Source: Alphaproteobacteria bacterium (GTDB lineage Bacteria > Pseudomonadota > Alphaproteobacteria > Rs-D84). From it: a stretch of DNA of 64,000 nucleotides. Position numbers and translations under genes: made by a program. The notes under the pieces were generated by a model that did not search any database, had not been told where the DNA came from, and saw nothing but the letters and a program-made list of their open reading frames with translations. The stretch lies in contig WRCC01000001.1 of NCBI GenBank assembly GCA_009784235.1, forward strand, positions 177,506 through 241,505. The letters are read 5' to 3'. Positions 1-64,000 of the stretch are shown here, piece after piece. Every line of letters starts with the position of its first letter. The stretch's first letter is position 1.

Positions 1-1
1 C

Positions 2-115
2 GGATGCAAATGCAAAAGCAATAAATGCCATGGCGCTGGTAATAACAACAAGCTGGCCGCTGCGATGACGGTTGGAATGATTACAGGTGGCGTAATTTAT
101 GCCCTTGCGAAATAG
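2..115 (+). CDS. 3' end of an upstream hydrophobic protein (partial, reading frame ends TAG at 113-115)
   Basis: Open frame from window edge translating to ...AAAMTVGMITGGVIYALAK*; hydrophobic C-terminus. No start in window. Confidence 0.2.
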   Translation, partial: GCKCKSNKCHGAGNNNKLAAAMTVGMITGGVIYALAK

Positions 116-141
116 ATTTAATGCCGTAAAATTAAAAAACT

Positions 142-696
142 GTGGAACAATTCGACGACATTTATTTGATAAAGGAAATCCAAGGTGGTAATCGCGGTGC
201 GTTCGCCGCCTTGGTGTCCAGGCATTCGGAATATTTCTTTGCAATCGCATATCGATTTACAAATAACCGCGAAACAGCCGAAGACATATTGCAGATCGCG
301 TTTTTGAAACTGTGGGAAAAACCGTACAAGTTTGACTGTGATGGTGCGGCTGGATTTAAAACTTGGTTCGCGCGATGCGTTGTGAATCTGTGCCTTGACG
401 ACCGCCGGGCGCGCCGCCCAATAACAAATATCGACGATTTGGAAATTGCGGATAACCGCGCGGGTGCATTTGACACACTGGAAAAACATCGCACGGTTCT
501 GGCGCTGGGCAATGCAATTAAAAAGCTTTCTGCGTCGCAACAGACCGCAATAAACTTGGGTATTATTAACGAAATGAAATACAGCGAAGTCGCAAATATA
601 ATGAAAAAATCCGAAGGTGCGGTCAAGGTTTTAATTAATCGCGCCAAAGAACAATTAAAAATTACTATGGAAAGGCAAGGCTATGGAATGGAATAA
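142..696 (+). CDS. ECF (sigma-24 type) RNA polymerase sigma factor
   Basis: 184-aa ORF; region-2-like segment (FAIAYRFTNNRETAEDILQIAFLKLWE) and region-4 helix-turn-helix (LSASQQTAINLGIINEMKYSEVANIMKKSEGAVKVLINRAK) typical of sigma-70 ECF subfamily. Confidence 0.8.
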   Translation: MEQFDDIYLIKEIQGGNRGAFAALVSRHSEYFFAIAYRFTNNRETAEDILQIAFLKLWEKPYKFDCDGAAGFKTWFARCVVNLCLDDRRARRPITNIDDLEIADNRAGAFDTLEKHRTVLALGNAIKKLSASQQTAINLGIINEMKYSEVANIMKKSEGAVKVLINRAKEQLKITMERQGYGME

Positions 697-937
697 AAAT
701 ATCCCAACAATGTCCACCGATTTTTGTAATCGAGTAGTTGATGCATCGCGCAATATCAAACAATGCCGACCGTTTTCCATACGCGCTCTGTGGTCACGTG
801 CTGGTGCGATACTGCCTATGCAGCCGCATTGGGCAATTGCAATGATGGCCGCAGTATTCGTCATCGGGCTAACTGCGGGTATGGAATCATACGATTTTGT
901 TTATTCCGCCGACATCACAGAATTAATGGAAATATAA
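683..937 (+). CDS. putative anti-sigma factor (small single-pass membrane protein)
   Basis: 84 aa, overlaps the sigma factor stop; one predicted TM helix (WAIAMMAAVFVIGLTAG). Call rests on position after an ECF sigma gene only. Confidence 0.35.
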   Translation: MEWNKNIPTMSTDFCNRVVDASRNIKQCRPFSIRALWSRAGAILPMQPHWAIAMMAAVFVIGLTAGMESYDFVYSADITELMEI

Positions 938-953
938 AAAAAAGGAGATTAAA

Positions 954-1358
954 ATGCCCAAAAAAATGAAAATAATTTTAACAATATCGCTATTGCTGAA
1001 TGCTTTGCTGATTGGATTATTCGCTGGAAATATTATTGGCAGCCAGCGGCACCAACGGCCCGGTCCGATGGCAATGTCAGAATTCCGCGAAATACGCAAT
1101 GATATGCGTGAAAATGTTGCATTGGAACGCGCACGATTGGCCGATATTATGAAAGCCAAAGAATTTAACCAGGTTGAATTCGATGCCCAGCTGGAAAAAT
1201 TTACAGATGCACAATGTGATTTCAACCGCGAATTCATGATAAAATTTAATGACAGAATGCAAAATCTACCGGTTGCAGAACGCGCAGAAATCATCGACAG
1301 AACAATGTCACGCAAACCACGCAAAGGTCCAAACAAGGGACCGCGCAAGGCTAATTGA
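954..1358 (+). CDS. periplasmic helical protein, possibly a Spy/CpxP-like envelope-stress protein
   Basis: 134 aa, N-terminal signal/TM segment, charged helical body, basic C-terminal tail; third gene of the sigma/anti-sigma module. No clear named motif. Confidence 0.35.
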   Translation: MPKKMKIILTISLLLNALLIGLFAGNIIGSQRHQRPGPMAMSEFREIRNDMRENVALERARLADIMKAKEFNQVEFDAQLEKFTDAQCDFNREFMIKFNDRMQNLPVAERAEIIDRTMSRKPRKGPNKGPRKAN

Positions 1359-1389
1359 CCATTCGTGCTGAATATGATACAATGGGGCG

Positions 1390-1761
1390 GTGAAATATCT
1401 GTCCCAATTTTTATTATTGATGGTGTTTGTAGTTGCCGGTGAATTTGTTCATGCAATTGTGCCGCTGCCCGTGCCGGCCAGTATCTGGGGATTGATTTTG
1501 CTGCTGGGCGCGTTGTGGACGCGTGTTATAAAATTATCGCAAATCGAAGATGTTGCGAATTTCTTTTTAATTATTATTCCGGTTTTATTCGTTGTGCCCG
1601 CGGTCGGCGTATTGGAAATATTTGGCGATATCGCATATGTTTGGCCCGCTATGTTGCTTGTTATAATACTTACTTATTTTGCTGCAATGGTATCAACCGG
1701 CTGGTTGGCTGAATTTATGATTTGGTGGAAAGACAGAAAACAAAAGGCACGCAAAAAATGA
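1390..1761 (+). CDS. lrgA: CidA/LrgA family holin-like protein
   Basis: 123 aa, four hydrophobic segments; stop overlaps (ATGA) the start of the lrgB-like gene. Confidence 0.7.
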   Translation: MKYLSQFLLLMVFVVAGEFVHAIVPLPVPASIWGLILLLGALWTRVIKLSQIEDVANFFLIIIPVLFVVPAVGVLEIFGDIAYVWPAMLLVIILTYFAAMVSTGWLAEFMIWWKDRKQKARKK

Positions 1762-2453
1762 CCGAAATTTTCGCATCTTCGATATATTTCGGATTGGCGT
1801 TGTCAATTGGCATATATGTTATGGCTGTGTTTGTTAACAAAAGATGGAATGTTGCGATAACGACGCCATTATTGCTGACCACAATTGGAATTATTGCGGT
1901 TCTGTTGCTGTTTGATATTCCGTACGCGAATTATCAAAATGGTGCAAAATATTTATATTATTTTCTGGTACCGGCAACAGTATGTTTCGCAGTACCGATG
2001 TATAAACAAATTAATATGCTGGGTAAATATAAGTGGGCGATTGTTGCGTCGCTGGTTTTTGGATGTGCGGTTTCGATTGCGACTGTGGCCCTGCTCTGTT
2101 GGGCCTTTGGCCTGAGCGATATTATCCGAAATTCACTGGCGTCGGTATCGGTCACAACCGCAATCGCAATTGGAATTACCAAAGAACTGGGCGGAATTGC
2201 CGCAATTACAGTATTTGCGGTTATAATCACCGGCATACTTGGAAACGCAATTGGGAAACAAGTGTGTTCAATACTCGGCCTGCGCAATCCAGTTGCACGT
2301 GGTTTGGCCATTGGAAATTCATCTCATGCAATGGGTACTGCGAAAGCACTTGAAATGGGCTCAATCGAAGGCGCAACCAGCAGTCTGGCCATTGTTATAT
2401 CCGGCCTGGCCACCGCCATCCTTGCCCCACTGATATTGTGGTTGTTTGGGTAG
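1758..2453 (+). CDS. lrgB: LrgB/CidB family membrane protein
   Basis: Polytopic membrane protein. The conserved LrgB C-terminal region reads GLAIGNSSHAMGTAKALEMG...LAIVISGLATAIL. Start set at the internal ATG giving a 4-nt overlap with lrgA. Confidence 0.75.
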   Translation: MTEIFASSIYFGLALSIGIYVMAVFVNKRWNVAITTPLLLTTIGIIAVLLLFDIPYANYQNGAKYLYYFLVPATVCFAVPMYKQINMLGKYKWAIVASLVFGCAVSIATVALLCWAFGLSDIIRNSLASVSVTTAIAIGITKELGGIAAITVFAVIITGILGNAIGKQVCSILGLRNPVARGLAIGNSSHAMGTAKALEMGSIEGATSSLAIVISGLATAILAPLILWLFG

Positions 2454-2462
2454 GTTAGTATT

Positions 2463-3044
2463 TTAATCAGCAATTCTTTCGGAATAACATTTTTGCAAAA
2501 ATGCGGCTAATATGGCTGAATCATCAGCGAATTTGTTATAATGAGCATCAAATAGTTTTTTATCATCGACGGATGACTTATTTACAGTTTTTTGCATTAC
2601 TTCAATCAAGCCCTTTAAGCTATTTTGAACATTTCCGATTATTGAATCTAAATCTTTCGCTTTATTACCAAATAAAACTCGCCCTTTTTCTCTAGCAAGC
2701 ATTAAATAATTGGCCTGGTTAAGACATCCAGTAATAAATTCATGTTTAAGTTTTTCAATATCTTTAAAATCACCACTAAGATTGAAACTAAACACTTTAC
2801 GGAGAAGTTCCATTAACTGAAAATAATTTTCTTTTATGAATTTTTCTTTTTCAAATTCAATTTGTTTTTCTTGTCGCCATAACTGCCCGAAAGCAAAAAT
2901 ACCCGCTGCCATAGGTAACGCAAAATCAGTTATGAATTTTGTTTTATTATAATAAAAAGCCAAAGCTGAGACACAAACAACCAGTATTAACGAAATCCAA
3001 AAACAAAGAGCAAAAAACCATTTAATAGAAATAATTTTTTTCAT
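2463..3044 (-). CDS. hypothetical membrane-anchored protein (AT-rich islet)
   Basis: 193 aa, two N-terminal TM helices then a helical charged domain. Local GC is much lower than the flanking sequence. Confidence 0.45.
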   Translation of the reverse strand: MKKIISIKWFFALCFWISLILVVCVSALAFYYNKTKFITDFALPMAAGIFAFGQLWRQEKQIEFEKEKFIKENYFQLMELLRKVFSFNLSGDFKDIEKLKHEFITGCLNQANYLMLAREKGRVLFGNKAKDLDSIIGNVQNSLKGLIEVMQKTVNKSSVDDKKLFDAHYNKFADDSAILAAFLQKCYSERIAD

Positions 3045-3046
3045 TC

Positions 3047-3592
3047 CTATCCTTTATGCAATTTCTTGGTTAAATTATTTTGAACATCAAATTTATAACC
3101 AGAACTAGTGAAAATTCTAATTTTCAAATTACTTAAATTATTTTTACCAAATGGTTTTGGAGTTATTGGGAACCAAATAGAACTTCGTGGTGGAATGACT
3201 AAATTAGCACCTGGTTGTGCAAAATAATCTCTTCCATTATCAGGATGTTCAAAATCATAATCTTTATCCGTTGGCCACCATCTGAATAAAAGCTCATGAT
3301 AATCTGAAGTGGAATAATCATCAGTTCCAAGATAGACAGGATGGTTTGACTTGTTATCTATGGCTAACCGAATTCCCTTTTTATAATAATAAATTTTTGC
3401 TTCCAATTTATCTTTATGTTCGTAAGGAAATACATTCAAAATCGTAACACCACAAGTTCCGATAGCGGTTAAGGCAGTCACCAGGAATATTCCAAAATTA
3501 TCTTTGTTGCCATAACATAACTGAAAAACTGCGGCAATCACTATCAAAGCAATTAAAAGAACGAAAAACATGAATAGTGTTTTATTTCTCAT
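3047..3592 (-). CDS. hypothetical membrane-anchored protein (AT-rich islet)
   Basis: 181 aa; N-terminal TM helices plus an aromatic-rich C-terminal domain. A 2-nt gap separates it from the previous ORF; ends 20 nt from tRNA-Arg. Confidence 0.45.
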
Positions 3593-3611
3593 ATTGGCCC
3601 CAAAACAACAC

Positions 3612-3688
3612 TGGCACGCCCGGCAGGATTCGAACCTGCGACCTGCGGATTAGAAATCCGATGCTCTATCCGGCTGAGCTACGGGCGC
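3612..3688 (-). tRNA. tRNA-Arg (anticodon TCT), CCA encoded
   Basis: Reverse complement folds as a cloverleaf: acceptor GCGCCCG/CGGGCGT, D-arm GCTC/GAGC, anticodon loop TTTCTAA, T-arm GCAGG-TTCGAAT-CCTGC, discriminator G, CCA. Confidence 0.9.
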
Positions 3689-3794
3689 GTGGGCGGATTA
3701 TATCGTGTGGCGGTCTGATTTGCAATTCATTTTTGATTGTTATCCTTATACTTGATTTTTGTGTATTTTTATCTATAATTGTGTTGCTGCGAAT

Positions 3795-4087
3795 GCAGAG
3801 ATGATGCTGAATGCTCTATGAAATAGGTCTTTTGGACTGGGGGGCGGTACCCCACAGCTCCACCACTTGGGGCTGACATAGTTTCGACAGGGATTGAAAG
3901 ATAGAGAGTGTATCCAGCGTTGCTGCTGTGAAAGGCTGAAACAAAATGAATGCGAATGACAACATCCGCGTTAACTATGCAATGGCCGCTTAATTGCGCC
4001 GAATGCAAGAGCCAATAGGTAATTGCATTCATGCCACATAGTTGGGGCTTTCCCGTGCGCCTGGCACCAGAAGCACGGGATTTTTTA
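3795..4087 (+). ncRNA. ssrA: tmRNA (ssrA), circularly permuted two-piece form. Acceptor piece ends at CCA at 3865. Coding piece starts GGGGCTGA at 3869. Tag reading frame is 3952-3993. The RNA is followed by a rho-independent terminator.
   Basis: Sequence ...GGAC-TGGGG-GGCGGTA-CCCCA-CAGCTCC-A-CCA at 3834-3865 matches the tmRNA 3' T-arm and acceptor layout. It is followed 3 nt later by GGGGCTGACATAGTTTCGACAGGG, the conserved tmRNA 5' end. The tag ORF GCGAATGACAACATCCGCGTTAACTATGCAATGGCCGCTTAA encodes ANDNIRVNYAMAA*. Terminator stem is CCCGTGC/GCACGGG (4052-4079) plus T-run. 3'-before-5' order is the alphaproteobacterial two-piece arrangement. Confidence 0.8.
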
Positions 4088-4127
4088 TCTACTTGCAATC
4101 GGTGAAAATTTCACTATATTTATCGCT

Positions 4128-5882
4128 ATGAAACACTATATATTACCACTTCGCAATCTTGTATTCCAACCTGGGATAACCGTGCCTATTTTTATGGATA
4201 ATCCGGTGTCCATTGCGGCACTGGAATCTGCCAAAGAATCCGGAAAAATTATTCTGGTTGCACAGAAAGTTACAAATTATCCAACACGGATAAACGATTT
4301 GTACGACGTCGGCACCATTGCTGATTTGATGCAGTTGCTGACCATGCCGGATGGCACAATTCACGTTATGTTGCAAACACGTGCGGCTGTGCGCCTTTCC
4401 GATATTACTGCGACAGATGGAATGTTTATGGCGGACGCGACGGAATTGCCGTTCTTTGATGATTCTGATGCTGAATATGTGGTCGCGTTACGTGACCGGG
4501 TTGCGGAAAAATTGCAATTTGCAATGAAGTCAAAGCGTATGAATATGTTGAAGCTGGGCGCGATTGCGAATTCTTATTCTGTTGCAGCATTTATCGATGC
4601 GGTTATTCAAATGACGGATATGGACCCCGAATCCGCGAATCAAATTTTATGCATGCGCAACTATGCTGAAAAATTGACTGCATTGTTGGAACAGGTCAGT
4701 TTAATGGCCGAAATGACGAAAATCGATGACTCTATTAACAAGCGTATAAACCAACAAATGGAACGTGGAAAACGCGAAGTATATCTGTCGGAAAAATTGC
4801 GCGCGCTGCAACGTGAAATGGGCGAAGATGCCGAAGAACTGGATACATTGGCATTCAAGAAAAAAATCAAAGATGCGAATTTGCCAAAAGATGCCGAAGA
4901 CAAAGCGCTGGGCGAATGGAAGCGTATGAACAATCTGTCGCCTATGTCGAATGAAGGCGCGATGTTAAAAACTTACCTTGATGAAATTTTGGCGATGCCG
5001 TGGCATAAATCAGACAAAACTGCGATTGATTTGGCGGCCGCGCGCAAAGAATTGGACCGCGAACATTCTGGTATGAATGGTGTGAAAGAACGCATCTTGG
5101 AACATTTGGCCGTGATGAAAAAAACCGGAAATATGCGTGGGACTATTTTATGTTTGGTCGGCGCGCCGGGCGTTGGAAAAACCAGCTTGGGCCAATCTGT
5201 TGCGGCCGCACTTGGACGGAAATACCAACGCATATCACTGGGCGGCGTATCGGACGAAGCACATTTTCGTGGACATCGCAAGACATACATTGGGGCCCAA
5301 CCGGGCCGCATTATGGATGCACTGAAACGCGCTGGTGCCAATAATCCGGTTATCGTTCTGGACGAAATTGATAAAATGGGACGCGATTATCGCGGCGACC
5401 CGGAACATGCTTTGTTGGAAGTTTTGGATCCGGAACAAAATAAAACTTTTCGCGACCATTATCTGGAAGTCGATTTTGATTTGTCGAATGTATTATTTAT
5501 CGCGACGGCGAATTCGGTTAACATGTCTGCAGCATTAAAAGACCGCATGGAAATTATCGAAATGCCGGGTTACGCGGAAGACGAAAAAGTTGAAATTGCG
5601 CGCAATCATTTGTTGCGTCGTGCAGCCGCGGATACCGGATGGATGCTGGAAAACATTTTGATTTCTGATGATTCAATACGTCATATAATTCGTAAATATA
5701 CCGCCGAAGACGGTGTGCGTCAATTGCGTCGTGAAATCACGGCTGTACTGCGCCGCACTTTGCTGGATATCGACGGTGCGGACATTCCAACGGAATTTAC
5801 GACCGACAAAATAGATACGGCATTATCAAAACGCAAGACAATTAACGGCGCGAAAAAAATCGGTTTCGGCGCGCGGGTGTAA
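4128..5882 (+). CDS. lon: Lon-like ATP-dependent protease with N-terminal and AAA+ domains only; proteolytic domain absent (truncated or pseudogene)
   Basis: Lon N-domain (LPLRNLVFQPGITVPIF) and Walker A/B of the Lon AAA+ module (GAPGVGKTS, VIVLDEIDK, sensor region) are present. The ORF stops (…KKIGFGARV*) exactly where the Ser-Lys protease domain should begin. Downstream 340 nt are AT-rich and non-Lon. The track ORF started upstream at a TTG inside the ssrA terminator; start reassigned to ATG 4128. Confidence 0.7.
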   Translation: MKHYILPLRNLVFQPGITVPIFMDNPVSIAALESAKESGKIILVAQKVTNYPTRINDLYDVGTIADLMQLLTMPDGTIHVMLQTRAAVRLSDITATDGMFMADATELPFFDDSDAEYVVALRDRVAEKLQFAMKSKRMNMLKLGAIANSYSVAAFIDAVIQMTDMDPESANQILCMRNYAEKLTALLEQVSLMAEMTKIDDSINKRINQQMERGKREVYLSEKLRALQREMGEDAEELDTLAFKKKIKDANLPKDAEDKALGEWKRMNNLSPMSNEGAMLKTYLDEILAMPWHKSDKTAIDLAAARKELDREHSGMNGVKERILEHLAVMKKTGNMRGTILCLVGAPGVGKTSLGQSVAAALGRKYQRISLGGVSDEAHFRGHRKTYIGAQPGRIMDALKRAGANNPVIVLDEIDKMGRDYRGDPEHALLEVLDPEQNKTFRDHYLEVDFDLSNVLFIATANSVNMSAALKDRMEIIEMPGYAEDEKVEIARNHLLRRAAADTGWMLENILISDDSIRHIIRKYTAEDGVRQLRREITAVLRRTLLDIDGADIPTEFTTDKIDTALSKRKTINGAKKIGFGARV

Positions 5883-5894
5883 AGGATATAAAAA

Positions 5895-6224
5895 ATGAAC
5901 TTGTTTCAAAAACGTAAAATCCGATATAATCTGTTTAAACGAATAACCACCTTTTCCAACGTTATGGTTGTTGAGCCGCGCGGCAATAATACTGGTTTTA
6001 CATATTTTAATAAATATTTAATATCTGCTGGACTATCAAATGTAGAGTTGATAATTGGAAAAACATCCACACCTGGACTGTGTTTTCCATCATATTATAT
6101 AACTGTACCATCTGGAGGTAAGCCCGATGAATTATCGGAATCTGTTAAACAATTAAAGTGGTCAGAGAACGAAAAATTGGCAAAAAAGCTTTTTCGCTTT
6201 TACAATAATAAAATTAAAACATGA
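5895..6224 (+). CDS. hypothetical small protein in AT-rich filler after truncated lon (possibly not a real gene)
   Basis: 109-aa ORF, very AT-rich, no recognisable domain; occupies the space where the Lon protease domain is missing. Confidence 0.2.
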   Translation: MNLFQKRKIRYNLFKRITTFSNVMVVEPRGNNTGFTYFNKYLISAGLSNVELIIGKTSTPGLCFPSYYITVPSGGKPDELSESVKQLKWSENEKLAKKLFRFYNNKIKT

Positions 6225-6802
6225 TTTTGATAATCGATGCTTCATCGCCGGGGATTCGTTTAGCATTACAGGTTGTATGCTGTTCTGTCATTCCGGCGAA
6301 GGCCGGACCGCCCATACAAAAATCGATCGAAACAGATAAACAATCGACCGCCCTGCCCATTGAAGTTGAATTTTTTTTAACCGAAAATGGCGTTACATTT
6401 CGCGATTTAATGGCGATTGGAATTGTCGTTGGACCGGGCAGTTTTACTGGGATTCGATTGGGTATTGCTTATGCAAAAGGTTTATCAATTGGATTGGGCG
6501 TGCCGGTTGTTCCGGTGAATGCGTTTGAAATTTATTTGGAACGCACCCCGGATGCTTTTGTTGCAATTGATTCAGGACGCGGTGATTTTTTTGTCGGTGC
6601 ACATGATTTAGTGCCAATGATTATGTCGATTGATGAGGTCGAAACGCAGCAGATGAAATACTCGTCGACTATCGGACATAAACCGTTTGATTTGACTGAT
6701 GCCCTGCCCGTCATTACGCGTAAATTATCCGGTGAAATTGAACCTGTGATACCATTATATATACGACCACATTATGCTGAAACAAATTGCAAATCTTCAT
6801 AA
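6221..6802 (+). CDS. tsaB: tRNA threonylcarbamoyladenosine biosynthesis protein TsaB (YeaZ-like)
   Basis: N-terminal MILIIDASS plus GPGSFTGIRLGIAYAKG motif of the inactive Kae1 paralogue; followed by rimI as is typical. Confidence 0.75.
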   Translation: MILIIDASSPGIRLALQVVCCSVIPAKAGPPIQKSIETDKQSTALPIEVEFFLTENGVTFRDLMAIGIVVGPGSFTGIRLGIAYAKGLSIGLGVPVVPVNAFEIYLERTPDAFVAIDSGRGDFFVGAHDLVPMIMSIDEVETQQMKYSSTIGHKPFDLTDALPVITRKLSGEIEPVIPLYIRPHYAETNCKSS

Positions 6803-7181
6803 ATTATGTTTCCCGAATAAGCCATGGAACGCGGATGAATTTGCATCGCTGCAAAAATCCGGATGTGAAATTTTGGCCAGTGATAATGGATTTATTGTTT
6901 TTCGTTGCGCTGCGGATGAATGCGAAATAATTACAATTGGGGTTGCGCCATATGCGCGTGGCACAGGCGTCGCCAGTACATTATTGCACTTGATGGAAAA
7001 TGATTTAAAAAATAAAAATATTAAAAAGATATTTCTGGAAGCTGCGGATGACAATCAACCTGCCCGTGCCTTGTATAAAAAACATGGATACAAGCAAATC
7101 GGCGTGCGGCCAAAATATTACGACGACATTGATGCGATTGTGATGGAAAAGATTTTATCCAACGAATTCCAAAACGCGTGA
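6774..7181 (+). CDS. rimI: ribosomal-protein-alanine N-acetyltransferase (GNAT)
   Basis: 135 aa; GNAT acetyl-CoA site RGTGVASTLL and the KHGY motif; overlaps tsaB 3' end. Confidence 0.7.
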   Translation: MLKQIANLHKLCFPNKPWNADEFASLQKSGCEILASDNGFIVFRCAADECEIITIGVAPYARGTGVASTLLHLMENDLKNKNIKKIFLEAADDNQPARALYKKHGYKQIGVRPKYYDDIDAIVMEKILSNEFQNA

Positions 7182-8435
7182 ATCGAAAATAATATCGCGT
7201 GGGCGCAGTGGTGATGCAATATGTATATCGGCCGCGGTGCGTGTGCGCGACAGCGCGACATAAGTCTGTCCGTGCGCAAATGCGCCGCGCGAAATATCCA
7301 ATACAACGGCATCCAGCGTTTTGCCTTGGGCTTTATGAATTGTCATTGCATACCCAAGTGCCAGCGGAAATTGTTTATAGCTGCCCGTTTCATTTTCCGT
7401 AATCTTTTGTGTCGCGTCGTCCGTCGCATATTCCATCTTTTGCCATTTGTCGCGTTTAACTGTGACAATATCGCGCGTCCGGTTGGTCAGGCGTACGCGA
7501 ATTTCGTCCGCGCCCAGGTGTTCAACAACCCCCATCGAACCATTATACCAATCGCTGCGGTCGGAATTTTTTACAAACACGACCAAAGCGCCGACTTTGA
7601 GCGTTAAATTTATCGGCGCGGGTGCATCTTTGTCGTTAAAATTTCCGGATGTTTCGCCTGTGTATATCATTTCCGGTGCATTGATTTGTGCCAACCTGTC
7701 CGCATTGATTTTATCAGCGACTGCACGGAATGGCGTAATAATTACTGCATTTTCGCGGCGCGCAGTATCATTGATTTTTAATCCATTAAAATAATCCAAT
7801 GCCGCCGTAACATTTTCGCCGCTGCGCAAATCAGTCAAGCGACGCAATAAACCATCGTCGCTTTGACGATATACCATGTCGAAATCTGCACGCCGGAAAT
7901 CTGCACGTTTATACGCATGCGCATCAAAAAAATATGAATTCGGCCGACCATACGCATCGCTGTACAATTGTTCCGCGTCGCGTGTAATTACCGGCGGCAA
8001 TTGGAACAGATCGCCGATTGCAACGACTTGTAATCCGCCGAATGGTAAATTATTTCGCCGTGCACCGCGCGCTAAAATATCCATCGCATCCAATATATCC
8101 GGCGATACCATTGATATTTCATCGATGACCAGTATGTCAGCGGCGGATAAAACATTCCGTGACTTGGATTTTAATTTTAATAATTCCGGATGGACGAAAT
8201 CACGCGGTGCGATTTGAAACATAGAATGGATTGTCTGACCGCCGATATTCAGTGCCGATACTGCGGTTGGACATGCACAGATTATACGTTTCTTGCTGGC
8301 CGACTTTAAATAATTGATGAATGTAGATTTTCCGGTTCCCGCTTGGCCCAGTATCAGTATATTATTAGCGCCGGATTCAATCGCGTTGAATGCGCGCAGC
8401 TGGGATTCGTTTAAGATGTACGGGAACTCGGACAT
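7155..8435 (-). CDS. Pif1/RecD-family 5'-3' DNA helicase
   Basis: Walker A GQAGTGKST, motif II VIDEISMV, GDLFQLPPV motif; 426 aa. Confidence 0.7.
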   Translation of the reverse strand: MSEFPYILNESQLRAFNAIESGANNILILGQAGTGKSTFINYLKSASKKRIICACPTAVSALNIGGQTIHSMFQIAPRDFVHPELLKLKSKSRNVLSAADILVIDEISMVSPDILDAMDILARGARRNNLPFGGLQVVAIGDLFQLPPVITRDAEQLYSDAYGRPNSYFFDAHAYKRADFRRADFDMVYRQSDDGLLRRLTDLRSGENVTAALDYFNGLKINDTARRENAVIITPFRAVADKINADRLAQINAPEMIYTGETSGNFNDKDAPAPINLTLKVGALVVFVKNSDRSDWYNGSMGVVEHLGADEIRVRLTNRTRDIVTVKRDKWQKMEYATDDATQKITENETGSYKQFPLALGYAMTIHKAQGKTLDAVVLDISRGAFAHGQTYVALSRTRTAADIHIASPLRPRDIIFDSRVLEFVG

Positions 8436-8566
8436 AATCTGGCCGCGACATTACACATTTTTTCAAAAAAATGCAATCAAAAACCAGGTTCGCCCAGTTT
8501 TGTTTTATTTTCAACCACTTGGAATATGCGATAAAAGTAAAAAAATCCCGAACATATAATTTCCAC

Positions 8567-8594
8567 TTGAAATACAATCAAAATAATATATAAT
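8567..8594 (+). promoter_or_regulatory. sigma-70-like promoter for the tRNA pair
   Basis: TTGAAA (8567-8572), 16-nt spacer, TATAAT (8589-8594), 18 nt upstream of the tRNA start. Confidence 0.4.
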
Positions 8595-8612
8595 ACCGCG
8601 GCACATACGTCT

Positions 8613-8689
8613 GGGTTGGTAGCTCAGTTGGTTAGAGCGGAGCGCTCATAACGCTTTGGTCGGGGGTTCGAGTCCCTCCCAACCCACCA
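8613..8689 (+). tRNA. tRNA with anticodon CAT, elongator type (Met or lysidine-modified Ile2). G1:C72, so not initiator.
   Basis: Cloverleaf: GGGTTGG acceptor, anticodon loop CTCATAA, T-arm GGGGG-TTCGAGT-CCCTC, CCA encoded. Variable-loop and anticodon-stem sequence (CGCTTTGGTC) resemble tRNA-Ile2(LAU). Confidence 0.85.
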
Positions 8690-8713
8690 TCCTGACTTAT
8701 GAATACCTTTTTT

Positions 8714-8789
8714 GGGGTCATAGCTCAGTTGGTAGAGCACCTGCTTTGCAAGCAGGGGGTCGTCAGTTCGAGTCTGATTGGCTCCACCA
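8714..8789 (+). tRNA. tRNA-Ala (anticodon TGC), CCA encoded
   Basis: G3:U70 identity pair, anticodon loop TTTGCAA, T-arm GTCAG-TTCGAGT-CTGAT. Confidence 0.9.
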
Positions 8790-8810
8790 AAATTTTTATA
8801 TCAGAATAGG

Positions 8811-8869
8811 AAAAAATCCGCTTGCTTTGCCAGGCGGTTTTTTTATATCATATAGGAATAAAGGAAGGG
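8811..8869 (+). repeat. conserved 5' leader of giant protein gene 1 (hairpin, -10-like TATCAT, RBS AAGGAAGG); copy 1 of 2
   Basis: AAAAAATCCGCTTGCTTTGCCAGGCGGTTTTTTTATATCATATAGGAATAAAGGAAGGGATGTTG is nearly identical to 12624-12681 upstream of gene 2. Confidence 0.7.
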
Positions 8870-11800
8870 ATGTTGATACAAACCCCACGATTTCTGCGAT
8901 TTATCGCGGCCGCTATGTTTATTGCAGTGCTTGCCGTCGCTGGACCATCGCCTTCTTTTGCAGCAACGGGTCAATTTGATTGTTCAAAATGCTATAATGC
9001 GTGTAATGTGTCAACCCATGCGCTTTGCAGTACAAACACGAATGCTAATAATGTAATATGTGCCGGCACGAACGCAACATCAGGGTGCCGAAAATGTGGT
9101 GCCTGCGCATCTGGATTTGCCGCCGCCGCCAACGACGCCACGACCTGCGTCGCGGCATCCAATACTGTTATTACTTTGAACAAAGCCGGCGGTACCGGCA
9201 CGATTCTGGGCGCGACCGGCACGACCAACGCATCTTTGACATGTACAGGGCAAACTTGCGCGCTGCCGGCCGTATCCGGCGTAACACGCGCGAATTCTGC
9301 GTTGGCGGCGAATCCATATTGGTGTACGCAAACAAATGGCGGCGGAACGTGTTACAGCGGCGGAACGAACGTCACACTGGCGGCGAATACCACACTGTAT
9401 CTTCGATGGACGTGTAATACGAATTTTGGGGCTAATGATAATGCTTGCGTATCGAATCGTTCCATTACTTTGAACAAGGCCGGCGGAACCGGAACTATTG
9501 CCGGAACCGGCGTGGGGGCCAATACCACTACGGCCAATGCGACGTTAACATGCGTCGGAAATTTCTGTACTTTGCCGACCGTATCCGCAACCGACGTGAC
9601 CCGTGCGAATTCTGCTATCGCTGCGAATCCTTATTGGTGCACCCAGGCAATTTCCGGCGGAACTTGTTATAATGCCGGTTCGACCCAGACTTTTACAGCG
9701 GCGACAACATTGCACCTGCGGTGGGTGTGCAATTCCGGATTCGGTCCGAACGGCAGCGTTAATTCCTGTGTTGCACACAGAACCATAACACTGAACAAGG
9801 CGGGTGGTTCGGGTGTGATTACTGCGACCGGCGTTGCCACACAAACCGCGACGGCGAATGCATCCCTGACCTGTAATGGTAATGATTGTACATTACCGAC
9901 GATAACCAGCAGCACAAATAACATGACGCGTGCGAATTCCGCGCTTGGCGCGAATCCGTATTGGTGCACTGCGGCGAATGGTGGCGGCACATGCCACAAT
10001 GGCGGCGCGACCGTTACATTTACTGCCGCGACCACGCTGCATTTCAAATGGGCTTGTAATAGTGGCTTTGATGCCGATGGAAACAATTGTGTTGCGATTC
10101 CAACTGATACAACTATCACTTTGAACAAAGCGGGCGGTTCGGGTGCGATTACCGGTACAGGCGTTACTGCGGGCAATACTGGATTAATTGATGCAACATT
10201 AACCTGCAGCGGCACCAGCTGTACTTTGCCGACCGTATCCGGATTAACACGTGCTGATTCCACGCTTGGCGCACAGCCATATTGGTGTACCGCTGCAAAC
10301 GGTGGCGGAACTTGCTATAATGGCGGTTCAGCACAGACATTTGCATCAAATACCACCCTGCATTTAAAATGGGTCTGCGATTCTGGGTTTGAAGCCAGCG
10401 GAAACACATGCGTGGTACCATGTAACGCAAGCGCGACATGTCCCGCCGGATGGTCCGGCACATTTAACGAATGTACGGATAATACGAATAAGACCGGATG
10501 TACGCGCAGCTGTACACCGAATAACAGTGTTCCAAATGCCACGGCGACCAGCTGTCCGGCCGGTACGCAAGCATTCGCAACGCCAACAGTATGCAGCACA
10601 TCATGCGTTGCCACGGCATGCGACGCCGGATTTGATTTAGTTGGCGGCGCATGCGTCAATAATACACCAACATGCAGCACGACCGCCGCATGCCCTGCCG
10701 GATGGAACGGAACATTTAATCAATGTGATGATGATATATATAAAACTGGGTGCACACGCCCATGCACACCGAATAATCCGGTCAGTAATGCTGCAACAAC
10801 GTCTTGTCCGGTCGGGGTTCAGATTTTTGAACTGCCAGATGTTTGCAGCACAACGTGTATTGCAACATCATGTACAACCGGTACATTGACAGCGGGCTTT
10901 TGTGGAAATGTGGTAACTAATATGCTCGTGACACTTAATAAAGCTGGCGGCTCGGGCAGTTTAACGATTCAACCGCGCGGTGGCGGAACAATTGCAGCCA
11001 ATTCCGCGACAACAAATGCAGTGCTAACTTGCTATTCGTGGCAATGTACATTGCCCAGTATTGTGCCATTGACCCGTACAAATTTCAGTCCTATATGGGG
11101 GCGGTATCGTGACTCGACAGCATTCTCTGGAAACCATGCTTTGGGAAGCACCACAGCATCTTTACCCGGTGCTGCACCTGTAGATTTCAGGTCTGTATAT
11201 GGTTGGTGGTGCACACAAACGCATGGCCGTGGAACATGCTATCGTGTAGACAGTCCGAACGGTACGAATTTTAACTTTATGGCGAACACAACTCTTTATG
11301 CTGCCTGGGCGCCAGCCGGGATTGGTTCGTTGACCGGAACCGTAGGAGTAACAGCTAATGGTACTTGGCAAGCCTTGACCGCAAATAATTGGAGTCCGGC
11401 AGAAGTTATGATTATGAACGGTTGGCTGCATTTTCCACATGATCGATATACTTGCCCAAATGCATTTGATGGAAGTATTATTTCGCTTAACAGCCCAGCT
11501 ACTGGTCTTTTGATGGGATTCCCACAAACAGATTTTCGTTCATGTGCATCCGCGCCCGTGACATTGTCAGAGTGCGGTACGGACGCATTCAGGGCCAGAT
11601 ATTTTACGGGTGTCTTTGCAGGTACCCCAACTCTGAGTATTAATGGTTTTAGCGTTAATTATATGAATCAAGGCGGCCAGACACAAAACACAGGTTGGGC
11701 ATGGGGTGGTGGCAATCTTGCGCCAAGCCCAGGGCATTATTTTCAAGGTGTTTGGACGACAGAACCGGTGTGTCCACCGGTTGGTGATGGATACTGGGGA

Positions 11801-12601
11801 CCGAATTCTGAACATGGTCGGACGCAATGTCCGGATGGTTTCCGCGATGGCCCCGGTGTTGTGAATCAAAATGCGTGTGTTAAAAATTGTCCAAACCAAC
11901 CAATAACAAATGGTACATTGGTTGCCGTGTCATCCACTGTCACATTCGGTGCATCGCCAAATACGTGTTCGTTTACTGCACAGTGCGATACAGGTTACCA
12001 TGCCGAAGGGTTGACTTGCGTTCTGTCATGCAACCCGAATGCAACATGTCCAGCCGGATGGACCGGGACATTTAACGAATGTACAGATGATACGAACAAG
12101 ACCGGATGTACACGTGCATGTACACCAAACAATTCTGTGCCGAATTCTGCGACTACAAATTGCCCGGCTGGAACAAATACTTTTGCGGCGCCGGATGTTT
12201 GCAGCACGACTTGTACGGCTGCAATATGCGCAACAAATTATTATCTGAACGCCGGCGCATGTAATGCGTGCGATAACGCGCCAACAGATGCAACATATAC
12301 GGGCGGCGGCACTGGTCCGACCAGTAATTGTCCTTGGACTTGCAATTCTGGATTTACCCAAACCGTAACCGGACAATGTGCCCAGATTTGCGCTGCTGGA
12401 TTCAGTACATTGCGAATTGGTAATGTTGTAATTCCATTATATGCTACAAAACAAACCACCCCAGCAATTCACGTTCAATCTGGTACAGGTATATGTTATG
12501 GCAGCTTGGACACAGGTACCCGAACAGATGCGGTAAATGTTGATTTCAATGGAGCTTTGTATAATTCAATCGAATCATTCAGGGGTGGCGCAAGCCCATA
12601 A
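8870..12601 (+). CDS. giant secreted/surface Cys-rich repeat protein, paralogue 1
   Basis: Signal peptide MLIQTPRFLRFIAAAMFIAVLAVAG. Five ~100-aa repeats (ITLNKAGG[ST]G...TRANSA...NPYWCT...GGGTCY...TLHL[RK]W.C). Three Cys-rich modules CPAGW.GTFN.C.D.T.KTGCTR.CTP.N shared with gene 2. W/G-rich C-terminal domain. Start reassigned to ATG 8870 with RBS. Confidence 0.8.
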   Translation: MLIQTPRFLRFIAAAMFIAVLAVAGPSPSFAATGQFDCSKCYNACNVSTHALCSTNTNANNVICAGTNATSGCRKCGACASGFAAAANDATTCVAASNTVITLNKAGGTGTILGATGTTNASLTCTGQTCALPAVSGVTRANSALAANPYWCTQTNGGGTCYSGGTNVTLAANTTLYLRWTCNTNFGANDNACVSNRSITLNKAGGTGTIAGTGVGANTTTANATLTCVGNFCTLPTVSATDVTRANSAIAANPYWCTQAISGGTCYNAGSTQTFTAATTLHLRWVCNSGFGPNGSVNSCVAHRTITLNKAGGSGVITATGVATQTATANASLTCNGNDCTLPTITSSTNNMTRANSALGANPYWCTAANGGGTCHNGGATVTFTAATTLHFKWACNSGFDADGNNCVAIPTDTTITLNKAGGSGAITGTGVTAGNTGLIDATLTCSGTSCTLPTVSGLTRADSTLGAQPYWCTAANGGGTCYNGGSAQTFASNTTLHLKWVCDSGFEASGNTCVVPCNASATCPAGWSGTFNECTDNTNKTGCTRSCTPNNSVPNATATSCPAGTQAFATPTVCSTSCVATACDAGFDLVGGACVNNTPTCSTTAACPAGWNGTFNQCDDDIYKTGCTRPCTPNNPVSNAATTSCPVGVQIFELPDVCSTTCIATSCTTGTLTAGFCGNVVTNMLVTLNKAGGSGSLTIQPRGGGTIAANSATTNAVLTCYSWQCTLPSIVPLTRTNFSPIWGRYRDSTAFSGNHALGSTTASLPGAAPVDFRSVYGWWCTQTHGRGTCYRVDSPNGTNFNFMANTTLYAAWAPAGIGSLTGTVGVTANGTWQALTANNWSPAEVMIMNGWLHFPHDRYTCPNAFDGSIISLNSPATGLLMGFPQTDFRSCASAPVTLSECGTDAFRARYFTGVFAGTPTLSINGFSVNYMNQGGQTQNTGWAWGGGNLAPSPGHYFQGVWTTEPVCPPVGDGYWGPNSEHGRTQCPDGFRDGPGVVNQNACVKNCPNQPITNGTLVAVSSTVTFGASPNTCSFTAQCDTGYHAEGLTCVLSCNPNATCPAGWTGTFNECTDDTNKTGCTRACTPNNSVPNSATTNCPAGTNTFAAPDVCSTTCTAAICATNYYLNAGACNACDNAPTDATYTGGGTGPTSNCPWTCNSGFTQTVTGQCAQICAAGFSTLRIGNVVIPLYATKQTTPAIHVQSGTGICYGSLDTGTRTDAVNVDFNGALYNSIESFRGGASP

Positions 12602-12623
12602 AAATTAATTTGAACAATTAATT

Positions 12624-12681
12624 AAAAATCCGCTTGCGTTGCAATGCGGTTTTTTAATATCATGTAGTAACAAAGGAAGGA
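12624..12681 (+). repeat. conserved 5' leader of giant protein gene 2; copy 2 of 2
   Basis: AAAAATCCGCTTGCGTTGCAATGCGGTTTTTTAATATCATGTAGTAACAAAGGAAGGAATGTTG; same architecture as 8811-8869. Confidence 0.7.
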
Positions 12682-15600
12682 ATGTTGGTTAAATCACCCA
12701 GATTTCTGCGTTTTATGCTGTTCGCAGTATTTATTGCGATTGGTTCTGTTGCACATGGCGCCACCAGTGAAATGTACAATTGTACCAGATGTTATACGGC
12801 ATGTACTGCTGGGTCGCTTTGTGTGAATGAAATAGCCACTGGCTGTGCCGGTACTGGCGCGACGGGTACATGCAACAAATGTCCGACGGTTGTTGCATGT
12901 TCTGCGCATGAATGGGGAACCCCCGGCAGCTGTACTGCTTGCACTGCTGGACAATGGCCGAATGCCGGAAACACCGGATGTCAAAATTGTGGTGCCGGGT
13001 GGTGGTGTAATGGTACAGCGCGTGAACAATGCCCCGTCAATTGGCGAAGCAACACAGCTGGGAACACCACATCTCAGAGTCAGTGCGCACGAAGCTGTAC
13101 GACCGGCGACATATTAAATTCAGCAACCGTAAGCGGCACCGTTGCTTGTGCACCAAACGGTGCAAACTGTACTGACGGCACGAAGAGCTGTACTGTAACT
13201 ACTTGCGCCAATGGATTTTATCGAACAAATTCAAACACTACATGTACGGCATGCACCAACGTTCCAGCGGGCGCAACCCCGGGTGCCGGAACCGGCCCGA
13301 CCAGCAACTGTACATGGACGCGCACATGCGCTGCGGGTACTTATTGGAATAATACGACCAGGGATTGCCAGCCGTGCCCAGCAGACAGCTATTGCCCCAG
13401 CAATACCAATGTCAGCAATACAACGTCTTCTGACCAGGGCAGAACACTTTGCACGGATGGATGGCGTAATGGAACTGCGACCGGAAATACGGCGCAAAAC
13501 CAATGCGTGCGGAACTGCAGCGAACAAACAATCGCGAATGGAAAATTGGTGCCGGTCAACACGACAGTCAATCATCCGGCCAACTGTTCATTCACCACAA
13601 CCTGTGATTCCGGATTTACGGCCAGTGGTGATACATGCGTTGCCGCGTGCAGTACAACCGCCACTTGCCCAGCCGGATGGATCGGAACATTTAATGAATG
13701 TACCGATAATACGAATAAAACGGGATGCACCCGGGCGTGTACCCCCACCAATACTGTTCCGAATGCATCCGCGACAAGCTGTCCGGCCGGAACCGCAACA
13801 TTTGCCGCACCGACCGTGTGCAGCACGTCTTGTACAGCCACGTCTTGTGACGCAGATTTCTTTCTGATGCTTGGCGCGTGCCCGGAATGCCCAGATGGCG
13901 GGAATTCGCCAGCTGGCTCGACATCTCACTTTGCATGCAATATTTCCACCGAATGCGTGCTGGACAGCGTGCGCGACCCGAATGCGACCGCTGAAACTTG
14001 CACTGATGGCACCAATATTTGTAATTGGAGTATTGCTGATAATGGTTATACCGTTTGCACCGGATGTCTGGGTTCATCCTGTACATCGACATCCTGTGAA
14101 CCTGGATTTTATTTAAATTCTGGCAAATGCGCGACATGCCCCGCGGGCAAAATTTGCACCGGCGGAACAAATCCGCCCGAAGATTGTCCGGCCGGTTCGT
14201 CGCCGAATGCCGCACAAACGGCTTGCGTAATCACCAGTTGTCCGGCCGGCCAATATTTGGATGCGGGTGCTTGCGTAACATGCACGGCGGGATATTTCTG
14301 CGATGCTACTGGGCGCACCGCGTGTCCAGATTCCGGAACATCCATTGCGGGCGCGGAAAGTGTGTCTGATTGCTATAAAATATGTCCGGCTTGGACCGCC
14401 AGCAACACTGTGCCGACTGGCTGTTTGCGAATTGATAATTATCAGTTATCGGTACCATGGTCGGTCGCGTTGGATAGATATGAAACATGTACATTTACGC
14501 CAATTGAATTGCCAGGATACGACCCAATTCCAGCGACCGGAAATGTAACGAATCCAGAATGTGAATTGCATATATATAACATTGAATACCATCCGAACGG
14601 CGGTACTGGTGGGATGGCTGTCACCAGCTTTACCATTGAAGACCTGCCTATTACACTGGGGTCCCCGACACGCGATAATTATGAATTCTTGGGTTGGTTC
14701 ATTGATTCTGGGTTCAGTGGTTCGGCACAAAGCGCAATCCCAGCGCCGCCTGTATTTGAATACACCGACCAAGTATTCTATGCTAAATGGACTTGCGCAG
14801 TAAATAATTATCGCGATGGCACATCATGTTTGCCATGTCCAAACGGTGGTACATCTGCGGGTGGTGAAATCGGTGTTGGTTCGTGCAGCAAATCAGGACT
14901 GGATTGTAATGACGGCACAGGCGGCACCGGAAAACAGACGTGCGATTGGAACGCTGCGACCAGTGCGTATGACCTGAATTGTACAGCTTGCGTGATATCT
15001 GCATGTCCGGCGGGCAAATATTTAACCGGCGGCACATGTGAAGATTGTACCGCGGGATATTTCTGTGACGGCGAAGAACGCGTTGCATGTCCAGATGGCG
15101 GAACATCATCGGTTGGTTCAACGACCGCCGCAGCGTGTTATAAAACTTGCCCGGCATGGACGGCCAGCAACGCAATCCCGGATGGATGCCTTCGCATTGA
15201 TAATTATCAAACAACCGTTTCTTATTCGATCGGATTGGGCGCCTATGCAACATGTACATTTACACCCGTTGAACTGCCTGGATACGACCCAATTCCAGCA
15301 ACCGGAAATGTAACGAATCCAGAATGTCACTTGCATATATATAACATCGAATTTCATTTGAATGGTGGAACTGGTGCATCAACACTGCCGTTCTCTATAT
15401 TGGATTTGCCGTTCTCATTGCCCACATCACCGGCTGTATCGCGCGCGAATTCAGATTTCCTTGGCTGGTTTGATAATGCTGCACTGACCGGTACTGCAAT
15501 CGCGACAATTCCATCCATCGGATTTGATTACAGCGATAAAGATTTCTATGCGAAATGGACTTGTTCTGAAAATGCTTATCTGAACGCTGGTGTTTGCAGC

Positions 15601-18540
15601 GCATGCCCAGGCGGCGGGTTCAGCGTCGGCGGCGATATTGGATTAGCACAATGTCAGCGCAGCGAACCATGCTATGACGGTGGTGGCGTTGGAAACTGGA
15701 TTTGCAGTCACACGTCCGGAACAACATACGACACCAATTGTGGACCAGTCTGCGAAATGACCGGATGCCCGGGCGGATATTATCTGGACAGCGGTACTTG
15801 CGTAATTTGCGAAGCGGGTAATTCATGTAAAGACAATGATAAAACGCCGTGTCCCGCAAACACATATTGTCCAACCGGTTCAATCGACCCCGCGCCGTGT
15901 CCGGGCGGCGGATTTGCACCCGCAGAATCGCACGACATAACGCAATGCTATTTGAATTGTCCGGCTGGTTCATTGCCATCCAACTGTGCGACCATTACAA
16001 ACGTCAACATGACCGTAAATCATACCGGCACGATGTATGCGACATGTTTGTATAATGTCACTGCAGATACTGGATTTACTGTAATTGGCAACGGCACCGC
16101 AACGCCAAGTTGCCAGCCGACTGGATACAACATCATATACAACGAAAATGGCGGAACATTGGGCGCGGGTACACCCGTTTCATTTAATGTGACCACCCTG
16201 CCCGTGACTTTGGTTGATGCGACGCGTGAATATTCTGAATTCATGGGTTGGTTTGATAATATGGCATTAACCGGCACGCGTATATTGAACATTCCAACCG
16301 GCACAACGGGCGATCAAGAATTCTGGGCCAGATGGACCTGCGCAGCTGGATATTACGCGCCTTCGCCAAACGCATGTGTCGAAGTAGATATCGGATATTA
16401 TTCGCCCGCCGGGAATTCCAATCGATATGCATGCCCGGCCGGATTCACAACAACAATCCGAATTGGTACTGATATACGTGCTTGTTACATGGACGAAGAA
16501 GCATCCGCAATTGATGCAAATTGCGATGGTGGACGTCGGCGTACTACACCGGGATTAACCACCGCAGGACCGACCGTTTGCGATGCGAACAATACATGTA
16601 CTTATGCATCCCAGCCAACGATTATGAACCCAACATATTCTGTGACACCGGGAACATCCATTACCGCACGCATCGGACATTATTTCGGCGGTGCGGGATT
16701 ATTGGCCGGTCCATCGATTTGCCCAGATGTGACCAGTGGATGGTTCAGTCCGGCGTTGACCGCCGATCGTACGCAGTGCCCGGCCGGATATGATGGTTCC
16801 GAGCCACCACGCGGCGCAAATACTGATTGCTGGATGAATTGCCCGGCAAAAAGCGGTCTAACTAACGTAACCTCTGTCATGCCTATAAATGAACGCGAAT
16901 TCTGGAACGGAACCACATTTGACACTTGTCTTTACGGTATTATGTGCAATCCAGGATATGCGCCAATCGGCGATGGCACTGCAAACCCAGCTTGCGAATT
17001 ATGCCCTAGCGGATATTACTGTGACGGTACCGGCTCTTATCAATGTCCCGAAGGATACAGAGACGGCGGCAGAGCAAAATCTATAACCGAATGTATGCAA
17101 ATTTGTGAAGATTATGTAATGGACCATGGTGTATTGGTCGCGACCGGAAATGTTTATTACGACAATGAATGTGAATATTCGTTGCATTGCGAATCTGGAT
17201 ATAAACGCGTTAATGGCCCAGGCGTGCCCGCAGCATGCGCATTGTGCGAACCAGGCGAATATTGTCCCGGTGGAACAGGCGGCGGTACTGCGTGCCCGGG
17301 CGGTGGAACATCGGATGCCGGTGCAGAGTCCGTGTCTGATTGCTATAAAATCGTGCCATGCCCGATTGCAAATGGAACCGGCGAACGCGTGTGCTATCAC
17401 ACATCTGGCACGACTTACAGCACGGATTGTGGTGTATGCACACTGACTGGGTGCGATACTGGATGGTTCCCCAACGGCAACGTATGCGGTGGATGTCCAG
17501 CGGGCAGCTATTGTGACGAGCATGGCATACATACTTGCCCAGACGGCGGAACAACCGAAATCGGCGCAACGTTAATTACCCAATGCTTTAAACTGTGTGC
17601 AAAACCCGCCGGAAATAATGGAACATTGACGATAACGCCAACGGCCGATTATCGGAATTATTGGAATGGTTCATCATACGCAGAATGTTCATTCGCAATG
17701 ACTTGCCGCAATGGATATACGCTGCGCAATAATAATTCGCCCGCACCGATGTGTGAAATTAGTTGCCAAGGCGCGTTTCATCCGTCACCGGATGGCGAAC
17801 GGTGCGAAGCAAACGTGCGTACGTGCACAATCGGCGCGTTGTCCGGATACCAAGAATGGATTGACGGCGAATGGACGGTCTGTAATGTTCAAGAATGCCC
17901 ACCAGACCAGGAAAAAGTCGGCGGCGCGTGCCAACCATGTAACCGCGAAAACGCAATAACATACAAAACAACCGGCAATTGCCAAGTTGCAACTTGCGCC
18001 AAAGGATTCCACCCCAGCGGCACAAAATGTAATCCGGATGTTATACCATGCGCACTGGCCAATACTGAAATCGCGGAAATGCGCTGGACCGGAACGACTT
18101 ATGGCCCGTGCACACCTGTGCGATGCCATCCTGGGTTCCACATTGCATCCAACGCGTGCATATCGAACGAACGAACCTGTACAGTCGAAAACGGCACTGG
18201 AACACAAACATGGTCTGGCGGCGCTTGGGGCGAATGCGTTGCGACATCTTGCAACCCAGGATGGACAAACGACCGCTTTGAAACAAATGAACATGCAAAG
18301 CAATGTGGTGCTTGCCGAAATAAATTCGGCGTATTCGGCGAAGTTGTGGCGACAAACTTTATAACAGAATGCCGGATTGCGTCATGCTTGCACCAAGGCG
18401 AATTGTACAACCTGGAAAATAACGAATGTGTACCGATTTGTGACCCGAATGGTCGCGATGATGAAACCGGCGCAATGATTTGGAATCGTACAACCAATAA
18501 ATGTGAACGGACATGTAACCCGGGATATATTATGTGGTAA
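12682..18540 (+). CDS. giant secreted/surface Cys-rich repeat protein, paralogue 2
   Basis: 1952 aa; homologous signal peptide (MLVKSPRFLRF...). Furin/GCC-like CxxCxxGxYC repeats. CPAGWIGTFNECTDNTNKTGCTRACTP module shared with gene 1. Three ~170-aa modules ending in a Listeria-Bacteroides repeat-like motif (YNIEYHPNGGTG...EFLGWF...FYAKWTC). EGF/laminin-like C-terminal repeats. Confidence 0.8.
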   Translation: MLVKSPRFLRFMLFAVFIAIGSVAHGATSEMYNCTRCYTACTAGSLCVNEIATGCAGTGATGTCNKCPTVVACSAHEWGTPGSCTACTAGQWPNAGNTGCQNCGAGWWCNGTAREQCPVNWRSNTAGNTTSQSQCARSCTTGDILNSATVSGTVACAPNGANCTDGTKSCTVTTCANGFYRTNSNTTCTACTNVPAGATPGAGTGPTSNCTWTRTCAAGTYWNNTTRDCQPCPADSYCPSNTNVSNTTSSDQGRTLCTDGWRNGTATGNTAQNQCVRNCSEQTIANGKLVPVNTTVNHPANCSFTTTCDSGFTASGDTCVAACSTTATCPAGWIGTFNECTDNTNKTGCTRACTPTNTVPNASATSCPAGTATFAAPTVCSTSCTATSCDADFFLMLGACPECPDGGNSPAGSTSHFACNISTECVLDSVRDPNATAETCTDGTNICNWSIADNGYTVCTGCLGSSCTSTSCEPGFYLNSGKCATCPAGKICTGGTNPPEDCPAGSSPNAAQTACVITSCPAGQYLDAGACVTCTAGYFCDATGRTACPDSGTSIAGAESVSDCYKICPAWTASNTVPTGCLRIDNYQLSVPWSVALDRYETCTFTPIELPGYDPIPATGNVTNPECELHIYNIEYHPNGGTGGMAVTSFTIEDLPITLGSPTRDNYEFLGWFIDSGFSGSAQSAIPAPPVFEYTDQVFYAKWTCAVNNYRDGTSCLPCPNGGTSAGGEIGVGSCSKSGLDCNDGTGGTGKQTCDWNAATSAYDLNCTACVISACPAGKYLTGGTCEDCTAGYFCDGEERVACPDGGTSSVGSTTAAACYKTCPAWTASNAIPDGCLRIDNYQTTVSYSIGLGAYATCTFTPVELPGYDPIPATGNVTNPECHLHIYNIEFHLNGGTGASTLPFSILDLPFSLPTSPAVSRANSDFLGWFDNAALTGTAIATIPSIGFDYSDKDFYAKWTCSENAYLNAGVCSACPGGGFSVGGDIGLAQCQRSEPCYDGGGVGNWICSHTSGTTYDTNCGPVCEMTGCPGGYYLDSGTCVICEAGNSCKDNDKTPCPANTYCPTGSIDPAPCPGGGFAPAESHDITQCYLNCPAGSLPSNCATITNVNMTVNHTGTMYATCLYNVTADTGFTVIGNGTATPSCQPTGYNIIYNENGGTLGAGTPVSFNVTTLPVTLVDATREYSEFMGWFDNMALTGTRILNIPTGTTGDQEFWARWTCAAGYYAPSPNACVEVDIGYYSPAGNSNRYACPAGFTTTIRIGTDIRACYMDEEASAIDANCDGGRRRTTPGLTTAGPTVCDANNTCTYASQPTIMNPTYSVTPGTSITARIGHYFGGAGLLAGPSICPDVTSGWFSPALTADRTQCPAGYDGSEPPRGANTDCWMNCPAKSGLTNVTSVMPINEREFWNGTTFDTCLYGIMCNPGYAPIGDGTANPACELCPSGYYCDGTGSYQCPEGYRDGGRAKSITECMQICEDYVMDHGVLVATGNVYYDNECEYSLHCESGYKRVNGPGVPAACALCEPGEYCPGGTGGGTACPGGGTSDAGAESVSDCYKIVPCPIANGTGERVCYHTSGTTYSTDCGVCTLTGCDTGWFPNGNVCGGCPAGSYCDEHGIHTCPDGGTTEIGATLITQCFKLCAKPAGNNGTLTITPTADYRNYWNGSSYAECSFAMTCRNGYTLRNNNSPAPMCEISCQGAFHPSPDGERCEANVRTCTIGALSGYQEWIDGEWTVCNVQECPPDQEKVGGACQPCNRENAITYKTTGNCQVATCAKGFHPSGTKCNPDVIPCALANTEIAEMRWTGTTYGPCTPVRCHPGFHIASNACISNERTCTVENGTGTQTWSGGAWGECVATSCNPGWTNDRFETNEHAKQCGACRNKFGVFGEVVATNFITECRIASCLHQGELYNLENNECVPICDPNGRDDETGAMIWNRTTNKCERTCNPGYIMW

Positions 18541-18568
18541 AAAAACGCCCCGATGGGGCGTTTTTTTT
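18541..18568 (+). terminator. rho-independent terminator, bidirectional (serves giant gene 2 and convergent rnpB)
   Basis: AAAAACGCCCCGATGGGGCGTTTTTTTT hairpin with flanking A and T runs. Confidence 0.75.
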
Positions 18569-18886
18569 AGACAAACTATAAGCCGGATTCTGTGGCGCGT
18601 GTTGACACGCCGGCCATAATCAATCTGCGTTTCGCGTTACCGCGAACGTCAAGCCGCCTACCCGCCAACTCTGGCGCGGGACGCGCCTGGGTCGTTTCCG
18701 ACCCGGGTTGGCCTATTTGGCGTTGCATCACATAGAGATTGCCCGTTTCATCCACCGCTTTCCGTGGTTCGTTTCTGTTGCTCTGATCGTCGGGTTACCC
18801 CGCGCGGCCGTTAACCGCTATGCCGTCCCGTGATGTCCGGACTTTCCTCGGCTCGCTTGCGCGGCCGCTATGGCCCGTTTGTCTGG
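18569..18886 (-). ncRNA. rnpB: RNase P RNA (rnpB), bacterial type A
   Basis: On the minus strand: GAGGAAAGTCCGG (P4 5' strand), GGTAACCCGACGATCAGAGCAACAGAAAC, CGCCAAATAGGCC, ACAGAATCCGGCTTAT (P4 3' strand) in the canonical order. P1 pairs CAGACAAAC with GTTTGTCTG. The 320-nt region is GC-rich and ORF-free in the six-frame track. Confidence 0.85.
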
Positions 18887-18921
18887 GTTATATATAATGG
18901 ATTTTTGGGAAATTGCAATAT

Positions 18922-19173
18922 TTAATTCGCGCCCTGCTTTTTGGCAGATTCAAGCGCGACCAGCAGCGCAGTTTTCGCAATTTCGCGGATTTTTGGGGCA
19001 AATGCGCGCATATTCATTTGGTCTGCAACCGCATTGCCAAATGTCGTTGCGATATAATCAATTTGGGTTGGCGCAATCACATGAACTTTGGATGTAATTT
19101 GTTCGGGTGTCAGCCGAACCGTTTTATCAATATTTTTTTGTGTTCTGTCCATTGAATTTTGCCTTTGCCGCAC
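18922..19173 (-). CDS. hypothetical small protein
   Basis: 83-aa ORF between rnpB and secA; plausible helical protein, no recognisable motif; overlapping plus-strand ORF looks like noise. Confidence 0.3.
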   Translation of the reverse strand: MRQRQNSMDRTQKNIDKTVRLTPEQITSKVHVIAPTQIDYIATTFGNAVADQMNMRAFAPKIREIAKTALLVALESAKKQGAN

Positions 19174-19261
19174 TATAACATTTTACGGAAAGGATTGCAA
19201 ATTTATTGACTTTATGCGGTTAATTTTGTATATCTCTCATCTGACGAAAAAGGATTTATTT

Positions 19262-21928
19262 ATGTTGATGAAAATTGTGCGCAAAGTTGTTGGTAATGCA
19301 AATGACCGGATTGTTAAATCTTATGATAAAACTGTGTCGTTGATTAATGACTTGGAACAAAGATATCACGCCATGACAGATGAACAATTGCGCGGCGTGA
19401 CCGCGGAACTGCGCGCGAAATTGGCCGATGGTGCATCTGAAAAATCAATCCTGGGCGACGCATTTGCCGCAGTTCGCGCAGCATCCATTCGCACCACCGG
19501 CATGCGACATTTCAATGTCCAGATGATTGGCGGTATGGTTCTGAACAACGGCCAGATTTGCGAAATGAAAACCGGCGAAGGTAAAACACTGGTCGCAACT
19601 TTGGCGCTGTATTTAAAGGCTCTGCATGGCCGTGGTGCCCATTTGGTCACCGTTAATGACTATCTGGCCGCACGTGACGCAAAATGGATGGGCGTTATTT
19701 ACGAAGCATTGGGTATGAGCGTCGGCATTATTCAACACGAAATGACCGACGATGCGCGACGCGAAGCATATGCATGCGATATTACATACGTTACAAACTC
19801 TGAATTGGGTTTTGATTATCTGCGCGATAATATGAAATTTTCCAAAGAACAACAGGTTCTGCGTCCGTTTTTCTATGCCATCGTTGATGAAGTGGACAGC
19901 ATTTTAATCGACGAAGCACGTACGCCGCTGATTATATCCGGCCCGGCCGAAGATACCAGCGAACTGTACAATAAAATCGATACTATTGTTTTGCAATTGG
20001 GTGCGACCGATTGGAAAAAAGATGAAAAAGACCGCCATGTCACACTGACTGAAATCGGCACGGATACTGCGACCACTCTGTTGCGTGATGCCGGAATGCT
20101 GGTTGGCGATAACCTGTACGCGCCGGAAAATGCTGCGTTGGTTATGCATTTGCAACAATCTTTGTTGGCGCATCATTTATTCAAAAAAGAAGTCAATTAC
20201 GTTGTACGCGGCGGCGAAGTTTTAATTGTTGATGAATTCACCGGCCGCGTTATGACCGGTCGTCGTTTCAGCAAGGGATTGCACCAAGCATTGGAAGCCA
20301 AAGAGCACGTCGCAATTCAACCAGAAAATCAAACCGTATCGTCGATTTCGTATCAAAATTTGTTCCGCTTGTATCCGACATTATCGGGTATGACTGGAAC
20401 CGCAATGACCGAAGCCGCGGAATTCGAAGAAATTTATAGCCTGCGCGTTGTATCGATTCCAACGAACCGTCCCGTTGCACGTGTTGATCATCATGATGAA
20501 ATTTATCGTTCGAAATCTGAAAAATTTGCGGCGATTTTGGACGTTCTGCGCGATTGCCAAAAACGTGGCCAACCAGTCTTGGTCGGCACAGTATCGATTG
20601 AAAAATCCGAAGAACTGGCCGAAGTTGTGGAAAAAGAATTAAAAATTAAACCCGCTGTACTTAACGCAAAACATCACCAGAACGAAGCAAAAATTGTTGC
20701 CCAAGCCGGTGCACCCGGCGCGGTTACAATCGCAACAAACATGGCTGGCCGCGGAACAGATATTAAATTGGGTGGTAATGCAGAGGCATTGATTGATGAA
20801 TTAGATAAAGAATTATCAGCATCAGATTTGGATGCCCGTAAAAAAGAAATTTATGAAAAAATCGAGGCCGATAAAATCAAAGTTTTAAATGCTGGTGGAT
20901 TATACGTCATCGGTACCGAACGTCATGAATCCCGGCGCATCGATAACCAATTGCGCGGACGCAGCGGACGTCAAGGCGACCCTGGTGATTCGAAATTCTT
21001 TCTGGCGCTGGATGATGATTTGATGCGTATTTTTGGCGCAGCAAGGTTGGATGGCATGTTGGCGACACTTGGCCTGAAATCTGGCGAAGCAATCATGCAT
21101 CCGTGGATTACCAAAGCATTGGAAAAAGCGCAAAAACGCGTCGAAGCGCGATACTTTGAATCGCGTAAAGAACTGTTGAAATACGATAACGTTATGAATG
21201 AACAGCGTGTCGTTGTTTATAAACAGCGTAACGATTTGATGACGGCTGATAACCTGCGCCCATTCGCCGAAGAAATTATGAACGATGTTGTTGAACAAAT
21301 CTGCGAAATAAATATTCCAGAAAAATCACATCCGGATGCATGGAACATGACGGGCATCCATGATGCAATGCTGCGCACTTTCGGTGTGGATATTACCGAT
21401 TTGGACGATTGGAAGAAAGATGAAAACATCAGCGAGCGCAAGGCTTTTGATGGCCTGATGCGATTGGCACGCCAGCGTTATGAATATCAATTAAATCGAT
21501 ATGGTCCAGAATTGATGTTGCAAGCCGAACGTCAAACCGCGCTGCATTCATTGGATGCATCTTGGCGCAAACATTTGGCGAATATGGATTTCTTGCAGAC
21601 TGGCATTGGATTGCGCGGATATGCACAAAAAAATCCATTGTATGAATACAAACGTGAGGCGTTCGAATTATTCCGTAATATGATGTATGGATTTAAACAG
21701 ATGGCGCTGACATATATATGTCGTATGGAATTATCGCGTGAAGAAATCGATGATATGAAGCATGAACACGAACAACGCGATGCATCATTGAACGCAGCAG
21801 CAACTGCTGGTAACGGCGACTGGACACCCGGTGGTAACCTGGCGCTGGCGGACAAGCCTGCACGAAACGATATATGCGGTTGCGGCAGCGGTAAAAAATA
21901 TAAACACTGTTGTGGGAAATTGAAATAA
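19262..21928 (+). CDS. secA: preprotein translocase ATPase SecA
   Basis: Canonical N-terminus MLMKIVRKVVGNANDRIVK. DEAD motor motifs (MKTGEGKT, VDEVDSILIDEARTPLIISG). C-terminal zinc finger CGCGSGKKYKHCCG. Start moved to ATG 19262 (track ORF began at an upstream alternative start). Confidence 0.9.
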   Translation: MLMKIVRKVVGNANDRIVKSYDKTVSLINDLEQRYHAMTDEQLRGVTAELRAKLADGASEKSILGDAFAAVRAASIRTTGMRHFNVQMIGGMVLNNGQICEMKTGEGKTLVATLALYLKALHGRGAHLVTVNDYLAARDAKWMGVIYEALGMSVGIIQHEMTDDARREAYACDITYVTNSELGFDYLRDNMKFSKEQQVLRPFFYAIVDEVDSILIDEARTPLIISGPAEDTSELYNKIDTIVLQLGATDWKKDEKDRHVTLTEIGTDTATTLLRDAGMLVGDNLYAPENAALVMHLQQSLLAHHLFKKEVNYVVRGGEVLIVDEFTGRVMTGRRFSKGLHQALEAKEHVAIQPENQTVSSISYQNLFRLYPTLSGMTGTAMTEAAEFEEIYSLRVVSIPTNRPVARVDHHDEIYRSKSEKFAAILDVLRDCQKRGQPVLVGTVSIEKSEELAEVVEKELKIKPAVLNAKHHQNEAKIVAQAGAPGAVTIATNMAGRGTDIKLGGNAEALIDELDKELSASDLDARKKEIYEKIEADKIKVLNAGGLYVIGTERHESRRIDNQLRGRSGRQGDPGDSKFFLALDDDLMRIFGAARLDGMLATLGLKSGEAIMHPWITKALEKAQKRVEARYFESRKELLKYDNVMNEQRVVVYKQRNDLMTADNLRPFAEEIMNDVVEQICEINIPEKSHPDAWNMTGIHDAMLRTFGVDITDLDDWKKDENISERKAFDGLMRLARQRYEYQLNRYGPELMLQAERQTALHSLDASWRKHLANMDFLQTGIGLRGYAQKNPLYEYKREAFELFRNMMYGFKQMALTYICRMELSREEIDDMKHEHEQRDASLNAAATAGNGDWTPGGNLALADKPARNDICGCGSGKKYKHCCGKLK

Positions 21929-21956
21929 AAAATACCGGGCAATGCCTGGTATTTTT

Positions 21957-23030
21957 TTATCGTCCACATTTTTGATGCGCAGCCAGAAGTGATGCAATGA
22001 CGCCGCCCAGCTTCTTTTTTGCATAGCGTGCCCTTCTTTTTTCGTTCAATGCCTCTCTATTATTTTTCAAATACTCTGCGTTTAATTCTCTAACTCTTTC
22101 TTTATTATCTTCGCGCCATTTTATATTCTTTTGTTTTACTTTTTCCAGATTTCTTAACCGATATTGCCGCGTGCTTTCCCGGGTTTTTTCTCGGTTGTTT
22201 TCGCGATAATTTTTGGTACTTTCTTTTATTCTATCCGGATATTTTTCACGATATAGTCGCGCGCTTTCTGTTATTTTGTCTGGATTCTTTGCACGATATT
22301 TTGCAGAACTTTTTCTGAATATTTCTGGGTTTTCATTGCGGTATTTTTCCTGTTTTTCTTTTATTGTTTCCCAATTCTTTTTACGATATCGCCGTGCACT
22401 TTCTTTTACTTTGTCCGGATGATTTGCACGATATCTTGCTTCATTTTCTTTTATTTTTTCTTTGTTCTTCTCGCGATATCTTGCATTGATTTCCTTTAAC
22501 CTTTCGCGATTATTTTCACGATATCTTGCGTTGTTCGCTTTTATTCTTTCGCGGTGTTTTTCGCGATAATTTGCATCACTTTCTTTTGATTTTTCTTTAT
22601 TTATGGCACGGTGTTTTTCCATCTCGGTCAATATTTTATCCAACAGCAATTCGGATGATGGTGCTATCTCGCGTGCAAAACGATGTTTTTTATATACCCG
22701 CCTGGCGAATTTTATTATCTGTGTCACAGCAAAAGGTAACCTTTTAGACAATAACAAACAAAAATCGTCGCTTATTGTTGCATCTTCGCAAAGAATATCA
22801 TAAAAGTCGCTTTCATTTATGATGTCATCCAATGATTCAGCTGTTAAAAAATCTTTGACACTTTTTTCATATGATGAATCCAATAAAAACCATTCCAGAA
22901 ATAAATCCGATAATGATGATACATTGCTTTTGGGGAATTCTAAATCGCCAACGAATACAGCATTTTTCAAAGCGCGCAAATCTGTAAATCCGCTTTGAAA
23001 TTCAGCAAAAGTTATATCATAAATTTTCAT
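21957..23030 (-). CDS. hypothetical protein with ~14 tandem 15-aa basic repeats (consensus a.YRe.N.EkIKE..)
   Basis: ~150-aa N-terminal domain then periodic repeats (ARYRENNRERLKEIN / ARYREKNKEKIKENE / ARYRANHPDKVKESA ...) from ~22030-22620. Start set at ATG 23030 because the upstream ATG 23063 lies inside a terminator hairpin (CCGACACATGTCGG). Confidence 0.6.
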   Translation of the reverse strand: MKIYDITFAEFQSGFTDLRALKNAVFVGDLEFPKSNVSSLSDLFLEWFLLDSSYEKSVKDFLTAESLDDIINESDFYDILCEDATISDDFCLLLSKRLPFAVTQIIKFARRVYKKHRFAREIAPSSELLLDKILTEMEKHRAINKEKSKESDANYREKHRERIKANNARYRENNRERLKEINARYREKNKEKIKENEARYRANHPDKVKESARRYRKKNWETIKEKQEKYRNENPEIFRKSSAKYRAKNPDKITESARLYREKYPDRIKESTKNYRENNREKTRESTRQYRLRNLEKVKQKNIKWREDNKERVRELNAEYLKNNREALNEKRRARYAKKKLGGVIASLLAAHQKCGR

Positions 23031-23073
23031 TAACAAATCTCTTTGAATAAAAAACCGACACATGTCGGATTTT

Positions 23074-23358
23074 TTATTTTACTTTTATTTTTTTGGTCAG
23101 TTTGGCAAATGGGTTTCCAATGCAATCATCAAACCATTTTACGACCATATCGCGGTGTTCGGTATCCAATGTGCCCACGGTCATTGCCGCTGCACCGGCT
23201 GATATTATCGCCGCTGTGACGAATAAAGGAGTCGAAATTATTTCCCCGACAAATCCGGTATTACGTATCAAAGTCAAAGCAATCGCGCAATGCACCATCG
23301 CACACGGTATTGCGAAAACTGTCCAGGCCTTTGCAAAATTTACCAGATTCCTGTGTTT
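23074..23358 (-). CDS. hypothetical small membrane protein
   Basis: Hydrophobic 95-113-aa ORF (two to three TM segments); start uncertain. Confidence 0.3.
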   Translation of the reverse strand, partial: KHRNLVNFAKAWTVFAIPCAMVHCAIALTLIRNTGFVGEIISTPLFVTAAIISAGAAAMTVGTLDTEHRDMVVKWFDDCIGNPFAKLTKKIKVK

Positions 23359-23481
23359 CATTGATAACAGTATATATACCCGCGTCAATTTCGTCAAGTT
23401 ATTTTTAGAGCACAATTTTTCAACAAATTTTTCCGATTTTTATCCTTGAACGGGGGCGGTTTTATTGGTATCTGTAACGGT

Positions 23482-26400
23482 ATGAATCAGTCGTTCGTAC
23501 ATCTTCGCGTGCATTCCAAATATTCCATCGGCGAAGGGACTCTGTACATTGATGCGAATGAAAAAAAAGACCCAAATCGCCAAACAATCGTCAAATTATG
23601 CAAAAAATTCGGCATGCCGGCATGCGCAATTACTGATACTAATCTGATGTCTGGTACGGCGGAATTCTCTGACGCCCTGCCCGGTGCGGGCATCCAACCA
23701 ATCGTCGGAATTGAAATCACGCTCAACCATCATGAATCCGCGGATGCGCGGCAATTGCGCACAGAATCTTTATCACGCATTGTATTACTGGCGCAAAATC
23801 ATGATGGATTTTTGAATTTGATGGCCTTGAATTCCGCGCAATATATGCGCGCCGAAAATCAACATTTGGGCCCATATATCACATTTGCAGAATTGGCCGC
23901 GCGCAGCAATGGCGTCATATGTTTGTCCGGTGCGCATGGCGGCCCGATTGGGCGTGCAATCTTGGAAAATCAAGACAAACTGGCCGCGGATTTTGCGCAT
24001 ACGTTTCTTGATATTTTCGGCAATCGTTTTTATATGGAAATCCAGCGTCACGGGCTGGACGCGGAAATCAAGACAGAGTCGGCATTCTTGAAATTGGCGC
24101 GTGATATGAATATTCCGATTGTCGCAACGAACGATGTATGCTTTGCCGGGCCGGAAAATTACGAAGCAGAAGACGCGCTGGCCGCCGTATTGCAGCAAAC
24201 GAAAATTATCGACCCAGAACGTGTTCGCAAAAATTCACAGCAGTATTTTAAATCACCGCATGAAATGGCGGAACTCTTTTTCGATTTACCCGAAGCAGTT
24301 GAAAACACCGTGCAGATTGCGCGACGTTGTGCATTCATGGTTGATACGCGTTCGGCGCCATTATTGCCCCGGTTTGGAAATGATTTCGAAACCGAATGCA
24401 AAATGCTGCGCGATGATGCACGTGCGGGTTTGACACGCCGCATGCATGATAATAAAATTTCTGACAGCGACCAAAAAAAATATTTTGAACAATTGGAATT
24501 CGAACTGGACGTCATTATTAATATGAAATTCCCAGGGTATTTTTTAATCGTTGCAGATTATATAAATTGGTGTCGTGCAAATGATATCTTGGTCGGGCCG
24601 GGGCGCGGTTCGGGCGCGGGGTCCATCGTTTCATGGGCATTGGGCATCACTAATGTCAATCCGATGGAATACGGATTGTTGTTTGAACGTTTTATGAATC
24701 CAGACCGAATTTCCATGCCGGATTTCGACGTGGATTTCGAACCGGACCAGATTCCGCGCATAATGGATTATATTTGCGGCAAATACGGCACGGACCATGT
24801 GTGCAAAATTATTACTTTCGGTTCATTGCAGGCGCGCGGTGCGATACGCGATATTGGGCGTGTATATGGGATGCCTTATTCCAAGACCGACCGGTTTGCA
24901 AAACTGATTCCGATAGAGGCAAAAAAAATATCCGACGCGATTTCGCGGTCAAATGAAATCCAAGAAGTTTTGGACAATGATGCTGATTTGAAAAAAGTAA
25001 TCGACGTGTCAATGGAAATCGAAGGCGCGTTTCGCAATCTGGGCCAGCATGCGTGCGGCGTCGTTATCGGCGACCGACCAACGACGCAAATTGCGCCGGT
25101 TTATCGCGACCCAGGAAATGAAATGGCTTCGTGCCAATTTGATGGAAAATATTTGGAATCTGTGGGCCTGATTAAATTCGATTTCTTAGGCCTGGAAACT
25201 TTGTCTGTATTAAAATATGCCGTAAAAATGATAAAAGAAAATCATGGAAAAAATATCGATTTGGATTTCATTCCGCTGGAAGACGACAAAACATTCGACG
25301 TAATTTGGCGGTCGGCAAAAACAATCGGCGTGTTCCAATATGATGGTTCCGCATTGCCGTTTCTGCGCACGATGAAGCCGACAAAATTCGAACATATTGT
25401 CGCACTGAACGCGCTGAACCGCCCGGGACCCATGGCGTACATCCCACAGTACATCGCACGCATGCATGGCGATGAACCCGTAAAATATCCGCATCCGTTG
25501 GCCGAAGACATTCTGGGCGAAACATTTGGAATCATTGTGTATCAAGAACAGGTGATGCAATTGTCGCGCGCGCTGGCCGGATTTACGCGCGGCGAATCGG
25601 ACACACTGCGCAAGGGCATGGGTAAAAAAATCAAAGAAGTTATGGACAAGATGCGCGTCAAATTTGTTGATGGATGCGTTGTTCAAGGAACGCTTTCGCA
25701 CGACGCGGCCGAAGATATGTACGGGCAATTTGTTAAATTCGCAGAATACGCATTCAATAAATCGCACAGCGTCGCCTATTCCGTCATCGCATCGCAATGC
25801 GCGTATATCAAGGCACATTATCCGGCCGAATTCTTGGCCGCATCAATGTCCAGCAACATGGGCAATTCGGACCAATTATCGATTTTTATGGACGACGCGC
25901 GGAATAATTTTGGCATCGAAATTGTGCCGCCGGATGTTAATAATTCCGAATCTCTATTCACTGTACGCGGCGGAAAAATCATATTCGCATTGGCCGCAAT
26001 CAAAGGTGTCGGGCGTGCCGCAACCGACCAGATTGTCAGCGAGCGGCAAGCGAATGGCACATTCAAAAATATTACGGATTTTGCGAAAAGATGTGCGCCG
26101 TTTATTAACAAACGCGTATTGGAATCGTTCGCCAAAGTCGGCGCGTTCGATTCAATATCGCCAAACCGTGCACAGATTTTTATGAATACCGATTTGATAA
26201 TGAACTTTGCATCCGGGTCGAAAAATTCCGCGAATTCATTGTCGCTGTTCGAAGATACGTCAATGAATGATGTCATCGAAAACCGGCTGCAAAAAAATAT
26301 GACAAAGGTCGCGCCATGGTCGTTCGGTGAACAACTGACACACGAACATTCGGTGCTGGGATACTATATTTCCGCGCATCCGATTGACCAGTATAAAAAT

Positions 26401-26928
26401 TTAATCGCGCGCGAGCGATTAACTACATCCGTGACATTGCAGAAAAAACGCGACCGTGAAACGGTCCAGATGGCGGTCAGCGTGAATTCATTCAAGCGCC
26501 GCATGACACGCGCCGGAAAAATGATGTGCAGCATCGTCGCATCTGACAACCACGGCAATATCGACGCAGTCGCGTTCGGCGATTCCGTTCCGGCGATTGC
26601 GGGAATGCTGGCCAATGAATCTTTGGTTTTGCTTTCGGGGCGCGTCGCGACGCGTGATGATTCCATGTCGCTGTTTGTAGATAGTGTACAGCCATTGGCC
26701 AATTGGATTGCGGGCGCGGCGAAAAAATTAACGCTGGATATTTATCGCCAGGAAGTTTTGGCGGACGTCAAAAAAACCTTGGACGGATTGCGCCCAGGCA
26801 ACACGAAAATATTAATAAATATCCATGGTGAAAAATCCGTATCGCTTGCCCTGCCCAGGTCGGTCGCTTTATCCCCCACCATCGGCGCGGATATGAACGC
26901 ATTGGGTGTGAAAGCAGTTATTGAGTAA
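23482..26928 (+). CDS. dnaE: DNA polymerase III alpha subunit
   Basis: PHP domain start FVHLRVHSKYSIGEGT, polymerase core and OB-fold; ~1148 aa from ATG 23482. Confidence 0.9.
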   Translation: MNQSFVHLRVHSKYSIGEGTLYIDANEKKDPNRQTIVKLCKKFGMPACAITDTNLMSGTAEFSDALPGAGIQPIVGIEITLNHHESADARQLRTESLSRIVLLAQNHDGFLNLMALNSAQYMRAENQHLGPYITFAELAARSNGVICLSGAHGGPIGRAILENQDKLAADFAHTFLDIFGNRFYMEIQRHGLDAEIKTESAFLKLARDMNIPIVATNDVCFAGPENYEAEDALAAVLQQTKIIDPERVRKNSQQYFKSPHEMAELFFDLPEAVENTVQIARRCAFMVDTRSAPLLPRFGNDFETECKMLRDDARAGLTRRMHDNKISDSDQKKYFEQLEFELDVIINMKFPGYFLIVADYINWCRANDILVGPGRGSGAGSIVSWALGITNVNPMEYGLLFERFMNPDRISMPDFDVDFEPDQIPRIMDYICGKYGTDHVCKIITFGSLQARGAIRDIGRVYGMPYSKTDRFAKLIPIEAKKISDAISRSNEIQEVLDNDADLKKVIDVSMEIEGAFRNLGQHACGVVIGDRPTTQIAPVYRDPGNEMASCQFDGKYLESVGLIKFDFLGLETLSVLKYAVKMIKENHGKNIDLDFIPLEDDKTFDVIWRSAKTIGVFQYDGSALPFLRTMKPTKFEHIVALNALNRPGPMAYIPQYIARMHGDEPVKYPHPLAEDILGETFGIIVYQEQVMQLSRALAGFTRGESDTLRKGMGKKIKEVMDKMRVKFVDGCVVQGTLSHDAAEDMYGQFVKFAEYAFNKSHSVAYSVIASQCAYIKAHYPAEFLAASMSSNMGNSDQLSIFMDDARNNFGIEIVPPDVNNSESLFTVRGGKIIFALAAIKGVGRAATDQIVSERQANGTFKNITDFAKRCAPFINKRVLESFAKVGAFDSISPNRAQIFMNTDLIMNFASGSKNSANSLSLFEDTSMNDVIENRLQKNMTKVAPWSFGEQLTHEHSVLGYYISAHPIDQYKNLIARERLTTSVTLQKKRDRETVQMAVSVNSFKRRMTRAGKMMCSIVASDNHGNIDAVAFGDSVPAIAGMLANESLVLLSGRVATRDDSMSLFVDSVQPLANWIAGAAKKLTLDIYRQEVLADVKKTLDGLRPGNTKILINIHGEKSVSLALPRSVALSPTIGADMNALGVKAVIE

Positions 26929-26959
26929 AAAAAAGGGTGCATATTTGCACTCTTTTATT

Positions 26960-28045
26960 TTATTGACCCAACACACATTCACGGTAATCAGAAACATTAA
27001 ATTCCATCCAGCATGGCGTAGAATTCGCAGGTGCGGATGAACGTCCCAATCCAAAACGCAATTCAATGTTTGATAATTGGCGTGCGGTGCGGCACGTCGC
27101 ACCGTCGAATATCTGGCCCGTCGCACAGTGGTGGCATACGCCGGTTGCGGTCGATACGCCGGAACCGTTGCCGGTGCACGGCGCGCAAGTTTCATCGTTT
27201 GCGGATGGGAATCCCTGGCCAGCCGGGCATCGCAGCGGGGCGGCGGTTGTGGAACTGCTGCATACGGCCGGGTTTATGGGTTCGCAGTCATCATTGCCTT
27301 TGGGCTTGAAGCCTTCTTTGCAAACCAATATTTCCTTGCCGTTCGGCGCCCACCACAATGTTGCGGTTGATGTCTGGTCGGGCCAATTCCAACGTTCCGC
27401 GCGCACAATCATCTGTTGCGCAAACGCGCCGTTGCCGCTGGGCAGCCATCTGGATATCGCCAATACCATGTCGTGTTCTTCGCGCACATTTCCGCCGCAT
27501 CTGTGGTATTTGTCCCATTCAAACATCATAACTTCGTGTTCAACGGATTTTGCATTGCCGGCAGTGTTAAATTCTGCGCCGCGAAAAGCATCCCTGTTAA
27601 ATGACCGGGTATCACACGGGTCCCCGTCCCTTGGCCTTTGGCACAACCAAAAGCAACTTTGGAAATTTCCGGCCGGTTCGTAATATACGGTCCAGGCATG
27701 ACTGCGCTTTTTGTTTGCCGCCTGGATTTGAGTCGCGCAGAAATGCGCGCAATCCGCGTTCGCATCGCGTGCAATAACCATCAGCATCGCCATCTGGCTG
27801 GATTGCGTGCCGCGGTTTTTCTGGTCGTTCGGTCCCCGCGCACCGTTGTTGTTACAGTTTCCACCGTCACTCATCCCCCATGTCCCAACACAGGTATCGC
27901 CGATGCTGTGGGCTTTGCAGCTATCCATCGTTGCGCCGCCACGCCAGGCATTCCGGACGCTGTTATCCAATTTACGCCCGGCGGCATCAGCAGTCGCGAC
28001 AGTCGCGAAGATTAATGCAACAAAAAGTCCGACTTTATAAAACAT
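26960..28045 (-). CDS. secreted Cys-rich hypothetical protein (second gene of the pair)
   Basis: Signal peptide MFYKVGLFVALIFATVATADA; many paired Cys, W-rich middle, C-terminal CxxC/CHHC cluster. Start overlaps the stop of the upstream gene, suggesting translational coupling. Confidence 0.55.
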   Translation of the reverse strand: MFYKVGLFVALIFATVATADAAGRKLDNSVRNAWRGGATMDSCKAHSIGDTCVGTWGMSDGGNCNNNGARGPNDQKNRGTQSSQMAMLMVIARDANADCAHFCATQIQAANKKRSHAWTVYYEPAGNFQSCFWLCQRPRDGDPCDTRSFNRDAFRGAEFNTAGNAKSVEHEVMMFEWDKYHRCGGNVREEHDMVLAISRWLPSGNGAFAQQMIVRAERWNWPDQTSTATLWWAPNGKEILVCKEGFKPKGNDDCEPINPAVCSSSTTAAPLRCPAGQGFPSANDETCAPCTGNGSGVSTATGVCHHCATGQIFDGATCRTARQLSNIELRFGLGRSSAPANSTPCWMEFNVSDYRECVLGQ

Positions 28046-30323
28046 GGCAAATCCCATTCAGATAGTATCCGTTCAACCAACCTTCGCATCTGTTTCTGTA
28101 CCAATTTTCAGACAATACGCATTGTTGCGCCGATGCGTCCCAACGTGCGCCGGAATCTGCGGACGCGTCCGCCATAATTTCGCATTGGATGCGCGCAGAA
28201 TTTTCAACGCACACGCCCCATGCTTGCGGTCGGCCGCCGAACATTGTCGCGAATGCGGAAACTTCGCGGTCATCGCCAGACACGCGCGATGCGTCCATCC
28301 ATGCGCCGGATAATTCCGTGCATGCTTCGCCCATTTGATAATCCAAGCCTTCGTTAATATTTCGCATTATTTCGTCGATTATCGCGGATGTGCCGGCGTC
28401 CATGGCTTCGCCCGGGACCAGGCATGCAGTCTGGGCATAAGCATTCATCGCAGTACGTATTTCAACCGATGTGCGCAAACGACATCCCCATGGCCAGCCG
28501 CGCGCATCGCCGGTCGCAGCACGACAGAAATCTTGTGAATATGCTTCCATTGCCGCGCGGCATCCGGTTTGGATTCGATTGGTGTCAACCGCGTTTATAA
28601 AGCTGATTAACATTGTCGCACCGCAAGTATCTGCATTAGTAAAGCGTCCCTGGGCATCCCATGTACATGTATCACAGCGCATGCCTGGCGTGCAATACAG
28701 CGATGCACACGCGGCAACACGTTCTGCACAAACTGCCTTGGTCGCGCGGGCGGCAATTGCACCGGTTGCGACCGCAGTATCTTCGCCGAACGAATTCATC
28801 GCACCCGTTTGACGGTCGTAACATTCAGAAATGGTTGTGATACATGAATCTTTGACTTCTTGGATAAGGCGGTCTTGGGCTTGGGCGATTTCGATTATTG
28901 CTTGTTCCCTGAATGCGTTCCAGACGGCATTCGCATCATCGCGACATGAATCCAGCGCGGGTTGTGCACGATTACGACGCGCATCCAGTTCGCGCAAGAA
29001 TACTTGCGTGCCCGGTGCAGACATATTGCCCATCACTGCATTGCCGGACAGATTTAATTGGTCGCCCAGGCGGAAAAAGTTCGGTGTTAATATTGGTTCG
29101 CCCGTTGTTGGACTGACATACGAACCCGTAAAGTCCAAACAGCGACGCCATCCGGCGCCACATGCGGCATCCGACAGCATCGCCGCACGCACGTTGGTCA
29201 AGCATGCGTTGAAATCCGCCGAATTATGGTCGCGATATTCTTGCAAACGCGCCTGGCGCAACAAATTTGTAACTTCGCGCACTTTCTGCATAACCAGTTC
29301 GCGGTTCGCGTTGACTTTTTTTTCATATGCGTTGCAATCGTTCGTAATCATAATGCCATACGCGCTGCGCACCATGGTCATGGTGTTTTGGTCTTCGCAT
29401 ACCGTGCGCGTCATATCGGTGCATTGGCGGTTGACTTCGTTATAAAGCGCAACGCCTTCTAGTCCCACCATTCGGTCCGCAGATTGCATATTCGTATCTG
29501 CCCAAATATCATCCAACGCAAAACGAATATCATCACCCAGAAGTCCCAAACCGCGCGACTGGGCCGCAACGGGCGCATTACCGGATAACATGTTTGTGAT
29601 TTCATCCAATTTTCGCGATGCTTCGGAAACATCGCCGCGCTTTAATACGCGTTCGCCCGCGGTTGCGGTGTACATTGCCGTTGCTTCGGCAGCAGACAAT
29701 TCAACAACGTTTAATTCGTTATCGACAAAATCTTGCAATGCGATGCGTGCGCGGTCCAAATTGGCTTCGGTTGCGCTGAATTCTTTGAATCGGTCGGAAC
29801 ATATGCACCGGCGAAAAGTATCGTTCGCTGCGCCACAGAATTGGTCCATGCAAGTCGAAAATCCTTCGCGGCATGCAGAATATCCAGCGCCCATTCGCGA
29901 CATATCGGTAAATAATGCGGTTGGCGCGCGCGCCGCACCAGCGGCGGCACGGGAAATATTTGCAGCATCACGAACCATCGGCGTGGCGCCGCTGCGTGCG
30001 GCGGTTATGCCCGCAGGCGCGGATGATGCGGCACGCGAACGATTAATACCGGGCGCGGTTACGGGCGCAGTGGCAGCATTTCGGGCAACACGTGCTTGGG
30101 TAGTAACGGTGCGAATATTTGGAACAGTTGCTTCGATTGCGCTGCGCGCGGTTGTGGCGCGTTCGGGTGTTGCAGTGGCCGTACGCGCGGATGTTTGTGC
30201 GGAAACGGGACGCGTCGCAGCAACATCAGACCCGCCGCGCGGATTAATCGGCGGTGCAGCAAAAACGCTGGATGCGAATAAAACCGCCGTCAAAAATGGG
30301 ATAATCCGCTTCATTCTTTGCAT
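28035..30323 (-). CDS. secreted Cys-rich hypothetical protein (~760 aa) with Ala/Thr/Arg-rich low-complexity N-terminal region
   Basis: Signal peptide MQRMKRIIPFLTAVLFASSVFA; long helical Cys-paired body. Track ORF extended upstream through the palindromic element at 30378-30398; start reassigned to ATG 30323. Confidence 0.55.
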   Translation of the reverse strand: MQRMKRIIPFLTAVLFASSVFAAPPINPRGGSDVAATRPVSAQTSARTATATPERATTARSAIEATVPNIRTVTTQARVARNAATAPVTAPGINRSRAASSAPAGITAARSGATPMVRDAANISRAAAGAARAPTALFTDMSRMGAGYSACREGFSTCMDQFCGAANDTFRRCICSDRFKEFSATEANLDRARIALQDFVDNELNVVELSAAEATAMYTATAGERVLKRGDVSEASRKLDEITNMLSGNAPVAAQSRGLGLLGDDIRFALDDIWADTNMQSADRMVGLEGVALYNEVNRQCTDMTRTVCEDQNTMTMVRSAYGIMITNDCNAYEKKVNANRELVMQKVREVTNLLRQARLQEYRDHNSADFNACLTNVRAAMLSDAACGAGWRRCLDFTGSYVSPTTGEPILTPNFFRLGDQLNLSGNAVMGNMSAPGTQVFLRELDARRNRAQPALDSCRDDANAVWNAFREQAIIEIAQAQDRLIQEVKDSCITTISECYDRQTGAMNSFGEDTAVATGAIAARATKAVCAERVAACASLYCTPGMRCDTCTWDAQGRFTNADTCGATMLISFINAVDTNRIQTGCRAAMEAYSQDFCRAATGDARGWPWGCRLRTSVEIRTAMNAYAQTACLVPGEAMDAGTSAIIDEIMRNINEGLDYQMGEACTELSGAWMDASRVSGDDREVSAFATMFGGRPQAWGVCVENSARIQCEIMADASADSGARWDASAQQCVLSENWYRNRCEGWLNGYYLNGICHVL

Positions 30324-30377
30324 TGTATCAATTCTGTGAATTTTGGGCAAGAGGAAATAATAACAAACGAATAAAAT

Positions 30378-30398
30378 GGGGCGCATATTTGCGCCCCC
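30378..30398. repeat. palindromic element, short form (GGGGCGCATATTTGCGCCCCC); intergenic terminator-like
   Basis: Perfect GGGGCGCA/TGCGCCCC inverted repeat; member of the family seen at 33389, 40306, 41565, 49992, 54092, 60606. Confidence 0.8.
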
Positions 30399-30417
30399 TG
30401 CATATTTAATTTTGCAA

Positions 30418-31059
30418 TTACTCAATACAACAATTAACGGCGTTTTTTACCCAATTGCCCAGCTTGGATGTTAAACCGGTATTTGCAGATGTGGCGGCAA
30501 CAGATGCAACAGATTTTGCCGGCGCGGATTGTTTTGATTTGGCCCCGGATTTAACATCGCCGACCCAAATGTCCAAACCATGCGGTAATTTGTCTTCGAT
30601 TTTTTCGGTGCCTTTTAAATCGATAAGATTCATATTTATGCCCCAAAACAGCGAATACAATTCGTACGCTTTGTTGAACATATCGTATGCTTCTTTTTTG
30701 TCCCCGGCGCCCAGTGCTTTCGTTCCAACTTCCATCAATCGCATTGATGCGGCCAGCAAGTGTTTCGATATGCACCATACTTCGCCGCCATCATGACCAT
30801 CGCGGTCAACCACGCGTTTCATTAATTCACCGCGCATATCACGAACAATGTTAATCAGGTCATAGAATCCCGGTTTGCCCGTTTTACCGCCGCTGAAAAA
30901 GAAGTGTTCTTCCAATGAAACCAAATTCATCAGGGCAATCGTCAAATCTTGGTCGGATGACAAATCCAGCGGATTTTTTTTCTTTGCATTGTCCGCTTTT
31001 TCAATCAATTGTTCCAATGTTAATTTTTTTTCGGATTTCTTTTCGATTTTTTTTGCCAT
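30418..31059 (-). CDS. hypothetical soluble protein
   Basis: 213 aa, Lys-rich N-terminus, no signal peptide, no recognised domain; ends ...NAVNCCIE. Confidence 0.4.
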   Translation of the reverse strand: MAKKIEKKSEKKLTLEQLIEKADNAKKKNPLDLSSDQDLTIALMNLVSLEEHFFFSGGKTGKPGFYDLINIVRDMRGELMKRVVDRDGHDGGEVWCISKHLLAASMRLMEVGTKALGAGDKKEAYDMFNKAYELYSLFWGINMNLIDLKGTEKIEDKLPHGLDIWVGDVKSGAKSKQSAPAKSVASVAATSANTGLTSKLGNWVKNAVNCCIE

Positions 31060-31061
31060 GA

Positions 31062-31640
31062 TTAATGCTCCATATTTTCAACTTGTTCGATTTGTATTGT
31101 GTTCGGGCAGTCTGGTTTTGGTTTTGGCTTTATGACTTGCTGGCCGGACAGATTCAATATCGCGGCAAACAACAATGTCGCAATGGCCAACGCGCCCAAT
31201 GGCCAGATGACTTTCTGGAATTTGAACCATGATTTTCCACCGTTTTTGCGCTTTATGGTCATGTGCCATCTGGCACCGATATAGAATGCAACCGTACCAA
31301 CGATAATCCCGAACAACAGATTATCGATGCCCCACAGTGTTTCTGCGCCGAAATGAACATCGGGCAACCACCAGATAGCCGCCAGCATCGCATAATAAAT
31401 CGCAATCATCAACAGATACCAATATCCGTTTTGAACGCCCTTGCGCTTCATATAACCGGCCGTCCAGAATATAACAGACAGCATCAAGCCACCCGCCCAA
31501 ATTCCGGTAATAAAATCGTTAATGCCCAACAGCCGCATGCCTTCGAGTCCCACGCCGACGAACACAGTACATACGGGACAGACGGCATACAGGGCAGCAG
31601 GCATAAAGCACAAGGCAAGTATTGCAAATAGTTTTTTCAT
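31062..31640 (-). CDS. hypothetical polytopic membrane protein with N-proximal CPVC motif
   Basis: About five TM helices; CPVC right after the first hydrophobic segment. Start set at internal ATG 31640 (MKKLFAILAL...). Confidence 0.45.
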   Translation of the reverse strand: MKKLFAILALCFMPAALYAVCPVCTVFVGVGLEGMRLLGINDFITGIWAGGLMLSVIFWTAGYMKRKGVQNGYWYLLMIAIYYAMLAAIWWLPDVHFGAETLWGIDNLLFGIIVGTVAFYIGARWHMTIKRKNGGKSWFKFQKVIWPLGALAIATLLFAAILNLSGQQVIKPKPKPDCPNTIQIEQVENMEH

Positions 31641-31689
31641 AACTTTCCCCTTTCGTTCCGACCGAATATACATATTTTTGAATAATGCG

Positions 31690-32541
31690 TCAATGGGATA
31701 TTTTTCGAACTGCGCGAAGATGGGCGCTGCGGGCGCGTGGGTTGTGTGAAAGCTCGGCATCTGATGGCGTAAATGTCTTTAATAATTTGAATGGTGCAGC
31801 AATTGTGATGGGCAAACGTGGGTCACCAGGCGATGTCGTCCATTCGCGAAAAGTGTTTTTGACCAGTCGGTCTTCCAATGAATGAAATGTCACAATTGCG
31901 CAAATTCCATCTGGCTTTAATAATTCTGGCACTGCGGCCAACGCGGATTCGATTTCGCCCATTTCATCGTTGACCGCGATGCGAAGTGCTTGGAACACCG
32001 GCGCGATGTCTTTTGGATTATGTATTAAATCGCGCAATTCGAACGTGGTCGTGGGCAACGTGTCTTTCATAGCGCGTGCGATTGGCCCAGCTTTTTTAAC
32101 ATCACCGTAATCGGCCAAAATCCGGGCTAATTCTGCGACGGTTGAATTTTCAATCAATTCAGCGGCGGTGTGTGGCGCATTTCCCATTCGCATATCCAGT
32201 GTCGCATCAAAACGAAATGAAAATCCACGTTCCGGCGTATCAATTTGCATAGATGAAATACCCAAATCGAAAACGATTGCATCAATGATTTCTGATTTAT
32301 GATTTATGATTTCTGAAAATGGTTCGTTAATAAATTGGAATTTTCCGGGAAATTCGTTGGCCAATTTTTCTGCGATTGGTGCGACGGTCGCATCGCGGTC
32401 GAATGCAATTACGTTTGCGCCGCATTCCAAAAAAGCACGCGAATATCCGCCGGCGCCAAATGTGCAATCGACGATTGTCTTGCCATTTATATCATCAAGT
32501 GTTTGCAAAACTTCATTCAATAAAACGGGTATATGGTTCAT
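31690..32541 (-). CDS. rsmH: 16S rRNA (cytosine1402-N4)-methyltransferase RsmH (MraW)
   Basis: HIPVLLNEVL start, SAM site DCTFGAGGYS, GISSMQID motif; ATGA overlap with mtaB stop. Confidence 0.85.
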   Translation of the reverse strand: MNHIPVLLNEVLQTLDDINGKTIVDCTFGAGGYSRAFLECGANVIAFDRDATVAPIAEKLANEFPGKFQFINEPFSEIINHKSEIIDAIVFDLGISSMQIDTPERGFSFRFDATLDMRMGNAPHTAAELIENSTVAELARILADYGDVKKAGPIARAMKDTLPTTTFELRDLIHNPKDIAPVFQALRIAVNDEMGEIESALAAVPELLKPDGICAIVTFHSLEDRLVKNTFREWTTSPGDPRLPITIAAPFKLLKTFTPSDAELSHNPRARSAHLRAVRKISH

Positions 32542-33734
32542 ATTGGCGTCCCTGTGAAATACAATTCTTTGGCGGATTTGATACCGGTTAATTTTACATT
32601 CATTATTGTTCGTTCGGGAATCGGACATCCGGAAATTTTTACCGGGATGTCGTCGGGCGTGCGGCCGATATTATTTGATTCAACCAAGATTTGCGCAGTA
32701 CGCCCAATTTGCGAATTCATAAATTCGCGCATATTGGCGGCGGCAATTTCGGTTGCGATTTTAACGCGGCGCTTTGATTCTGTGCGATGCACCTGGCCCG
32801 GCATTGATGCGGCGGGTGTGCCCGGACGCGGACTGAATGGAAATGCATGCAATCGTATTGGTTTTAATTCGCGTATTAAATCACATGTTTCATTGAAATG
32901 TTCTTCTGTTTCGCCGGGAAATCCGCAGATAAGGTCCCATGAAAAAGTCACACCATTCGCGTAATTGCTTAATTCACGCACCATTTGTGTGGTATGACGA
33001 CGACCCATTTTTGCAAGTATTTCATTGCAGCCCGATTGCATTGATAAATGCATGTGCGATAACATTCGCGGGTTTTCATGCATCAAATCAACAATGCTGC
33101 GCAGCGGTACGCCCGGGTCCAATGATGATAATCGCAAGCGTTGTAAATTCGCATCATTGAACAACAGATTTTTACATAAAATTGCAATGTTTTGATAACT
33201 GGCGATGTCCACACCGGTTAAAACAATTTCACCGTATCCGTTTGCGGTTAATGCGCGTGTGGCCGCCAGAATTTGTTCATACGGAAACGATACATTTTTC
33301 CCGCGCAGAATTCGCGTAATGCAATAAGAGCACGCGTGATTGCATCCGTTTTGTATTTGGACCAGGCCCTTGGAAAGGGATGAATGTTGTAGGGGCGCAT
33401 ATTTGCGCCCCAGGGCGCGAGTACGCGCCCCTACATATTTCGTTGCATCCAGTTTATCTTTGTTATGGATGGTGGCCGCCACGCCAGGGATTTTTTCAAA
33501 ATCGCTCGGTGAATGTGTGGCGGCGCAGCCGGTTACATAAATTGGCATATCTGGGTTTTCACGGGCCAATCGTCGAACGGCTTGGCGCGATTGCTTTTCG
33601 GCTTCGGATGTCACGGCGCATGTGTTAACCACAATGCCGCGCTGGATTCCGCTGTCTGCCAACAAGCCCGCGATTTTATCCCCTTCCAGGATATTCAGGC
33701 GGCATCCAAATGGTACGGAGCGTATATTTTTCAT
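32538..33734 (-). CDS. mtaB: MiaB-family radical-SAM methylthiotransferase (MtaB-like), carrying an in-frame palindromic-element insertion
   Basis: MTTase N-domain (VNTCAVTSEAE). Radical SAM CxxxCxxC (GCNHACSYC). TRAM-like C-terminus. The linker contains 16 residues (VGARTRALGRKYAPLQ) encoded by the palindromic repeat. Confidence 0.8.
   Translation of the reverse strand: MKNIRSVPFGCRLNILEGDKIAGLLADSGIQRGIVVNTCAVTSEAEKQSRQAVRRLARENPDMPIYVTGCAATHSPSDFEKIPGVAATIHNKDKLDATKYVGARTRALGRKYAPLQHSSLSKGLVQIQNGCNHACSYCITRILRGKNVSFPYEQILAATRALTANGYGEIVLTGVDIASYQNIAILCKNLLFNDANLQRLRLSSLDPGVPLRSIVDLMHENPRMLSHMHLSMQSGCNEILAKMGRRHTTQMVRELSNYANGVTFSWDLICGFPGETEEHFNETCDLIRELKPIRLHAFPFSPRPGTPAASMPGQVHRTESKRRVKIATEIAAANMREFMNSQIGRTAQILVESNNIGRTPDDIPVKISGCPIPERTIMNVKLTGIKSAKELYFTGTPI
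33389..33436. repeat. palindromic element, composite long form, inserted in-frame within mtaB
   Basis: GTAGGGGCGCATATTTGCGCCCCAGGGCGCGAGTACGCGCCCCTACAT is 48 nt (a multiple of 3); the ORF reads through it. Confidence 0.8.
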
Positions 33735-33807
33735 TTAATTTTCTTGCTTTTGCGTAAATTATATTGCATTATAGCCGGGCTTTAATCAAATGCAAGGGGT
33801 TATGAAT

Positions 33808-34200
33808 ATGGCGCGTACAGTAAATTCCGATACATTACCATTCGTCAGCAGCCGTTATGAACTGGGCATGCTGTCGTCCCAACGCGTGCGCAATCTGAAT
33901 GGTGGCGCGGCGCCCGTAATCGAAACATACGGCGATAAACCGCCGGTTATTGCGCTGCGCGAAATTGCTTCGGGCAAATTGTCCGTTGAACAATTGCGCC
34001 ATGAATTTGTGCAATCTTATAAAACAATTCCAGTCGCAGATGAAACCGAAGGCGCGATTGAATCGAAATCCGAAGACCCATCCTTGCGCGAATTGGACGC
34101 CGAATTGGAAGACGCCATCATCGCCGAAGACGAAATGGTTGCCGAAGAACTGGAAGATGTTCTGGACGATTCCGTTATGGATTCCGGTGCCGAAGAATAA
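33808..34200 (+). CDS. rpoZ: DNA-directed RNA polymerase omega subunit with acidic C-terminal tail
   Basis: MARTVNSDTLPFVSSRYELGMLSSQRVRNL...PPVIALREIASGKLS matches the RpoZ core; Asp/Glu-rich C-terminal extension. Confidence 0.75.
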   Translation: MARTVNSDTLPFVSSRYELGMLSSQRVRNLNGGAAPVIETYGDKPPVIALREIASGKLSVEQLRHEFVQSYKTIPVADETEGAIESKSEDPSLRELDAELEDAIIAEDEMVAEELEDVLDDSVMDSGAEE

Positions 34201-34230
34201 TAATAAAAATGCCCCGTTCGGGGCATTTTT

Positions 34231-36552
34231 TTACATATAAACACACTTTGTCGGTTCGTTACATTTGTATTCATCGATTGCTGTCTGTGGCCATGATATG
34301 AAAACACATTTTGTGGGTTCATTACATTTGTATTCGTCTATTTTTGTCGCGTCGCTGGTTCTGCGTGCGCCACCGAAACTGTACCGAATACCCAATCGCC
34401 CGGATATTGCACGGAATACTTGGCCGTATTCGTATTGAGCGTCAAAATACATATATGACCGTTCGGACATGCCAACATTAAGGCCGGCTGTGACTTCCGC
34501 GCCAAATCCGGATACGTCGGATTTCATCGGCACGCCTTGAAAGTCAATTTTCGTCGCGCCGTCCCATTCGTTGTACAGACCCAGCTCTATAAACGGTCGC
34601 CACGTTGATTCACGCCCGGATGGTAAATATGTTGTTTGCAACGCAATTTTTGTTTCCACACTGCGCGTATTGCCGTATGTTATCAAGTCTGCAAAATTCG
34701 TTCTGTGGCTGTGTCGGCCACTGTGCGCAAAACGCAACTCTGCTTTTGGTTCCCATGCGAACATTGAATTTCCAGTGCGCATTTGCGCCCAGTTCGGCGC
34801 CACGCTGAACATCTGCTTGCCGCCTTCCAGGCTTGCTGTATAAAAATTCCGATTTGCGTCATATTCAACCCGATGTCCACCCGCAGTAATATTGGTCAGC
34901 GACATATTCGCCCAAAAATGACGCAGCGTCGCATCGGCAAACCATCCGGATTGACCCAACCACGTCGCATACAATCCAATTGTGGGCATACTGGTCTTGC
35001 CACTGCCGTCAAATGCGTTGGATTGTCTGATACGCTTGTCATTTGAATACTGATATCCACCCATTACGCCCAGGTACACGCGACCGTCGCCCGCAGGAAC
35101 ACGGAAATCAGCGCCGCCTTCGAACCCATACAGGTTCACGGTCGCATTGATATGTTCGTCCACTTCCATATGTCGTGCATATCCACGCGTCCAAACGCCG
35201 GGTTGTCCGGCACCGCCATCGGTGCGTAAATCGCCCAAGCGCACGCGCAGCTCGTTCATGCCGGCGCGAATCATGGCCAGATGCATCGCCGGAACGTTCG
35301 CAACTGTATTTCCGGTATCGGACATTCCAGGCCTGCCTTTTGGATTAAATGTAGTACAATTCCCAAATTCATCGCATTCGATGTCACCGGTGATACCACC
35401 ATTACCATTGACCAGGTACCAGTTATCATCATCTTTTTTAACCAGATACCAATTCAAAGGACCGGCATCCAGAACGCCTCCTTTCAGGGCAAATGTCGCA
35501 TCGCGTATGCTGGCATCCGAAGCATCTACAACCAGTACTTTGTGATTTAAAGTATTTTTAAAGCCGGTAGTGGTCATCATGCCGACAATCGTGTTTCCGG
35601 CGGACGCCGTATCCAGAATTTTCAAAACGTCCGACGAAATTCCATTGGTCTGCACAAATAAATTTGCGCCATCGGACATATAGTTGTTCAGCGTCAAAGT
35701 ATTAAACTGCGTTCCCGTGGCCGCACGCAAGCTGAGCGCAGAGCCGCCGTGCATATTCAGTGTGCCGGCCATGCTGGTGTTAAAAAATCGCAATGTCGCA
35801 CTGTCTGCCACGTCTGTGTTGCCCATAAAAAAATTATCGGAATACACATTTACCGCACCAACCATATGTTGGAAATCGCCGACATATCCGCTGTTTTGCG
35901 AATCTGCGCCGAAAACGATTGTGGACTTACCGTATTTTGACATTGTAACGGTTTCATCTTTGGAACGAATCCCGGAATTGAAATATATCGTGCCGCTGTT
36001 GCCGTTTATCGACATATCCGTGCCTGCGGCCAGATATATGTCATTAAGGCCACCGCCGTCACGATTGTTTTCAAACGATATAACCCCGCCGGTTACGGTT
36101 AACTTTATAAATTGTTCTGCATATACGGCGCCGCCCAAGCCAAGCGATTCATTATTTCGAAATATTGTGTTGTTATCAATATTGAGGTGGGAATACCCAC
36201 CGCCGCCATGACTGTTTATCGCGGCGCCGTTGTCGGTTGTGAAAAAATTAACCATCGTCAAATTATTACCAACGGAAATGCTGCGCATTGCACCCGGTGC
36301 AGTGGATTGCAGCAATCCCGAATAAATCCCACCGCCATCCAGAGTATGCTGGTTGCCAACAATGGAAAAGTGATGATTGAAATATGTTGCGTCCGCGTCT
36401 GTAAAATTTTGCGTAAATAAAGCATTGCCAGCAAGTTCTATGATGCCAACGCCGTCAAGCAGTTTCGTCCGAAAAGAATTAAAATCGGCGGCTGCATCAA
36501 ATCCGGTCGCCATGGCGGTTACAACTGCGATAATTGAAATTTTTCTGCGCAT
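34231..36552 (-). CDS. autotransporter with Pmp-like beta-helical passenger and C-terminal beta-barrel; unusual ~47-aa tail with a tandem duplication
   Basis: Signal peptide MRRKISIIAVVTAMATG. GGA[IVL]/FxxN-type repeats (GGAVYAEQF, FENN). Barrel-like C-terminal region ending ...RLGIRYSF followed by an extra tail containing IDEYKCNEPTKCV twice (30-nt direct repeat at 34240-34330). Confidence 0.65.
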   Translation of the reverse strand: MRRKISIIAVVTAMATGFDAAADFNSFRTKLLDGVGIIELAGNALFTQNFTDADATYFNHHFSIVGNQHTLDGGGIYSGLLQSTAPGAMRSISVGNNLTMVNFFTTDNGAAINSHGGGGYSHLNIDNNTIFRNNESLGLGGAVYAEQFIKLTVTGGVISFENNRDGGGLNDIYLAAGTDMSINGNSGTIYFNSGIRSKDETVTMSKYGKSTIVFGADSQNSGYVGDFQHMVGAVNVYSDNFFMGNTDVADSATLRFFNTSMAGTLNMHGGSALSLRAATGTQFNTLTLNNYMSDGANLFVQTNGISSDVLKILDTASAGNTIVGMMTTTGFKNTLNHKVLVVDASDASIRDATFALKGGVLDAGPLNWYLVKKDDDNWYLVNGNGGITGDIECDEFGNCTTFNPKGRPGMSDTGNTVANVPAMHLAMIRAGMNELRVRLGDLRTDGGAGQPGVWTRGYARHMEVDEHINATVNLYGFEGGADFRVPAGDGRVYLGVMGGYQYSNDKRIRQSNAFDGSGKTSMPTIGLYATWLGQSGWFADATLRHFWANMSLTNITAGGHRVEYDANRNFYTASLEGGKQMFSVAPNWAQMRTGNSMFAWEPKAELRFAHSGRHSHRTNFADLITYGNTRSVETKIALQTTYLPSGRESTWRPFIELGLYNEWDGATKIDFQGVPMKSDVSGFGAEVTAGLNVGMSERSYMYFDAQYEYGQVFRAISGRLGIRYSFGGARRTSDATKIDEYKCNEPTKCVFISWPQTAIDEYKCNEPTKCVYM

Positions 36553-36646
36553 GATAATCCTTTCTTGTATATCTACATAGGATATCATACCCAAGACATT
36601 TTTCCAAGCCATGAATAAAATAACAGGGGCGGATGCCCCTGTTATA

Positions 36647-39286
36647 CTAGAACTTGTACTTTAACGTCAACATTCCGGTGTTATCCGCGTAACTTTCGCG
36701 GAAACGACCGATATAGTTTGCAGATATATCAACCGAATCCATCAGCGACATCGTGACACCTGCCCCGACTTCCAATGCTGTACGGTCCAATCCGCGGCCA
36801 GCGACCGTAACCACCGAACCATTCGCCATCGTCATCGTAGCAAATACATTGCTGGTCGAAAAGTCGTATGTCATGCCAACATATGCTTCGGGACGCAGTG
36901 CCAGGTTGCGTATTTTGTAATCATACGCGGCTTTGACACCCACGATACCGGTAAAGTAATCGGCTGTACTTTCGTGCATGTATGACCCAGTCGAATCCCA
37001 GAACGCCAGATTATCGACGTTGATATAACGCGCACCGAATTGCGGTACAAGCGCCAAGTTTTTCGTCGGCATCAGTTCATATCCAGTGACTGCTTGCATT
37101 GCGAATGTGTTCACGCTGTGTTCAGAGTTTAAAATTGTTCCGCCGATATTTCTATCTTCGTCATAATTGCTGAACGTATATGATGCGATACCATTAATGA
37201 ACCATTCCATCGGTTTGTATTCTGCGTATGCAAGCACGGAATTCGATTGGATTTTGGTTTCACGCGATGTTGGTGTGACTTTTGTATTCGTATGTGCATA
37301 CCCGATACCAAGCTTTGTCGAAGTTGTCACATTACTTTCCAAACCGCCCGCGACCCCCCATGATTTTGCATCAAATCCATTTTCACCGCGCAGGCGTGCA
37401 TCGTTGGCCAATCCTTGAGCCCAGATGGATATTTCACCGCGCTTGAAATCACCGGATGCCATACCACGCGTTGCGACGCCGCCGGCGAACCGTGTGCCGA
37501 CCGCATCAAAGACTTGGACTGCATGACTGTTCGATACATGTTGGATTTTCGGTGCCGCACTGGGGCCATATCCGGATACAGCCAACAATCCAGCCGCAAC
37601 AACCGCGTCGTCATCGTGGTGCAACATATCCATTATATTATCCCACATGGCATCAAATGCCGCGTGGCCGGATTTGTCGCCACCAATCAGTCCGTTGATG
37701 ATTGCTTGCTGGTTTGCATTTGCACCAATTGCACCGGCATTCACAAACATATCGAATTGACCGTTGCCCAGATAGACCAAGTTATGTTTGCCGCCGAACG
37801 TATCGACTGAATCAAAATCGCCAACAAAGTTATCAACGTCGAACAATTGCAATCCGCGACCATAAAGTCCGCCGCCGACATTCAGAAACAAATTGTTGTT
37901 GCCGCCGGATAAATCAATCGTACCGCCTTGGATAACCGTTGTGCCGTATTTAACGACCAGGTCAACATTTGTAAATGCGATATCGCCTGTACCACTGATA
38001 CCACCGTCAAACGATACTGTGCCATTTTCAAATGCCAGCAAGCCACCGTTTTCGATATCATTCAAAATACCGCCGGCATAATTGTTTTCAAATAAAACAT
38101 CGCCAGTGAACAACATATCGCCCCAGTTATGAATTGCACCGCCGTCGCCGGATGCAGTATTGTTGCGGAATATCGCGCCGTCGCCGATTGTTACGTCCGA
38201 ACCACCATTTGCAATCGCACCGCCGACAGATGCGCTGTTACCGTCGAACAATGCATTTGCGCCGATATCTGTGTTCATGTATTCCAGATACATCGCACCG
38301 CCGGCACCAACGCCCGGTGCAACACCATTCGATTGGTTACCAATAAAGCGCGCGCCATTGCCGATAATCAAATCACCATTGCGTGCGTATATTGCACCAC
38401 CGGCATCACCGGTTGCTGTGTTGCCGCCGAACAATGCATCATCGCCGATTTCCAGTGAACCGCTGGATGAAAATATTGCGCCGCCGGCGTATGCTTCGTT
38501 CAACGAGAATTCTGCATCATCACCGATTGTAAGATCGCCGGTGTTATTTATCGCACCGCCAAATCCGAATGCGCCGGTTGCTTTGTTGCCGACAAACTTC
38601 GCACCGTTTGCAATATTCAAGAATGCAACACCGCCCCAATTTGAATTATGTATCGCGCCGCCGTTCAAACCGCGGTTGCCCGAAAACAAAGCATTGTCGC
38701 CAATATTTATTATGCCATCAAAACTGGTAATTGCGCCGCCATTTGCCAATGCAGTGTTGTTTGAAAATATCACATCATCGCCGATTTGTGTTATCGCCGC
38801 TGGGTCAAAATTATTCCATACGTAAATTGCGCCGCCGCTGGATGTTGATGTGTTGCCAGAAAATTCAACACCGTTTTCAATGTTCACATTAACGCCGTCC
38901 AGATACAGAACACCGCCGCGGCTGGCCGCAACATTATCTCTGAATTTTACGCCGTCTTTGATGGTTAATTTGCCCGAACCGACCGCGCTGTCCATATATA
39001 TCACACCACCGGATTCCAGCGATGTATTATCGTCAAATTCCAGTCCAGAGTTTATTGTTACATCTTTTCCATTGCTGGCTTCGATTGCGCCACCATGTGG
39101 GCCCGTTTGTCCGGATATTCCATCCACAATTATGACGGGTGCGCCGCCACCCACGACAATTCGTGCCGCATTTGCAGGTGCCGCCAATGACAATGACGCC
39201 ATCAACGCGCACGGCAGCGCGCATTTGCGCAAAGCAACGCGATATTGATTCGACAATTCTTTGATTGCTGTTTTTGATTGTTTCAT
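36647..39286 (-). CDS. polymorphic-membrane-protein (Pmp)-type autotransporter
   Basis: At least 12 GGA[IVL] motifs (GGAIYVW, GGAIHNS, GGAIFSS, GGAIYAR...) alternating with FxxN (FSGN, FVGN, FIGN, FDGN, FENN). C-terminal ~300-aa beta-barrel ending ...MLTLKYKF. Confidence 0.8.
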   Translation of the reverse strand: MKQSKTAIKELSNQYRVALRKCALPCALMASLSLAAPANAARIVVGGGAPVIIVDGISGQTGPHGGAIEASNGKDVTINSGLEFDDNTSLESGGVIYMDSAVGSGKLTIKDGVKFRDNVAASRGGVLYLDGVNVNIENGVEFSGNTSTSSGGAIYVWNNFDPAAITQIGDDVIFSNNTALANGGAITSFDGIINIGDNALFSGNRGLNGGAIHNSNWGGVAFLNIANGAKFVGNKATGAFGFGGAINNTGDLTIGDDAEFSLNEAYAGGAIFSSSGSLEIGDDALFGGNTATGDAGGAIYARNGDLIIGNGARFIGNQSNGVAPGVGAGGAMYLEYMNTDIGANALFDGNSASVGGAIANGGSDVTIGDGAIFRNNTASGDGGAIHNWGDMLFTGDVLFENNYAGGILNDIENGGLLAFENGTVSFDGGISGTGDIAFTNVDLVVKYGTTVIQGGTIDLSGGNNNLFLNVGGGLYGRGLQLFDVDNFVGDFDSVDTFGGKHNLVYLGNGQFDMFVNAGAIGANANQQAIINGLIGGDKSGHAAFDAMWDNIMDMLHHDDDAVVAAGLLAVSGYGPSAAPKIQHVSNSHAVQVFDAVGTRFAGGVATRGMASGDFKRGEISIWAQGLANDARLRGENGFDAKSWGVAGGLESNVTTSTKLGIGYAHTNTKVTPTSRETKIQSNSVLAYAEYKPMEWFINGIASYTFSNYDEDRNIGGTILNSEHSVNTFAMQAVTGYELMPTKNLALVPQFGARYINVDNLAFWDSTGSYMHESTADYFTGIVGVKAAYDYKIRNLALRPEAYVGMTYDFSTSNVFATMTMANGSVVTVAGRGLDRTALEVGAGVTMSLMDSVDISANYIGRFRESYADNTGMLTLKYKF

Positions 39287-39512
39287 TTTTTATCCTTTGT
39301 TGGGGGGATTGCTCGACGCCATCCTAGGAAGCAAAATGTGTAAAGTCAGTAGGTATGATTTCATCTATACAAAGACAAAAATAAAACGCGCATCCGGGGG
39401 CTTTTAATCATGAAACAATCATAATATAATTGACAAAAATGTAAATATTTCTTGACTGTGCGATTTTTTTCGGTACAATGAAGTTGTTTAACATTTAAGT
39501 CTGGGGGACAAA

Positions 39513-40280
39513 ATGTCAAAATTTAAACAAATATTTCCATATAATTGGAAATCTGCGGCACTTGTATTACTGGCGCCAATGGCCATGAATTTCATGTGCC
39601 AAAAAAATCCAAACGAAAATCGTGATTTTCCCAGTTCTTGGAAACCACAACCAAAAGAACCGGTTGTTCAAACACACCTGGACACATTGCACCGCACCGC
39701 GCGCAGCAGAATAAATAGCGTGCACGGGGGAGAGCCTTATCTTAAAGACATATGGGACAGTGGCTTTTCTGTTGCCCAGAGAGAGCTTAATCTCCAAGGC
39801 AGTCTTTCTATGCGTGACACCTGTTTAGTCGCCAACACCGTGCTATATAAGCATGAGGGGGATGTGGGGATATTCCATATACGGTATTTTACAGAAAGAA
39901 ATGTCAACAATGCTATCGTGGCGAACAAAAACTATATGGATTATTGGCAGTTAAGAGAATATGCGAAAACAGCCGCAGGAATTACAATTGATAACACAAT
40001 CGACCGATGGTCGTGGGTTACGGGACTTCGTTTTGACAAGATTCATGAATGGCTGGCCATTAACAAATTGAACGGTATCGCGTTTACAAATTGGGTGAAT
40101 ACAGAGTTTCAAAAGAAAAGACAAGAATTTATAGATGCCCAGCTTTCCGCGCCAAAAGATGACCGCGATGTTCCTATGATTGGTACATACAGAATGTCCG
40201 ATTGTACCGGACTGAAAAGATATGACGCCCCATTTCCGCTTTGGTACGAAGTAAAATCTAAAGAACGCACATCGGCGTAG
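39513..40280 (+). CDS. hypothetical secreted protein (AT-rich region)
   Basis: 255 aa, N-terminal signal-like segment, no recognised domain; local GC is low. Confidence 0.4.
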   Translation: MSKFKQIFPYNWKSAALVLLAPMAMNFMCQKNPNENRDFPSSWKPQPKEPVVQTHLDTLHRTARSRINSVHGGEPYLKDIWDSGFSVAQRELNLQGSLSMRDTCLVANTVLYKHEGDVGIFHIRYFTERNVNNAIVANKNYMDYWQLREYAKTAAGITIDNTIDRWSWVTGLRFDKIHEWLAINKLNGIAFTNWVNTEFQKKRQEFIDAQLSAPKDDRDVPMIGTYRMSDCTGLKRYDAPFPLWYEVKSKERTSA

Positions 40281-40305
40281 CATCATGCGCGACGAAAATA
40301 TACAA

Positions 40306-40328
40306 GGGGCGCAAATATGCGCCCCTAC
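40306..40328. repeat. palindromic element, short form (GGGGCGCAAATATGCGCCCCTAC); bidirectional terminator between convergent genes
   Basis: Inverted repeat GGGGCGCA/TGCGCCCC; family member. Confidence 0.8.
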
Positions 40329-40347
40329 AATTTTGTATAATTATTTA

Positions 40348-41352
40348 TTAACAACAGGCGTAACCACACGGTGGATTTTCATGGGTACAATCCATACACG
40401 TCGGCCAATCGCACGTCTCTAGTCCTTGATTCCAAACCGTGCCGTACGGGCATCGCATGCAGAATGGAAGTACTTCTGTGCCCCACCATCCGCTGTTGTA
40501 CGAACATATAATATATTCGTCACAATCAAACGGGTTTGCCATAAAGATACCCATAATATCGCCAATTCCGCCAGGATGCGGAGGGCACATGTCAACAGTA
40601 ATGGATTCTGGGTTGTGGCAAGGATTTGAAGGGAGTTCATAAATACATTGGTCACCTTCCATATAAAAATTCATAGCACATCGGGTCAGAGTACAATTAC
40701 CGCAAGGTTTTCCATCACCCGGACAGACTTGCTGGCGATGCGCACCTACTTCTATGGCGCTGCCGCATGGGAACAATCCGCGCTGGCATACGCATTTACC
40801 AAATGCTGAACTCCATTGCATACCAATGGGACACTTTTTACATGTCGCAACACCATTAACGCATTCATAATAAAAGAATCTGGATTGACATGCGCCCCAG
40901 CTGCCATCAGGTAACAATGCGGACGAGCAATTCAAAGTAGCGGGGTGCGAAAAGAATATATTTGATGCACCCGGCGGACAAGTTGGCGCGGTCGCGGCCG
41001 GGCAAGCGCCCGGCGAGGATAAGTCTATTTGCCAATCGCGGGCACAACTGGATGCTGGCGGTGTTGTGTCTGGGATGCATACGCCGTCGGATATGATGCC
41101 GCCGGGACAGCTTACAGAACATCCGCCCTGGAAATGATATGTGCCCAGATCATCTGTAAATGTTTGTGATTGTGGAACATTGCAAACCGAACCAAATTGC
41201 CAGATTAAATCCAAAGGATTCGGCGCAGTTGCAGTATTTCCAGTACTGGTATCAAAAGCAGGACAAGTTAAATTTAATGGACCAACAGCAAATGCAGACG
41301 TGACAAAGCACAGAGTACCCATCACAAACATGGATAGTATTGTTTTTTTCAT
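40348..41352 (-). CDS. secreted Cys-rich protein with C-terminal peritrophin-A (CBM14) chitin-binding domain
   Basis: Signal peptide MKKTILSMFVMGTLCFVTSAFA. C-terminal CPPHPGG...NPFDCDEYIICSYNSGWWGTEVLPFCMRCPYGTVWNQGLETCDWPTC fits the 6-Cys CBM14 consensus (C..G...P.DC..Y..C..G....C..G..FN....CDWP). Confidence 0.65.
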   Translation of the reverse strand: MKKTILSMFVMGTLCFVTSAFAVGPLNLTCPAFDTSTGNTATAPNPLDLIWQFGSVCNVPQSQTFTDDLGTYHFQGGCSVSCPGGIISDGVCIPDTTPPASSCARDWQIDLSSPGACPAATAPTCPPGASNIFFSHPATLNCSSALLPDGSWGACQSRFFYYECVNGVATCKKCPIGMQWSSAFGKCVCQRGLFPCGSAIEVGAHRQQVCPGDGKPCGNCTLTRCAMNFYMEGDQCIYELPSNPCHNPESITVDMCPPHPGGIGDIMGIFMANPFDCDEYIICSYNSGWWGTEVLPFCMRCPYGTVWNQGLETCDWPTCMDCTHENPPCGYACC

Positions 41353-41468
41353 GATCTCCCCCAGAGATATTTACCTATATTAAAACGTAAATAAAATTTT
41401 CAGTCAAGGGGTATTTATGATAATAATCGTATAAATTAAAACCGCCACATTGGCGGTTTGATTTTTTC

Positions 41469-41556
41469 TGGCGGAGATGAGGAGATTCGAACTCCTGATA
41501 CCTTGCGGTATACTCGCTTTCCAAGCGAGCGCACTAGACCACTATGCGACATCTCC
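41469..41556 (-). tRNA. tRNA-Ser (anticodon GGA), CCA encoded, long variable arm
   Basis: Reverse complement: GGAGATG acceptor, anticodon loop TTGGAAA, 12-nt variable stem-loop, T-arm CAGGAG-TTCGAAT-CTCCT. Confidence 0.9.
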
Positions 41557-41564
41557 GGAAAAAT

Positions 41565-41613
41565 GTAGGGGCGCATTGAATGCGCCCAGGTGGGCGTGCG
41601 CAGCACGCCCCTA
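41565..41613. repeat. palindromic element, composite long form, between tRNA-Ser and rplY
   Basis: GTAGGGGCGCATTGAATGCGCCCAGGTGGGCGTGCGCAGCACGCCCCTAT: two nested inverted repeats, same architecture as the mtaB and alaS copies. Confidence 0.75.
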
Positions 41614-41617
41614 TATA

Positions 41618-42286
41618 CTATTTTTTCTTTGCCGGGGCAGCAGGTTTCGCAGGCGCGGCGGCTTTGGCCGGGGCTGCTTTGCCTTTGGCTGGTGCGGCGG
41701 CTGCTTTGGTCGGTTCTTCTTCGGCCGCCAATTTACCCGCAATCGCAACAAATGCTTGTTCCGCTTGGCGCAGGCCCAATTCAACGCCCGTTGGCAATTT
41801 CAGTGCAGCACCGTGGACCACATCACCAATCGACAATTCAGTCAAATCAACCGCGATGGATTCCGGAATATCATTGACTTTGGCAACAATTGCAACTTTG
41901 CGTGTTGCAAAGTTCAATGTACCGCCCATTTTCATAGCAGGTGCGGTTTCCACGTTAATCAGTTCAATCGGAACACTGACTGATACAGGTTTCTTGACAT
42001 CAATGCGTTTAAAATCAACGTGAACCGGTGCATCCGACACCGGATGATATTGAATATCGATCAACATGGCAGATTCTGTGCCCGCCCCTGTGTCGATTTC
42101 AAAAAGTTTTGTCCGCAATCCGGGTTTCCGGATTAATTCGACCCATGATTTGGCATCGAATTCGATGGCCACCGGGTCTTTTTTGTCGCCATAAATAACG
42201 GCGGGTACTTTTTTATTATTGCGAACTGCACGTGCGGCCCCCTTGCCAGCGACGTTGCGAATTCCAGCGTTCAATTTAATAGACAT
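41618..42286 (-). CDS. rplY: 50S ribosomal protein L25, Ctc form, with Ala/Pro/Lys-rich tail
   Basis: MSIKLNAGIRNVAGKGAARAVRNNKKVPAVIYG start; C-terminal AAAPAKGKAAPAKAAAPAKPAAPAKKK tail typical of alphaproteobacterial Ctc. Confidence 0.85.
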   Translation of the reverse strand: MSIKLNAGIRNVAGKGAARAVRNNKKVPAVIYGDKKDPVAIEFDAKSWVELIRKPGLRTKLFEIDTGAGTESAMLIDIQYHPVSDAPVHVDFKRIDVKKPVSVSVPIELINVETAPAMKMGGTLNFATRKVAIVAKVNDIPESIAVDLTELSIGDVVHGAALKLPTGVELGLRQAEQAFVAIAGKLAAEEEPTKAAAAPAKGKAAPAKAAAPAKPAAPAKKK

Positions 42287-42414
42287 TTTATTTTCCTTTG
42301 GTTCCGTGACCCTCCAAGGGTGTGTCACGCGGGGCACATTATTAATCAGATTTGTGCGAAAATCAAGGAAAAATATTCTTGATAGTTTAATATACGGTTG
42401 TTATAGTCACATAT

Positions 42415-43590
42415 ATGAGAAAGGCATTTTTAATCTTTGGATTTTTATTTTTGGCGACCAGTGCAAACGCATCGTTCAAAACCAATGCGCGGTCGGCATT
42501 TTTAATTGATGCCACGTCCGGCGCAGTTATAATGGACAAAGCCGGCGATGAATTAATGCCACCGTCATCAATGCTGAAAATGATGACTTTGGCCGTTGTG
42601 TTTGATGAAATCAAAGCGGGCCGGTTGAAAATGGATGAATCGCTTAATGTGCCGGCGACCGCGGATTATAACCGGCCTGCGATGAAACCGGCCAGCAAGA
42701 TTTGCCTGGTCACCGGACAAAGATTATCCATGCGTGATGCGCTTCTGGGAACAATTGTAATGTCGGGTGGCGATGCGACGATTACATTGGCAACGCGCAT
42801 TTCTGGTGACGAAGAAAAATTTGCCGCCGCGATGAATCGGCGCGCGCGTGAAATTGGAATGCCGCGGTCGACTTTTGGAAATTCATCCGGATTGCCTCAT
42901 CCGGATAACATGATGACCAGTCGGGAACTGGCGACCCTTGCACAATATTTAATGGAAGAACACCCAGATTTATATCCATTATTCGCGACGCAGCGATTTG
43001 AATTTTCGGATTACCGGTCGGCTTGGTGCGCGGAATGGGGCCGGACGAAAACAATGAACTATAACCGGCTGTTGTTTATCATGCCGGGTGCAGACGGCTT
43101 GAAGACAGGCAGCACGCGTGATGGCGGATATGGATTGACTGCATCTGCAACGCGCGGTGGCCGACGTTTGATTGGCGTTATCAACGGATTGAAAGTTTCA
43201 AATCACGACGCATTAGCGCGCGAAATGCAAAAGCTTCTTAATTATGGATTTGATACAACGCGTAACCATAATTTCTTTGCACCGGGTGATGAAATCGCGC
43301 GCGTTCCACTATGGTACGGGCGCAAGCCAAATGTCGGTGCAACGGTTGCAAAACCATTCGCGATAACTTTGCCACGCGATGCAAATGTGTCCGCGGTACG
43401 CGTTGTCGCGCGATACAGCGAACCATTACGCGCACCGGTTCGTATCGGCGATGTAATTGGTGAAATTATCGCAACCAAAGATGGCGCCGAAATCGCGCGC
43501 ATGCCATTGGTCGCATCTGAAAAAGTCGGACGGACACGCTTTATCGGCCGCATCTGGCAGAATATAAAAATCATATTTGGGATAAAATAG
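42415..43590 (+). CDS. dacC: D-alanyl-D-alanine carboxypeptidase (PBP5/6 family)
   Basis: Signal peptide; SxxK (SSMLKMMT), SGN-like motif and KTG (LKTGST) motif; C-terminal beta-sandwich domain. Confidence 0.8.
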   Translation: MRKAFLIFGFLFLATSANASFKTNARSAFLIDATSGAVIMDKAGDELMPPSSMLKMMTLAVVFDEIKAGRLKMDESLNVPATADYNRPAMKPASKICLVTGQRLSMRDALLGTIVMSGGDATITLATRISGDEEKFAAAMNRRAREIGMPRSTFGNSSGLPHPDNMMTSRELATLAQYLMEEHPDLYPLFATQRFEFSDYRSAWCAEWGRTKTMNYNRLLFIMPGADGLKTGSTRDGGYGLTASATRGGRRLIGVINGLKVSNHDALAREMQKLLNYGFDTTRNHNFFAPGDEIARVPLWYGRKPNVGATVAKPFAITLPRDANVSAVRVVARYSEPLRAPVRIGDVIGEIIATKDGAEIARMPLVASEKVGRTRFIGRIWQNIKIIFGIK

Positions 43591-43614
43591 AGAGATTAGA
43601 AAAAGGAAATCAGG

Positions 43615-43986
43615 ATGAAAATCAGTCATAAGATATTAATACCGTTTGCAGCAATTACATTAATCGGATGTGCAAAAAAACAGCATGGCGTTATAAAACA
43701 CATTGATGTTGAAAATCATACACTGTATGTCCGCACAGATGCGGGCGAAATAAGATTTACAAATTCGGATAGTCTTAAATTTGCAAACCACGACCGAACT
43801 TTGTCAATGGTTGATTTTATATCATTTTTTGAAATCGAAGATAGAGTATCGTTCAAGAGACAACCAGTCGGCACGACAAAAGTTGTCTTCAACAACAGAT
43901 ATCCTTTTCACCGAGTAAATGATATGCGCACAGTAAGATTTGCCCGCAATCGCGCATTTGAACGCTTGCAAGAAACTGAACGATAG
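43615..43986 (+). CDS. hypothetical lipoprotein
   Basis: Lipobox LIGC at residues 16-19; 123 aa. Confidence 0.45.
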   Translation: MKISHKILIPFAAITLIGCAKKQHGVIKHIDVENHTLYVRTDAGEIRFTNSDSLKFANHDRTLSMVDFISFFEIEDRVSFKRQPVGTTKVVFNNRYPFHRVNDMRTVRFARNRAFERLQETER

Positions 43987-43988
43987 AA

Positions 43989-45008
43989 ATGGCACCGAAA
44001 AAAACAAAATCTTATAATTTCCCGGACCCAATTGCGAATGCGGAATTGGTTGGTCATTCGGATGCGCAAAATGCATTTATGGATGCGTGGCGGCGACGCG
44101 CGGAATATCCAATTCACCCAGTCTGGATTTTGTCTGGCGTACGCGGCATTGGCAAAGCGACTTTGGCATACAGGATTGCGCGGTTTGTATTCGGCGAACA
44201 AATGGCGACGGGCGGATATGATGATTCGACTGGCGATTTGTTTGCTGGTGATGCGCCGGTCGCAAACGCGGATAATTCCGATGCTGTTTTTCAAAAAATG
44301 CTGGATGGTGGGTTTGGCGATTTCTTTATAATAGATACCGCGCACAATCTTGATGCGAATGGGCGACCGAATCCAGATGTAAAAAGCATCAGCGTACATA
44401 CGCTGCGCAAAATGATTGAAAAAATGCAATTGTCATCTATGGAGGGCGGATGGCGCGTTGTAATAATTGATTCGCTGGATGAATTGTCGGTTGCGGCGCA
44501 GAATGCAATACTGAAATTGTTAGAAGAACCGCCGGCGAACACCCTATTCTTGGTTGTCGTACATTCTTTGGCAAATACTTTGCCGACAATTCGTTCGCGT
44601 GCACGTGTTGAAAAATTGCACCCGCTGACCATTTCTGAATTGCGTGATGTTGCGCGGATTTTATTGCCCGACGATGAACAAGATTTATCGCCTGCGACTT
44701 TGCGATTGGCGGCGGGTTCATTTGGCCGTATTGCGAATTTAAAGAAAAATGGCGGCGATGAATTGTACGAAGATTTATTGCGCATATGTAAAAACGACCG
44801 TGCGAACGCATCGGATATTATGACGATGGCGTCGGCAATTGCAAAGGCGCCAGAAATGAACGGCATATTATTGGACGCTGTGGCGCATTTCGGATTGGCT
44901 GACTTATATCCGACCGCGACCCAACAAATTGCAGATATAACACGTGTGCATTTGGAACCAGAAATCGCCGCATTCAGAATTATTAGCGATATACGAAAAT
45001 GTTTATAG
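43989..45008 (+). CDS. holB: DNA polymerase III delta-prime subunit
   Basis: AAA+ clamp-loader fold with degenerate Walker A (SGVRGIGKAT), SRC-like region, LLEEPP motif. Confidence 0.75.
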   Translation: MAPKKTKSYNFPDPIANAELVGHSDAQNAFMDAWRRRAEYPIHPVWILSGVRGIGKATLAYRIARFVFGEQMATGGYDDSTGDLFAGDAPVANADNSDAVFQKMLDGGFGDFFIIDTAHNLDANGRPNPDVKSISVHTLRKMIEKMQLSSMEGGWRVVIIDSLDELSVAAQNAILKLLEEPPANTLFLVVVHSLANTLPTIRSRARVEKLHPLTISELRDVARILLPDDEQDLSPATLRLAAGSFGRIANLKKNGGDELYEDLLRICKNDRANASDIMTMASAIAKAPEMNGILLDAVAHFGLADLYPTATQQIADITRVHLEPEIAAFRIISDIRKCL

Positions 45009-45880
45009 ATACCCATTGTCATTTAACCCACCGATATGTTCCAGCAGACGAAGTTTCCGGCGTGATTCATCGTGCGCGTGACGCGGGTGTTGGCGCTTTG
45101 GTTATGTCTGGTGCGGCGGTGGGCGATGCCGCAGATGCGGTCGCGCTGTGTGAAAAATATGATAATCTGTTTTGTACGGTTGGAATTCATCCGGAATATG
45201 CTATCTCCCCCTCCTTGAGGGGGAGTGGCGAGCAAGGCGAGCCGAGGGGGAGCTCCCCCAGTCGCCTGCGGCGACAGCCCCCCTCAAAGGGGGGGGGCAC
45301 AGGCACCGTGCTTGATTACACCAAATTTTTATCACATCCAAAGGTTGTTGGTGTTGGTGAAATCGGTTTGGATTTTTATTATGATAAAGAAATCGAAATA
45401 CACAACAAACAAATCGAATTCTTTCGCGCGCAGTTGAAAATTGCCGCGGATGCTGGGTTGCCAGTGGCGATTCACAGTCGTGCGGCGCGCGCGGAAACGG
45501 TTGAAATTTTATGCGATGCGGCGTATGCGAATTTGGGCGGCGGCCTTGTTCCCGGCGTGATGCATTTTCACTGTATGCCATGGGAATTTACAAAAAAATT
45601 ATTGGACCGCGGATTTTATTTTTCCGCGACTGGGATAATTACATTCAAAAATGCAGATGCCGAACGCGATGTATTTGCGCGCATACCAATCGACCGGATT
45701 GTTATCGAAACGGATGCACCGTGGTGCGCGCCGGTACCATTTCGCGGAAAAACATGCGAACCGGCGATGGTTGTTGAAACCGCACGTGCATTGGCCGAAA
45801 TCCATAGCATATCGTTACCAGAATTGGAAAATATTTTATTCGAAAATACGAAACGTTTGTACCCGAAGATGATTATTTAG
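44999..45880 (+). CDS. tatD: TatD-family metal-dependent DNase, carrying an in-frame GC-rich palindromic insertion (~34 aa)
   Basis: IDTHCHL start, GEIGLDFYYD and HSR motifs. Between GIHPEYA and VLDYTKF the protein reads ISPSLRGSGEQGEPRGSSPSRLRRQPPSKGGGTGT, encoded by nested C5/G5-type hairpins. Confidence 0.8.
   Translation: MFIDTHCHLTHRYVPADEVSGVIHRARDAGVGALVMSGAAVGDAADAVALCEKYDNLFCTVGIHPEYAISPSLRGSGEQGEPRGSSPSRLRRQPPSKGGGTGTVLDYTKFLSHPKVVGVGEIGLDFYYDKEIEIHNKQIEFFRAQLKIAADAGLPVAIHSRAARAETVEILCDAAYANLGGGLVPGVMHFHCMPWEFTKKLLDRGFYFSATGIITFKNADAERDVFARIPIDRIVIETDAPWCAPVPFRGKTCEPAMVVETARALAEIHSISLPELENILFENTKRLYPKMII
45203..45304. repeat. GC-rich palindromic insertion inside tatD (CCCCCTCCTTGAGGGGGAG ... 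GGGGGAGCTCCCCC ... CCCCCCTCAAAGGGGGGGG)
   Basis: Three hairpins of oligo-C/oligo-G arms within ~100 nt; GC content far above the gene average; in frame. Confidence 0.7.
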
Positions 45881-46125
45881 TTCACTCTGCCAGATATTTC
45901 GTCCAGTCGTCCTTGTACCAGGGCGGCGCATTCGTGAAGAACTTCTTCGACCGCATTCAGATTTTCGATTGCTTTGTCCATGTCTTTCTTGCTGTTTTTA
46001 AATGCATCTGAACATTTTTTTCTTTTTATAACAATAATTTCAGAATCACGATTTTTGGAATTTAAATTCGTTTTTTTTATCATTCCTGGATTCATTTCAA
46101 ACTCCCTTACGCTGTACATGCACAT
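45877..46125 (-). CDS. hypothetical small protein
   Basis: 82-aa ORF, helical C-terminus; no motif recognised. Confidence 0.3.
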   Translation of the reverse strand: MCMYSVREFEMNPGMIKKTNLNSKNRDSEIIVIKRKKCSDAFKNSKKDMDKAIENLNAVEEVLHECAALVQGRLDEISGRVN

Positions 46126-46211
46126 TATACGACATTGAGTTTAATTTGACAACTATTGTTTTCCGAGCCGTCGGATTGACTTTTGATGCTTTTCTGGTAT
46201 CATTTTCAATT

Positions 46212-46718
46212 ATGGCAAGACAGATAATCAAATCGGGACAGGTTGCAGAAAACCGCAAGGCGCGGTTCGAATATGCCGTGGAAGACACTATCGAAGCCGG
46301 AATTTCATTGACCGGTGCCGAAGTAAAATCCGTTCGGTATGGCCTGGTTAATATCAGTGATGCTTTTGTACAAACATCTGGCGCAACGGCGCGGCGCGGA
46401 CTGACGGCTGGTTCTGACATAAACCTGGTGCTGTCGAATATGGTTATCCAAGCTTTGCCGACTGCGAACAAAGCCGTTCCATTTAATGAACGTCGGTATC
46501 GGCAACTGTTATTGCATCGGAATCAGATTAACAGGTTGGCCGGGAAATTAAATGAAAAAGGCGCGACTATCGTGCCGTTGAAAATTTATTTTAACGCACG
46601 CGGCCGATTAAAAGTATTATTGGGCGTTGGATTTGGAAAGTCAAAAATTGATAAACGCGAAACGATTAAAAAGAGAGAGTGGGAAAAGGACAAGGCAAGA
46701 GTTCTGAAAAGAGGTTAA
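46212..46718 (+). CDS. smpB: SsrA-binding protein SmpB
   Basis: ENRKARFEYAVEDTIEAGISLTGAEVKSVR and RQLLLHRNQINRL...VPLKIYFN motifs. Start set at ATG 46212 (MARQII). An extra ~13 aa (TSGATARRGLTAGS) in a loop relative to typical SmpB. Confidence 0.8.
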   Translation: MARQIIKSGQVAENRKARFEYAVEDTIEAGISLTGAEVKSVRYGLVNISDAFVQTSGATARRGLTAGSDINLVLSNMVIQALPTANKAVPFNERRYRQLLLHRNQINRLAGKLNEKGATIVPLKIYFNARGRLKVLLGVGFGKSKIDKRETIKKREWEKDKARVLKRG

Positions 46719-46723
46719 TTAAC

Positions 46724-46755
46724 AAAAAATGCCGCGGATGCGGCATTTTTTATTT
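46724..46755. terminator. bidirectional rho-independent terminator; identical 32-nt copy also at 52124-52155
   Basis: AAAAAATGCCGCGGATGCGGCATTTTTTATTT between convergent smpB and the EF-hand gene. Confidence 0.75.
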
Positions 46756-47182
46756 AGATTTTTTCTTCATCATCTTCCGGGCATTCTTCATCTTCGTCCG
46801 GATTGATTACGTTTTCGATTTTTTGTTCCAATCTTTCGATTTTTTGTTCAAATTTGGAAATTTTCCATTCTTTCAGTTCGACTTTGGTGATGCAGCCATC
46901 GTTGTTCAGGTCAGCAGCAGCAATTTTCGCCGCCATTTTGCCACGCAATTTAGAAACGTCCAGGCATCCGTTCGCATCAAACGTAAATTGTTTTTTCCAC
47001 ATCATGTGTTTCATACAACACATTTTGCCCGCGCAAAAACCGATTGCAAATATAACAATCCACAAAACGATTTTCCAGAACCAGGATTTGCATTTGCATC
47101 CGGAATCGCATGCGCATGACATTGCTGGGGCCGGACGTGCCGCTGGGCGTACAGCTGATTTTTTATTATGTTTTTTTATCAT
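46754..47182 (-). CDS. membrane-anchored EF-hand calcium-binding protein
   Basis: N-terminal TM (IVLWIVIFAIGFCAG); canonical EF-hand loop DLNNDGCITKVE; a second degenerate loop DANGCLDVSKL; acidic C-terminus. Confidence 0.5.
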   Translation of the reverse strand: MIKKHNKKSAVRPAARPAPAMSCACDSGCKCKSWFWKIVLWIVIFAIGFCAGKMCCMKHMMWKKQFTFDANGCLDVSKLRGKMAAKIAAADLNNDGCITKVELKEWKISKFEQKIERLEQKIENVINPDEDEECPEDDEEKI

Positions 47183-47254
47183 TTCACTTCCTTTTGGTTG
47201 ACGCGCGGATTATAGGATAAAATGCGATTGCGGGCAAGGGGAAATTATTCAGTT

Positions 47255-47283
47255 AAAAAATCCGCCTTGCGGCGGATTTTTTT
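47255..47283 (-). terminator. rho-independent terminator of hupB
   Basis: AAAAAATCCGCCTTGCGGCGGATTTTTTT overlapping the hupB stop codon. Confidence 0.65.
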
Positions 47284-47554
47284 AGTTCAACGCATCTTTC
47301 AGAGCTTTGCCAGCTTTGAATTTCGGCTGGGTCGATGCTGGGATTTTTATCGCAGCGCCAGTCTGTGGGTTGCGGCCGGTGGTCGCTTTGCGTTTTGCGG
47401 TTGTGAATGTACCGAAACCGACCAAGCGAACTTCGCCTTTCTTTTTCAGAACTTTCGTAACTGTGTTGATAAACGCATCCAATGTTGCGCCGGCAACTGC
47501 TTTGGAAATATCGACTTCGTTTGCAATTGCTTCAATCAATTGTGCTTTGTTCAT
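47282..47554 (-). CDS. hupB: DNA-binding protein HU
   Basis: [11 protein letters not shown]...GFGTF...RNPQTG...IP motifs of the HU/IHF fold; 90 aa. Confidence 0.9.
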
Positions 47555-47659
47555 AGGGTTCTCCTTTTATCATGAGAGGGTTAGAGGGTTTTCGCCCCGG
47601 TTTTCTAACCGAACTTCCTTTCGGCTTGTACGAATCGTAGAGAAAATAAGGGTTATGTG

Positions 47660-48169
47660 TCAAGGGATAATTTTAGAGCGGAAAATAATCGCATCTGCAC
47701 GGACCGGACGCGAACCCGGTGTGCTTGATTCACACAGTACGAATTTACCCGGTGCGCCGCGCACGCCGACGGCGCGAAAATGGTTCGGTGTATGCAACAA
47801 AATTGTAAATATGATTGTCGCCCAAAACAGCGCTTTCCCAAGGAAAAATGGGAATTCATATTTCTTTTTATCAAATTTATCGCTGATTAAATTCTGGTAA
47901 AAAGCCCAGCCGGTTGTTACCAACAAAACCATAAAGAAAAAGAAGAAAATCATCGTCAATGCGGTGCGAAACATGACCAGTCCGCGAGCGATTTCATCGA
48001 ACACAACATCGGACGCTGGGCATACGAATAACGCGATACCAGCCACCGAATCGGGTAAATTATGAACCGCCGGCTTTATACCAATCCATTCACCCGGCGT
48101 GACACCAAATGACGCCGCGATTATAATCGCGATAACAAGAATAACAGAAAGAACAACGGTGGGTCTCAT
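47660..48169 (-). CDS. hypothetical membrane protein
   Basis: 169-aa ORF with three to four hydrophobic helices; no motif recognised; 3' extent uncertain. Confidence 0.35.
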   Translation of the reverse strand: MRPTVVLSVILVIAIIIAASFGVTPGEWIGIKPAVHNLPDSVAGIALFVCPASDVVFDEIARGLVMFRTALTMIFFFFFMVLLVTTGWAFYQNLISDKFDKKKYEFPFFLGKALFWATIIFTILLHTPNHFRAVGVRGAPGKFVLCESSTPGSRPVRADAIIFRSKIIP

Positions 48170-48246
48170 GAAGTTTATTATATCATATTTACACTTTACA
48201 CTCTATACTTTTAATTCTATAATCCGCGCACGAAAAAAGGTTAAAA

Positions 48247-49995
48247 ATGACATACAGCCAAATTAGAAAAGCGTTTCTTGACTATATGGAACAGCATGGA
48301 CATAAAATTGTACCATCGGCATCGCTGATTCCAGATGACCCAACATTATTATTTACTGTTGCCGGAATGGTTCCGTTCAAGGGCGTGTTTTTGGGCACTG
48401 AACCGGCGCCCGCGCCGCGCGTTGCAGATTCGCAGAAATGTATTCGCGCAGGCGGCAAGCATAATGATTTAGAAGATGTCGGATTCAACGGCCGGCATCA
48501 TACTTTCTTTGAAATGCTGGGTAATTGGTCTTTTGGCGATTATTTCAAGCAAGGCGCAATTGAAATGTCATGGGATTTGTTGACCAATGTTTTGAAAATT
48601 GACCCAGCGCGATTGGTTGTAACAACGCACACCAGCGACGATGAAGCAACCGAAATTTGGAAAAAATTAACCGGTAAAGATGCTATACGCCTGGGCGATA
48701 AATCAAACTGGTGGTCGGCGGGCGATGTTGGGCCATGTGGACCATCCACAGAAATATTTTATGATTACGGACCGAATGTCGCGGGCGGATTGCCCGGCAC
48801 ACCGGACGAAGATGGCGACCGATACGTCGAAATCTGGAACAATGTTTTTATGGAATTTAATCGCGATGCGGATGGCGTGTTAAGCCCATTGCCCCATAAA
48901 AATGTCGATACCGGTGCGGGATTGGAACGCTGGGCCGCAATGCTGCAAGGCGTGACCAGCAATTACGATACAGATTTATTCGTCGCATTGCGTCGCGCAG
49001 TTGGCGAAGTCACGAGTGTCACAGAAACCCCAGAAAATACCGTATCTTTTAAAATAATTTCCGACCATTTGCGCAGCGTTGGATTTGCAATCGCAGATGG
49101 CGTTGTCCCGTCGAATACGGAACGCGGATATGTCGTGCGCCGTATTTTGCGCCGCGCAATGCGTCATGGCCAGGTTTTGGGTCATCGCGGGGCGTTGTTG
49201 TCGCGTTTGTACCCTGCCCTGGTTTCACAAATGGGTGATGCGTATCCTGAATTGGCGCGTGAACAATCGCGCGTTATCGCGACGATTGAAAAAGAAGAAC
49301 GCGCGTTTGAAGACATGCTGCACAACGGCTTGAAGTTATTGGAAAAAGAAGTTCCAAATGTGACAGGCGGCACAATGGCCGGCGATGTTGCGTTCAAGCT
49401 TTATGATACATACGGATTTCCGTTGGATTTAACGCAAACGATTTTGCGCGAACGTGGAATTGATGTTGATATCGCTGGGTTTGATGCGGCAATGGCCGAA
49501 CAAAAAGAACGGTCGCGTTCATCGCAAACATTCAAAGGCGGATTGGCCGACCACGATACCGAAACAACGAAGTTGCATACGGCGACACACTTGCTGCACG
49601 CCGCTTTGCGCAAAGTTTTGGGCAATGGCGTCGAACAAAAAGGCAGCAATATAACGCCGGAACGCTTGCGATTTGATTTTTCATTCGACCGACGTGTTGA
49701 ACCAAATGAATTGGCCGAAGTTGAACGCATTGTTAATGACGCCATCGCCGCCGCAGTGCCAATTGTTTGCAATGAAATGTCTGTTGCAGATGCCAAGGCA
49801 GCGGGCGCAATTGGATTATTCGAAGACAAATATGGTGACGCGGTTATGGTATATTCTGCGGGCGATTGGTCGCGCGAAATATGCGGTGGACCACACGTTG
49901 CAAATACATCCGAAATCGGCACATTCAAAATCAAAAAAGAAGAATCCAGCGCCGCCGGAATCCGCCGAATCAAAGCAGTCGTGGGTAATTCGTAG
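48247..49995 (+). CDS. alaS: alanine--tRNA ligase, short form (catalytic, tRNA-recognition and editing domains; no C-Ala domain)
   Basis: Class II motifs (FTVAGMVPFK, GNWSFGDYFK), editing-site HxxxH (HTATHLLH) and CGGPHV, ending ...IRRIKAVVGNS*. 582 aa against ~870 typical. The TAG stop lies within a palindromic element. Confidence 0.8.
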   Translation: MTYSQIRKAFLDYMEQHGHKIVPSASLIPDDPTLLFTVAGMVPFKGVFLGTEPAPAPRVADSQKCIRAGGKHNDLEDVGFNGRHHTFFEMLGNWSFGDYFKQGAIEMSWDLLTNVLKIDPARLVVTTHTSDDEATEIWKKLTGKDAIRLGDKSNWWSAGDVGPCGPSTEIFYDYGPNVAGGLPGTPDEDGDRYVEIWNNVFMEFNRDADGVLSPLPHKNVDTGAGLERWAAMLQGVTSNYDTDLFVALRRAVGEVTSVTETPENTVSFKIISDHLRSVGFAIADGVVPSNTERGYVVRRILRRAMRHGQVLGHRGALLSRLYPALVSQMGDAYPELAREQSRVIATIEKEERAFEDMLHNGLKLLEKEVPNVTGGTMAGDVAFKLYDTYGFPLDLTQTILRERGIDVDIAGFDAAMAEQKERSRSSQTFKGGLADHDTETTKLHTATHLLHAALRKVLGNGVEQKGSNITPERLRFDFSFDRRVEPNELAEVERIVNDAIAAAVPIVCNEMSVADAKAAGAIGLFEDKYGDAVMVYSAGDWSREICGGPHVANTSEIGTFKIKKEESSAAGIRRIKAVVGNS

Positions 49996-50028
49996 GGGCC
50001 CTTGGGCGCGGTTTCCGCGCCCCTACAT
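49992..50028. repeat. palindromic element, composite form, containing the alaS stop codon
   Basis: GTAGGGGCCCTTGGGCGCGGTTTCCGCGCCCCTACAT; TAG at 49993-49995. Confidence 0.75.
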
Positions 50029-50214
50029 CTTACTGAATAAACACCTATTTGACATTTCTGTTCCGACATGCTATTCTTGACATTGAACCGCTTGTGGCGG
50101 AGATTCACTCCAAATAAATTCCCTGAATAAGTTTTCGACTATTTATTTGTTTATTCGAAATGAATTTCCCGCCGCGGGCAGATGTTAAACACGTAAAAAA
50201 GGTAAAAACATAAA

Positions 50215-52125
50215 ATGGTAAAAGTAAGAAAAAAAGACGCCGATTTAAATAAAATCGGCAACCTGCCGTTCTTGTCAAATGGCATCGAAGATGATTTTGC
50301 GGACGATATTGACGGCAAAGATGCTGCGATTGCAGCCGTGTCTGCGATTGCAAAAAAGACGAAATCAAAGAAAAGAGAAAAAGGCTCCCCGACAGCCCCT
50401 ATCAAAGAGGGTGGCACAAGCAAGGATGCCGATGACATTATGCATTTCTTTGCTATGGGCGGATTGGAACATATCGGCCAAAATATGTACGTATATAAGT
50501 ACAAAGGCAAATATCTGATTGTCGATTGCGGAATGGGATTTTTGGAACAAGACGTCGGTGGCGATGATACAAAATATTGTGATACTACTTATTTGGAAAA
50601 ACGCAAAAAAGACGTTGTCGGAATGGTCATAACCCATGGGCACGAAGACCATATCGGCGCGCTGAAATACGTTTGGCCGAAATTTAAATGTCCGATTTAC
50701 TGTACGCGTTTTGTTGCGAAAATTTTGCGTCGTACATTCGATGGAATGGAAATAGAATACAAGCCGTCTGATATCGTTGAATTCAATCATAATGGTGATG
50801 ATTTTAATGTCGCGCCGTTTGGAATTGAAACTTTTCACGTTACACACTCGATTCCCGAAGCACAAATGATTGTCATAAAAACCCCGGCTGGAAAAATATT
50901 ACACACCGGCGACTGGACATTCAATGATGCGATTCCAATCGAAGCGGATACGGATTTCCAGCGCTTGCGCGAAATTGGGTCCGACCCAAATTTGTTGGCT
51001 TGTGTTTGTGATTCGACGTCTGCTAACCGCTTGACAGTTCAAACGACCGAAGTCGAAGTGCGCGAAAGCCTGGCCGAAATTATGAAAAAAGCACCGGGCC
51101 GCGTATTGGTTTCCGGATATGGCCGTTCCATCGCGCGCATGAAAATGTTCAGTGACGCCGCACGTGCCGCCGGCCGTGTTCCCGCGATTAAAGAACGCAG
51201 CAACACGCGCCCAGTCCCATACGTCGGATTGCCAGAATTTCGTGAAATCGGAATCGAATGTGGATATTTGGCACCGGATGATTTGGCGTTCCACCGCGAT
51301 ATCAAAGATTTGCCAGCAGAAAAACAAGCAATTTATTTGACGGGTCACCAAGGTGAAAAATACGCAATGTTAACACGTTTATGTCGTGGACATGTCAAAG
51401 AAATGAAGCTGATGCCGACCGACACAGTCGTATTCAGCGCGATTATTATTCCGGGTCGCGAAGCGAATGTTTCGTTCTTGTATAATAAATTGGCGAAAAT
51501 GGGCGTTGCGATTAAGACTGTTTATGACACGCCGAACGTGCACGCGTCCGGCCATGCTGGTCGTCCGGAATACGAACGATTCTATGACATCGTGCATCCG
51601 CAGACAATTATTCCGATGCACGGCGAATACATCACCGAAATGCTGAATGCGAAAATGGCGATGGAAATCGGCGGTGCGAAGCACATGATGATTGTGCATA
51701 ACGGCGATGTTGTTGAATTGAAAAAAGACGTTGAACCAGAAATCGTCGAAAAATTCAAAGTTGGTTTTATTGTAATGGAAGGCGAAACAGAACGCATGGG
51801 TAACGACGACCCGGTCTTGAAAAACCGCAAAAAATTATCGACCGAGGGGGCTGTGTTCGTCACCCTGCCCGTTGATAAACGCGGGTATTTAAAAGATACA
51901 CCGGATGTTTCCAGTGCGGGCGTTTTTGAACATGATGAAAAGGGCCTGATTAAACGCCAAATTCAAATCGAAATTACCAAAGCGATGAAAGATTTAGGCA
52001 AGGCAGAACGCAAGAGTCAGGAAAATCTGCGCAATGCGGTTATAACGGCGGTCAAGGGTGTTATCCGTCCGATATTCGGCGACCGAAAATCACCCGCCGT
52101 CCAAGTGCACTTTGTGTATAAGTAA
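50215..52125 (+). CDS. rnj: ribonuclease J (metallo-beta-lactamase/beta-CASP) with ~75-aa N-terminal extension
   Basis: HGHEDHIG zinc motif, beta-CASP region and C-terminal domain; N-terminal 75 aa Lys/Asp-rich. Confidence 0.85.
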   Translation: MVKVRKKDADLNKIGNLPFLSNGIEDDFADDIDGKDAAIAAVSAIAKKTKSKKREKGSPTAPIKEGGTSKDADDIMHFFAMGGLEHIGQNMYVYKYKGKYLIVDCGMGFLEQDVGGDDTKYCDTTYLEKRKKDVVGMVITHGHEDHIGALKYVWPKFKCPIYCTRFVAKILRRTFDGMEIEYKPSDIVEFNHNGDDFNVAPFGIETFHVTHSIPEAQMIVIKTPAGKILHTGDWTFNDAIPIEADTDFQRLREIGSDPNLLACVCDSTSANRLTVQTTEVEVRESLAEIMKKAPGRVLVSGYGRSIARMKMFSDAARAAGRVPAIKERSNTRPVPYVGLPEFREIGIECGYLAPDDLAFHRDIKDLPAEKQAIYLTGHQGEKYAMLTRLCRGHVKEMKLMPTDTVVFSAIIIPGREANVSFLYNKLAKMGVAIKTVYDTPNVHASGHAGRPEYERFYDIVHPQTIIPMHGEYITEMLNAKMAMEIGGAKHMMIVHNGDVVELKKDVEPEIVEKFKVGFIVMEGETERMGNDDPVLKNRKKLSTEGAVFVTLPVDKRGYLKDTPDVSSAGVFEHDEKGLIKRQIQIEITKAMKDLGKAERKSQENLRNAVITAVKGVIRPIFGDRKSPAVQVHFVYK

Positions 52126-52155
52126 AAAATGCCGCGGATGCGGCATTTTTTATTT
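52124..52155. terminator. bidirectional terminator, second identical copy of AAAAAATGCCGCGGATGCGGCATTTTTTATTT
   Basis: Between convergent rnj and ackA; 32/32 identical to 46724-46755. Confidence 0.75.
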
Positions 52156-53397
52156 CAAAAAAGAATATTCCATTTCCAAGTGGTTCGGGTTGTATGTTCC
52201 ATTCGCGACGGCGATTGTGTCTTCGACAATGACCAATTCTTCGTTCGTCGGAATCATAAATACTTTGATTTTTGAATCTGGCGCGGACAAGACTGTTTCA
52301 CCACATCCCTTGAACACAAATGTTTCTGCGTTTTTCGCCGCGTCCAGTTTGATGCCCAATTCTTCCAATCCGACGGTCGCCATTTGACGGACGATATCGT
52401 CATTTTCGCCGACGCCCGCGGTGAAGACAATAGCATCAACATGACCCAGTTCCGCCATATACGCGCCGATATATTTCTTTATATTATGGGTTTCAACGTC
52501 CAAAGCCAGACGACAATTATCGTCGTGTTTTGCCATTGCTGCTTCTATATCACGATGGTCGATATAGCATTCGGACAAACCCAACATACCGGATTGCTTG
52601 TTCAGGTGGACTTGGATTTGCGCCGGCGTAATGCCAAGGCGTTCCATAACATAGAATATAATACCCGGGTCAATGTCGCCGCTGCGCGTGCTCATCGTCA
52701 AGCCGGACAATGGTGTCAAGCCCATCGTCGTGTCAACGGACCGGCCGCCACGAATTGCAGTTGCAGATGCGCCCGAACCGATATGCAGCGTAATCACGTT
52801 TATATCAGATGCCGGTTTGCCCAGCATGGCCGCCGCGCGTTTTGATACATACAAGTGCGATGTGCCATGAAATCCATAGCGGCGCACACCCAATTCACGA
52901 TACCAGGCCGCCGGCACGGGATAGCGATATGCGTAATCCGGCATTGTCTGGTGGAACGCGGTGTCAAACACGGCGACTTGTTTTGCATTCGGCAGCAATT
53001 GTTTCGCAACGACAATGCCGACCAGATTCGCCGGATTGTGCAGCGGCGCCAAGACAGACAATTCTTCGATTGCACGGATGACTTCGTCGGTAATTTCGAC
53101 GGATGACGCGAATTTGTCGCCGCCGTGAACGACGCGGTGGCCCACGGCCATGATTTCGTTCATGTCAATCGATGCTTCGCGCAGCATGAACATTACAACG
53201 TTCAACGCTTCGTTGTGGTCTTTCATCGCAGTGTCTTTGCGATTTTTCGCACCATCCGGATATTTTTGTGTAATGAAAGAATCTTCTTGGCCGATTTTTT
53301 CAACATTTCCGCCGACAACAACATTGCGCGTTTCGGAATCAAAAATCTGGTATTTCAGGGATGATGAACCACAGTTCAATGCAAGTACGTATGACAT
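52150..53397 (-). CDS. ackA: acetate kinase
   Basis: MSYVLALNCGSSSLKYQIFD N-terminus, HNPANL and FHGTSH motifs. Start set at ATG 53397 (RBS AAGGA), because the upstream ATG lies beyond a perfect hairpin. Confidence 0.85.
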   Translation of the reverse strand: MSYVLALNCGSSSLKYQIFDSETRNVVVGGNVEKIGQEDSFITQKYPDGAKNRKDTAMKDHNEALNVVMFMLREASIDMNEIMAVGHRVVHGGDKFASSVEITDEVIRAIEELSVLAPLHNPANLVGIVVAKQLLPNAKQVAVFDTAFHQTMPDYAYRYPVPAAWYRELGVRRYGFHGTSHLYVSKRAAAMLGKPASDINVITLHIGSGASATAIRGGRSVDTTMGLTPLSGLTMSTRSGDIDPGIIFYVMERLGITPAQIQVHLNKQSGMLGLSECYIDHRDIEAAMAKHDDNCRLALDVETHNIKKYIGAYMAELGHVDAIVFTAGVGENDDIVRQMATVGLEELGIKLDAAKNAETFVFKGCGETVLSAPDSKIKVFMIPTNEELVIVEDTIAVANGTYNPNHLEMEYSFLK

Positions 53398-53411
53398 GAT
53401 TATCCTTTTTG

Positions 53412-53442
53412 TTTGTGCGGCAAGCATATAAGCTTGCCGCAC
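53412..53442 (-). terminator. hairpin terminator between the Mtd-like gene and ackA
   Basis: TTGTGCGGCAAGC-ATATA-GCTTGCCGCACAA, a perfect 13-bp stem. Confidence 0.5.
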
Positions 53443-53454
53443 AAAAATCAAGCA

Positions 53455-54063
53455 CTAATACCAGATTCTGAACCGGATTTTCCAATTCGTGTTTGTGATA
53501 TTTGTTGTAATACCGCTGGTTTTATGCGAAACCCAAAAATTTTCGCCAGCGACGGCCAAGCGGGCGCGAACGCCATTTGCATCCGTGAACAAGAATGGAC
53601 GCGGGTTTGTACGATTGCCTATACCAAATGCATATACAATTTCGCCGATTTGATATCCGGCATCTGGTGTTTGGCATATTAATACCGCGTCGGCCATGGC
53701 GCGTGCGACATCAAGCCCGGGCAATTGTCCAAATATCATTTCTTGGAACGAAGTTGTCGATATGGTTGCAGATTCCATGTTCACGAAGTTCGGCAAGGCC
53801 GGTGCAGCGAATGCATATCCGGCCAGGTGGCCTGCGATACGTGCATCCAATTCTTCGTCTGATATGCCGCCACATACGCCGTCGCCACCGGCAATAATTT
53901 CCGCCAAATCAGCGGCGCGGGCCAACGGAATACCACCCAATGTCGCGCCATCATGCACGCGTACGGTCTTTGCGTCTGTATCCACAGTGATTTCACCCAT
54001 TGCACCGGTAAAGTTTGCATGTTCGGCCGCCGTCCCGCGGCGAATTTGTATTTGTCTTGTCAT
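53455..54063 (-). CDS. phage tail-fibre-like protein with Mtd (major tropism determinant) N-terminal-type domain
   Basis: N-terminus MTRQIQIRRGTAAEHANFTGAMGEITVDTDAKTVRVHDGATLGGIPLARAADL closely parallels the Bordetella phage BPP-1 Mtd N-terminus (FRGGTTAQHATFTGAAREITVDTDKNTVVVHDGATAGGFPLAR). 202 aa; no lectin-fold C-terminus. Confidence 0.55.
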   Translation of the reverse strand: MTRQIQIRRGTAAEHANFTGAMGEITVDTDAKTVRVHDGATLGGIPLARAADLAEIIAGGDGVCGGISDEELDARIAGHLAGYAFAAPALPNFVNMESATISTTSFQEMIFGQLPGLDVARAMADAVLICQTPDAGYQIGEIVYAFGIGNRTNPRPFLFTDANGVRARLAVAGENFWVSHKTSGITTNITNTNWKIRFRIWY

Positions 54064-54091
54064 ACTGATTCTCCTTTTTTGGTTAAAAAAT

Positions 54092-54114
54092 GGGGCGCAA
54101 ATATGCGCCCCTAC
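54092..54114. repeat. palindromic element, short form (GGGGCGCAAATATGCGCCCCTAC)
   Basis: Identical core to the copy at 40306. Confidence 0.8.
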
Positions 54115-54336
54115 TATGATAAAAAAACCGCCAAAAAGGCGGATGCGTACGTCGCAATTATGCCAGAAAATCGATAAAAAATCAAGCAGAATTATGTCAG
54201 AATATTAATTAATAGACAAAAATATATTTATTATAGAATATAATTAACACAAATAAATATTAAATAAAACAGTAACTCACTGAAAATAGCCATTTTTTAT
54301 AGATTGACAAAAAAATTCTGTATAAGCAATATTACC

Positions 54337-54365
54337 TTGACCCTGCAATTTTTTGTCTTTATAAT
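54337..54365 (+). promoter_or_regulatory. sigma-70-like promoter of the lipoprotein gene
   Basis: TTGACC (54337-42), 17-nt spacer, TATAAT (54360-65); RBS AGGAG before ATG 54408. Confidence 0.5.
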
Positions 54366-54407
54366 GTCATTAAGCATGATAAGCAATCTTAACGGCAGGA
54401 GTTAATC

Positions 54408-55754
54408 ATGAAAAAACAAACAAACGCTTTATTCAAATTTCGCCCTTTGGCCAGAGTTGCGCCATTTATTGCCGGGACTATGCTGTTGGCCGCTTCTTGT
54501 GGCGATAAAAACAACGACGGCCCGAATAATCCGCCGGAAATTGAAAACCCGGTAACGCCCGGAAATATTTTCACAACTTTGGATAACGCTGTGAAAACAT
54601 TGAACGGAACCAATCCTCCGGCAAAGCTGGAAATAAATCTTGGTACGAACAGATTGGAATATAATGCTAATTTGGAAAAAGCCTTTGAAAATTTGGGACG
54701 CGCAATAGATAAAGCCGAAAAAACGCAAGTATCGATTGTCGGCCTGTCGGAAATTCATACCCCACAGGGCAGAAGATTAAAAATCCCAGTATCGGTCCTG
54801 AAAGCCACCAAGCAAAACATCGTAACGCGGAGCGGTACGATTACGGGTTATGTTTTCCTGAGCGGCGGAGAAATCCAGATTACAGGCGGCATTCCATACG
54901 GCGAAATCGATGAAATTGCAGGCATTGCCACTGGGACCAGGTCAGGCTCGAATATCGCGGAAAGGGCATCGTTGGTAATAATCGACAAATCTTTGATTGA
55001 CCAGGACGGAATACAAAACCCGATAACCGACACAACTTCCCCGTTAAAACACCTTGTGTCACAGGAATATAGAATACGCATTGACACTATGTATGTGGTA
55101 ATAAATGACCTGACCGAAGGCGAAAATAGAAAAATACACTCCTTTTTCTTGGGCACAACAATGGCCAGCGATAACAAAAAAGTTGTGGGGATGAATTTTG
55201 ACCGTCTGGATATTATGACGGTCAACGACCCGTTGCTGCGCGAATTGCAAATAAACGGCGGTCCGACGGTTACCGGAAAAACGCCGCGTATTGCCGCCGA
55301 CAAAGCGCCCAGATTCCCTGAATTCCGCGGGGATGAAATTCGGTTTGACAGCGGCGGCGGAATCCAGAACCTGACATTTTCGGCCCGGGAACATAAAAAC
55401 CGCGTCCGTTTATACAGCAGAACCGATACTGTTATCGAAATAAGCAGTCAAGGTTTGGGACTTGCAGGTAATCGTTGGGTTCTTGATTACTTCAAGCTTA
55501 TGGACTTCCTTTCTTATATCGATGTTGCGCCCGGCCATAAAATAATCGTCGGTGCACCATTGCTTGTCGGTACACCGGGTTATGATATCGGCGGTGGACA
55601 GATTGTTGAAAAAAGACCCGAAGTCTATTATCCCGAATTTGCCGCCCATAATAACACTTACGAAGTTTGGAATGCCAAAGGTGGACCAAAGTTTTGGCGG
55701 GATGGCGTTACCGCTGCGCTGGAAACAGTGGCGACGGTTGGGGTGGAAAGATAG
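54408..55754 (+). CDS. hypothetical lipoprotein (448 aa)
   Basis: Lipobox LAASC; beta-rich; no motif recognised; AT-rich locus with its own promoter. Confidence 0.5.
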   Translation: MKKQTNALFKFRPLARVAPFIAGTMLLAASCGDKNNDGPNNPPEIENPVTPGNIFTTLDNAVKTLNGTNPPAKLEINLGTNRLEYNANLEKAFENLGRAIDKAEKTQVSIVGLSEIHTPQGRRLKIPVSVLKATKQNIVTRSGTITGYVFLSGGEIQITGGIPYGEIDEIAGIATGTRSGSNIAERASLVIIDKSLIDQDGIQNPITDTTSPLKHLVSQEYRIRIDTMYVVINDLTEGENRKIHSFFLGTTMASDNKKVVGMNFDRLDIMTVNDPLLRELQINGGPTVTGKTPRIAADKAPRFPEFRGDEIRFDSGGGIQNLTFSAREHKNRVRLYSRTDTVIEISSQGLGLAGNRWVLDYFKLMDFLSYIDVAPGHKIIVGAPLLVGTPGYDIGGGQIVEKRPEVYYPEFAAHNNTYEVWNAKGGPKFWRDGVTAALETVATVGVER

Positions 55755-55798
55755 AAATAAATCTGTTTGTCACATTCGGGGTACAGGAGAGAGTTTTT

Positions 55799-56557
55799 AT
55801 GACAGCTTTTAACACACATCGTCCATCGTGCGCACATTTTTTGTCCGTATTGTTCACGGTTTTTGTTATGGTTGTATTCAGTGCACAATATGCTGATGCT
55901 GCGACGACGTGTGGCCCGGGGCAGAGGTTGTCCGCCGGCACTTGCATTGATTGTGGCAATGGATTTTACAAAACTGGAACCAACGCTAATACTTCATGTA
56001 CGCAATGCCCGGATATCAACGGCAACACAACCGGCAGCGGACCATTCGGTACAACCAGACGCACCACAGCCCAATTGATAAACGAGTGCTATTTTCCCAC
56101 AACGCAAGTTTTAACCGACGCCCAGGGTACTTTTAAGTTTGAATGCGACTGCACCAACGATGGTAAATGCCAGAGCGCTCTGCTGGAACACGGGGCGCCT
56201 TGCTCGAATGGCAACCAATGCGTATCTGGATGCTGCAACAGCAATGTATGCTCTGTCGCCACTGCATGCACGGGCGGTGGCAGCAGATTACCGGATGGTT
56301 CGGATTGCGAAAGCGATGTGCAATGCAATTCAAATATTTGCTGTGGTGGGATTTGTTCGACCGTATGTGGGGATGGTTGCCCTGCGGGCTACTGTCACCC
56401 TCAAAATGAAACCTGTTGCTGTATAGTTAACCTTCCTGGATGGGGGTGTTTGCAATACGGATGTGCGCCATTTGAAAACGCTACCTGTTGCGGCGAATGG
56501 GCATGTCCGAGTGGTTTTGTGTGCGGCAGTGATTATGGCGTTTGTGATATGCCATAA
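55799..56557 (+). CDS. secreted Cys-rich protein (furin/GCC-like CxxCxxGxYK start, many CC/CxC pairs)
   Basis: Signal peptide VLFTVFVMVVFSAQYADA. N-terminal CGPGQRLSAGTCIDCGNGFYKTGTNANTSCTQCP resembles the N-terminal modules of giant gene 2. Start moved to ATG 55799. Confidence 0.5.
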   Translation: MTAFNTHRPSCAHFLSVLFTVFVMVVFSAQYADAATTCGPGQRLSAGTCIDCGNGFYKTGTNANTSCTQCPDINGNTTGSGPFGTTRRTTAQLINECYFPTTQVLTDAQGTFKFECDCTNDGKCQSALLEHGAPCSNGNQCVSGCCNSNVCSVATACTGGGSRLPDGSDCESDVQCNSNICCGGICSTVCGDGCPAGYCHPQNETCCCIVNLPGWGCLQYGCAPFENATCCGEWACPSGFVCGSDYGVCDMP

Positions 56558-56636
56558 TGATGCGCACCCCGCCTGAAAGATTGGCATAAAAACATCCCGC
56601 AAATGCGGGATGTTTTTTTATTCATGTCGCTTATCG

Positions 56637-58103
56637 TTATTTCATCATCGGAAACAGTATCACATCGCGCAAGGTTGGTTGGTCGGCAATGATGGATAAA
56701 AACCGGTCAATGCCAATGCCCAGACCGGAAATCGGCGGCATCCCGTGTTCCATGGCCGTCAAGAAATCTTCATCAACGTCAAATGACTCTTCGTCGCCGG
56801 CCTCTTTGTTCGCGGCTTGTTCATCAAAGGCTTCGCGTTGGATAATCGGGTCAACCAATTCGGAATATGCTTTGATAATTTCAGCGCCCGCAATAATTAG
56901 TTGGAATATATCGATACGGCGACCATCTGCGTCATTACGTCGCGCAAGCGGTATCAGATACGCCGGATAATTATATGTAATCGTTGGTTGGACAATTTCG
57001 TTACGGATTTTACGCTTGAACACATAATCGACAATCGCCGGCACGGAATGCAGGTCTTTCAATTCATCCGCCGGGAACATTCCCGCATTAACCAGTTGTT
57101 TCCGCAGTGCAATCGCGTCATTGAATTCCAATATATCAACGCCCAACAATTCATTCATCCGCGCGGTATAATCGATTTTTTCATAAGACGAAAAGTCCAA
57201 CGTTTGCCCTTGGTATTCAATTTGCAGCTTGCCGTGCAGCTGGGTCACAATATCTTGAATCATTGCCCATGAAAAATCGATATTATCGTTGTAATCCCAA
57301 TACGCCGCGTACCATTCCAGCATGGTGAATTCTTGCAAATGCATTGGTGACACGCCTTCGTTTCGGAAATTTTTTCCGATTTCAAATACACGGTCAAATC
57401 CGGCGGCGATAGTTTCTTTTAAAAATAATTCCGGCGCAATACGCAGGTAAAAATCATGGTCCAGTGCATTATGATGCGTGACGAATGGCCGCGCGGCCGC
57501 GCCCGATGCAATATTTTGCAATATTGGTGTTTCGACTTCGACAAAGCCATTATCATCCAAATAATCGCGAATAATGCGCAGCATTTGGAAACGCATTTTC
57601 ATTGTGCGACGTGTTTCTGGATTCGCAATAATATCCAGATAACGCTGGCGATAACGGGTATCAATATCGGTCAAGCCGTGAAATTTTTCCGGTAACGGAC
57701 GCAACGCCTTGGCCAGGATTTCGACTTCGCGCCCTTTTATTGTAATTTCGCCGGCGGTCGTTGTGTATATTTCGCCATCGATACCGATAAAATCACCCAA
57801 GTCCAAATTGGTTTTCAAAAACTTGAAATTTTCTTCACCAATATCGGCCAAAGATAATGAAAACTGAATTTCCCCATCAATGTCATAAATCCGCCCAAAC
57901 ATCAATTTGCCCAGCCAACGAAGCGCAGTAACGCGACCCGGCGCGCGAACCGCCGTGCCATCACCGGCATCACGGGCCGCGGCGATTGTATGCGTGCGGT
58001 CATATTTATCTTTCCAAACAACGCCATCGCGGATGCGGATGTTTTCGGCTTTCTGCAAGCGTGCAGTCAATTCATTTGTTGAAATTGGCATGTTGTCTGA
58101 CAT
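56637..58103 (-). CDS. lysS: lysine--tRNA ligase (class II)
   Basis: OB-fold anticodon-binding N-domain; class II motifs 1 to 3 (…FRNEG…, GLGIGIDRFLSIIAD). Confidence 0.85.
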   Translation of the reverse strand: MSDNMPISTNELTARLQKAENIRIRDGVVWKDKYDRTHTIAAARDAGDGTAVRAPGRVTALRWLGKLMFGRIYDIDGEIQFSLSLADIGEENFKFLKTNLDLGDFIGIDGEIYTTTAGEITIKGREVEILAKALRPLPEKFHGLTDIDTRYRQRYLDIIANPETRRTMKMRFQMLRIIRDYLDDNGFVEVETPILQNIASGAAARPFVTHHNALDHDFYLRIAPELFLKETIAAGFDRVFEIGKNFRNEGVSPMHLQEFTMLEWYAAYWDYNDNIDFSWAMIQDIVTQLHGKLQIEYQGQTLDFSSYEKIDYTARMNELLGVDILEFNDAIALRKQLVNAGMFPADELKDLHSVPAIVDYVFKRKIRNEIVQPTITYNYPAYLIPLARRNDADGRRIDIFQLIIAGAEIIKAYSELVDPIIQREAFDEQAANKEAGDEESFDVDEDFLTAMEHGMPPISGLGIGIDRFLSIIADQPTLRDVILFPMMK

Positions 58104-58209
58104 TCTATAATTCCTTTTATAAAAAAACGGACGCAAAACGCGCCCGCAGATTTTGTTCTGAGGCGCAATTTACATCAATTTTTTGGATTTCAAAAGCACC
58201 GATATTCCT

Positions 58210-58285
58210 TTTTGAATTCTGGTGCGAGCAAAGGGGCTCGAACCCTCGGCCTCGACCTTGGCAAGGTCGCGCTCTACCAACTGAG
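58210..58285 (-). tRNA. tRNA-Gly (anticodon GCC), CCA encoded
   Basis: Reverse complement GCGAGTATAGCTCAGTTGGTAGAGCGCGACCTTGCCAAGGTCGAGG-CCGAGGGTTCGAGCCCCTTTGCTCGCACCA. Confidence 0.9.
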
Positions 58286-58340
58286 CTATACTCGCACGTG
58301 CCAGATTTTGGCATATTATTTTTATAATTGCAAGATATTT

Positions 58341-59831
58341 TTATTTGATTTTTTTGTTGGCGATATAGGCCAGTGGCATATAGAACACACCACCAGCAGC
58401 AATAGCAACAATCAACGTGAATATTCCGGTTATCATGCCGGCAGACATTGCAACATATAATCCCACACCCATGATGGCCGACAACGCGCCGAATACGGTA
58501 ATCGCACGGGCTGTTGACGGCGCGGACTGGAACAAGTTCCGGTGGCGGCATGCACGCAACAACAGCCAGTTTTTCAAATATCCGCCGACAACCACGCCAA
58601 TTGGAACAGACAAAAATCCAACAACGGGAAACATCGCAACGAAAATCGCGGCAGAGACGCCCAGCGATATCATGCTGGTCCGAACCGGCGTTTTAACATC
58701 TTGTGATGCATATAGTGTTTTTGAATAAACTTGGCTGGTCGTCATGGCGGGCAGCGCCAGACACAATATCATTATTGCCGTTGCCGTTGCGATTGTTGAT
58801 TCATGCGTCCATGCGCCGCGTTCAAATATAAACTGCATAATTGGTGTGGCCAAAACGAACAGTCCAACCATTGACGGCAACACGAACATCATCGATTGGC
58901 GCATCACAGCGTTTTGTTGCGCATATACTGTTTCCATTTTTTTCGCGCTTATCGCGTCCGAAATACTGGTCAATAATACCGTTCCGGCCGCCAAGCCCAC
59001 GACTGCAAACGGCAATTGCACCATGCGGTCAGCATAGTACAGCCATGTTACCGCGCCGGACTGAAACGATGCGACCAATGTTCCGATTAATATATTTATT
59101 TGATAAAAACCACTGCCCACTATCGTTGTGCCCATGCGTTTGACCATGGTCTTTATACCATTTGTTATGCGTGGTCGAATAAGACGCAGACCGAACCGGC
59201 GTGCGCGAATTCGCGCCCATAAAATCGCAAACTGCACAATGCCGGAAATCATTACTGCCGCTGCCAATATATAGATTGCGGTCGCGCCAACATCAAAATA
59301 AATCGCCGCGCCCAGGCCAAGAATCATGAATATATTCGTCAAAGCGGGCATCATTGCGGCGATTGCAAATTCAGAAAAAGCATTCAGAATTGCACCCAGG
59401 AATGCTGCGCCGCAAATTAAAATCACATATCCGAACATCAGGCGGGCCAGCAATATTGTCGATTCCATCTTGCCCGGGTCGATTGCAAATCCGGGTGCAA
59501 TTGCCCAGATAATCAGTGGCATTGCAATTAGTGCGACGACCGTAATTAATAATAAAATCGCCATCAGCCATGAAAAAACATTGCTGGCAAACAGTGGTCC
59601 GCGTGGCGCGCGATTTTTATGTTCAGCGAACATCGGCACAAATACGGCAGACAATGCGCCTTCACCCAACAAGTCGCGAAATAAATTCGGCAATTTGAAC
59701 GCGGCCAGGAATATATCGGACAACCGCCCCGCCCCCAATACGGCCGCAAACAGCATATCGCGCGCAAAGCCCAGCACCCGGCTGGCCGCCGTCCATGCAC
59801 CAACTTTGAATATATGTTTTTGCAGTGACAT
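58341..59831 (-). CDS. murJ: lipid II flippase MurJ (MviN)
   Basis: N-terminal AASRVLGFARDMLFAAVLGAG...FLAAFKLPNLFRDLLGEGALSAVFVP signature; 14 TM helices. Confidence 0.85.
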   Translation of the reverse strand: MSLQKHIFKVGAWTAASRVLGFARDMLFAAVLGAGRLSDIFLAAFKLPNLFRDLLGEGALSAVFVPMFAEHKNRAPRGPLFASNVFSWLMAILLLITVVALIAMPLIIWAIAPGFAIDPGKMESTILLARLMFGYVILICGAAFLGAILNAFSEFAIAAMMPALTNIFMILGLGAAIYFDVGATAIYILAAAVMISGIVQFAILWARIRARRFGLRLIRPRITNGIKTMVKRMGTTIVGSGFYQINILIGTLVASFQSGAVTWLYYADRMVQLPFAVVGLAAGTVLLTSISDAISAKKMETVYAQQNAVMRQSMMFVLPSMVGLFVLATPIMQFIFERGAWTHESTIATATAIMILCLALPAMTTSQVYSKTLYASQDVKTPVRTSMISLGVSAAIFVAMFPVVGFLSVPIGVVVGGYLKNWLLLRACRHRNLFQSAPSTARAITVFGALSAIMGVGLYVAMSAGMITGIFTLIVAIAAGGVFYMPLAYIANKKIK

Positions 59832-59887
59832 TTTCTACTTTCTTTTTTCGATTGTCGGCATTATACTCGTCGTAAAAGGAAAATAAA

Positions 59888-60601
59888 GTGAAAAGATTTA
59901 TTGTGCTTATGTTGGCGATTGTACTGGTCGGATGCAGCGGTGATAAAATTACACCGGAACGACCGCTGGATGAAATTTATGCCAAGGCGTATGAACAGCT
60001 GGACCGGAAAAATTGGTCACGCGCAGCCGAAGAATTCCAAGCCGCGGAACGCAACCATCCCGCGTCCGTGTGGGCGCCGGATGCGCTGATTATGGCGGCG
60101 TATGCGCTGTATATGGATGATGATTTTGCGGGCGTGATTACAGTCACCGACCGATTTATGCGCTTTTTCCCAGGGCATCACGATGTCGCATACGTGCTGT
60201 ACCTGCGCGGAATGGCATATTATCGCCAAGTATCAGACGTGCGGCGCGAACCGGGCATGTCTGTGCATGCGCTGAATACTTTCACGCAATTGGTAACGCG
60301 ATTCCCGAATTCGGAATATGCGGCAAATGCGCGAAATAAAATTCTTATCCTGAAAAATTACCTGGCCGGCAAGGTTATGTATTCCGCGCGTCGTGATATG
60401 GCGCGTCAAAATTGGGCGGCGGCGATTGAACAATTACAACAAATTGTAACGGGCGCCCAGGAAACCAAAATGACACCAGAAGCCCTATTCCGCTTGACGG
60501 AAAGCTATACAGCAATCGGACTGCCTGAACAAGCACGCGGATATGCCGAAATGTTGCGTATGAATTTCCCGGACAACGAATGGACGAAGAAGTTAAAATA
60601 A
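59888..60601 (+). CDS. bamD: outer-membrane protein assembly factor BamD (TPR lipoprotein)
   Basis: Lipobox LVGCSG; TPR-like helical repeats; 237 aa. Confidence 0.75.
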   Translation: MKRFIVLMLAIVLVGCSGDKITPERPLDEIYAKAYEQLDRKNWSRAAEEFQAAERNHPASVWAPDALIMAAYALYMDDDFAGVITVTDRFMRFFPGHHDVAYVLYLRGMAYYRQVSDVRREPGMSVHALNTFTQLVTRFPNSEYAANARNKILILKNYLAGKVMYSARRDMARQNWAAAIEQLQQIVTGAQETKMTPEALFRLTESYTAIGLPEQARGYAEMLRMNFPDNEWTKKLK

Positions 60602-60605
60602 TACA

Positions 60606-60628
60606 GAGGCGCAAATATGCGCCCTTAC
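60606..60628. repeat. palindromic element, degenerate short form (GAGGCGCAAATATGCGCCCTTAC); bidirectional terminator
   Basis: Two substitutions relative to the consensus core; directly after the bamD stop. Confidence 0.65.
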
Positions 60629-61317
60629 AATTTTGAATGACAATTTATTTCCCGGTTATAAATTTCATCAATTCTTTGTGATACAGATTCTTCCAATTCA
60701 TCGCGTGTTATATTAAGTGCAAGCATTACATATCGAATGGTAAAAAGAACATCGTAAAGTTCGTCTATGATGGCCATGCGGTTTTCAGGGCCAGCACTGC
60801 CCGTGGTATCTTGGATTCGTATGTATTTTGACAATTCAATGCTCAGTTCCAGCAATTCTTCCATCGCACGATATATTTGGAATTTTGTTCCCTGTTCAAT
60901 GCCGCGTTTTTCATATTGGCGTGCCATTACCTTTGCAGCCATTATATCCAATTCCGTTTGCAAATCTTTCGTCGGAACGTAATTTTCATCGCCGAATACC
61001 CGACAATAAGTCCGCCCAATTTTCGCGGGTTTATCGACGCCATTAACAACGTAATTGGAAAAACCAATATCGTGTAATTCTGCGTCCGATATATTTAATT
61101 GATTAATCGGATGCTGCATAACAATCAAAGTATCAACCAATTCTTTGCGCAGTTTCCGAACATCTGGTTTGCCCAGATTCAGTTTGGCCAATTCAGAATG
61201 AAATTGACACATAACCTTGTTCGCGATTGCAAACTGGTCCATCCAGCCGTTTTTTGCAATCAAATCACGGGACAGTTTTTCCAGTTGGCGCGATAAATTT
61301 TCGGAAAGGTACCACAT
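60625..61317 (-). CDS. hypothetical protein, possibly an all-alpha NTP pyrophosphohydrolase (MazG-like)
   Basis: Helical protein ending ...IDELYDVLFTIRYVMLALNITRDELEESVSQRIDEI, reminiscent of the MazG/dCTPase fold. Start overlaps the stop of the upstream deaminase gene. Confidence 0.3.
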   Translation of the reverse strand: MWYLSENLSRQLEKLSRDLIAKNGWMDQFAIANKVMCQFHSELAKLNLGKPDVRKLRKELVDTLIVMQHPINQLNISDAELHDIGFSNYVVNGVDKPAKIGRTYCRVFGDENYVPTKDLQTELDIMAAKVMARQYEKRGIEQGTKFQIYRAMEELLELSIELSKYIRIQDTTGSAGPENRMAIIDELYDVLFTIRYVMLALNITRDELEESVSQRIDEIYNREINCHSKL

Positions 61318-61787
61318 TAATCTATGCCCAGTTCCGCGTGTTTTATGCCGGCTTCGTCGAACATATCGAATGAAAGTCGGACGCTGTCGCGCCAACCTGG
61401 GATATTCGCACCGGCCATGGGATTCATATAAAAGACTTCTTTGATACCGGATTGGATAATTGCACGTGCGCATTCTGTGCATGGCGGATAAGAAATATAC
61501 AATGAACATCCACGCAGTGATACGCCATATAAAGAGGCATTATATATACAATTACGTTCTGCATGTTCGATGAAATTATATTTTATCGGGCGTTCCCAGC
61601 GCGCCGCAATATCGTCATCAATACCGCGCGGAAATCCATTATATCCAGTACCACGGATTTCTTTGTCGGGACCAACCACAACCGCACCGACACGCGTACT
61701 GGGGTCTTTGGACCAAGTCGCAATCAACAGCGCCAATTCCATATACCGCCGATTCCATTTGTCTGAAAAATTGAATTGTGTATCCAT
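61317..61787 (-). CDS. deoxycytidylate (dCMP) deaminase
   Basis: Zinc ligands HAERN and PCTECA; C-terminal IIQSGIKEVFY typical of dCMP deaminase rather than TadA. Confidence 0.7.
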   Translation of the reverse strand: MDTQFNFSDKWNRRYMELALLIATWSKDPSTRVGAVVVGPDKEIRGTGYNGFPRGIDDDIAARWERPIKYNFIEHAERNCIYNASLYGVSLRGCSLYISYPPCTECARAIIQSGIKEVFYMNPMAGANIPGWRDSVRLSFDMFDEAGIKHAELGID

Positions 61788-61900
61788 ATGCGTGATTTTA
61801 CAAAGTTTCCAGAATATATCAACAAAAATAATATTGACAGAATTATGTAAATAGTGAACGATGTTATCGCAGAATGTGGGGTAATAAAAAGGAATTTGCA

Positions 61901-63265
61901 ATGGCGAAAGTGACTCTTTTGGGCGAACACTCTATAAATCCTGTTGAAATGGCATCACACGCCGGACGCGCATGTTATGAATCAGATATGCCCAGTATCG
62001 GCGACGGCAAAATGATTGATGTCAAAAATCGACTTTTTGTTCCCGGTCATCATACCACATTGGAACATGCGCCACATCATTTTACATTCGCAATGGAAGA
62101 CATTTCTATATCGACCATAACATTCGGATTTCATCTGTCCCATCCCTTTTACAATTCAGACCAACGCAGCGGGCGGTTTTCCAAAATGTATGAAAACCCG
62201 GATATGGGCGAAATTGAATCGCGTATTCATAAATATTTCCCGAATGAAAATCCGTCCGATGCATTGAAATTTATTGAATCCGGCATAAAAATTTTCCAAG
62301 CTAACAAAGATAATCTGACCGACATTGCCGCGGAAACCTTGCGTGCAGAACGTCCATTTGTTTCAGATAAATATATCGAACAAAATGCGAAAAAAATGGC
62401 CCAAGAACAATTGCGCGTATTTATTTCAACAATTGCACCGACCGCAATGGACCATACCATTAATATCGTTACATTGGCCGCGCTGTGGCGCACGGCGCAT
62501 ACGCCAGAAATGCGCGACACCGTTGCCCAGATGGTCGCAGCTGTGAGATCCAAATATCCAGAAACTGAGCACATGTTCGATAAATCTGTTGCGGCAAAAC
62601 CGGAAAATGACTGGGCACCAACTGCATATAAATTCAAGCTTGATGATGGCAAAGTCCGGACCAGCCCGGAATTAAAATTACGAAACATAGACATTTATGA
62701 CTGTATTGTTAATCCAAATGCACGGGATACAGTCGATGTTTTAAAGTTCACGCCAGAAACCATGACCAATAATCTGTCCAGCATTCGGGTTGATGCGGAA
62801 ATGTCTATCATGACAATGGGTCAAGACCAACGGCATCGCACAATTGAACGCGGCGAACCAATATTCACCGGCGATTTTTATTTGCCACCACTGTTGGCCA
62901 AAGCAGGATTGATTACACCAGCAGAAAAATTCAGAAATGATTTTTGGAATCTACCAAATCCGATGCATCTTCGCACAATGATTGCGCCATATGGAATGAT
63001 GATGCATTATGGAAAACGGATAAACTTGAACGCTTTGTTGCATGAACAGGCAAAGCGCTTGTGTTGGTGCGCTCAAGAAGAAATATACAATCTGAACATC
63101 CAGTTGATGCAACAGCTGGGCGCAAAAGGACATCATGATATAGTTACTGAAATGATGCCACATTGCGCAAAATATGGAAAATGTTGCGAAGGTGCGCGTT
63201 TTTGCGGCCGCGATATGTCGGTTTGGAAAAATGGCAACGATGGATTCAAAGTTCGTGGAATATAA
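61901..63265 (+). CDS. thyX: flavin-dependent thymidylate synthase ThyX (long form)
   Basis: N-terminal VTLLGEHSINPVEMASHAGRACYES; GHHTTLEHAPHHFTF and DQRSGRFS (ThyX RHRxxSxxxxSxR-like) motifs. Confidence 0.6.
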   Translation: MAKVTLLGEHSINPVEMASHAGRACYESDMPSIGDGKMIDVKNRLFVPGHHTTLEHAPHHFTFAMEDISISTITFGFHLSHPFYNSDQRSGRFSKMYENPDMGEIESRIHKYFPNENPSDALKFIESGIKIFQANKDNLTDIAAETLRAERPFVSDKYIEQNAKKMAQEQLRVFISTIAPTAMDHTINIVTLAALWRTAHTPEMRDTVAQMVAAVRSKYPETEHMFDKSVAAKPENDWAPTAYKFKLDDGKVRTSPELKLRNIDIYDCIVNPNARDTVDVLKFTPETMTNNLSSIRVDAEMSIMTMGQDQRHRTIERGEPIFTGDFYLPPLLAKAGLITPAEKFRNDFWNLPNPMHLRTMIAPYGMMMHYGKRINLNALLHEQAKRLCWCAQEEIYNLNIQLMQQLGAKGHHDIVTEMMPHCAKYGKCCEGARFCGRDMSVWKNGNDGFKVRGI

Positions 63266-63416
63266 AAAACGTGGCAAAAGCCACGTTTTTTAATATAAAA
63301 TAATATGTTGTTTTTCCTGTGACATACGGTTTATAGTGGCGGGGTGGGTAATTTCTATTATAATGGCCCGCGTATGGTGTCCAAAATAAACGAATGGTAA
63401 CAAAACAAAAAAAGGC

Positions 63417-64000
63417 ATGTCGATGATGAAAAACATCTATGAAATGCTGCATGACGTTTGTTCCGCGAATAAAGACAGTATTTTCTTTGTCAGACAGAAT
63501 GAAACTTATGCAGATTTATTAAACGGGGTAAAACGCCGTGCGGTATTATTGGCTTCAAGATTCAAAGTAAAAAAAGGCGATGTGGTCGCAATTCTGTCCG
63601 GTAACACGCCAGAATTCATCAAGTCTTACTTTGCGATTATATCCCAAGGTGCGAAAGTCTTGATGCTGGACACTGGGTTGTCCAAATCAGACCACGAAAA
63701 CATGATGAAGCACACCGGATGCAAATTGGCATTGGCGCAAAAAAGCTTCTTTGTCGAAAACAGCAGCGCTGTTATGTTTGATATTGAATCCTTGGATGAT
63801 ACAGACGCATCAAAATTTGTCGCGGCGGACGCAGTTCGCGAAGATATTGCGATGCTGTCGTTCACTTCTGGCTCGACCGGAAATCCAAAGATTGTCGGAC
63901 TGACACATAACAATGTCTTGTCACTGACAGAAGCAATCAAGTTCTATGACGCCGCAATGAAGCCCGGATACATGTATTACGGAATTTTGCCACTGTATCA
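63417..64000 (+). CDS. AMP-dependent synthetase/ligase (acyl-CoA ligase family), 5' partial; runs off the window
   Basis: Open frame from ATG 63417 to the window end with AMP-binding motif SFTSGSTGNPKIV; not in the ORF track because no stop lies within the window. Confidence 0.65.
   Translation, partial: MSMMKNIYEMLHDVCSANKDSIFFVRQNETYADLLNGVKRRAVLLASRFKVKKGDVVAILSGNTPEFIKSYFAIISQGAKVLMLDTGLSKSDHENMMKHTGCKLALAQKSFFVENSSAVMFDIESLDDTDASKFVAADAVREDIAMLSFTSGSTGNPKIVGLTHNNVLSLTEAIKFYDAAMKPGYMYYGILPLY

What the first reader, a model, noticed from the sequence alone, without database searches (positions are those of the whole stretch)
45203..45304. Second, different GC-rich palindromic insertion in-frame inside tatD
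Between the conserved GIHPEYA and VLDYTKF segments of TatD lies ~100 nt of nested oligo-C/oligo-G hairpins (CCCCCTCCTTGAGGGGGAG; GGGGGAGCTCCCCC; CCCCCCTCAAAGGGGGGGG), translated as ISPSLRGSGEQGEPRGSSPSRLRRQPPSKGGGTGT. It is a distinct element type from the GGGGCGC family. This suggests at least two classes of mobile palindromes that can colonise coding sequence in this genome. The homopolymeric G/C tracts are also candidates for slipped-strand phase variation of tatD.
Basis: seen in the sequence. Interest (0 to 1): 0.66.

Follow-up and report, generated by a model that had tools for sequence, protein, structure and literature searches.

The report
Mobile palindromic repeat inside tatD
A 99-base GC-rich DNA repeat that folds into five hairpins sits in frame inside an otherwise intact tatD gene; the same repeat occurs in other genes of related bacteria, where some copies carry a small nuclease gene at their centre, which hints at how such repeats spread.

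Summary
Window 45203-45301 (99 nt, 73% GC against 46.5% for the window) is an in-frame insertion after Ala68 of an intact TatD ORF (44999-45880). It forms five hairpins.

It is one copy of a dispersed repeat family, not a TatD-specific loop. Near-identical elements lie in frame in tatD of a relative with 58% protein identity, and in queA, tgt, gatB and a small ORF. They also lie between genes in a Rickettsiales MAG. Hairpins H1, H3 and H5 are invariant. H2 and H4 differ between copies but keep pairing through compensatory changes.

AlphaFold models the 33 inserted residues as a disordered loop on an intact TIM barrel.

New lead: in one relative, a DUF559 (Vsr-like nuclease) ORF sits exactly at the centre of the H3 palindrome of this family. 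All seven DUF559 genes examined in this clade have a nested palindromic element flanking them or directly upstream. The tatD copy therefore looks like the ORF-less form of a nuclease-associated element.

The phase-variation idea is not supported. Four assemblies share the same G9 and C6 tracts, although two others end inside G9. No second copy lies in the 64 kb window.

Verdict: an element like the Rickettsia palindromic elements (RPEs), with a possibly new nuclease link.

The parts
44999..45880 (+). tatD ORF (293 aa), the host gene, intact
   Evidence: ORF. PDB TatD/YcfH matches at E = 3.6e-39, split around the insert. Metal-ligand positions H6, H8, E121, H159, H189 and D239 are invariant or nearly so across 25 orthologues. 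AlphaFold pLDDT 88.8.
45203..45301 (+). The inserted element: 99 nt, 33 codons (residues 69-101), an ORF-less copy of a five-hairpin nested-palindrome repeat family
   Evidence: Boundaries come from comparison with the empty site in L010. The covariance model R1 scores 99.8 bits, E = 6e-21.
45205..45225 (+). H1, terminal hairpin CTCCCCCTC-CTT-GAGGGGGAG (9 bp stem), stem invariant in all full copies
   Evidence: helix 1: 9 of 9 pairs never vary.
45226..45243 (+). H2, variable hairpin position; degenerate in this copy (GGCGAGC-AAG-GCGAGCC reads as a direct repeat rather than an inverted one)
   Evidence: The other seven copies carry perfect 5-8 bp triloop hairpins with six distinct stem sequences. 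helix 2: 4 pairs with changes on both sides.
45244..45259 (+). H3, central palindrome GAGGGGGAG|CTCCCCC. Its centre (AG^CT) is where the DUF559 ORF sits in L027. The 3' arm is C5 here and C6 in the other full copies
45261..45275 (+). H4, variable hairpin GTCGCC-TGC-GGCGAC
   Evidence: helix 4: 3 pairs with compensatory changes.
45277..45298 (+). H5, terminal hairpin GCCCCCCTC-AAA-GGGGGGGGGC, approximately the reverse complement of H1. It contains the C6 tract (45278-45283) and the G9 tract (45289-45297)
   Evidence: Contigs L031 and L032 end inside this G run.

Best explanation
Window 45203-45301 is an ORF-less copy of a dispersed repeat of about 100 bp. The repeat has a terminal hairpin (H1), a variable hairpin (H2), a central palindrome (H3), a second variable hairpin (H4) and a second terminal hairpin (H5, approximately the reverse complement of H1). 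It inserted after the Ala68 codon of tatD.

Shown at the sequence level:
- Two of the three frames of the element lack stop codons, and the net length is 33 codons. The element is therefore read through and adds a Gly/Ser/Pro/Arg-rich, disordered loop of 33 residues between strand beta3 and the next helix of the TIM barrel.
- The catalytic residues are untouched.

Inferred:
- The insertion is neutral or nearly neutral selfish DNA that persists where a protein tolerates a loop.
- H1, H3 and H5 all carry the same 9-mer, GAGGGGGAG or its complement. These are probably protein-recognition sites. H2 and H4 only need to be hairpins.
- The enzyme that goes with the family is a DUF559 (Vsr-like PD-(D/E)xK) nuclease. 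Its ORF occupies the exact centre of H3 in an ORF-bearing copy.
- The short elements are either the uncut target sites or ORF-less derivatives of that nuclease element. They would spread by nuclease-induced breaks repaired from another copy (homing-like gene conversion), or they are mobilised in trans.

My confidence that this is a dispersed palindromic repeat tolerated in frame is about 0.85. My confidence that the DUF559 nuclease is its functional partner is about 0.4.
For: Insertion and tolerance:
- PDB TatD homologues align on both sides with about 28 extra residues in between.
- The closest orthologues (P0001-P0006, 65-75% identity) lack the insert.
- AlphaFold gives pLDDT below 50 only for residues 72-101, with the rest of the barrel confident.

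Family:
- Pattern scans found further copies in metagenome contigs L015 (queA), L016 (78-aa ORF), L017 (gatB) and L012, which is the same contig as L006 and carries the same tatD gene as L005.
- Three contigs of the MAG 'Rickettsiales bacterium Mcx344_bin51' carry copies.
- The covariance model adds L027 2404-2506 in tgt at 107 bits, plus diverged relatives in L008, L009, L021 and L026.
- The tgt copy (L027) and the tatD copy (L005) differ at only about 4 of 102 positions, including H2 and H4, although they lie in different genes.

Structure:
- 98.9% of cells are paired.
- 7 pairs show changes on both sides (0 of 500 shuffles reach this; slid controls give at most 2).
- All covariation is in H2 and H4. 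H1 and H3 never vary, and H5 varies only by single-sided changes at two pairs.

Nuclease link:
- L027 reads: left half (H1, H2, GAGGGGGAGCT; 1-39), then a DUF559 cassette (40-448), then the right half (AGCTCC..CCCCCCCTC, H4, H5, ACA; 449-509). The whole is in one frame inside queA.
- L015 has a full element, then DUF559 (Pfam E = 1.6e-30), then a decayed right half, in frame in queA.
- Of 7 DUF559 genes examined, 5 have an exact inverted repeat of at least 13 nt between their two flanks, against 1 of 95 control genes. The other 2 have an element directly upstream.
- The D...E-x-D...H core of DUF559 is conserved.
- DUF559 is grouped with Vsr and the homing endonuclease I-Bth0305I (PMC3424549).
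Against: - Only one copy lies in the 64 kb window, and there is no DUF559 gene there. Activity in this genome is therefore unproven.
- The link between this exact family and DUF559 rests on one genomic site, queA, seen in two contigs (L015 and L027) that may be orthologous. In L015 the ORF lies beside a complete element rather than inside H3.
- No PD-(D/E)xK nuclease of this type is known to move DNA by itself.
- No target-site duplication or clear target motif was found.
- Translation of the insert is inferred from frame conservation only.
- The near-identity of H1, H3 and H5 across genomes could reflect recent horizontal spread rather than selection.
Confidence: 0.7

Rival explanations
1. 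The short element is an ordinary REP- or MITE-type repeat moved by some other enzyme, such as a RAYT or IS transposase encoded elsewhere. The DUF559 ORFs would then be secondary parasites that home into long palindromes and have no role in spreading the 100-bp element.
For: - DUF559 ORFs occur in at least two different palindrome families (GAGGGGGAG-type and GGGTGGGG-type). This fits an ORF that targets palindromes in general.
- In L015 and L026 the ORF lies next to a complete element, not inside it.
- Consensus copies carry TGTC before H1 and H2, and before H4 on the other strand. This resembles the TGTC variant of CGTC-tagged REPs of Alphaproteobacteria (PMC3733652).
Against: - No transposase with these termini was seen in any locus held.
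- CGTC REPs themselves have no known transposase (PMC3733652).
- The element has no target-site duplication.
Confidence: 0.3
2. The insert is an old, vertically inherited TatD loop of this clade that happens to be palindromic. It is not a mobile element.
For: P0007 (L005) carries the same element at exactly the same codon position. P0016 and P0012 have related or remnant hairpins a few codons downstream.
Against: - The same DNA is found in queA, tgt, gatB and intergenic DNA.
- The closest TatD orthologues lack it.
- The two tatD copies use different reading frames through H1.
- The element DNA is far more conserved than the flanking coding DNA (58% protein identity).
Confidence: 0.04
3. The G9 and C6 tracts make tatD a phase-variable (contingency) gene, switched on and off by slipped-strand mispairing.
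For: - A G9 run lies inside the ORF.
- Compared with the family consensus, this copy has -1 in the C tract of H3 and +1 in the G tract of H5. Tract lengths have therefore changed in the past, in a way that restored the frame.
- Two assemblies end inside the G run.
Against: - Four independent assemblies have identical tract lengths and an open frame.
- Other copies have only G6.
- tatD is a housekeeping-type gene with no obvious benefit from switching.
- Contig ends at G-rich hairpins are a common sequencing effect.
Confidence: 0.07
4. The element acts at the RNA level, either as a structured regulatory RNA or as an intervening sequence removed from the mRNA.
For: Strong predicted structure and compensatory changes.
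Against: - No Rfam family reaches its threshold (best 19.4 bits against a cut-off of 37).
- Both strands score as the element, as expected for DNA palindromes.
- Every genic copy keeps the host frame and avoids the TGA-containing frame of H1. That would be unnecessary if the element were spliced out.
Confidence: 0.04

Closest known systems
Rickettsia palindromic elements (RPEs; Ogata et al. 2000, as summarised in PMC10969869)
   Same: Palindromic repeats of about 100-150 bp in an alphaproteobacterium. They are dispersed and repeatedly inserted in frame into unrelated housekeeping genes, where they add a tolerated peptide. No transposase is known.
   Different: - This element is GC-rich, with G5-9/C5-6 cores in a 46% GC genome.
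- It has a five-hairpin modular layout with invariant and covarying modules.
- It comes from a different, uncultured lineage.
- Homology to the RPE consensus sequences was not tested.
- An ORF-bearing form with a DUF559 nuclease exists. To my knowledge this has not been reported for RPEs.
CGTC-tagged REPs of Alphaproteobacteria (Di Nocera et al. 2013, PMC3733652), which include RPE-4 and RPE-6
   Same: Short hairpin repeats, often paired head to head into larger palindromes. Some lie inside genes, and they have no dedicated transposase. A TGTC tag variant precedes H1 and H2 in consensus copies.
   Different: - The stems are GC-rich rather than starting with two A-T pairs.
- There is no CCA tail.
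- The window copy has TATC rather than TGTC.
- The unit is a fixed five-hairpin array, not a single 20-40 bp hairpin.
Homing endonuclease genes of the Vsr-like fold (I-Bth0305I) and other free-standing homing endonucleases
   Same: A small nuclease ORF sits in the middle of a long, specific (here palindromic) sequence, and intact ORF-less versions of that sequence exist elsewhere. DUF559 is grouped with Vsr and I-Bth0305I (PMC3424549).
   Different: - There is no intron or intein.
- The ORF is read in frame with the host gene.
- The target is itself a dispersed repeat rather than a conserved host gene site.
- Nuclease activity and specificity are untested.
GC clusters and double-hairpin elements of fungal and algal mitochondria (from memory; reviews found were not read)
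   Same: GC-rich hairpin repeats in AT-richer genomes that can sit inside coding sequence and that accompany mobile endonuclease ORFs.
   Different: These are organellar and unrelated in sequence. This is a recalled analogy only.
MITEs (for example Correia, ERIC, Nezha; PMC10969869)
   Same: Small, non-coding elements with terminal inverted repeats and strong secondary structure. They can make in-frame fusions.
   Different: No target-site duplication was found. The only ORF-bearing relative encodes a nuclease, not a DDE or tyrosine transposase.

Membership tests
TatD hydrolase (host gene) | PF01026 TIM-barrel fold with conserved metal ligands (HxH, E, H, H, D) | tested here: met
   PDB matches at 3.6e-39. 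Homologues are all annotated PF01026. Ligand positions are conserved. The barrel is modelled confidently.
Rickettsia palindromic elements (RPE) | Palindromic repeat of about 100-150 bp | tested here: met
   99-103 nt, five hairpins, overall palindrome.
Rickettsia palindromic elements (RPE) | Many dispersed copies within one genome | tested here: inconclusive
   One copy in the 64 kb window. At least 4 full or partial copies on 3 contigs of MAG Mcx344_bin51. The rest of this genome could not be read.
Rickettsia palindromic elements (RPE) | In-frame insertion into unrelated protein-coding genes | tested here: met
   tatD twice, queA, tgt and gatB, all with the frame kept.
Rickettsia palindromic elements (RPE) | Sequence homology to the RPE-1 to RPE-10 consensus sequences | not tested
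   No RPE consensus was available in the tools. The element is therefore not filed as an RPE, only as RPE-like.
GTAG/CGTC-tagged REPs | Unpaired GTAG or CGTC (TGTC/CCTC) tag at one end of the hairpin | tested here: inconclusive
   TGTC precedes H1 in 5 of 8 full copies; the window copy has TATC, and L015 and L016 also deviate. H2 and the complement of H4 often start with TGTC. Definition taken from PMC3733652.
GTAG/CGTC-tagged REPs | Single 8-9 bp stem starting with two A-T pairs, a 4-5 nt loop and a CCA tail | tested here: not met
   The H1 stem is CTCCCCCTC/GAGGGGGAG with a 3-nt loop and no CCA tail.
GTAG/CGTC-tagged REPs | Associated RAYT (tyrosine transposase) gene | not tested
   The window ORFs were not scanned for PF01797.
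MITE | Terminal inverted repeats | tested here: met
   H1 and H5 with TGT...ACA ends.
MITE | Target-site duplication | tested here: not met
   No flanking direct repeat in the eight copies inspected by eye.
MITE | Autonomous partner with the same ends that encodes a transposase | tested here: inconclusive
   A partner with the same halves exists (L027), but it encodes a DUF559 nuclease, not a known transposase.
Homing endonuclease gene with its target site | Nuclease ORF interrupts a long, specific sequence, and intact ORF-less versions of that sequence exist | tested here: met
   In L027 the ORF lies between GAGGGGGAGCT and AGCTCC...; H3 is intact in the window and 7 other copies. The same layout is seen in the GGGTGGGG family.
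Homing endonuclease gene with its target site | Enzyme cleaves the ORF-less site, and the ORF is copied in by repair | not testable with these tools
   This needs biochemistry or genetics.
Phase-variable contingency locus | Homopolymer of at least 8 nt inside the ORF | tested here: met
   G9 at 45289-45297.
Phase-variable contingency locus | Tract length varies between cells or strains | tested here: inconclusive
   The tracts are identical in 4 assemblies. Two assemblies stop inside the tract. Reads were not available.

The most novel reading that the evidence does not exclude
DUF559 (Vsr-like) nucleases may be the missing partner enzyme of the RPE- and REP-like nested palindromic repeats of intracellular or host-associated Alphaproteobacteria. 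The nuclease ORF lives in the central palindrome of the repeat. The abundant ORF-less copies, such as the one in tatD, would be its substrates or derivatives. The repeats would reach new sites, including coding sequence, through nuclease-triggered break repair rather than transposition.
Probability: 0.35. Interest if true: 0.8.

Novelty: new variant of a known kind. Interest (0 to 1): 0.62.

Why it matters
In-frame palindromic repeats have been known in Rickettsia since 2000. How they move has stayed open, and CGTC-type REPs of Alphaproteobacteria 'apparently lack a dedicated transposase' (PMC3733652).

This family offers a concrete, testable candidate: a 110-residue nuclease whose gene sits exactly in the repeat's central 18-bp palindrome. 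The family also has a clean division into invariant modules (H1, H3, H5) and modules constrained only in structure (H2, H4), which predicts the binding sites.

The family also gives natural examples of where enzymes (TatD, Tgt, QueA, GatB) tolerate loop insertions of about 33 residues, and in QueA a whole inserted nuclease domain.

For genome annotation, it warns that low-complexity G/S/P/R loops in proteins from such MAGs can be repeat DNA.

Tried and rejected
- Profile search with the translated element against 5.8 billion proteins returned only the L016 ORF. A phmmer search of the window peptide against 1.84 billion representatives returned only a truncated TatD from the query's own 90% cluster and one repeat-derived ORF (P0244). 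Peptide-level searches are too weak or are filtered for this low-complexity sequence.
- Rfam: nothing reaches threshold.
- Viral contigs and plasmids: no copy.
- The high-GC hits L013, L014, L018, L019, L022 and L024 from the pattern scans are chance matches.
- Target motif: CATCCGGAA lies 5-8 nt upstream of the element in both tatD and gatB, and ACTGGA lies near the gatB, tgt and orf78 copies. The other sites do not share these, so I do not claim a target.
- Assembly artefact: rejected because four assemblies are identical.
- The divergence of L001 from the window after 48525 is a chimeric contig end inside alaS and is unrelated.
- Among the 120 best DUF559 homologues, only P0142 (L027) carries peptides of this family. 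More ORF-bearing copies of this exact family could not be found.
- Literature searches for DUF559 together with palindromic repeats or homing found nothing specific.

Full report
**1. What is there**

The ORF 44999-45880 (+) encodes a 293-aa TatD hydrolase. Solved TatD/YcfH structures align to residues 1-69 and 110-288 (E = 3.6e-39). About 28 residues in between have no counterpart.

In an alignment of 25 close homologues, the nearest ones (P0001-P0006, 65-75% identity) go straight from HPEYA to G(K/R)xxP(D/N)Y. The window protein has 33 extra residues there, ISPSLRGSGEQGEPRGSSPSRLRRQPPSKGGGT. Comparison with the empty site of L010 places the insertion at 45203-45301, which is 99 nt.

The DNA is 73% GC in a window of 46.5% GC.
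- H1 45205-45225
- H2 45226-45243 (degenerate here)
- H3 45244-45259
- H4 45261-45275
- H5 45277-45298

The whole segment is an imperfect palindrome. The motifs are far above chance: 0.02 matches expected and a fold z-score of -4.2. The DNA is identical in four independent assemblies. The window is alphaproteobacterial, with a two-piece alpha tmRNA. The protein is NCBI MCL2538060.1, labelled 'MAG: Alphaproteobacteria bacterium'.

**2. It is a repeat family, not a TatD peculiarity**

P0007, a TatD with only 58% identity, carries the same element at the same codon position. H1 and H3 are identical base for base and H5 nearly so. H2 and H4 differ, and H1 is read in a different frame (LPLLEGE instead of SPSLRGS).

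A pattern scan of metagenome contigs found further copies:
- in frame in queA (L015)
- in frame in gatB (L017)
- in a 78-aa ORF (L016)

A scan of species-representative genomes found three copies on three contigs of the MAG 'Rickettsiales bacterium Mcx344_bin51'. These are intergenic or at gene starts.

A covariance model built from seven copies scores all of them at 96-115 bits. It also finds:
- another full copy in frame in tgt, next to the CxCxxC zinc motif (L027 2404-2506, 107 bits)
- half elements (L023; L021 4753-4838)
- diverged relatives with the same architecture (L008, which is the P0016 tatD insert; L009; L021; L026)

In the window itself the model finds only this one copy. The tgt copy and the L005 tatD copy differ at about 4 of 102 positions, including H2 and H4, although they are in different genes and samples. 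That is what recent copying looks like.

No target-site duplication is visible. Most copies end TGT...ACA.

**3. Anatomy and constraint**

Across eight full copies, H1 and H3 never vary, and H5 shows only single-sided changes at two pairs. H2 and H4 have different sequences in nearly every copy but remain perfect hairpins (often GCGAAGC-type triloops). Overall 98.9% of cells are paired. Seven pairs have changes on both sides; 0 of 500 shuffles reach that number, and slid controls give at most 2. One caveat: the alignment was fitted to the model.

H1, H3 and H5 all consist of the 9-mer GAGGGGGAG and its complement, in alternating orientation. One frame of H1 contains TGA (CCT TGA GGG). Every genic copy uses one of the two open frames.

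The window copy is the most decayed one:
- H2 is broken.
- The C tract of H3 is C5, where the other full copies have C6.
- The G tract of H5 is one base longer than the consensus (G9).

The last two changes together restore the TatD frame.

**4. Effect on TatD**

AlphaFold with the 25-sequence alignment gives a confident TIM barrel (pLDDT 88.8, pTM 0.87). Confidence is below 50 only for residues 72-101, between strand 57-61 and helix 106-110. The metal-ligand positions are conserved. The gene therefore looks functional, and the insert looks like a floppy surface loop. This is inferred, since no expression data are available.

TatD in this clade is riddled with such insertions:
- P0016 and P0012 have a related element or a solo hairpin a few codons downstream.
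- P0007 and P0012 have another palindromic insertion before PGVMH. The one in L009 is a GTAG-tagged GGGGCGC element.

I cannot tell whether the window and L005 copies descend from one insertion or from two at the same codon.

**5. The nuclease lead**

In L015, queA is interrupted in frame by a full element followed by a DUF559 domain (PF04480, E = 1.6e-30).

L027 comes from a sample (ERZ27257297) that also contains a contig identical to the window. Its layout is cleaner:
- 1-39: H1, H2 and the left arm of H3 (...GAGGGGGAGCT)
- 40-448: a DUF559 cassette
- 449-509: AGCTCC...CCCCCCCTC, then H4 (GCCGCC-TTC-GGCGGC), then H5 (CTCCCCCTC-AAG-AAGGGGGAG) and ACA

All of this lies in one reading frame inside a truncated queA. 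The nuclease ORF therefore sits at the centre of the H3 palindrome.

I then looked at six further DUF559 genes of the clade. Four of them (L009, L025, L029, L030) lie in the central stem of a different nested palindrome (arms 26-79 nt, terminal hairpin CCTGCCCC-TTG(A/T)-(T)GGGGCGGG, central stem GGGTGGGG/CCCCACCC). Of the other two, L026 has a complete ORF-less element of that second family immediately upstream, and L028 has its left arm directly upstream of the ORF and is also flanked by an unrelated 32-nt inverted repeat.

Including L027, five of these seven DUF559 genes have an exact inverted repeat of at least 13 nt between their flanks. Only 1 of 95 control genes does.

The D...ExD...H core of DUF559 is conserved. 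The nearest solved structure is 3HRL. A survey of PD-(D/E)xK enzymes groups Vsr, DUF559 and the homing endonuclease I-Bth0305I together (PMC3424549). I found no paper that links DUF559 to palindromic repeats, but that library is not exhaustive.

**6. Mechanism**

Shown:
- This is a dispersed, structured palindromic repeat.
- It is tolerated in frame.
- ORF-bearing relatives carry a nuclease gene at the centre of the palindrome.

Inferred:
- The nuclease recognises the GAGGGGGAG-type modules.
- Either it homes into ORF-less copies, or it creates the breaks through which copies are pasted into new sites by repair.
- Copies persist in coding DNA only where a disordered loop is harmless.

The main rival is that DUF559 is merely a secondary invader of palindromes and that the short element is moved by something else.

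**7. Phase variation**

A G9 run in an ORF could in principle slip, and the compensating -1 and +1 changes show that tract lengths have changed over evolutionary time. However, four assemblies agree exactly. Two other assemblies stop after 5 and 6 G's, which is ambiguous because G-rich hairpins also defeat sequencing. I rate programmed switching as unlikely.

**8. Comparison and novelty**

Functionally this is the RPE phenomenon (PMC10969869) in another alphaproteobacterial lineage. It has some resemblance to TGTC/CGTC-tagged REPs (PMC3733652). I do not file it in either family: homology to RPEs was not tested, and the REP stem, loop and tail rules are not met. The modular five-hairpin design and the DUF559-bearing form are the new aspects.

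I believe the source samples are termite-gut metagenomes, but that is from memory and was not verified here.

Noticed in passing
window 30378-30397, 33392-33440, 40305-40326, 41569-41610, 50004-50022, 54092-54111: A second repeat family: GGGGCGC-N4-6-GCGCCCC hairpins, mostly tagged GTAG...CTAC. These look like classical GTAG REPs, which are the RAYT-associated type. The copy at 33392-33440 is a dimer and lies inside a 398-aa ORF on the minus strand. A member of this family is inserted in frame in tatD of L009.
   Followed up: partly
L015 33-1634 (-) and L027 1-755: queA carries an in-frame DUF559 nuclease domain of about 110 residues next to or inside the palindromic element, giving a 533-aa QueA in L015. 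In L027 the middle of queA is missing, so that copy may be a pseudogene or a misassembly.
   Followed up: partly
L027 2404-2506: A full copy of the element lies in frame in tgt, directly after the CxCxxC zinc-binding motif. It is about 96% identical to the tatD copy of L005. tgt and queA are neighbours on this contig, and both are invaded.
   Followed up: partly
L009 2968-3514, L025 9906-10475, L029 2911-3466, L030 12-553, L026 9805-9961: A second nested-palindrome family (terminal hairpin CCTGCCCC-TTGA-GGGGCGGG, central stem GGGTGGGG/CCCCACCC). It occurs with a DUF559 ORF filling the central loop, and once (L026) as an ORF-less 157-nt element. In L009 and L025 it lies at the same place, between the PBP5 gene and holB, just upstream of tatD.
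   Followed up: yes
L031 end (8303) and L032 end (3647), which correspond to window 45293 and 45294: Two independent assemblies of the same organism terminate inside the G9 run of H5, after 5 and 6 G's. NCBI lists the resulting 98-aa fragment as a partial TatD (MCL2889813.1).
   Followed up: partly
tatD orthologues P0001, P0003, P0005, P0006, P0007, P0012, P0017, P0046, P0048 (alignment A1, columns 201-218 and 257-290): TatD of this clade has at least three further sites with variable insertions of 8-35 residues. Those in P0007 and P0012 before PGVMH are palindromic DNA.
   Followed up: partly
window 45190-45198; L017 about 118-126: The 9-mer CATCCGGAA lies 5-8 nt upstream of the element in both tatD and gatB. 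ACTGGA lies just upstream in gatB, tgt and the L016 ORF. This could be a weak target preference or coincidence; there are too few sites to test.
   Followed up: no
L021 about 270-290 and 400-420: The Mcx344 copy is itself nested inside another inverted repeat (TCGTCATTGCG...CGCAATGACGA, a CGTC-tagged type). Different palindromic families therefore insert into one another.
   Followed up: no
P0244 (229 aa, source unknown): An ORF made of three tandem repeats that contain SPSRLRRQPPPRGG. This peptide matches the translation of the H3-H4-H5 part of the window element, so a related module is used in another repeat type elsewhere.
   Followed up: no
L026 511-1575: A reverse-transcriptase (RVT_1) gene lies in the same Rickettsiales-like contig, which also carries several palindromic elements.
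   Followed up: no
window 48525 onward, compared with L001: Contig L001 switches to a different alaS sequence inside a conserved alaS motif. This is a chimeric assembly end and not a feature of the genome.
   Followed up: yes
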